Made by a program: the position numbers and the translations under genes. From a virus (taxonomy: Duplodnaviria > Caudoviricetes), in the IMG/VR virus record IMGVR_UViG_3300027902_000011, positions 1 through 59,783 of that record: a stretch of 59,783 bases of DNA; one strand, given 5' to 3'. Under the pieces are notes generated by a model that saw only the letters and a program-made list of their open reading frames with translations, had not been told where the DNA came from and ran no database searches. Below are positions 1 to 59,783 of this stretch, in pieces. Each line of letters begins with the position of its first letter. The stretch's first letter is position 1.

Positions 1-18306: not shown

Positions 18307-18313
18307 ATGAAGT

Positions 18314-18396
18314 TGGTGCACGTCGCAGGACTCGAACCCGCATTTTCAGATCCAGTTACGGATAGTCGTTTAGAAGACGACCTCGTCTAGACGTGC
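18314..18396 (-). tRNA. tRNA-Arg(UCU), D-arm absent, expanded variable region
   Basis: Perfect acceptor and anticodon stems; loop CTTCTAA; CCGTAACTGGATCTGAAAAT insert. Confidence 0.8.
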
Positions 18397-18879
18397 TTGT
18401 TTACAGTTATCGAAATGGTATCGGTGCATATTCGGGCCTCGTCCTTCTTTTAGACAAAAAGGACAAGTATACTTGATCAAGTTATGATGAGTTCCATCAT
18501 CAAGTCGTCTCTGAGCTGTCTTACGTTGAATCTCACCACCCAAGAAAGGGTGTATTTCTTCAACAACTTGTTTTCTATTGTTTTCTTTGCCCAAGAATGG
18601 ATGAGTTCCTTTAGCAACCCGCTTATGGTTTTCCAGACTTGCTAACTCTGAAATGACTTGAGGAGACAATTTCATTCTTTGAGCTATTCTATAACAGGCG
18701 GCATAGTCGCCCTGCTCTAGATGGATCTCATAGTGATTCTGGATAGTCGTCGCCAACAGGTTCTCAATCCGGTTGTTGGTCTTGTCGCCGTCTTTGTGGT
18801 GAATCTCATAGGCACGACCATCCGCTTCCCGTGGGATGGGACCGTAGTGCTGCTCATAGATTTTTCTATAAATATGCAT
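18370..18879 (-). CDS. HNH homing endonuclease
   Basis: YEIHHKDGDKTNNRIENL and C-terminal CPFC..HFDNC; stop codon lies inside tRNA-Arg(UCU). Confidence 0.88.
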   Translation of the reverse strand: MHIYRKIYEQHYGPIPREADGRAYEIHHKDGDKTNNRIENLLATTIQNHYEIHLEQGDYAACYRIAQRMKLSPQVISELASLENHKRVAKGTHPFLGKENNRKQVVEEIHPFLGGEIQRKTAQRRLDDGTHHNLIKYTCPFCLKEGRGPNMHRYHFDNCKQARLDEVVF

Positions 18880-18941
18880 GCTGGCCTCCGTCAAGGTTAG
18901 AGCCGGTGGGTCTGATCACCGTGACCGGCGTTCTATTTATA
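18877..18941 (-). promoter_or_regulatory. Late promoter plus conserved endonuclease leader, copy 3
   Basis: TATAAATAGAAC GCCGGT CAC GGT GATCAG ACC C ACCGGC TCTAACCTTGACGGAGGCCAGC ATG. Confidence 0.8.
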
Positions 18942-18954
18942 GACCTAGATTTAT

Positions 18955-19030
18955 TGGAGCACCAGGCGAGACTCGAACTCGCATATAACAGCTTTGCAGG
19001 CTGCCCCGTGACCTCTCCGGGCACTGGCGC
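18955..19030 (-). tRNA. tRNA-Cys(GCA)
   Basis: Loop CTGCAAA, U73, CCA. Confidence 0.88.
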
Positions 19031-19035
19031 GTGAT

Positions 19036-19106
19036 TGGCTACGGACACCGGACTCGAACCGATCTCGTCAGCTTCAGAGGCTGACTTCCCGCCTTGGGTA
19101 TCCGCA
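19036..19106 (-). tRNA. tRNA-Gln(CUG), short D-arm
   Basis: U1-A72, G73, loop CTCTGAA. Confidence 0.87.
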
Positions 19107-19110
19107 GTGA

Positions 19111-19326
19111 TTACTCTACGTCGAAGAAGTGAAAGGCGCCGGCGCCGATCATCGCGATCGCGCCGCCGTGCGGCCACTGGTACAGGCGGTTCGTGACCAT
19201 CCCGTCCGCGTCTGACCATGCCTCCAGAGACTCGTGCTCGTCGCGAGTGATCGAGCGACGACCGTAGACCATCTCCATCGTCATCTCGTGGGAGGCGCGC
19301 TGCTCCTCGGGTCCCATCTCAGCCAT
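19111..19326 (-). CDS. Small hypothetical protein within the tRNA array
   Basis: AGGAG RBS, GC3-rich codons. Confidence 0.55.
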   Translation of the reverse strand: MAEMGPEEQRASHEMTMEMVYGRRSITRDEHESLEAWSDADGMVTNRLYQWPHGGAIAMIGAGAFHFFDVE

Positions 19327-19339
19327 CTTCTTCTCCTGT

Positions 19340-19415
19340 TGGTCTCCGCACGGTGTTCTGCCCACCGACCTCCTGCTTCCAAGGCAGGTACTCTTCTAGC
19401 ACGAGCTTTGCAGAG
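19340..19415 (-). tRNA. tRNA-Pro(UGG), non-canonical D and T loops
   Basis: C1-G72, A73, loop CTTGGAA; T-loop GGCAGAA. Confidence 0.82.
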
Positions 19416-19420
19416 TTGAA

Positions 19421-19479
19421 TGGCACCCCGGAACTTTTGTGCAGCTGAGCCATCCTACGATGACTTACTTAGCCGGGGT
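19421..19479 (-). ncRNA. 59-nt CCA-terminated tRNA-like mini RNA
   Basis: 7-bp ACCCCGG/CCGGGGT stem plus G-CCA; internal 7-bp hairpin with GTAG tetraloop. Confidence 0.6.
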
Positions 19480-19488
19480 TGTTTCGAA

Positions 19489-19564
19489 TGGAGGTTCCAC
19501 CCCGACTCGAACGGGGAACTCGACCTTCGCAGGGTCGTGATTTATCCAGTTAAACTATGGAACC
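19489..19564 (-). tRNA. tRNA-Arg(GCG)
   Basis: Canonical cloverleaf, D-loop AACTGGATA, loop CTGCGAA. Confidence 0.88.
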
Positions 19565-19569
19565 GTGAT

Positions 19570-19644
19570 TGGCAGGGCCTACGGGAATCGAACCCGTCTT
19601 GCTCGGTTGAGAACCGAGTTTCCTAGCCGATAGAAGAAGGCCCC
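19570..19644 (-). tRNA. tRNA-Glu(CUC)
   Basis: Loop TTCTCAA, G73, CCA. Confidence 0.9.
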
Positions 19645-19649
19645 TTGAT

Positions 19650-19726
19650 TGGCTCCAGCGGCTGGTTCCGACCCAGCATCGACATGAGTTAACAGCTCAC
19701 CGTCCTTACCATTTGACTACGCTGGA
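19650..19726 (-). tRNA. tRNA-Asn(GUU)
   Basis: U1-A72, G73, loop CTGTTAA; T-loop GTCGGAA. Confidence 0.85.
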
Positions 19727-19734
19727 ATGAAAGT

Positions 19735-19806
19735 TGGTGGAGTAATCGGGTACCGCCCCCGACGCGACAATCTTGCAAGGATCGTCTGCACCCTTGTGCC
19801 TACCCC
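19735..19806 (-). tRNA. tRNA-Ala(UGC), reduced D-arm
   Basis: G3.U70, A73, loop CTTGCAA; T-loop GGCGGTA. Confidence 0.85.
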
Positions 19807-19811
19807 GTTGT

Positions 19812-19886
19812 TGGTCCCCTAGAACGGAATCGAACCGCTGACGCACTCCTCTTCAGGGAGCCGCTCTACCACTGAGCTACACGGGG
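19812..19886 (-). tRNA. tRNA-Phe(GAA)
   Basis: Canonical D and T arms, loop CTGAAGA. Confidence 0.87.
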
Positions 19887-19892
19887 TTGTGT

Positions 19893-19966
19893 TGGCGCGG
19901 AATGTGGGAGTCGAACCCACGCTGCGAGTGTGGCACACTCGTCGACTGCCGTAATCTTTATTCCGC
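19893..19966 (-). tRNA. tRNA-Gly(GCC)
   Basis: GCGGAAT acceptor, loop GTGCCAC (G32-C38 can pair), CCA. Confidence 0.82.
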
Positions 19967-20395
19967 TTTGATCTTGTTTTTTCCGCAATATGTCGGTGTC
20001 TGTGCATGACAGTTAGGACACAATATGCGTAAATTTTTTAACTTATGATTTTTTGAATTACCGTCAACGTGATCAAGGTGCATTGACAGCGGCTTCTTAT
20101 TCCATTCTGTTATCCCACATTCTTCACACTTATTACTTTTGACGCCTTCCTTAAGAAGTCTTCTTTTAAGATGTGGAGTAGGATACTGAGGATGCTGGCC
20201 ATCGAGAATTTCATCTAAAGCAATGGGTTTCTGATATCCGCCATTTACGAAGGTCAAGCCGAGTTTTTGTGCTCGTCTAAAGATAGTTATATCGGGAACC
20301 AAGAATTTAGCAGCCAGACGCCCAAGTGTGGGTTCTTTATTGTAGGCGCTAATGAGTTCTTGATCAGTAAATCTGTCTTTGTGTTTCTGCTGCAT
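19958..20395 (-). CDS. HNH endonuclease
   Basis: CEEC..LDHVDGNSKNH..NLRILCPNCH; stop overlaps the tRNA-Gly 5' end. Confidence 0.9.
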   Translation of the reverse strand: MQQKHKDRFTDQELISAYNKEPTLGRLAAKFLVPDITIFRRAQKLGLTFVNGGYQKPIALDEILDGQHPQYPTPHLKRRLLKEGVKSNKCEECGITEWNKKPLSMHLDHVDGNSKNHKLKNLRILCPNCHAQTPTYCGKNKIKAE

Positions 20396-20456
20396 ATTCT
20401 ATATATACAATCAGTTTTGAAAACAGACTTTAACATGGGATCAAATTTTACGAGAA

Positions 20457-20540
20457 TGGTCCGCTACCTAGGAATCGAACCTAGCAGGCTATAAGCGCAG
20501 CTTTTACAGAGCCGCTCAGTCCCCAGACTTGCCGTAACGG
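20457..20540 (-). tRNA. tRNA-Tyr(GUA) with C1-G72 and a variable arm
   Basis: CCGTTAC/GTAGCGG-A-CCA; loop CTGTAAA. Confidence 0.85.
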
Positions 20541-20546
20541 TTGAGT

Positions 20547-20620
20547 TGGTTGCGCAGCTACGAGTTACACGTAGGTCCTAAGTTTATGAGACTTAGATGG
20601 GGTTCCTCCACTACCGCGCC
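20547..20620 (-). tRNA. tRNA with CAU anticodon and G1.A72 mismatch (initiator-like Met?)
   Basis: Loop CTCATAA; T-loop TGTAACT; lacks the three G-C pairs of tRNA-fMet. Confidence 0.72.
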
Positions 20621-20628
20621 GTAAGAAT

Positions 20629-20751
20629 TGGTTGGCGAGTTGCACGCCCACGGTTTTACATCCGAACTCATGCTATTAGATTTATGCGAGCAGTAATAGG
20701 AATGAATACCTATCTCTTGGGCCGCTGGTCGCGCCGGCCCGACTGTTGCTC
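20629..20751 (-). ncRNA. Candidate multi-hairpin ncRNA ending in a T-arm-like hairpin and CCA
   Basis: Follows overlapping TTGACA and TATAAATA promoters; several stems; 3' GGCG-TGCAACT-CGCC-AA-CCA. Confidence 0.5.
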
Positions 20752-20788
20752 TATTTATATCACCTCGACGATAAGTTGTCAAGGGAAT

Positions 20789-20877
20789 TGGCGGAGGGCC
20801 CGAGAATCGAACTCGATACCGTCTGGTACGTCCTGTTTTCGAGGCAGGCGCGAGGGGCCACCCCGCTTGTACCCTCC
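20789..20877 (-). tRNA. tRNA-Ser(CGA)
   Basis: Long variable arm, G73, loop CTCGAAA. Confidence 0.87.
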
Positions 20878-20966
20878 TGGCGGAAGACTGTGGTCTTGAT
20901 CCACAAGCACTCGCGCGCTCGTGACGCTTTCCAGGCGTACCTGCCCTCCCGAGCAGTTAGTCTTCC
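20878..20966 (-). tRNA. tRNA-Ser(GGA)
   Basis: Long variable arm, loop CTGGAAA; T-loop ATCAAGA. Confidence 0.85.
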
Positions 20967-20970
20967 TTAT

Positions 20971-21058
20971 TGGCGGATGCCAGGCTGTGTCGATCACCAT
21001 ACCGTGAGGTACCTGCCGGGTTCAAACCGGAGACGGGAGCCGTCCCGCGTTGGCATCC
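20971..21058 (-). tRNA. tRNA-Ser(UGA)
   Basis: Long variable arm, loop TTTGAAC; imperfect T-stem. Confidence 0.8.
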
Positions 21059-21063
21059 TTGAA

Positions 21064-21147
21064 TGGAGGTCCCAGCAGGATTCGAACCCGCGTTTTCAGC
21101 TCCAGCTACGGTTTACGACGTTCGAAGCGTCGTTCGGCTATGGGACC
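21064..21147 (-). tRNA. tRNA-Arg(UCG), D-arm absent, expanded variable region
   Basis: Perfect acceptor and anticodon stems; loop CTTCGAA; CCGTAGCTGGAGCTGAAAAC insert. Confidence 0.8.
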
Positions 21148-21148
21148 G

Positions 21149-21517
21149 TTATTGCTCGCCGTCTCGCTTGGAGCGGCTGTGGTAGAACTTAGACATCGTG
21201 ACCTTCTGGATCAGACGGTCGTCCTTGAGGATCGAGGGACCCTTCAGCGACTTGCCGTCGATCGCCATGAACGTCGCCTCCAGCAGGTGGTCGAGGTCGG
21301 GCGAAGACGGATTGACGTAGAGGACCTCTAGGTCTATCGGATAGTCGATCGGCAGGTCTGTCTGTGCAGAGATGGATCGACGAGCTGAGTCGAGTATGTC
21401 CTCGCGGTACTGCTGAAGCGCCCGCCGGTGCATCCGCTTGTGCGGAGCGTGGTGCAGGTTGAGCTTGAGTACCGGCGGGAACGCGCTGTCGTCCAGCCTT
21501 ACGAAGTAGCCTCTCAT
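21149..21517 (-). CDS. RusA-like resolvase family protein
   Basis: PDLDHLLEATFMAIDG..ILKDDRLI matches the RusA acidic motif spacing, with substitutions. Confidence 0.6.
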   Translation of the reverse strand: MRGYFVRLDDSAFPPVLKLNLHHAPHKRMHRRALQQYREDILDSARRSISAQTDLPIDYPIDLEVLYVNPSSPDLDHLLEATFMAIDGKSLKGPSILKDDRLIQKVTMSKFYHSRSKRDGEQ

Positions 21518-21536
21518 AACGTCCTCATAGTGTGAT

Positions 21537-21626
21537 TGGTCCGCCGTATAGGTAACGATCCTATCCGAGAAGGCTTATCTGGCCCAACTGCTTATAAGAC
21601 AGTCCTGCTCACCTGAGCTACAGCGG
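21537..21626 (-). tRNA. tRNA-Ile(UAU)-like with long variable region
   Basis: CCGCTGT/ACGGCGG-A-CCA; loop CTTATAA; T-loop ATCGTTA. Confidence 0.7.
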
Positions 21627-21631
21627 TTTAT

Positions 21632-21707
21632 TGGTCAGGGTGCGGTGTTCTGCCCACCGTCCACTTCCTTCCGAGGGAAGTAATCTTCTAACACGATATT
21701 CACCCTG
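21632..21707 (-). tRNA. tRNA-Pro(CGG), non-canonical D and T loops
   Basis: C1-G72, A73, loop CTCGGAA; T-loop GGCAGAA. Confidence 0.82.
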
Positions 21708-21712
21708 TCGAT

Positions 21713-21787
21713 TGGCGCTTCGTAGGGGAGTTGAACCCCTCTCAGCCGGTTGACAACCGGACCGCCACACCCGCAGCGTCACGAAGC
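21713..21787 (-). tRNA. tRNA-Asp(GUC)
   Basis: Loop TTGTCAA, G73, CCA. Confidence 0.87.
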
Positions 21788-21793
21788 TTGTAT

Positions 21794-21876
21794 TGGTGTC
21801 CGACGTGGGACTCGAACCCACAAAAACCCGGCTTCTCAGGCCGTCAGGTGTGCCATTTTCCATAGGTCAGTCGGAC
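21794..21876 (-). tRNA. tRNA-Leu(GAG), short variable loop, enlarged D region
   Basis: Loop CTGAGAA, A73, canonical T-arm. Confidence 0.8.
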
Positions 21877-21881
21877 GTTTT

Positions 21882-21962
21882 TGGTGTGCCAGGTGGGGAT
21901 CGAACCCACATTTTCAACCTATTACCTTACTCGAGATTAAGAGTCACGGAGGTTACTGGCGC
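21882..21962 (-). tRNA. tRNA-Lys(CUU), D-arm absent, expanded variable region
   Basis: Loop CTCTTAA; insert ending GGTTGAAAAT; canonical T-arm; CCA. Confidence 0.72.
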
Positions 21963-22530
21963 GTTGTCTTGTTTTTGCTAAAGTTGTTCGTATTTTTTGC
22001 TTTGTTTCTTCGGAGCGCGGTTTACCGAACATTGGATTATTTTTGCCGGCAATCGCAGGTCTTGGACCTTTTAACCGTTCAATCGTCTCCGGTTTGTGTT
22101 TTTTACCAGTCCAACTTTTGTTACCCAGTCTCTTTTTACGTTGTGCTTCTGAATTGTGCAACTTTTCAGAATTTTTCTGAATCCACAGTTTTACTTGTTG
22201 TTTGTGGAACTCAGACTGTTTTTTGCCTTTAAACCCTGGTGATAAATTGCTGTTGATGTAGCCCCAACCGCCTTTGCCACCTGGGCACAAGTTGTAATTG
22301 GTCTCGCGATCTGGAACTACCATGATCCGCTCAGCGAGATTGATGTCGCCTTCGTTGTTTGCCTCGATCAAGATCTCAGTCTTGAAGTTCTCGATGCCGT
22401 ACTTCTTGATAGACCGCTTAAGCAACTTACCAGACCCCATGTAGCCGTCGTTGACGTCTCGAGTCTTGTGTTTGCCGATGTAGTACTTGCCGTTGACTAG
22501 ACAAGTGGTTTTGTAGATCACGTAGTGCAT
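21937..22530 (-). CDS. GIY-YIG (Seg-like) homing endonuclease
   Basis: VIYKTTCLVNGKYYIGKH..YMGSG..YNL plus NUMOD3; stop lies in the tRNA-Lys anticodon loop. Confidence 0.9.
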   Translation of the reverse strand: MHYVIYKTTCLVNGKYYIGKHKTRDVNDGYMGSGKLLKRSIKKYGIENFKTEILIEANNEGDINLAERIMVVPDRETNYNLCPGGKGGWGYINSNLSPGFKGKKQSEFHKQQVKLWIQKNSEKLHNSEAQRKKRLGNKSWTGKKHKPETIERLKGPRPAIAGKNNPMFGKPRSEETKQKIRTTLAKTRQRASNLRDS

Positions 22531-22537
22531 TTAGTTG

Positions 22538-22583
22538 CCTCCTAGCAGAGGATAGCGGTCAAGCTATTTATCGTGCTAGGAGG
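22538..22583 (-). promoter_or_regulatory. RBS-sequestering hairpin enclosing a late promoter
   Basis: CCTCCTAGCA..ATAAATA..TGCTAGGAGG upstream of the endonuclease ATG. Confidence 0.75.
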
Positions 22584-22589
22584 TCTATG

Positions 22590-22663
22590 TAGACCAGGTG
22601 GGGTACGATCCCACATAAATCCGATTAAAAGTCGGAGCCGTAGCCAATTCCGGTCACTGGTCC
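22590..22663 (-). tRNA. tRNA-Lys(UUU), CCA not encoded
   Basis: Loop CTTTTAA; 3' end runs directly into the endonuclease leader. Confidence 0.82.
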
Positions 22664-22729
22664 ATGAGGCTAATCCAAGTCCCGCTGACTTTGATCGGGT
22701 GAAGAGCATCTGCTCAACTTGAACGGTGT

Positions 22730-22803
22730 TGGTACGCGTGGTAGGTACTGCCCCTACTTGCAAACGGTTATCGGCCGCTTCCTTCGCTTCTGAGATCACG
22801 CGT
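22730..22803 (-). tRNA. tRNA-Ile(GAU) with C33 and T-loop GGCAGTA
   Basis: Loop CCGATAA; ACGCGTG/CACGCGT-A-CCA. Confidence 0.8.
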
Positions 22804-22807
22804 GTGT

Positions 22808-22882
22808 TGGTGCGTCTTGTAGGAGTCGGACCTACTGCTTCCACCATGTCGGGGTGGCACTCTACCGATGAGTTAAAGACGC
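22808..22882 (-). tRNA. tRNA-Val(GAC) with C33
   Basis: Loop CCGACAT, A73, CCA. Confidence 0.85.
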
Positions 22883-22888
22883 TTGAAT

Positions 22889-22962
22889 TGGTAGTCCCTG
22901 ACGGAATCGAACCATCGTGGCCGCCATGTAAGAGCGGTGTTCTCCCATTGAACTAAGGGACC
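22889..22962 (-). tRNA. tRNA-Val(UAC)
   Basis: Loop CTTACAT, canonical arms. Confidence 0.9.
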
Positions 22963-22968
22963 GTGAAG

Positions 22969-23254
22969 TTAAAGCACGAAACTAATAAGCCGGATTCTGT
23001 ATAAGATGATCATCTGACTTGATCTACGGTTGCCCGCAGATTCTTTGCCACAACCCGGAACTCAACGGCTGATACTATCCTCGTTCCTGTTTGTGTCGCT
23101 CCCGATAGAGAATGGCACGTTTCACCCGAACTTAATCGGCTCGTTTCTGTTCCTCTAATCCTCAGGTTACCCTGGATGGTTGTTAACCACTATCGTGTAT
23201 CTTGGAGTCCGGACTTTCCTCCCCGTAGGGCGATCATCTGGTTTCGTGCTTTAA
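22969..23254 (-). ncRNA. rnpB: RNase P RNA (compact bacterial A-type)
   Basis: 5' GAGGAAAGTCCGG and 3' ACAGAATCCGGCTTAT P4 signatures; 14-bp terminal P1; ACAGAAA and GTGAAAC S-domain motifs; GCAA-capped P18. Confidence 0.93.
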
Positions 23255-23657
23255 TAGATTCAGATATTTTTTTTCGATGTTCAGGGGTTAATGCTTCTTT
23301 CTTCTTTTTGTTGTGTTTCCGTTTTCGTAAACTTTCTAAATTTTTAGGACTTAGAGAACCACCATATTTTTTAGATAATTTAAGCATGACTTCTGAAAGT
23401 TTTCTTTTATGTTCTAAACTTTTAGGAATATTTTTATTGGCTCGACCTGCATTCTTTTGTATCTCATAGATCAATTCTTGTTTAGTTATCATTCCACTAA
23501 GAGATAACCATGCACTTTTATCTTGCCATTCTCCCAATTCTTCATATCTAATTCTATGAAGGAAGGCATGTAATGTCACATTGCAACGTAACAGATTTCG
23601 CGGAGTATTAGTTCCGCCAGCATGTTCTGGTATTATATGGTGCATGTGCCAAAGCAT
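23190..23657 (-). CDS. HNH-like homing endonuclease
   Basis: HHIIPEHAGGTN..NL..HAFLH motif; the last ~21 codons overlap the RNase P RNA 5' end. Confidence 0.82.
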   Translation of the reverse strand: MLWHMHHIIPEHAGGTNTPRNLLRCNVTLHAFLHRIRYEELGEWQDKSAWLSLSGMITKQELIYEIQKNAGRANKNIPKSLEHKRKLSEVMLKLSKKYGGSLSPKNLESLRKRKHNKKKKEALTPEHRKKISESIKARNQMIALRGGKSGLQDTR

Positions 23658-23660
23658 AAT

Positions 23661-23798
23661 TTATTTATCCTTAGGTATTTCATTTGCACAACTAAATGGT
23701 TGATCTTGGCAGAGGATGATACGATGATCCACATAATGGACATCTTGGCGCTTCAGCTTGATCCTCTTGAGTCCCTGGTCACATAGAGTGCAGGCCAT
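23661..23798 (-). CDS. Small Cys-rich hypothetical protein
   Basis: AAGGA RBS; MACTLCDQG.. Confidence 0.45.
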   Translation of the reverse strand: MACTLCDQGLKRIKLKRQDVHYVDHRIILCQDQPFSCANEIPKDK

Positions 23799-23810
23799 GA
23801 TATTTCCTTT

Positions 23811-23887
23811 TGGTGTCCAAGGTGGGATTCGAACCCACAGCATCCTACGTTTTAAGCGCGGGTGGTCTGCCAGTTGCCTACTCGGAC
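23811..23887 (-). tRNA. tRNA-Leu(UAA), short variable loop
   Basis: Loop CTTAAAA, A73, CCA. Confidence 0.85.
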
Positions 23888-23892
23888 TTGAT

Positions 23893-23968
23893 TGGTACCC
23901 CAGCCGGGAGTCGGACCCGGACTCAACTGCTTTTGAGGCAGTCCGCTTTGCCCTTTGCGTACTGGGGT
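23893..23968 (-). tRNA. tRNA-Leu(CAA), short variable loop
   Basis: Loop CTCAAAA, A73, CCA. Confidence 0.85.
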
Positions 23969-23971
23969 GAT

Positions 23972-24049
23972 TGGTGTTCCGAGTGAGATTCGAACTCACA
24001 CTGTACGGCTTCTGAGACCGTTGTCTGCTGCCAGTTGGACTACCGGAAC
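23972..24049 (-). tRNA. tRNA-Leu(CAG), short variable loop
   Basis: Loop CTCAGAA, A73, CCA. Confidence 0.87.
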
Positions 24050-24143
24050 TTGAATTTCGTCCCTGTTTTTAATGAGGTGCCGGGAACCTCAACCGGTAAG
24101 CACAAGAGCAGATCTAGAAACCGCTCAATAGTAATCCGGCAAT

Positions 24144-24220
24144 TGGTGCGAGCCGGGGGAGTTGAACCCCCAACCACATGGTTCTAAACCATGCCGCTTT
24201 GCCTGTTTGCGTAGGCTCGC
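24144..24220 (-). tRNA. tRNA-Leu(UAG), short variable loop
   Basis: Loop TTTAGAA, A73, CCA. Confidence 0.87.
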
Positions 24221-31508: not shown

Positions 31509-31573
31509 ATAAATAGAACGCCGGTCACGAGCGCAAACTCTACCGGCTCTAACCCCCAGGAGGGACCAGCATG
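31509..31573 (+). promoter_or_regulatory. Late promoter plus conserved endonuclease leader, copy 5
   Basis: TATAAATAGAAC GCCGGT CAC GAG CGCAAA CTC T ACCGGC TCTAACCCCCAGGAGGGACCAGC ATG. Confidence 0.8.
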
Positions 31574-32260
31574 TCTATTTATCTTTACATCAAAACACAT
31601 CGTAAGACCGGACTCAGATATCTCGGAAAGACAAACCGGAATCCACATAAGTATATTGGTTCCGGCACATACTGGCGCAATCATCTCAAAAAGCATGGCA
31701 ATGACGTCCACACTATGATCGATAGCACCCATGAAACAATAGAAAGTCTACGGAAAAGAGGTTTAGAACTCTCTGAGCAGTTAGACATAGTCAATTCTTT
31801 AGAATGGGCGAACTTAATACCAGAAAATGGAATGGGCGGGGCAGTTATAGGACACTCCACGCCAAAAGAAACTCGCTTAAAACTAAGTATCTCAAATAAG
31901 AAAGTTAGAGAATCTGAGGAAGCCAAAAGAAAACTCTCACAGATCCAACTACAACACCATGCTGAACATCCAGAAAGACGTCTCAAGGCTGCTAAAAGTT
32001 TATTGGGACAGAAACATAACGCCGAAAGAAAAAAAGTAAGAGCACTTCGAGCACAAGAACAGTGGTCATCCGAAGAAAAACGGAAGCAAAAGTCTGAAGC
32101 GATGCGCGGAAACAAAAATCGACTTGGAACTTCTACTTCTGAAGAGGGACGTCTCAACATGGCTAAAGCTCAGCGCATCAGATACGCTAATCGGCAGTTG
32201 CCTTCTTTAGAATATCTAACTGAGCACGAGTTAAAATGTGGGTTGCTTCTTCAGCCCTAA
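31571..32260 (+). CDS. GIY-YIG-like homing endonuclease
   Basis: YLYIKTH..GLRYLG..YIGSG..WANLIPE; overlaps the gp62 3' end. Confidence 0.87.
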   Translation: MSIYLYIKTHRKTGLRYLGKTNRNPHKYIGSGTYWRNHLKKHGNDVHTMIDSTHETIESLRKRGLELSEQLDIVNSLEWANLIPENGMGGAVIGHSTPKETRLKLSISNKKVRESEEAKRKLSQIQLQHHAEHPERRLKAAKSLLGQKHNAERKKVRALRAQEQWSSEEKRKQKSEAMRGNKNRLGTSTSEEGRLNMAKAQRIRYANRQLPSLEYLTEHELKCGLLLQP

Positions 32261-32549
32261 TCCGTGAATAATTGTAATAGTGCTGAACAGCATCTATGTC
32301 TTCTGAAGATTTAGACTTAACCCACTTAGAGAATCTCCGACGCTTTCGTACTGCTTGTCTAAGATATTGGAATTGCATATCGAGATCGAGATGAGACAGT
32401 TTACTCATCTCAAGTGCGTACATAATAGTGTCGGGGAAGTACGACAGCGCCCTATTCGTGATAAAGGAGTTGTATCCAGTCTCGCCTTCAGCCATCAGGT
32501 CCTTCTTGGACTCATTGATGGCTGCAATAAAATCAAATGGGCCACTCAT
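32187..32549 (-). CDS. gp62: Clamp loader small subunit
   Basis: FITNRALSYFPDTI, RKRRRFSKW, YYNYS motifs; synteny. Confidence 0.9.
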   Translation of the reverse strand: MSGPFDFIAAINESKKDLMAEGETGYNSFITNRALSYFPDTIMYALEMSKLSHLDLDMQFQYLRQAVRKRRRFSKWVKSKSSEDIDAVQHYYNYSRIRAEEATHILTRAQLDILKKATAD

Positions 32550-33505
32550 CGGAATTTTATCTCAACCATCAATTCTGCTAAGCAGGCTGCAAGATTGATC
32601 TGCGGATCAACCACAAAGGCTGCTTGAAAGGCATACTTACCTAAGATAAGCACCAACATCGGAATACTTGCTGGTTCCAGCATGTCTGCTGCCTGGTCGT
32701 AGAACTGACGGAACACGGCGTTCTGGTCGACGTCCGAGTTCTCTCCGACCCACTTTCTTACTGCGGTGAAGTTCTTCTGCCGCATGTGGTCGATGAGCTC
32801 CTTGATGGAGACCTCGGCAAACTTCGCGAGGATGCCCGAGTCGATGTTGTTGTCGGTCTGGGCTGCGTAGCGCTGGAGCTCGTTGAGGATGCGGCGCCAG
32901 TCAGGATAGTGCTTGGTGATGACCTGGGCGAGGACGGCGGGGTCGTACTTGACCTGCTCGTCCTTGAGGATTCCCTCGACCCGCTTCATGAACTGCCCGG
33001 CCAGCTTCTTGACCTGAGACTTGTCGATCGCGAAGTCAATCACCGAGCACCTGCTGTGCAGCTCCTTGATGATCTTGTTCTTGTAGTTGCAGGTGAGGAC
33101 GAATCCGCAGTTCTTGGAGTACTGCTCCATGAAGTTGCGAAGGGCTGGCTGGGTCGACTGGGCGTTGAGGTAGTCCGCCTCGTCCAGGATCACGTACTTG
33201 CGGCCGCCGGAGAACGACACCGCAGACGCGAACGTCTGGATCTCGTTGCGGAGGGTGTCGATGTTGCCGTGGAGGGAGCCGTTGACCACGATATAGTCGC
33301 ACCCGAGCTCCTCGCACATCGCGCGGGCGATCGTAGTCTTGCCGACGCCTGGTCCGCCCGTGAGCAGCAGGTTGGGGACGTTCTTCTTGTCGACGAAGGT
33401 CTGAAAGACCTTCTTCAGTTCTGTAGGAAGTATCGTGTCTCTGACGCGGTGCGGACGGTACTTCTCAGTCCACAGAAACTCGCGGGGGTCTTGGGTCGTC
33501 ATCAT
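32546..33505 (-). CDS. gp44: Clamp loader large subunit
   Basis: WTEKYRP, GPGVGKT, DEAD, SRC motifs. Confidence 0.95.
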   Translation of the reverse strand: MMTTQDPREFLWTEKYRPHRVRDTILPTELKKVFQTFVDKKNVPNLLLTGGPGVGKTTIARAMCEELGCDYIVVNGSLHGNIDTLRNEIQTFASAVSFSGGRKYVILDEADYLNAQSTQPALRNFMEQYSKNCGFVLTCNYKNKIIKELHSRCSVIDFAIDKSQVKKLAGQFMKRVEGILKDEQVKYDPAVLAQVITKHYPDWRRILNELQRYAAQTDNNIDSGILAKFAEVSIKELIDHMRQKNFTAVRKWVGENSDVDQNAVFRQFYDQAADMLEPASIPMLVLILGKYAFQAAFVVDPQINLAACLAELMVEIKFR

Positions 33506-33791
33506 GTTCTTCTCCGAGAGGCTCATAGGTCGCCTCAAAAATGTCTGGCTTGCAGGGGTAGATCTCGCCCTTGACTCCCTGGATTATCCAGTCGCCAGGA
33601 CCGGCAGTCATGAGACCCTCGAGCGTCGCGATCGTCAGGTGCTCTCTCGATCCCTCTGACAGATCTGCCGGTCTGTAGACCTTACCGCTCATGGTTGCAT
33701 CGAGCAACCAGATCGGAAGGTTGAACGGATCGAACGCGGCGCCGTTCCACTGAACGGCCTCGATTACTACTGGCTTCTTTCGGTACTTCAT
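33465..33791 (-). CDS. Conserved phage protein (KKPVVIEA..GDWII..YPCKPDIF family)
   Basis: Characteristic motifs. Confidence 0.75.
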   Translation of the reverse strand: MKYRKKPVVIEAVQWNGAAFDPFNLPIWLLDATMSGKVYRPADLSEGSREHLTIATLEGLMTAGPGDWIIQGVKGEIYPCKPDIFEATYEPLGEEHDDDPRPPRVSVD

Positions 33792-34069
33792 GGTCCGCTC
33801 ATCATCTCTTGTAGGTCTACTAGTGCGTCTTTGATGTCTTCGTCTGGTCCTGCCTCGCCTATCTTCTGGATCAGCGGGAACAGTTTTATTACGCGAAGGG
33901 CTGCGATGCCGTGCTTCGTTGGATTGATCGCGTCGGCGATGTCGGTCAGCCAGACGTTGTCGAAGAGTTTCATGGTCTTGTTTCCTTCAGCAGCAATGCG
34001 TCCTATGTCCGACGCAGTACTTTCCATGTTCATTTCTCTAGCGGCCTTCAGCGCCTCGTACTCAATCAT
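33788..34069 (-). CDS. Hypothetical protein
   Basis: Translationally coupled ORF. Confidence 0.55.
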   Translation of the reverse strand: MIEYEALKAAREMNMESTASDIGRIAAEGNKTMKLFDNVWLTDIADAINPTKHGIAALRVIKLFPLIQKIGEAGPDEDIKDALVDLQEMMSGP

Positions 34070-34725
34070 CAGAACGTGCTCGCCTGGTCGACGACGATGT
34101 AGTACTCGACCTCGGGTCCCTTCCAGCGAGACAGTCCCTTTGCAGTTATCGAGACCTCGTAGTCGCCCGGCAGCATCCTCAGGTTCTCCTCCTTGAAGAT
34201 GGCACGGAACTTCTTGTCGGTCTTGCCGACGTCTACAGAGAAGACGTCGGACGTCGGGTTCTTGGTGTCGAGCGCCTGGACGTACATCTTTTTGTCGAGG
34301 CCGCAGATCGCGACCTCGGGCAGTCCGAGGACGCTCTTGGCCTTGAGTAGTTCTGCTAGGCTGGCGGCCGACAGTTCGAACTGGACGTCCGGCGCGGCGA
34401 GTTTTGGGTCCTTCTCGGGAGGCAGGACGAGCAGTCCAGGATCGGCCAGGGTGTACGTCACCCGTCGACCGTCTCCCTTGATCGTCACCGTCTTGTCCGA
34501 GACGTCGAGCTCGGCGTCTGGACCGAACAGCGACAGGACGCTCACGAACTTGGATATGTCAGAGATCGCGAACTTCTTGTCGAACTCCTGGTCGACGACT
34601 GCCTGGGCATACACCGTCTTTCCCTTCGAGAAGGTAGTCAACTTGTTGCCCGGACGGAACTCGAGTCCGTTGTTAATGTCCGCGAAGTGCTTGAGCATCC
34701 GCGTGGTCTGCTGCGTGATCTTCAT
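34069..34725 (-). CDS. gp45: Sliding clamp
   Basis: LKHFADIN, FAISDISKF, ENLRMLPGDYEV motifs; synteny. Confidence 0.92.
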   Translation of the reverse strand: MKITQQTTRMLKHFADINNGLEFRPGNKLTTFSKGKTVYAQAVVDQEFDKKFAISDISKFVSVLSLFGPDAELDVSDKTVTIKGDGRRVTYTLADPGLLVLPPEKDPKLAAPDVQFELSAASLAELLKAKSVLGLPEVAICGLDKKMYVQALDTKNPTSDVFSVDVGKTDKKFRAIFKEENLRMLPGDYEVSITAKGLSRWKGPEVEYYIVVDQASTF

Positions 34726-34782
34726 TACTTTTTCCTCATGTGGATCATTATAACACCGGCAGTGTTACTATGCAAGGCGATG

Positions 34783-35856
34783 TTACTTTGGTTTTCCGTC
34801 CGCGCCGATGATGTGCGGCTTGTGGTCCTCGACGCCTATCTGGGGAATGACCTTCTTGTCGCTCCTCCTGAGCATGCTCGGGTCTGCGGTCGCGGGCGCG
34901 CCGATCATCGCCAGGTCCTTGAGGGAGCCGCCGAAGACGTAGGAGCCGACGTGGCTCATCTTCATCCACGGGCAGAACCACACCTTCAGGCCGGCCTCGA
35001 TGGCCCTCTGACAGAACCAGTAGTCCTCAGAGAGATAACGCTTAGTTGCTGAAGCATAAGCGGTCTCATAGGCCTCGACGGCTCTCTTAGCGATGTCTTT
35101 GAGTGCTACCCCGTAATCAGCATCAACGTCTCCAGCGATCTTCTTCAGCGCCGGCATCAGGTACTCGTAGGCGTCTGGCTGGTCTATCTCTGCCTGGAAG
35201 AACTGGGTGACCATCCGAGTGCCGTCGAACGCTGCAGTACGGACGTGGTCTGGACGGAAGCGATAGCGCGGGTATCGCTCGTTGAAGCGATCCATCGCCG
35301 AGCGCTTGATCATCATGAAGCCGGTACCTATCTCCATGACCTCGCAGGGCTCGTTGATGTTTATGGAAGCGGTGCCGGCGCGAGGATTGAAGACGTAGTC
35401 GCCGATAAAGTTCTCGAGGATCGACGCGTCGCGGAGGTTCTCGTTCGGATTCTGGGGATCGCCGTAGCCCTTGTCTACCGCCATCCTGACCTTCTCCCAG
35501 CTTATGCACTTCTTGGGATACGGGCCGCCGATGACGTCGTACGGGTTGCTGTCTGAGCAACACATCGCTAGGAGGGACAGGACGTCGTTAGCCTCGAAGC
35601 CCAGGTCCGAGTCGATGAACATCATGTGGGTGCAGTCAGAGCGCATGAACTCGTCTGAGCAGTAGTTTCTAGCACGCGTGATCAGCGACTCGTTGAAGAG
35701 GTAGTATATGCTGATCGGGATGTTGTGCCGAGTAAAGATCGTCGTGACGTCCTGGATAGACCTGGTGAACATTCCAGAGCACTGGCCGCCGTACATGGGC
35801 GTCGCGAGAAACAGCTTCTGTTTCTGCATCACCTCCATTGGTACACGTAAGTCCAA
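34783..35856 (-). CDS. GT-A fold glycosyltransferase-like protein
   Basis: ATPMYGG, ESLITRARN, FIDSD, GTGFMMI, LSEDYWFC motifs. Confidence 0.75.
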   Translation of the reverse strand: MDLRVPMEVMQKQKLFLATPMYGGQCSGMFTRSIQDVTTIFTRHNIPISIYYLFNESLITRARNYCSDEFMRSDCTHMMFIDSDLGFEANDVLSLLAMCCSDSNPYDVIGGPYPKKCISWEKVRMAVDKGYGDPQNPNENLRDASILENFIGDYVFNPRAGTASININEPCEVMEIGTGFMMIKRSAMDRFNERYPRYRFRPDHVRTAAFDGTRMVTQFFQAEIDQPDAYEYLMPALKKIAGDVDADYGVALKDIAKRAVEAYETAYASATKRYLSEDYWFCQRAIEAGLKVWFCPWMKMSHVGSYVFGGSLKDLAMIGAPATADPSMLRRSDKKVIPQIGVEDHKPHIIGADGKPK

Positions 35857-35932
35857 AACTAGTTCCTCCCTTTTATTCTCATTTATTTATCTTCTATAGC
35901 GCCAAAGATAGTGAAGAAAAGATAAATAGTGC

Positions 35933-36631
35933 ATGAACACACACATTCCTTACACTTATTTTCTCAAGTGGTCTGCAACCGGCGTAAAATACTATGGCGT
36001 CCGCTATAGAAAAGGTTGTTCACCGTCTGATCTTTGGAACCCCTATAAAACAAGTAGCAACTATGTCAAAAGATATATTAAATTGCACGGCGACCCAGAT
36101 ATACGAGAAATACGAAAAACATTCAAGACACCTAAAGAAGCACGAATCTGGGAAGATAAAGTCATTAGACGTACTAAGGCCGTTTTCCGAGATGATTTTC
36201 TAAACAAAAAACAACCTTCCGATGGTTTTCGTGCACCGTGGGGTTCTAAAGAATATCGAGAAAAAATAGGAGAAACTATAAAACGTACCCATGCGTTAGG
36301 AAAGATATGGACCTCCAAAAGACGTCGTAAACAAAAGAAAATCATGTCTGAGAGAGCAAAAAAGATGTGGCGTGACCCAGAAAAACGAAAATCACAAACA
36401 GAGCGATCTCGTGCATTTGGGACAGAACACTTCAAAATGATGTCTGATATAGCACGATCATCTAAGAGGGTACTCAAGATAAGAACTAAAAATATGAAGA
36501 ATGTAAACCTACGAAAGATATCTTGTCCATATTGTTCCTTTGTTGCTAACCCTGGTCACGTTGGGCGTCATGTGAAACGTCTTCACGCCGAAGAATATGA
36601 AGCATCAAAATACAATAATGTATCGCCTTGA
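35933..36631 (+). CDS. GIY-YIG-like homing endonuclease
   Basis: PYTY..YYGVR..YKTSS..WE..FLN plus C-terminal zinc finger. Confidence 0.8.
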   Translation: MNTHIPYTYFLKWSATGVKYYGVRYRKGCSPSDLWNPYKTSSNYVKRYIKLHGDPDIREIRKTFKTPKEARIWEDKVIRRTKAVFRDDFLNKKQPSDGFRAPWGSKEYREKIGETIKRTHALGKIWTSKRRRKQKKIMSERAKKMWRDPEKRKSQTERSRAFGTEHFKMMSDIARSSKRVLKIRTKNMKNVNLRKISCPYCSFVANPGHVGRHVKRLHAEEYEASKYNNVSP

Positions 36632-37085
36632 AGATGTCTTTTTTATGGTCTTCCTTAGAACCCTTTTTAGTAACACGAAAAAGATATTTCAGGGCGGTAT
36701 CTCGGCATGAAGTAAATGCAGAACCTAAGGCTTTCCACATGTCGAACGCCTCGATGTCGTCAGTCGCCTTGTAGTGCTCGCCGTACGTCTTAGCGACGTA
36801 CTCCAGGAGCTCGGAGACGATCTCTGGCTCGTCGTACTTGAACTTGGTCTCGTTCGTCTTCGCTGTCATCTTGAAGCCGTTTGAGAACGTCCAGCTAGTG
36901 TTCGCGAACGGCGACGAAGAGATATAGCCAATGGGCGACGTAGTCTTGATCTCGTCCTCTCGCGGATCGAGCGGGAACGGACAGTCGTCGATGCCGCAGT
37001 CGGGCAACTTGTCGCCGCGCCTGGAGCAGAGGAAGCACGACTCCCTCCACGGGTACAGCTTGTCGGGTCCTGTAGTGTCGGTCAT
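36546..37085 (-). CDS. DUF3310-like (putative nucleotide kinase) protein
   Basis: TYGEHY, IEAFD, ALKYLFR..KKG, DIFKAIHY motifs. Confidence 0.7.
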   Translation of the reverse strand: MTDTTGPDKLYPWRESCFLCSRRGDKLPDCGIDDCPFPLDPREDEIKTTSPIGYISSSPFANTSWTFSNGFKMTAKTNETKFKYDEPEIVSELLEYVAKTYGEHYKATDDIEAFDMWKALGSAFTSCRDTALKYLFRVTKKGSKEDHKKDIFKAIHYCILMLHILRREDVSHDAQRDQG

Positions 37086-38284
37086 GCGAACGCTGCCTCT
37101 ACCGAGACCATAGACGTCGGAGAGTCGTCCCTCGTCTCGTGCTTCTGTTGGTGGTTGGACTGGAACAGGTAGTCCGTCTTGACCCAGGGACGCTCGTCCT
37201 CGAGAGCTGCGACCACCTCCGATGCCATGTCGGCAGCGGTGTCGACTGGCACGTTCTGACAGACGTGGTTGAGCTGGCGCTTCGGATCGAGGAGCTCGAA
37301 GTCTTGCGGGAGTCCCATGATCGTCATGCACTCTCGATAGTTCAGGAAGCGGTCCTTGGTCGGATGCGCGATGTTGATCTGGAGGTGGCCGACGAACGCG
37401 CCGATATAGTCCTTGGGAATGATGATCGAGCGGTGCATGATGCCTCCGCCCTTTGCCAGCTTCTCAGTGACCCGACCGGTCCACGCCGCCTCGCGCTCGT
37501 ATCCCTTCTTGGTCAGCCACTCGCCGAGCTGCTCATAGGAGACACCGTTGTCTTCGATGATCTCCAGAACCTGAGTAGACTTCATGATCCCCTTTGAGAA
37601 CTCTCGGTGGGTCACGCCTCCAGCGACTTCTTCGAGTACGAAGCGATACAGGGCATCCTCTGACGGCTTCTTCTTCGTGGGCGTCTCGGTCTGGAAGTTG
37701 CTCTTGACGCCGAGGATCAGGTCCTCGATTCTCTGGTGGTCGCGTCGGAAGTAGTTCAAGATCGGCGCCTTGTCGCCCTTCCAGAAGAAATAGAACGAGC
37801 GCTCGCGGATCTGAGGGACACCGTGGAACAGCGACTTGGTACGGTACACCGACATGGTGTACCCGTACTTCTTACCGACGGCACGGATGCGCTCGCGCAC
37901 CGGCTCGCCCATAGCACTTGCTAAAGCAGGAGCATTTTCACCCCAATAAACGTCTGGTTTCATTTCACCAAGTACATATTCTGCACAAGTTACAAGCCAT
38001 TCATTCAACGGATTATTTGCACCCGCAGTTTTGGAGAGCATGCTAAGACCTGCGCAAGGGCAGACAGACGACACCACGTCGATCTTTCCTCGCGGTCGTT
38101 TATCACCTTTATCAACAACAATATAGGGAATAACCTTTCCCTGCTGTTTATAATAATTCAACAAATGGGAATCATTTGCTGCAAATGGCGTATAAGAGAC
38201 CAAGTATTCTGGCGGTTTGCCGAATACGCGTTCTGAAGCAAGCGTCTCGCCGCCGATCAATGGGACTATGCTAACATGCTTCAT
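37082..38284 (-). CDS. DNA cytosine-C5 methyltransferase-like protein
   Basis: PCAGLS, ENAP, HGVPQIRER, RECMTIMGLP, QNVP motifs; motif I divergent. Confidence 0.8.
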   Translation of the reverse strand: MKHVSIVPLIGGETLASERVFGKPPEYLVSYTPFAANDSHLLNYYKQQGKVIPYIVVDKGDKRPRGKIDVVSSVCPCAGLSMLSKTAGANNPLNEWLVTCAEYVLGEMKPDVYWGENAPALASAMGEPVRERIRAVGKKYGYTMSVYRTKSLFHGVPQIRERSFYFFWKGDKAPILNYFRRDHQRIEDLILGVKSNFQTETPTKKKPSEDALYRFVLEEVAGGVTHREFSKGIMKSTQVLEIIEDNGVSYEQLGEWLTKKGYEREAAWTGRVTEKLAKGGGIMHRSIIIPKDYIGAFVGHLQINIAHPTKDRFLNYRECMTIMGLPQDFELLDPKRQLNHVCQNVPVDTAADMASEVVAALEDERPWVKTDYLFQSNHQQKHETRDDSPTSMVSVEAAFA

Positions 38285-38873
38285 TGTGAACTTTCTTCAT
38301 GTGTTGTGCTACGTTTCCGTGGTTGCCTGTATATTCACATAGAGGACATTTGGCCTTTCCATGTAAAGCAGATAAACAACTCTGCCGTTTTTCCGGATCA
38401 GCCATATGTTCAGTCGCCCTAAGTTTTCTAAGTTGTTGCATTTGTGGATCAGTATAATATCGTTTTTTGAATGCTTCGCCTTGTTGGCGCTTAAGTTCAG
38501 ACGAAGTCATCCGTTCTTTTTGTATTTTGGATCTATGTTCAGACAGTTCAAGAATATTGCTTTTATAATTCCAACCCTTGCCACCAGATGCTATGTTCCA
38601 TCCCAATTTTTGTTTGGGACGAAGTTCCTTTTCCTTCTTGTAACAGTCGTCTAAAGAACCCTCGAACAGCGTCTGAACATGCTCATCAAAAGTCAGTTTT
38701 GTCAGTCTAATTCTATGACCAATTTCACTCTTTCCAGACCGATGATCTAAAAAGCGCCGATAGACTCCTTTTTTTCGAGTTACCACACCAACATAACCAT
38801 GTTCAAGTGACCCAATATGTTCTGGGTCTTGAATGTGATACACATAGCCTTGAGTTTCTTTAGTCCGCGCCAT
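38271..38873 (-). CDS. GIY-YIG-like homing endonuclease
   Basis: YVYHI..GYVGV..R..H..E..GWNIASGG plus zinc finger. Confidence 0.75.
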   Translation of the reverse strand: MARTKETQGYVYHIQDPEHIGSLEHGYVGVVTRKKGVYRRFLDHRSGKSEIGHRIRLTKLTFDEHVQTLFEGSLDDCYKKEKELRPKQKLGWNIASGGKGWNYKSNILELSEHRSKIQKERMTSSELKRQQGEAFKKRYYTDPQMQQLRKLRATEHMADPEKRQSCLSALHGKAKCPLCEYTGNHGNVAQHMKKVHNEAC

Positions 38874-38911
38874 TGACTATTTATGTGCCGGCACACGGAC
38901 AGCAGCACCTC

Positions 38912-39751
38912 TTAGGTGAAGAACTCCTCGAGCGTTCTTTCTGGAACTGCTTGAGAAGCATTCCAGCATTTTTTCCATGCGATCTCAGCAGCCACCTTGG
39001 TCTGGCCTCCCCACTTACCGATGCCCTCCTTAGTGATCTTGTCGTACAGCTTCACGAACTGGGGAAACTTGGCCTGCAGCGCCCTCATGGACTCGTTGTG
39101 CGTGTCGATAGTCCGAGACAGGGTCATGCCCCCGACAGACTGCTGCGTCGGCATCGGCCTCACGCGGTAGCGTAGGGAGATGCGGTTCTGGTACCCCATC
39201 GACAACAGCTGGAGGGTTATGTTGAAGTCTTCGGCGTGGGGAACGTCGTGCCAGCTCAACTTGTCGTGAGGGAACGTCTTCGCGTTGTAGAAGTGCGCGC
39301 CGTTCTGACGAAAGTTCTGGTGGAACATCTTCTCCAGGGGAGGGTTCCAGCATATCTCGAGACCACAGGTGACGAAGTCGTCCAGCCACTCCGACATCAG
39401 GTCGAACGCGGCGTCGTAGTCTGGGTCCTTGAACTTTGTGTTCCAGAGGGGAAACTTGTCTTTTTCTGTTGCTAATCTCGTATATGCAAAGTTATACAGA
39501 TCGTCGTCTAAAACACCATACTTGGTGACCTTATCCTTGATGGCCTGTTTCGCGATCCATTCACGAACATAAGAGATACCAGTACCTTGCACTGGGCATA
39601 ACAGGGTCGGATAACCCTTCTTGCCATGCATCTCAGCGTCCTGCTCGTCGACGACTAATACGGTTTTCTTCTTCCACTTCTCGGGAAGATTTTCAAACGT
39701 ATATTGGCGGGATCTGCGGTATGTGGGAATGTAAAGTTTCTCAAGGCTCAT
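38912..39751 (-). CDS. Putative DNA base glycosyltransferase (TAGT-like / hmC glycosyltransferase-like)
   Basis: YIPTYRR, REWI, LDDD, AEDF motifs; lies in the base-modification cluster. Confidence 0.7.
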   Translation of the reverse strand: MSLEKLYIPTYRRSRQYTFENLPEKWKKKTVLVVDEQDAEMHGKKGYPTLLCPVQGTGISYVREWIAKQAIKDKVTKYGVLDDDLYNFAYTRLATEKDKFPLWNTKFKDPDYDAAFDLMSEWLDDFVTCGLEICWNPPLEKMFHQNFRQNGAHFYNAKTFPHDKLSWHDVPHAEDFNITLQLLSMGYQNRISLRYRVRPMPTQQSVGGMTLSRTIDTHNESMRALQAKFPQFVKLYDKITKEGIGKWGGQTKVAAEIAWKKCWNASQAVPERTLEEFFT

Positions 39752-39767
39752 CAGTCATTCTTTCCAT

Positions 39768-39838
39768 GATAAATAATCTGCCGATCGCGGACGGACATCC
39801 CATCGGCACTAGACCTGAACAGAGGACCAGCCACCATG
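39768..39838 (+). promoter_or_regulatory. Late promoter plus conserved endonuclease leader, copy 6
   Basis: ATAAATAATCT GCCGAT CGC GGA CGGACA TCC C ATCGGC ACTAGACCTGAACAGAGGACCAGCCACC ATG. Confidence 0.75.
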
Positions 39839-40393
39839 CTATTTATACCCAACAAGTACACTTCTTGGTACATTTCACTCATAGTCAAACGTCGTCTCTT
39901 TCCTGCTCCTAAACCGCACGAGAAGCATCACATTCTTCCCAAGTGCAGACATCCTAAACTCCAAAAATCTAAACTCAACACTGTCTCACTTACATATCGC
40001 GAGCACTTTATTGCTCATTGGTTGCTTACTAAAATGTTCACCGATAAATTGACGATCTACCAAATGGCTAAAGGCTTCAATAAGATGGCTCAAGTAAATA
40101 AAAATCAAACTCGTATAATCCCCTCGAGATATTACGCTATAGCCAAAAAGACGTTTGCTAAAGCACAAACTGGCATTCCTCGCGGCCCCATGTCTGAAAA
40201 GGCAAAAATAAAAATGCGTGGTCCTCGGTCACCATGGTCTGCAGAACGACGAGCGGCCCAACCAAAAACTCGCGTCGATAAGGGAAGAAGACGCGGTCCT
40301 CAAAAGAACCCATGCGAGACTAGACTGCCATTCAGTGAGGTTCATCGTCAAAATCTCAGTCTTGCATCATACCGGCGATGGGCTGCTGCTTAG
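39836..40393 (+). CDS. HNH (MobE-like) homing endonuclease
   Basis: EKHHILPKC..N..LTYREHFIAHWLL motif. Confidence 0.85.
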   Translation: MLFIPNKYTSWYISLIVKRRLFPAPKPHEKHHILPKCRHPKLQKSKLNTVSLTYREHFIAHWLLTKMFTDKLTIYQMAKGFNKMAQVNKNQTRIIPSRYYAIAKKTFAKAQTGIPRGPMSEKAKIKMRGPRSPWSAERRAAQPKTRVDKGRRRGPQKNPCETRLPFSEVHRQNLSLASYRRWAAA

Positions 40394-40400
40394 ATATTCC

Positions 40401-40526
40401 TCATGCGTCGGGTGCGGAAACTTGTGGCACTTCTCGCCACTCTTCTCTCATCCATACCGGTTTACCATTTTCATAGTCTGTCACAGACCACAGTTGCTGA
40501 AGTCTAGGCCTCCCTGGGCCGGACAT
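40401..40526 (-). CDS. Small hypothetical protein
   Basis: MSGPGRPRLQQLW..EEWREVP. Confidence 0.35.
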   Translation of the reverse strand: MSGPGRPRLQQLWSVTDYENGKPVWMREEWREVPQVSAPDA

Positions 40527-40609
40527 AAACCCGCCCAGAACAGAAACAACCCAGCGAACTTGGGCGTTGCACTCACTAGTAGTGTGTCGTGCAATAAATG
40601 CTTTTTCTA

Positions 40610-41161
40610 CTATCTCGTCCACGAGCTGAACTGTAGGCCGGCCTCTGTCAAGAACTTGGTAGTGTCCTTGAAGGAGTCTGCCCAACGGTTGTTGGGCTCC
40701 TCGAACTTCTTGGGGTAGCGCATGACGACGCGCTTGATGCCGACCTGGATGATGCCGAGGGCGCAGTGCGCGCACAACGGACAGCCCTCGATGTATATGG
40801 TAGATCCGTCTAGGGATACCCCAGTAAAAGAGGCGTTATAGATCGCATTCATCTCTGCATGGACGACCCTCTTGAGCTTGGTCTCACGATGCTCGTACAG
40901 TGCCTGGCTGTCGTCCATCTTGCGAGGAAAGCCGTTGTAGCCGGTCGAGAGGATCTGCCTCTTGTCGCCTACGACCACTGCACCGACCTTGGTCGACGGA
41001 TCCTTGGACCACTGCGCAATATCTTGAGCGAGGTCGAGGTAGCGTCCGTCCCACTTGTCTAGCCCAACGACGCCATAGACTGCATCTTGAACATAGACAA
41101 CCTTCCTTCTGCTGTAGCCGCCCTTGAAGCCTTCCTTGAAATCTTCCCAGATCTTACTCAT
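40610..41161 (-). CDS. dCMP deaminase
   Basis: SKDPSTKVGA, GYNG, HAEMNA, CAHC motifs. Confidence 0.92.
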   Translation of the reverse strand: MSKIWEDFKEGFKGGYSRRKVVYVQDAVYGVVGLDKWDGRYLDLAQDIAQWSKDPSTKVGAVVVGDKRQILSTGYNGFPRKMDDSQALYEHRETKLKRVVHAEMNAIYNASFTGVSLDGSTIYIEGCPLCAHCALGIIQVGIKRVVMRYPKKFEEPNNRWADSFKDTTKFLTEAGLQFSSWTR

Positions 41162-41897
41162 TGGTCGCCTTCTCAACCCACGGACTATCTGGGTACTTCT
41201 TCGCGTACAGTTCCTTCGTGACGTGGTGCGAGCCCGTGTTGCCGTACCAGTCAACCAGGTAGAAGTTGCGCTCGTAGACGTGCAGGGAGCCCGCGTTCCA
41301 GTGGATCTGTCCCTTCTGGGCGCCGATCTCGAGGCACACCAGGTCCTGTACGTAGTCTTGCCACGCAAGGTCGTTTCGGAAGCCGGCCCAGCAGTCGTTG
41401 GATCGCATCTGAACGACGACGTCTAGCTTGCCGTCTCGCAGTAGGTACTGGACAGCGTTGGTACACATGAAGTCGCTCATCCCGTCGAGGTTGTAGTCAT
41501 ACCACATCGAGGGACGGTTGTAGATCATGACTGCACGGCGCGAGTCCGGGTTCTTTCGCAGTTCTCCGACGGCGTGCTGGAACTGTGCGTAGTTGTCGGG
41601 GTGCCAGATGACCCAGCCGTAGTTAGAGTTGATGAAGCCGGTCTTAGACGCGCACTTGATCCAGATGGGCGGGATGCCGCCCGGAATGGCGTCGACCCTG
41701 AGTGACTGGCTCTTGTACCACGCGAGTTCTCGCTCGACGTAGCGCTTGTTCACGTCGCCGAAGATCGTCGGCTCGTCGGCGATGAAGCTGGCGCCGACGA
41801 TCTCGATCGTCTTGCACCCGGTCTTGTCGGTGATGAACTTCCTGTACTGAAGACGATCGGCGAACTCGTCTCTAATATCTATTACGCCTGGTTTCAT
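41154..41897 (-). CDS. Thymidylate synthase-fold enzyme, probably a dCMP hydroxymethylase (gp42-like)
   Basis: NSNYG, SRRA, DFMCT, MRSND..GFRND (Asp at the dCMP-specificity position), SLHVYER. Confidence 0.8.
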   Translation of the reverse strand: MKPGVIDIRDEFADRLQYRKFITDKTGCKTIEIVGASFIADEPTIFGDVNKRYVERELAWYKSQSLRVDAIPGGIPPIWIKCASKTGFINSNYGWVIWHPDNYAQFQHAVGELRKNPDSRRAVMIYNRPSMWYDYNLDGMSDFMCTNAVQYLLRDGKLDVVVQMRSNDCWAGFRNDLAWQDYVQDLVCLEIGAQKGQIHWNAGSLHVYERNFYLVDWYGNTGSHHVTKELYAKKYPDSPWVEKATNE

Positions 41898-42433
41898 TGT
41901 TTCTCTTCCATATTTTTGTATCTTGTTACCCAACCCTTTTGAGTAATTGCAGAACAGGAACCGTAACGTTCTATAATCGTTTTGGTTGCTTTGACCGTTT
42001 GTTCTGTTGTTCTTTTAGTACCTCTAGCATTTTTGTTGCCCAATTTAGCAATCCGCATTTTTTCTATAGAAGCAGCAGCATGCTTCTTTCTAAACATTGG
42101 GTTTTTATCTTTTCTTACATCGTGATGGTTTTTAGAGATATTTTGTTTGTGTTCTTCTGAGAATTTTGGGCGTTTATATCCTTGCACAGAACGTCCTAAT
42201 GGAAAGTGGCGCTTTAATATATTGTGAGCACAAGCATCTTCATGCCGACCAAAAAGTTTATACCTCAATTTGTGTACTAAAGTATGTTCCTTTGCAGTCA
42301 AAAACGTAATATTCTTTTTAACATATTCACCGCCTTCATATCCTGGGACTATACGATGTTGATGCAATCCAGACTCATAGAGTCTAAGACTGCCTTGAAG
42401 AATAAGACTATCATATATACGTTTATAGTTCAT
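41894..42433 (-). CDS. HNH-like homing endonuclease with NUMOD3
   Basis: HQHRIVPGYEGGEY..NI..LT..EH; paralog of 903..1514. Confidence 0.82.
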   Translation of the reverse strand: MNYKRIYDSLILQGSLRLYESGLHQHRIVPGYEGGEYVKKNITFLTAKEHTLVHKLRYKLFGRHEDACAHNILKRHFPLGRSVQGYKRPKFSEEHKQNISKNHHDVRKDKNPMFRKKHAAASIEKMRIAKLGNKNARGTKRTTEQTVKATKTIIERYGSCSAITQKGWVTRYKNMEEKQ

Positions 42434-42773
42434 TTTTTATTTTATTTAGAGAATCACGGTCAATCTGCTGCCCGTCCATTTTTCCACGTGAATAACTAAC
42501 AAAAAACGACAGATAGTTAATTGCATCTTTGGCAGAATCTTCCAGAGACTCGAAGTTGGGTTTTTCTCCAGACTCTAATGCTTGCATCAAAGAATACATA
42601 CGAATAAGTTTTTGATATGCCATATCCAAGATGGTTGCACACCCGCGTGGATAATGATCTGCTTGTCTTATAGAAGACTTCTCAGATTGATAATCAGCAC
42701 TTTTTTTGATCTGGAGGTCGATGCACTCACGAAGGACTGCAACGGACTCACGTTCTTTTGGGGGTTGTGCCAT
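42423..42773 (-). CDS. Nucleotide-modification-associated domain 1 (Nmad1-like) protein
   Basis: KKSADY, K..R, ESLEDSAKDAINY motifs. Confidence 0.7.
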   Translation of the reverse strand: MAQPPKERESVAVLRECIDLQIKKSADYQSEKSSIRQADHYPRGCATILDMAYQKLIRMYSLMQALESGEKPNFESLEDSAKDAINYLSFFVSYSRGKMDGQQIDRDSLNKIKNEL

Positions 42774-42803
42774 GGTTTATCCTACACTATTTGAGGTAAC
42801 TTG

Positions 42804-43202
42804 TCAATCATAGACTCGCTTGAGCAGTCCCACGTTCTTCTTGTGAGAGGGCGACTTGAACCCCGGCGGTTTGATCAGGTCGGGCAACCCGAGTTTGTTG
42901 GGGCGCGACTTCTTGACACCGACCTCCTTGGTCATGTTCGCCGAGTGGACCTCCCTCCACGCCTTGTGGGCGTTGACGTTGAACGCGTCGAGGGTGCCGA
43001 TGGCGACCACGCAGAGGTCGATCAGTGCGTCGACCGCGTCGTCTGCCGTCTCGGCGTTCTTGAGTTCCGTGAGCTCCTCTTGCAAGAACGAGATGCGGAA
43101 CTCGAGGTACTTCTTGAGGGTCGCGTCGTCCATGTCGTCGACCACGTCGTGGAAGCCGAACTTCTCATGCATGTCGTAGATGTCTTTGACCCAGTCTGTC
43201 AC
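42804..43202 (-). CDS. MazG/PRA-PH-like NTP pyrophosphohydrolase
   Basis: LQEELTE, VDALIDL, VHSANMTK, DLIKP motifs. Confidence 0.85.
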   Translation of the reverse strand: MTDWVKDIYDMHEKFGFHDVVDDMDDATLKKYLEFRISFLQEELTELKNAETADDAVDALIDLCVVAIGTLDAFNVNAHKAWREVHSANMTKEVGVKKSRPNKLGLPDLIKPPGFKSPSHKKNVGLLKRVYD

Positions 43203-43396
43203 GCGTACCTCCAGTCGTAGTCGATGACGAACTCTACCAGGGCGAGGGCGAGGTCGTTGTTCTCGAGTCCGTCCATCTCCTTGAGTTGTCTGATGAGCGA
43301 GTAGATGAACCCGCTCTCGGCGTGGTAGTTGTCTTCGTTGAGTTCGTCGGCGAGCTCCTCGAGTCTGCCGACGTAGTCCATTACTACCTCAGTCAC
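43199..43396 (-). CDS. Hypothetical acidic protein
   Basis: Translationally coupled ORF. Confidence 0.5.
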   Translation of the reverse strand: MTEVVMDYVGRLEELADELNEDNYHAESGFIYSLIRQLKEMDGLENNDLALALVEFVIDYDWRYA

Positions 43397-43599
43397 ATCG
43401 TCTCTCCGTTGTCGATGATCAGGTTAATTCTCAGGAACAGAAACTTGAATCCGTACAGGCTCCGTCCCGGGTCCATCGTGCTCGGGGGCACGTAAATTAA
43501 ATAGATCCTCCATTGCCAAGGATTCAGATCAATGGTGATCTGCAGATTAGAATGTCGTAAGTAATCCACGTTTGCTCCTGTTTTTGTTTCCACGACCAT
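43393..43599 (-). CDS. Hypothetical protein (start uncertain)
   Basis: YLRHSNL..LNPWQW..IDNG motif. Confidence 0.5.
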   Translation of the reverse strand: MVVETKTGANVDYLRHSNLQITIDLNPWQWRIYLIYVPPSTMDPGRSLYGFKFLFLRINLIIDNGETM

Positions 43600-44047
43600 T
43601 TTTGTTTCCGAGCATACTTTTTGCTATTTTTCGGTTATGTTCAACGGTTTGTGGTTTCCGATTTGGGTATCGTATTCCTAAGAGTGCTTTGCTGATGTTT
43701 GCCGACACTATTGCTTGTTCTTCTTGTGTTCTTATTCTATTTGGTTTGCGCGGGCGACCTTTTGCCGCTTCACTAATTTTTCTGCGTGTTTCTGCAGACG
43801 GCGGTCCGTGCTGTCTTCCTTTATTACTTTTTCCAGCTACGCTCTGTGCAAGTCTTGTTGCCTCTGCTACTGTAATCTGACCAGAAAGCATGTCAGCAGA
43901 TATTTTATCCTGCCAACGCCCCCATTTCTCATATTCTAACTTGTGCATTAATGCGTGCATAGCAATGTTGCATCTAAGAAGATTATTCTTAGGAGCAGGA
44001 CCTATTGCATGTTGAGGCCAGATATGATGGTCATGCCAGATAATCAT
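43547..44047 (-). CDS. HNH-like homing endonuclease with NUMOD3
   Basis: HHIWPQH..NL..HALMH; paralog of the genes at 23190 and 56585. Confidence 0.8.
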   Translation of the reverse strand: MIIWHDHHIWPQHAIGPAPKNNLLRCNIAMHALMHKLEYEKWGRWQDKISADMLSGQITVAEATRLAQSVAGKSNKGRQHGPPSAETRRKISEAAKGRPRKPNRIRTQEEQAIVSANISKALLGIRYPNRKPQTVEHNRKIAKSMLGNKNGRGNKNRSKRGLLTTF

Positions 44048-44607
44048 ACTACTGCAGGTTGCTGTGGCGTAGATAACTCAAGGTGCACTCCTATCTTGTG
44101 GCGCTTGCGGTGTTCCCACTGTCGGAACGCCTGGTCGCGGTGAAACTTGTTAGCGCGGCTGTAGAACAGCACGCCGTCTAGGTGGTCCAGCTCGTGCTGG
44201 AATATGCGCGCGGCCATGCCGATGTACTGCTCGGTGACGGTCTCTCCGTTCGGCTGCTGGAACCGAACGCGGACAACCTTCGGACGCTTGATCTTCACGA
44301 TCAGTCCGGGGAACGAGAGGCAGCCCTCCTCGAGCTGGATCTTGTCGGTGCCCGCCGAGACGATGCGGGGGTTGACGCAGACGATGTTCGGGTCTGCGCG
44401 CATGACGAATATGCGATAGCGCAACGGTTCTGCGAGCTCGCCTCGGCCTCCCTCGACCTGGTTAGCAGACAGACCGATGCCGCCCGAGTCGCGCATGAAC
44501 TTCGCGAGCTCCTTCGCGTACTCGATTGGATCAAACGGCGGTTGAGCAAAGTCAAACGGTGCGCACTTGCTGCGCAGGATCGGGCTATCGCTCGGTAGTA
44601 TCTTCAA
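44044..44607 (-). CDS. def: Peptide deformylase
   Basis: GIGLSANQV, EGCLS, QHELDHLDG motifs. Confidence 0.95.
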   Translation of the reverse strand: MKILPSDSPILRSKCAPFDFAQPPFDPIEYAKELAKFMRDSGGIGLSANQVEGGRGELAEPLRYRIFVMRADPNIVCVNPRIVSAGTDKIQLEEGCLSFPGLIVKIKRPKVVRVRFQQPNGETVTEQYIGMAARIFQHELDHLDGVLFYSRANKFHRDQAFRQWEHRKRHKIGVHLELSTPQQPAVV

Positions 44608-44664
44608 AGTATCACCTCAATGAGTAATTGACTGACATAAATAGTATAACATAGGAGTTCTAAT

Positions 44665-45225
44665 ATGTCAAGGGAAATCTTTAAGAAAACTTATTTTGGG
44701 TTTGTTTATCTTTGGTATGACATAGACACTAAGATGTTTTACCTCGGTTCTCATTTAGGATCCATGCACGATAGTTACTTATGCAGTTCTAAGTGGATGA
44801 AAAGAGCACATAGACGTAGAAAATCGTCTTTTAGGCGGCGCATTCTTGAGTTGTGTCGTGTAGACAACAAGAAACAACTCCATGAGATGGAACAACGCTG
44901 GCTCAATTTTATGCCGGATGAACTTCTTGGCAAGCGGTACTACAACCTCAAAAAGACTGCCAATGGTGGCGGTTGGCCAAAAGGAAAGAAACGCGGGCCA
45001 ATAACACCAGAGCGTTCTGCTAAGTTGTCTGCAACAACTAAGGGGCGTCCATGGTCTGAAGCACGACGATGTGCTGCTAAAGAACACCCGCACACTGCTT
45101 GGAATAAAGGACTGCCTGGGATCAACAAAGGTAAAAAGATGCCAGCATGCACTGAAGCAAATAATAGACGATGGGCTAAGTACTACGCTCATCAAGCAGC
45201 AAGTTCCATTTTGGAAAACCCGTGA
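44665..45225 (+). CDS. GIY-YIG homing endonuclease
   Basis: GFVYLW..FYLGSH..YLCSS..E..YYN; overlaps the gp46 3' end. Confidence 0.87.
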   Translation: MSREIFKKTYFGFVYLWYDIDTKMFYLGSHLGSMHDSYLCSSKWMKRAHRRRKSSFRRRILELCRVDNKKQLHEMEQRWLNFMPDELLGKRYYNLKKTANGGGWPKGKKRGPITPERSAKLSATTKGRPWSEARRCAAKEHPHTAWNKGLPGINKGKKMPACTEANNRRWAKYYAHQAASSILENP

Positions 45226-46919
45226 GCCTTATTGAATTTTATAGTCGCAGGGAACTTGTCGACTAAAGTCTCTCCTCGGTGTGAAATCAGGAAGACATTG
45301 TTATCGTCTGTCAACTGGTTTAGCACCTTGAGGAACTCGTCGGTCCCAGTAAAGTCTAGAGAACCGTCGAGTATCTCGTCGAGGATCAGCAGGTTAGTGC
45401 TGGCGCTGTTCCTGAGACGCGCGATTGCCCTCCAGGTAAACAAGATCGCGATGTTGATCCGGAACTTCTCGCCCTCCGAGAAGGAGTTATAGGACGCCGC
45501 TTCGCGCCCGTGCGACTTGATCTTCTCCTCGAAGTTCTCGTTGAGCTGGAAGTTACAGACGAAGTCTAGCGCGGCGAGGTAGCGGTTTATCAGCTTGTTG
45601 ATCACGGGCACGTACTGGGCGACGATCCGCGACTTGATGCCGGTGTCCTTGAGCATGCTCGCCGCGATTACTTGGACCTTCTTCTCCTCGTGCAGCTCGT
45701 TGAACTCTACCTCGACCTGCTCGAGCTGTTCCTCGAGCTCCTGGAGACGACCGACGTCGACCGCGGCCGCCTCTTCTGTTATGACCTCTAGGTCGCCCTC
45801 GAGCTCCTTGACGTAGTCGAGGTTGCTGCCGATCTGTGACTCGATGACCAGCGACTTCTCGCGGAGCTCGGTCCACTGCTTGTCGAGTTCTTGGTTTGAG
45901 TCGGTAAGGGTCTCAAGAGTCGCGAGCTCCCCGCTTAATCGCGAGTCTATCTCCTGTACCGCGCTATACAGTTCTTTGATCTTGTCGGTGTGATAAGTTG
46001 CTCGATTAGAACCAAACTCCGGCGTTATCTCTTGGGTGCACACAGGACAGTTCAAGTACTTCTTAAAAAAGTCAGCTTCCTTCTGTTGCTTTTCTCTCTG
46101 AGCAACGAGCTGCGCGCGAAGGGTACGCAGCTTGTTGATAGACGAGTTGAGTGCAGACACGTCCTTAATCTGCGGCTTTATCAGAGCGATCCTCTTATAG
46201 ATGTCAGCTATCTCGCTCTCTAGACGCTTGACCTCTGAACGAGAAGTACTTATTCGCTCGTTCTTCTCCTGGACCATCTTATCGCTGCTGAACTGTACCT
46301 GGTTCATATGCTCGCGAATGAGGGTCATCTTCTCGGTCACGACCGTCCGCTTGTGCTCGCACTCCCTGATCGCCTGCTCGTTCGCGGTCATCCTCCCCTT
46401 CAGCAGGACGTACATCGTAGAGAACACCTGGAGGTCGAGGATGTCTTCCACCACGTTGTACCGAGCGGGTCCGGGCAGCTGCATGAACGGAACGAACGCC
46501 GCCGAGCCGAGGATGACCATCTGACAGAACGACTTGTAGTTGATCTTCAGGATCTGCTTCTCCAGCACCTCCTGGTAGTCGCGCATGTCGGCAGACTGGT
46601 TGAGCAGTCTGCCGTCGCAGTACACCTCGAAGACGTTGGGCTTCATGCCCCGGACGATCTTGTACTCGTGCCCGTCGATGGTGCACTCGACCTCAACCAT
46701 GAGGTCTCGATCAGTCACGCGGTTTATGAGTTCCGGCTTGTTGATCTTTCGGAACGGCTTGCCGAACAGTACGTAGCACACCGCGTCGAGTAGGGTACTC
46801 TTGCCGGCGCCGTTCGCGCCGACGACTAGGGTGGTCTTACTCTCGTCGAGTTGGATCTCGGTGAAGATATTACCGGTCGAGAGTAAATTTTTCCACTTTA
46901 TAGAACGGAAGTTTATCAC
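45192..46919 (-). CDS. gp46: Recombination endonuclease subunit (Rad50/SbcC-like)
   Basis: GANGAGKS, CPVC hook, FSEGE, LDE, ISH motifs. Confidence 0.95.
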   Translation of the reverse strand: MINFRSIKWKNLLSTGNIFTEIQLDESKTTLVVGANGAGKSTLLDAVCYVLFGKPFRKINKPELINRVTDRDLMVEVECTIDGHEYKIVRGMKPNVFEVYCDGRLLNQSADMRDYQEVLEKQILKINYKSFCQMVILGSAAFVPFMQLPGPARYNVVEDILDLQVFSTMYVLLKGRMTANEQAIRECEHKRTVVTEKMTLIREHMNQVQFSSDKMVQEKNERISTSRSEVKRLESEIADIYKRIALIKPQIKDVSALNSSINKLRTLRAQLVAQREKQQKEADFFKKYLNCPVCTQEITPEFGSNRATYHTDKIKELYSAVQEIDSRLSGELATLETLTDSNQELDKQWTELREKSLVIESQIGSNLDYVKELEGDLEVITEEAAAVDVGRLQELEEQLEQVEVEFNELHEEKKVQVIAASMLKDTGIKSRIVAQYVPVINKLINRYLAALDFVCNFQLNENFEEKIKSHGREAASYNSFSEGEKFRINIAILFTWRAIARLRNSASTNLLILDEILDGSLDFTGTDEFLKVLNQLTDDNNVFLISHRGETLVDKFPATIKFNKAHGFSKMELAA

Positions 46920-47521
46920 TTTGCACTCTTTTTCAGGTTATCTCGCCATGGCAACATTTGAAGATTTTCGGGAACTGCTAAATGTTGTGGTTCCATTCCA
47001 TCTAAAAACCCACGCTTGATGGATATTTTATGGTCTAATTGATAACCACCTTCGACACCTGCTAATGTTCTTGGATGACGTTCAGGGTTTATAAGTTCTA
47101 TGTGTCGAACATAAGTCTCTTCTGATAAACGGCAAACCAAATTTTTGTATCTTCTAAACGCAGGATTGTCCTTAATTCCTCGAGACTTAGAATATGCTTC
47201 AGTTTGCATATAAGAACGATCAATAGATGCTAACAGAAGACGATAATCTGGATCTTCATACATGCATTTTCTTGAACAGTATTTAATCTTCTGAGTTTCT
47301 GTAACCATCATAACAGTCTTACAAGTCTTGCATAGTCGTTCAGTTCTTGGAAGTTTAGGTTTACCAGTTCCTTTAGGTCTTCCAATGCGACTACCATTTT
47401 TTTGGATCGTTTGCAACCGTTTCTTTTTGATAGTTTCCCAATCATAAGACTTGATGACCCTTTTCATCGTCTTAGATTGCTTTTTTCGAATTGCAGATGT
47501 TCGTATGTAATTTCCGCGCAT
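46916..47521 (-). CDS. HNH endonuclease
   Basis: CKTC..YCSRKC and YQLDHKISI..ENLQMLPWRDN motifs. Confidence 0.8.
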   Translation of the reverse strand: MRGNYIRTSAIRKKQSKTMKRVIKSYDWETIKKKRLQTIQKNGSRIGRPKGTGKPKLPRTERLCKTCKTVMMVTETQKIKYCSRKCMYEDPDYRLLLASIDRSYMQTEAYSKSRGIKDNPAFRRYKNLVCRLSEETYVRHIELINPERHPRTLAGVEGGYQLDHKISIKRGFLDGMEPQHLAVPENLQMLPWRDNLKKSAK

Positions 47522-47586
47522 GATCTATTTATAATTTTTGAGCATGCTCAATAAAATAAATACAATCATATTTCTTAAGATGCAGT

Positions 47587-48651
47587 CTACGTTACTGTCA
47601 GTGCCTCCTTGTACAGACTGTCGATCAGCCGCCTCAGGCGATCAGTGTCAATGACTTCTCGATCGTATCCGTCAATCGTCTTAGTAAAGATCGCGGCGGT
47701 GTCTTCTGCCTCGCTGACGATGGCGTCATCCGCGACGAGGTCAGCGTTATGGTGGTCGTCGACGACTTGTAGGTCGGCAGGCTGGGCGGCGACCACCCTA
47801 TCGATGAAGAGGTCGAACCAGAATGGGTTGCTCTTAGACTTGACGACGACCTTGACGATGCAGTCTCGCAGGGAGTCATAGTCGTGCGCCTCTACTGCTT
47901 CTGCGAGTCGCTTGTCGGCGTCGTCGTAAAAGACCTTCCTGAACATCGTGATCGGGTTCTGGACGAACTCCAGTTCTCTAGTCTCTGTATCAAATATGTG
48001 AAACCCTCGGGGGTCATCGTGATCAGCCCAAGTAAACTCGTAAGCAGCACCAAGGTAATGTATCCCGCCACGACTAGACTTGTGATGATAGTGACCAGAA
48101 GCAACAAGATCAAAACGGTGGTATACGTTAGAGTCGTCACCATGATCCGCCAGACGGCCCTTATACTCCTCAAAGCCAGCGAGCTCAAGGTGTCCAAAAA
48201 CGACATGCGCGTCTGTCTCCTCTATAAGTCTTCGAGTGGCGTCCCTGTTCTCGTCGCAGACCCACGGGATCAGTAGGGCCTTCATGTCGCCGAACACGAC
48301 CTCTGTCGGCTCTGTATATATCTCGATCGGATAGGAGCCGAAGAGCTCCTGGATCGCGTTCAGCTCGTTGGTATTCCTCCATGTGCAATCATGATTACCT
48401 ACTATCGTAGTAAGGTGCATCTCGTTAGCAATGATAGGGTCGATAAACATCCTGCGAATGTCGGCGAGAGTCTGGAAATTGATATACTTTCTTCGATCAA
48501 CCAAATCACCCAAATGTATGATGATATCAATTCCACGTTCTATTAAAATCGGAAAAAATACTTCATTATAGAATCGTTCAAAATACTTAGAGAATGACGG
48601 AGAATCTCCGCGTGCTCCAAAATGGGTATCGCAAATAAGAGCAATCTTCAT
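47587..48651 (-). CDS. gp47: Recombination endonuclease subunit (Mre11/SbcD-like)
   Basis: DTHFG, GDLVDRR, GNHD, GHLE, SGHYH motifs. Confidence 0.95.
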   Translation of the reverse strand: MKIALICDTHFGARGDSPSFSKYFERFYNEVFFPILIERGIDIIIHLGDLVDRRKYINFQTLADIRRMFIDPIIANEMHLTTIVGNHDCTWRNTNELNAIQELFGSYPIEIYTEPTEVVFGDMKALLIPWVCDENRDATRRLIEETDAHVVFGHLELAGFEEYKGRLADHGDDSNVYHRFDLVASGHYHHKSSRGGIHYLGAAYEFTWADHDDPRGFHIFDTETRELEFVQNPITMFRKVFYDDADKRLAEAVEAHDYDSLRDCIVKVVVKSKSNPFWFDLFIDRVVAAQPADLQVVDDHHNADLVADDAIVSEAEDTAAIFTKTIDGYDREVIDTDRLRRLIDSLYKEALTVT

Positions 48652-49361
48652 ACGTACTCGCCAATCTTTCTCATCCAAGTCTCGGAATAACCTAAGACTT
48701 TGGCAGCATGTTTTGCAGAAGGATAGATTCTATCATAGACTTTGATTCTTTGCAAGGGTCTAATATATCCACGCCCCTCAGACCAACGCTTACTCGCAGA
48801 TGCAGACATGATCATCCGAGTTTCTTCAGATATCGGTTTTCTCTTAGAAGGTGCCAACAACATTGCTTTAGTGGGATTCTTCCACTTTTCTCGTAACTTT
48901 GCAGGATGGGTAGTCCTATTGCGATGGATCAATCTTGCTCGTTTTTCTTCACCTGCTGGAGATGCCCAAAAAAGACGAATCTTTTCAGATATCATTGCCT
49001 TAGTATTGGTGCCCTTCTTCTTGCTCACAAATCCTTTAGTTGCCAGACCCTGGTTAAAAAATTCTTCTCCCTTGATCTTTAATTTTTGGTGTAAGGCATG
49101 TTCCCGAAGCACTAGATCTTCTTTTGAGATTCTCTTGTATTCTTTGATAACCTCAAATCTAAACCGCTCAGGATATTCCCGAGTCTCCTTCTTCCACCAT
49201 TCCTTTAGAGTCAATCCTTCAGTGTAGTCAAATACTTGTTTAGAGGCAGGTGAACCCAAGTATGATCGAACAAGATTAAACTTGCTTCCGACATAATACT
49301 TTGGATTGCGACCTGATTCTAAATGTGGAAGATAAGTTACTTTATATAAGACATGAGTCAT
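48648..49361 (-). CDS. GIY-YIG-like homing endonuclease
   Basis: VLYKVT..YYVGSK..YLGS..E..FFN motif; AT-rich. Confidence 0.78.
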   Translation of the reverse strand: MTHVLYKVTYLPHLESGRNPKYYVGSKFNLVRSYLGSPASKQVFDYTEGLTLKEWWKKETREYPERFRFEVIKEYKRISKEDLVLREHALHQKLKIKGEEFFNQGLATKGFVSKKKGTNTKAMISEKIRLFWASPAGEEKRARLIHRNRTTHPAKLREKWKNPTKAMLLAPSKRKPISEETRMIMSASASKRWSEGRGYIRPLQRIKVYDRIYPSAKHAAKVLGYSETWMRKIGEYV

Positions 49362-49380
49362 GACACTATTTATGGTAACA

Positions 49381-49953
49381 CTATGCTAATAACTTGGCAA
49401 CCCTCTTCTTCTTGTTTCTTCCCGCCTTATTCATCGTCCTCTCGAAGTTCGCCACGAACTCGTCGACGTTGACGTTGGTCCCCTTCTGGGTGAGTTTGTT
49501 GTCGTCTCCCTCCAGGTGGTCCTGCATCTCCGCGAGGGTAAAGGTGTTCTCGTAGTTCTTGTACCGGACGTAGGCCTGCTTCTTCTCGTGCTGGATCCTT
49601 CGGATGAACGCGTTGAACGCGATCTGGGTGAAGTACGCGAACGGGTTGTTCGTCTTGTTCGGATCGAAGTTATTCACCGCCGCGACGCAGTTCTCGATGG
49701 CGTCCCCGATGCACTCGTCCCGGTAGGTGTACCTCAGGAAGTTGGGACGGAACCCGAGTCTCGTGCAGATCAGCATGATGCACTCGCCGACGTACTTAGG
49801 TATCGGCGGTCTCATCTCCGGGGGCATGTTACTTCCGGGCCTGTTGAAGCGCTTCAGGTCCGCCTTGTACTCGATCAGTGACTCGTAGAATGTCCGGTTG
49901 TTGACGTAGTGCTTGGAGACGTTAGTCGGCTTCTTTTTATATATTTTTTTCAT
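49381..49953 (-). CDS. gp55: Late transcription sigma factor
   Basis: HYVNN, RPNF..YTYR, NPFAYFTQI..AFIRRI motifs. Confidence 0.95.
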   Translation of the reverse strand: MKKIYKKKPTNVSKHYVNNRTFYESLIEYKADLKRFNRPGSNMPPEMRPPIPKYVGECIMLICTRLGFRPNFLRYTYRDECIGDAIENCVAAVNNFDPNKTNNPFAYFTQIAFNAFIRRIQHEKKQAYVRYKNYENTFTLAEMQDHLEGDDNKLTQKGTNVNVDEFVANFERTMNKAGRNKKKRVAKLLA

Positions 49954-50396
49954 GCCACCTGCTGTTTACAGTTGTCGAAATGCCATCGAAACATTACTGC
50001 TCCATAACCTTCTTTTTGACAATGTGGGCAAGTATGATTTGCTAAAAAATTATGGGTTCCACTACTAATTAGTCTTTGAGCAGTTTTACTTTGGATCTTT
50101 CCACCCAAAAATGGATTAGTTACGTTAGCAACTCGTTTTAGTGCGCCTAATCTTGCTAATTCTGATAATTTCTGAGGAGACATCTTCATTTTTACTGCTA
50201 TCAAAACACACGCTGCGTAGTCTCCTTGTGCCAAATGAATGTTGTAATGTTCCAAAGCAGTCAGTGCAATTAAATTCTCTGGACTATTGTCGGTAGTATC
50301 ACCGTTAATATGGTGGATCTCGTAAGAACGCCCATCAGACTCCCGCGGAACAGAACCGTGATGTTGTTCATAAATCTTACGATAATTTTCAACCAT
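49950..50396 (-). CDS. HNH homing endonuclease
   Basis: YEIHHINGD..DNSPENL; paralog of the genes at 18370 and 53472. Confidence 0.87.
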   Translation of the reverse strand: MVENYRKIYEQHHGSVPRESDGRSYEIHHINGDTTDNSPENLIALTALEHYNIHLAQGDYAACVLIAVKMKMSPQKLSELARLGALKRVANVTNPFLGGKIQSKTAQRLISSGTHNFLANHTCPHCQKEGYGAVMFRWHFDNCKQQVA

Positions 50397-50501
50397 TCAA
50401 CTCTTTCCTAAGTAAAAATATATTGACACTTATCTCGTGGAGTGTTATTCTTAGCTTGCTGCCCCCGGCACTAGTCAGCGGAACTCAGTCTATAGAAGCG
50501 C

Positions 50502-50990
50502 TTACTGGTAGGTGTTAGAGCCAGGATGTACCTGATGAACAGAGATGAAGCGCTTCTTCTCAGCAGGAGTCTTCTCCTGCTGAGTCACTGGTGCCTCTGT
50601 ACCAGACGCTACCTCAGCGAGTGCCTTCCTCAGGTACGAGCTTACTCGAGTGATTGCCTCCTTGAATGCGGGCTCGTGGATCTTCTCGATGTACTCGAGG
50701 GACCCCATGTAGAACTCCCTCATTGCTTCGCCGATCGGGTTGTGATAGACGATCGTGCTGATGCCGATCTTTGTCCTGTCTTGGTCGGTGTACGGATCCA
50801 TGGGCACCAGGGTAACTCCCGACGCTCCCGGGAGGTCGCTCTCCTGTACCAGGAGCGGCTTTCCGATCACTACCCCCTGCTTGTTCTCGTCGAGCAGGAC
50901 GCCGATGATGGTCGCTCCGCTCACTAGGTGGACAACCTCAACCCTTGAGCTGGACTCGATAGAGTCTGTAGTCGAACTTTTCTTTAGCAT
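50502..50990 (-). CDS. Conserved T4-like hypothetical protein downstream of uvsW (start uncertain)
   Basis: VVHLVSGATIIG Sm-like N-terminus; synteny. Confidence 0.6.
   Translation of the reverse strand: MLKKSSTTDSIESSSRVEVVHLVSGATIIGVLLDENKQGVVIGKPLLVQESDLPGASGVTLVPMDPYTDQDRTKIGISTIVYHNPIGEAMREFYMGSLEYIEKIHEPAFKEAITRVSSYLRKALAEVASGTEAPVTQQEKTPAEKKRFISVHQVHPGSNTYQ

Positions 50991-59783: not shown

What the first reader, a model, noticed from the sequence alone, without database searches (positions are those of the whole stretch)
22969..23254. Phage-encoded RNase P RNA inside the tRNA array
Seen: the minus strand reads TTAAAGCACGAAAC..GAGGAAAGTCCGG..ACAGAAAC..GTGAAACG..GGGTTG..ACAGAATCCGGCTTAT..GTTTCGTGCTTTAA. 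This gives both P4 signatures, a 14-bp P1, a minimal P3, a GGU in L15 and a GNRA-capped P18 in only ~285 nt; P13/P14 and P19 appear absent. Established: RNase P RNA is the catalytic subunit for tRNA 5' maturation and is normally cellular; T4 relies on the host enzyme. Inference: the phage supplies its own ribozyme and borrows host RnpA, since no rnpA is seen in this window.
Basis: partly seen in the sequence, partly recalled or inferred. Interest (0 to 1): 0.9.

Follow-up and report, generated by a model that had tools for sequence, protein, structure and literature searches.

The report
Phage-encoded RNase P ribozyme gene
A T4-like phage carries, inside its cluster of 26 tRNA genes, an intact copy of the RNA enzyme that trims tRNA precursors, a gene normally supplied only by the host cell, and similar but more reduced copies sit in the tRNA clusters of many other phages.

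Summary
Confirmed. Window 22970-23249 (-) matches Rfam RNaseP_bact_a end to end at 170.9 bits (gathering score 100, E 2e-53). With the 14-bp P1 it spans 22969-23254. A 5-bp P6 pseudoknot is also there.

The contig is a T4-superfamily virus record with phage genes on both sides. The RNA is co-oriented with 26 tRNAs and ends 6-7 nt before tRNA-Val.

One correction: the compaction is not a phage invention. Sole-copy cellular RNase P RNAs of Nitrosospira, Nitrosomonas, Methylophilaceae and others share the mini-P12, P13/P14-less design. The 3-bp P3 with a UACG loop also occurs next to EF-Tu and L33 genes.

The gene looks selected. Against its closest relative, a phage-like fragment, 31 of 71 helix pairs differ on both sides and none is broken.

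More diverged 230-280-nt RNase P-like RNAs lie in tRNA arrays of Stenotrophomonas phage DLP6 and dozens of viral contigs. No RnpA gene was found in five records.

Catalysis and use of host RnpA remain untested. Nine literature searches found no phage precedent.

The parts
22969..23254 (-). RNase P RNA gene, type A, compact form (286 nt with the 14-bp P1; covariance-model match 22970-23249)
   Evidence: RF00010 170.9 bits, E 2e-53, full length; fold z -3.14.
23209..23216 (-). P4 5' strand (CR I) with bulged U at 23213
   Evidence: Read. Pairs with 22987-22993. The 7 P4 pairs are 100% paired in 35 sequences, but the loci were picked by this motif.
22987..22993 (-). P4 3' strand (CR V, after ACAGAA at 23000-22995)
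   Evidence: In relative L345 one P4 pair is changed on both sides.
23221..23230 (-). Minimal P3: 3 bp closed by a UACG tetraloop
   Evidence: Same design with a compensatory middle pair in L345, and identical in L346.
23197..23201 (-). P6 pseudoknot, J5/7 strand
   Evidence: By eye: 5 bp with 23071-23075. Different but complementary strands at the same two places in L271, L199, L183 and L345.
23071..23075 (-). P6 pseudoknot, L17 strand
   Evidence: As above.
23103..23195 (-). Specificity domain P7-P12 with CR II and CR III. P12 is reduced to 4 bp (23126-23139). P13/P14 are absent.
   Evidence: alignment. Covariation of P7-P12.
23049..23095 (-). P15-P16-P17 with the L15 GGU motif (23053-23056)
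   Evidence: P15 97.1% and P16 95.4% of cells paired; the 2-bp P17 only 64.3%.
23022..23041 (-). P18, 8 bp with GNRA (GCAA) loop
   Evidence: All 8 pairs show changes on both sides.
22889..22962 (-). tRNA-Val(UAC), 6 nt after the end of P1. Its 5' cleavage would set the 3' end of the ribozyme.
   Evidence: spacer read.
17687..25214 (-). Array of 26 tRNA genes, all on the minus strand, that encloses the ribozyme gene
   Evidence: ARAGORN, 26. (Rfam, 20 above threshold).
23190..23657 (-). HNH homing-endonuclease-like ORF (155 aa) whose last codons read 60-65 nt into the ribozyme gene
   Evidence: ORF. (PF01844 HNH, E 2e-5, profile positions 14-33 only).
24184..24792 (-). GIY-YIG/NUMOD3 homing endonuclease in the array. 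Its 3' end overlaps tRNA-Leu(UAG).
   Evidence: (phrog_314, E 6.9e-41).
21937..22530 (-). Second GIY-YIG/NUMOD3 homing endonuclease in the array

Best explanation
This is a functional, phage-encoded catalytic RNA subunit of RNase P (an rnpB-like auxiliary gene). A T4-superfamily phage acquired it from a bacterial lineage whose own RNase P RNA is already compact. The closest named relatives are Nitrosomonadales-type Betaproteobacteria. Inferred steps follow. The RNA is transcribed with the minus-strand tRNA array. Its 3' end is released when RNase P cuts at +1 of the tRNA-Val gene 6 nt downstream. It folds into the standard type A core (P1-P5, P7-P12, P15-P18, P4 and P6 pseudoknots, GNRA loops L9 and L18). 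It binds the host's RnpA protein. It recognises pre-tRNAs through the T-loop site of the S-domain and through pairing of the L15 GGU motif with the encoded 3'-CCA, and it removes their 5' leaders. The benefit to the phage would be enough RNase P capacity to mature a burst of 26 phage tRNAs while host gene expression is being shut down. Shown: identity, intact architecture, phage location and recurrence in other phages. Inferred: transcription, processing, RnpA use, catalysis and benefit.
For: Identity: RF00010 170.9 bits against a gathering score of 100, full length.

Phage location: virus record. It carries gp23-like major head protein, gp43-like polymerase, helicases, SbcC-like nuclease, gp44-like clamp loader, UvsX-like RecA and T4 scaffold protein on both sides. 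gp23 is 68% identical to that of phage DLP6.

Array context: 26 co-oriented tRNAs. 0 of 7 cellular rnpB loci hold any tRNA in 5-8 kb.

Integrity: all helices are formed. A 5-bp P6 exists that the covariance model does not score. The structure has 97.6% of cells paired against 79.5% in shuffles and 31.6-38.0% when slid, and 59 of 74 pairs show changes on both sides, over 35 sequences.

Selection: against the closest relative L345 (193.9 bits, 280 nt, next to a PHROG-family ORF), 31 of 71 helix pairs differ on both sides and none is broken, including one P4 pair. P6 is rewritten complementarily (hand count).

Substrate fit: 9 of 10 tRNAs read encode 3'-CCA, and L15 carries GGU.

Recurrence: a second above-threshold phage copy, L183, scores 136.2 bits between tRNA-Asp and tRNA-Ser in a 27-tRNA array beside tail and baseplate genes. 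The same synteny holds in L323/L330, L335, L347, L344, L356 and L362. Sub-threshold full-length matches occur in cultured phage DLP6 (54.7 bits) and 14 viral records (G004; 9; 4). In 12 of 18 further loci the RNA lies within 100 nt of a same-strand tRNA.

No rnpA: 0 of 5 records.
Against: No activity, expression or end-mapping data exist. The compensatory changes could have arisen in cellular ancestors before two separate captures, so they do not prove selection inside phages. L345 is a 1.4-kb fragment whose phage origin rests on one PHROG match; its ORF has no homologue in the window.

The window RNA scores closer to cellular RNAs (up to 176.8 bits) than to most phage copies (L183 99.5 bits). 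The phage copies are therefore not one clean lineage.

Close phage relatives lack it. Melnitz, Mosig, S-SKS1 and phiM12 have no match. Nor do 9 of 10 related IMG/VR records, including a 96%-complete one.

J5/15 reads GCGA where every other RNA I saw aligned, and the Rfam consensus, read GCAA. The effect of this change is unknown. The HNH ORF overlaps the 5' 60-65 nt. The promoter scan is not above chance (11 sites against 7.1 +/- 2.8). The window is about 33% of the genome, so a phage rnpA cannot be excluded.
Confidence: 0.65

Rival explanations
1. Structurally intact but selectively neutral passenger. A host rnpB copy was captured fairly recently along with other host-like RNA genes, is not needed by the phage, and has simply not yet decayed.
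For: The architecture is the same as in cellular rnpB genes. Occurrence among related phages is patchy. The array is being churned by at least five homing-endonuclease-like ORFs.
Against: The best of 80 cellular loci scores 176.8 bits and the best of 151 order-level genomes 174.9 bits, against a self-score of 370.6. The RNA is therefore far from any sampled donor, yet no helix is broken and P6 is intact. A related lineage keeps its copy at a fixed place between tRNA-Asp and tRNA-Ser while the sequence diverges (76.6-100.5 bits). Phage genomes are under strong size constraint (general knowledge).
Confidence: 0.15
2. A modified RNase P RNA used for something other than bulk tRNA maturation. It might be a decoy that titrates host RnpA away from host RNase P, or an enzyme with shifted substrate preference for phage leaders or phage mRNAs.
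For: J5/15 has G where the consensus has A. By recollection this is the residue that contacts the base before the cleavage site. In 10 leaders read, that base is A (6) or C (4) and never U. Passages of PMC3001073 discuss a poxvirus RNase P-like RNA as a possible decoy. Passages of PMC11143913 note that RNase P cuts some phage RNAs and mRNAs.
Against: All conserved core regions, both pseudoknots and the CCA-binding GGU are retained. A decoy would not need them. With A before the cleavage site in 6 of 10 leaders, a simple G-C pairing rule does not hold.
Confidence: 0.12
3. Assembly chimera or host contamination: a bacterial rnpB was joined to phage DNA at conserved tRNA sequences.
For: The contig is a metagenome assembly. 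Some related records are labelled provirus by IMG/VR.
Against: The gene lies about 23 kb from the nearer end of the contig, with T4-like genes on both sides. It sits 6 nt from a tRNA and is overlapped by a homing-endonuclease ORF, whereas 0 of 7 cellular rnpB loci have a tRNA nearby. The same arrangement recurs in independent assemblies and in the cultured phage DLP6. No sampled bacterium has a near-identical RNA.
Confidence: 0.02

Closest known systems
Cellular type A RNase P RNA of the compact kind (Nitrosospira, Nitrosomonas, Methylophilaceae such as strain KB13, Thiobacillus, Gallionellaceae; record titles)
   Same: The architecture is the same: 4-bp P12 with the same loop, no P13/P14, P18 with a GNRA loop, GGU in L15 and a P6 pseudoknot. 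Lengths are 282-303 nt. They score 141.6-174.9 bits with the window-derived model. Each was the single match in the 5 genomes checked.
   Different: The cellular genes stand away from tRNA genes (0 of 7 loci) and have a longer P3 (12-28 nt more). The window copy lies in a phage tRNA array, has a 3-bp P3 and reads GCGA in J5/15.
Phage T4 tRNA cluster, matured by host RNase P
   Same: A T4-superfamily phage with a co-transcribed tRNA cluster whose precursors need RNase P (passages of PMC11143913).
   Different: T4 relies wholly on the host enzyme. This phage carries the RNA subunit itself.
Diverged or minimal RNase P RNAs of candidate-phyla-radiation bacteria (PMC8172020, passages read)
   Same: Loss of P13, P14, P16, P17, P18 or even P12, and scores below the Rfam threshold. 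The more reduced phage copies look the same: DLP6 has 49 nt in place of 140 S-domain model positions, and G028 has 40 nt in place of 154.
   Different: Those are the cells' only RNase P RNAs. The phage copies are extra copies in viral tRNA arrays.
Orthopoxvirus (camelpox) RNase P-like RNA (passage of PMC3001073)
   Same: A virus-encoded RNA likened to RNase P RNA.
   Different: That RNA shows only some structural similarity and had no pre-tRNA processing activity in vitro. The window RNA is a full-length member well above the Rfam threshold.
Other translation-related RNA genes of large phages (tRNA arrays, tmRNA)
   Same: Host-like RNA genes kept by phages. tmRNA genes lie beside two of the related arrays (L184, L162).
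   Different: My nine searches found no report of RNase P RNA in this repertoire.

Membership tests
Bacterial RNase P RNA, type A (Rfam RF00010) | Full-length covariance-model score above the curated gathering score | tested here: met
   170.9 bits against 100, model 1-367, E 2e-53 (repeated).
Bacterial RNase P RNA, type A (Rfam RF00010) | P4 pseudoknot formed by CR I and CR V with a bulged U | tested here: met
   7 pairs plus bulged U read. 100% paired in 35 sequences (the loci were chosen by this motif). One pair is compensated in L345.
Bacterial RNase P RNA, type A (Rfam RF00010) | S-domain T-loop recognition module (P9-P11 with CR II and CR III) | tested here: met
   Aligned at high posterior probability. 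The P7-P12 pairs covary.
Bacterial RNase P RNA, type A (Rfam RF00010) | Type A peripheral set: P6 pseudoknot, P15-P17 with GGU in L15, and P18 with a GNRA loop | tested here: met
   P6 is 5 bp by eye, with complementary rewrites in four relatives. P17 is only 2 bp and weakly supported (64.3% paired).
Bacterial RNase P RNA, type A (Rfam RF00010) | P13/P14 in the S-domain | tested here: not met
   43 model positions are replaced by 1 nt. Accepted cellular members lack them too (PMC8172020 passages), so this does not bar membership.
Bacterial RNase P RNA, type A (Rfam RF00010) | Cleaves pre-tRNA 5' leaders, alone at high Mg2+ or with RnpA | not testable with these tools
No RNA run was listed.
Phage-borne auxiliary gene (as opposed to host DNA) | Lies inside a virus genome between virus genes | tested here: met
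   The same placement is seen in cultured phage DLP6.
Self-sufficient phage RNase P holoenzyme | Phage also encodes the protein subunit RnpA (PF00825) | tested here: not met
   0 of 5 records (window, DLP6 complete, G004, G011, G041 complete) at E <= 0.01. The control matched in 10 of 14 genomes. The window is only about 33% complete.

The most novel reading that the evidence does not exclude
Many unrelated phages with large tRNA arrays carry their own RNase P ribozyme. The copies range from near-canonical (this window, L183, L345) to drastically reduced forms of about 230-270 nt. The reduced forms keep the catalytic domain but shrink the specificity domain to some 40-50 nt (DLP6, G028). At least one archaeal-type copy exists (L322). 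These would be a new class of viral auxiliary RNA genes and a natural series of minimal RNase P enzymes. They may be tuned to phage pre-tRNAs and able to work with host RnpA or without protein.
Probability: 0.45. Interest if true: 0.9.

Novelty: new variant of a known kind. Interest (0 to 1): 0.78.

Why it matters
RNase P RNA is treated as a cellular and organellar housekeeping gene, and the textbook phage case (T4) borrows the host enzyme. An intact copy embedded in a phage tRNA array would add the tRNA-maturing ribozyme to the translation genes that phages carry. The recurrence of such copies across phages suggests that 5' maturation can limit the use of phage tRNAs. The more reduced phage copies offer natural minimal designs for studying what RNase P needs in order to work. 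One carrier, Stenotrophomonas phage DLP6, is cultured, so the idea can be tested at the bench. For annotation, sub-threshold RF00010 matches next to phage tRNAs should not be dismissed, and such regions should not be read as host contamination or provirus ends.

Tried and rejected
- **Phage-specific minimisation (rejected).** Loss of P13/P14 and the short P12 occur in sole-copy cellular RNAs. The UACG-capped 3-bp P3 is identical in L346, which follows EF-Tu and L33 genes. L346's 3' P4 strand and P1 do not align, and the contig ends 113 nt later, so that copy may be interrupted.
- **One phage lineage of RNase P RNAs (not supported).** The single-sequence model R1 found 24 other matches in 91 sources. 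It missed DLP6 (L007), L151 (G004) and L107 (G028).
- **The 23 loci with the DLP6-type P4 pattern.** R1 matched 11 and RF00010 matched 7. 16 were matched by at least one model and 7 by neither (L102, L108, L111, L126, L133, L160, L165), which remain unclassified. In the alignment, the S-domain and P18 columns were gaps in 16-20 of 21 distinct sequences.
- **blastn of the window RNA against 50,697 phage records.** No match at E 1e-5 or at E 10. The DLP6 RNA matched only itself. The G011 RNA matched nothing.
- **Exact 26-mer of P3/P4.** 0 matches in viral contigs and 0 in metagenome contigs.
- **Sequencing runs.** None was listed and no RNA holder was listed.
- **Promoter and terminator scan.** Not above chance.
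- **Upstream ORFs of the window and DLP6.** Not related.
- **DLP6 Rfam match.** It appears only when flanks are given. It is lost in tight cut-outs. I take this as a filter effect.
- **Literature.** Nine searches found no report of a phage-encoded RNase P RNA. The DLP6 paper has 0 occurrences of 'RNase P'. Its supplements, including the tRNA table, could not be seen. Papers outside the held library may exist.
- **Unpublished genome.** The tally (137 of 151 genomes matched) includes the unpublished genome G124 (weak matches of 42.6 and 34.6 bits).

Full report
**Observation.** The Rfam scan of the whole window gives one RNaseP_bact_a match at 22970-23249 on the minus strand. It scores 170.9 bits against a gathering score of 100, with E 2e-53, and covers model positions 1-367. 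The own-genome search repeats it.

I mapped the alignment by hand onto the numbered sequence.
- P1 is 9 bp in the model and 14 bp with the flanking TTAAA/TTTAA, giving 22969-23254.
- P2 is 7 bp. P3 is 3 bp closed by UACG.
- P4 has 7 pairs and the bulged U.
- P5, P7, P8, P9 (GUAA loop) and P10/P11 are all formed.
- P12 is 4 bp. P13/P14 are missing (43 model positions replaced by 1 nt).
- P15 is 3 bp and P16 is 5 bp. L15 reads GGGUU. P17 is a weak 2 bp.
- P18 is 8 bp with a GCAA loop.

By eye I also found a 5-bp P6 pseudoknot between J5/7 (23201-23197) and the P17 loop (23075-23071). The covariance model does not score this element. An energy-only fold recovers most helices (z -3.14).

**Context.** The window is an IMG/VR virus record estimated at 33% complete.
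- It encodes a gp43-like DNA polymerase, DnaB-like and other helicases, an SbcC-like nuclease and a gp23-like major head protein.
- It also encodes a gp44-like clamp loader, a UvsX-like RecA, a T4 scaffold protein, a thymidylate-synthase-like enzyme and a TET-associated glycosyltransferase.
- The head protein is 68% identical to that of Stenotrophomonas phage DLP6 and 61-65% identical to those of Methylophilales phage Melnitz, Pelagibacter phage Mosig and cyanophage S-SKS1.
- ARAGORN finds 26 tRNA genes, all on the minus strand, from 17687 to 25214. The ribozyme gene lies among them, 6 nt upstream of tRNA-Val(UAC).
- The array is interrupted by GIY-YIG and HNH homing-endonuclease-like ORFs. 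One of them (23190-23657) reads 60-65 nt into the ribozyme gene.

**Cellular relatives.** I built a covariance model, R1, from the window RNA and the hand-mapped structure.
- R1 matched 79 of those 80 loci. The best was 176.8 bits, for a MAG labelled uncultured Alphaproteobacteria.
- Nitrosospira, strain KB13 and Nitrosomonas marina scored 171.5, 170.4 and 167.0 bits.
- The printed alignments show the same 4-bp P12 with the same loop, no P13/P14 and a GNRA-capped P18, in RNAs of 282-303 nt.
- In the 5 genomes checked, this was the only match.
- A sample of 151 genomes of the order around KB13 gave no score above 174.9 bits. The self-score is 370.6.
- None of 7 such cellular loci holds a tRNA gene.

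So the compact design is inherited from a cellular lineage and is not a phage invention. The window RNA is nonetheless far from every sampled cellular RNA.

**Closest relatives.** An S-domain motif shared by the window and L183 found 2 viral and 46 metagenome loci. R1 matched all 47 distinct loci.
- The best is L345 at 193.9 bits. It is exactly 280 nt, has the same UACG-capped 3-bp P3, and sits on a 1.4-kb fragment.
- The ORF just upstream of the L345 RNA belongs to phrog_15089 (E 5.7e-24).
- Reading by hand, 31 of 71 helix pairs differ on both sides between the window and L345, and none is broken. One of these is inside P4.
- P6 is rewritten complementarily.
- P6 is likewise complementary but different in L271, L199 and L183.
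- L346 (152.7 bits) has the identical mini-P3 but follows EF-Tu and ribosomal protein L33 genes. That is a cellular setting.

**Other phages.** RF00010 gives a full-length 54.7-bit match in the complete genome of cultured phage DLP6 at 105774-106022. The region is unannotated and lies between a hypothetical gene and tRNA-Arg(CCG) in its tRNA array. The catalytic-domain elements align there, but only 49 nt stand in for 140 S-domain positions.
- Further full-length matches of 45-85 bits were found in 14 viral records: G004, 9, and 4.
- One match lies above threshold: L183 at 136.2 bits.
- L183 lies between tRNA-Asp and tRNA-Ser in a 27-tRNA array on a contig with tail tube, baseplate and ligase genes. 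It lacks P12 and P18.
- The same order, tRNA-Glu, tRNA-Asp, the RNA, tRNA-Ser and tRNA-Ser, recurs in L323/L330, L335, L347, L344, L356 and L362. R1 scores there are 76.6-100.5 bits. This argues for long retention at one locus while the sequence diverges.
- tRNAs were present in 8 of 11 loci and in 18 of 18 loci. In 12 of those 18 the RNA is within 100 nt of a same-strand tRNA.
- Over the 21 distinct viral sequences aligned to R1, P1, P2, P3, P5, P15 and P16 show many changes on both sides. 94.2% of cells are paired against 59.5% in shuffles. The S-domain and P18 were mostly not alignable.
- One small contig carries an archaeal-type RNA (RF00373, 125.7 bits).

**Negatives.**
- Four cultured relatives have no match. 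Nor do 9 of 10 related IMG/VR records.
- blastn finds nothing like the window RNA among 50,697 phage records.
- PF00825 (RnpA) is absent from the window, DLP6, G004, G011 and G041.

**Function.** The core is complete and the tertiary-contact elements are kept. 9 of the 10 tRNAs I read encode the 3'-CCA that the L15 GGU motif binds. I therefore take the RNA to be an active RNase P subunit that is co-transcribed with the tRNAs, released at its 3' end by RNase P cleavage of the next tRNA, and assembled with host RnpA. These steps are inferred. No run holding the sequence was listed, and the promoter scan is uninformative.

One oddity is unexplained. J5/15 reads GCGA where the Rfam consensus and every other RNA whose alignment I saw read GCAA. 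By recollection that A contacts the base before the cleavage site. That base is A in 6 and C in 4 of the 10 leaders read.

**Literature.** Nine full-text searches found no phage-encoded RNase P RNA.
- Passages of PMC11143913 describe host RNase P processing T4 precursors.
- Passages of PMC8172020 describe diverged RNase P RNAs in candidate-phyla-radiation bacteria.
- The DLP6 paper does not mention RNase P.
- PMC3001073 mentions an inactive poxvirus RNase P-like RNA.
- Supplements were closed, and the library is incomplete.

**Limits.** The alignments from R1 are fitted to its structure, and the loci were picked by conserved motifs. The invariance of those motifs is therefore not evidence.

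Noticed in passing
L007 1501-1749 (+), which is KU682439.2 105774-106022: Cultured Stenotrophomonas phage DLP6 has an unannotated 249-nt RNase P-like RNA (RF00010 54.7 bits) directly before tRNA-Arg(CCG). Only about 49 nt stand in for the S-domain. The match is found only when flanking sequence is supplied.
   Followed up: partly
L322 11-244 (+) (G021, 5.5-kb viral contig): An RNase P RNA best matched by the archaeal model RF00373 (125.7 bits against a gathering score of 84) sits among tRNA-His and tRNA-Ser genes. This may be an archaeal virus with its own RNase P RNA.
   Followed up: no
L321 12-260 (-) (G028; near-identical in G067 and G080): An RNase P-like RNA in which 154 model positions between the P5 strands are replaced by 40 nt. 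No tRNA lies within 1.5 kb in these three loci.
   Followed up: no
window 23097 (RNA position 153, J5/15): The window reads GCGA where the Rfam consensus and all nine other aligned RNAs I saw read GCAA. The base before the cleavage site in 10 phage tRNA leaders is A (6) or C (4) and never U.
   Followed up: partly
window 22963-25220, tRNA leaders: 9 of the 10 leaders read end in TCAA, TCAC or ATC just before +1, and seven of these follow the previous tRNA's CCA. In L345, GAATCAC directly precedes the 5' end of the RNase P RNA itself.
   Followed up: no
window 24184-24220 and 23190-23254: Homing-endonuclease ORFs run into the downstream RNA gene before reaching a stop. The GIY-YIG ORF overlaps tRNA-Leu(UAG) by 37 nt, and the HNH ORF overlaps the RNase P RNA by 60-65 nt.
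   Followed up: no
window 24833-24904: tRNA-Trp starts directly after the CCA of tRNA-His. It is the only one of the 10 tRNAs read that does not encode 3'-CCA.
   Followed up: no
window 25729-26118 (-): A 129-aa ORF just upstream of the tRNA array has an S4 RNA-binding domain and resembles the C-terminal domain of tyrosyl-tRNA synthetase.
   Followed up: no
window 38912-39751 (-), 41154-41933 (-), 37082-38284 (-): A TET-associated glycosyltransferase, a thymidylate-synthase-like enzyme and a DNA methyltransferase suggest hypermodified phage DNA.
   Followed up: no
L125 1747-1821, L095 4321-4395, L355 8001-8074: tRNAs with anticodon CUA (amber suppressors, called tRNA-Pyl by ARAGORN) occur in three arrays that also hold RNase P-like RNAs. 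tmRNA genes lie in L184 and L162.
   Followed up: no
L346 880-1154 (+): A cellular-context RNase P RNA (after EF-Tu and L33 genes) has a P3 identical to the window's. Its alignment breaks down right after ACAGA of CR V. It may be interrupted by an insertion, or the contig may be misassembled.
   Followed up: partly
L331 701-1298 (+) and L355 3727-4097 (+): Two array-linked relatives are much longer, at 598 nt and 371 nt. The second has a 91-nt insertion in P12. The first may hold an intervening sequence.
   Followed up: no
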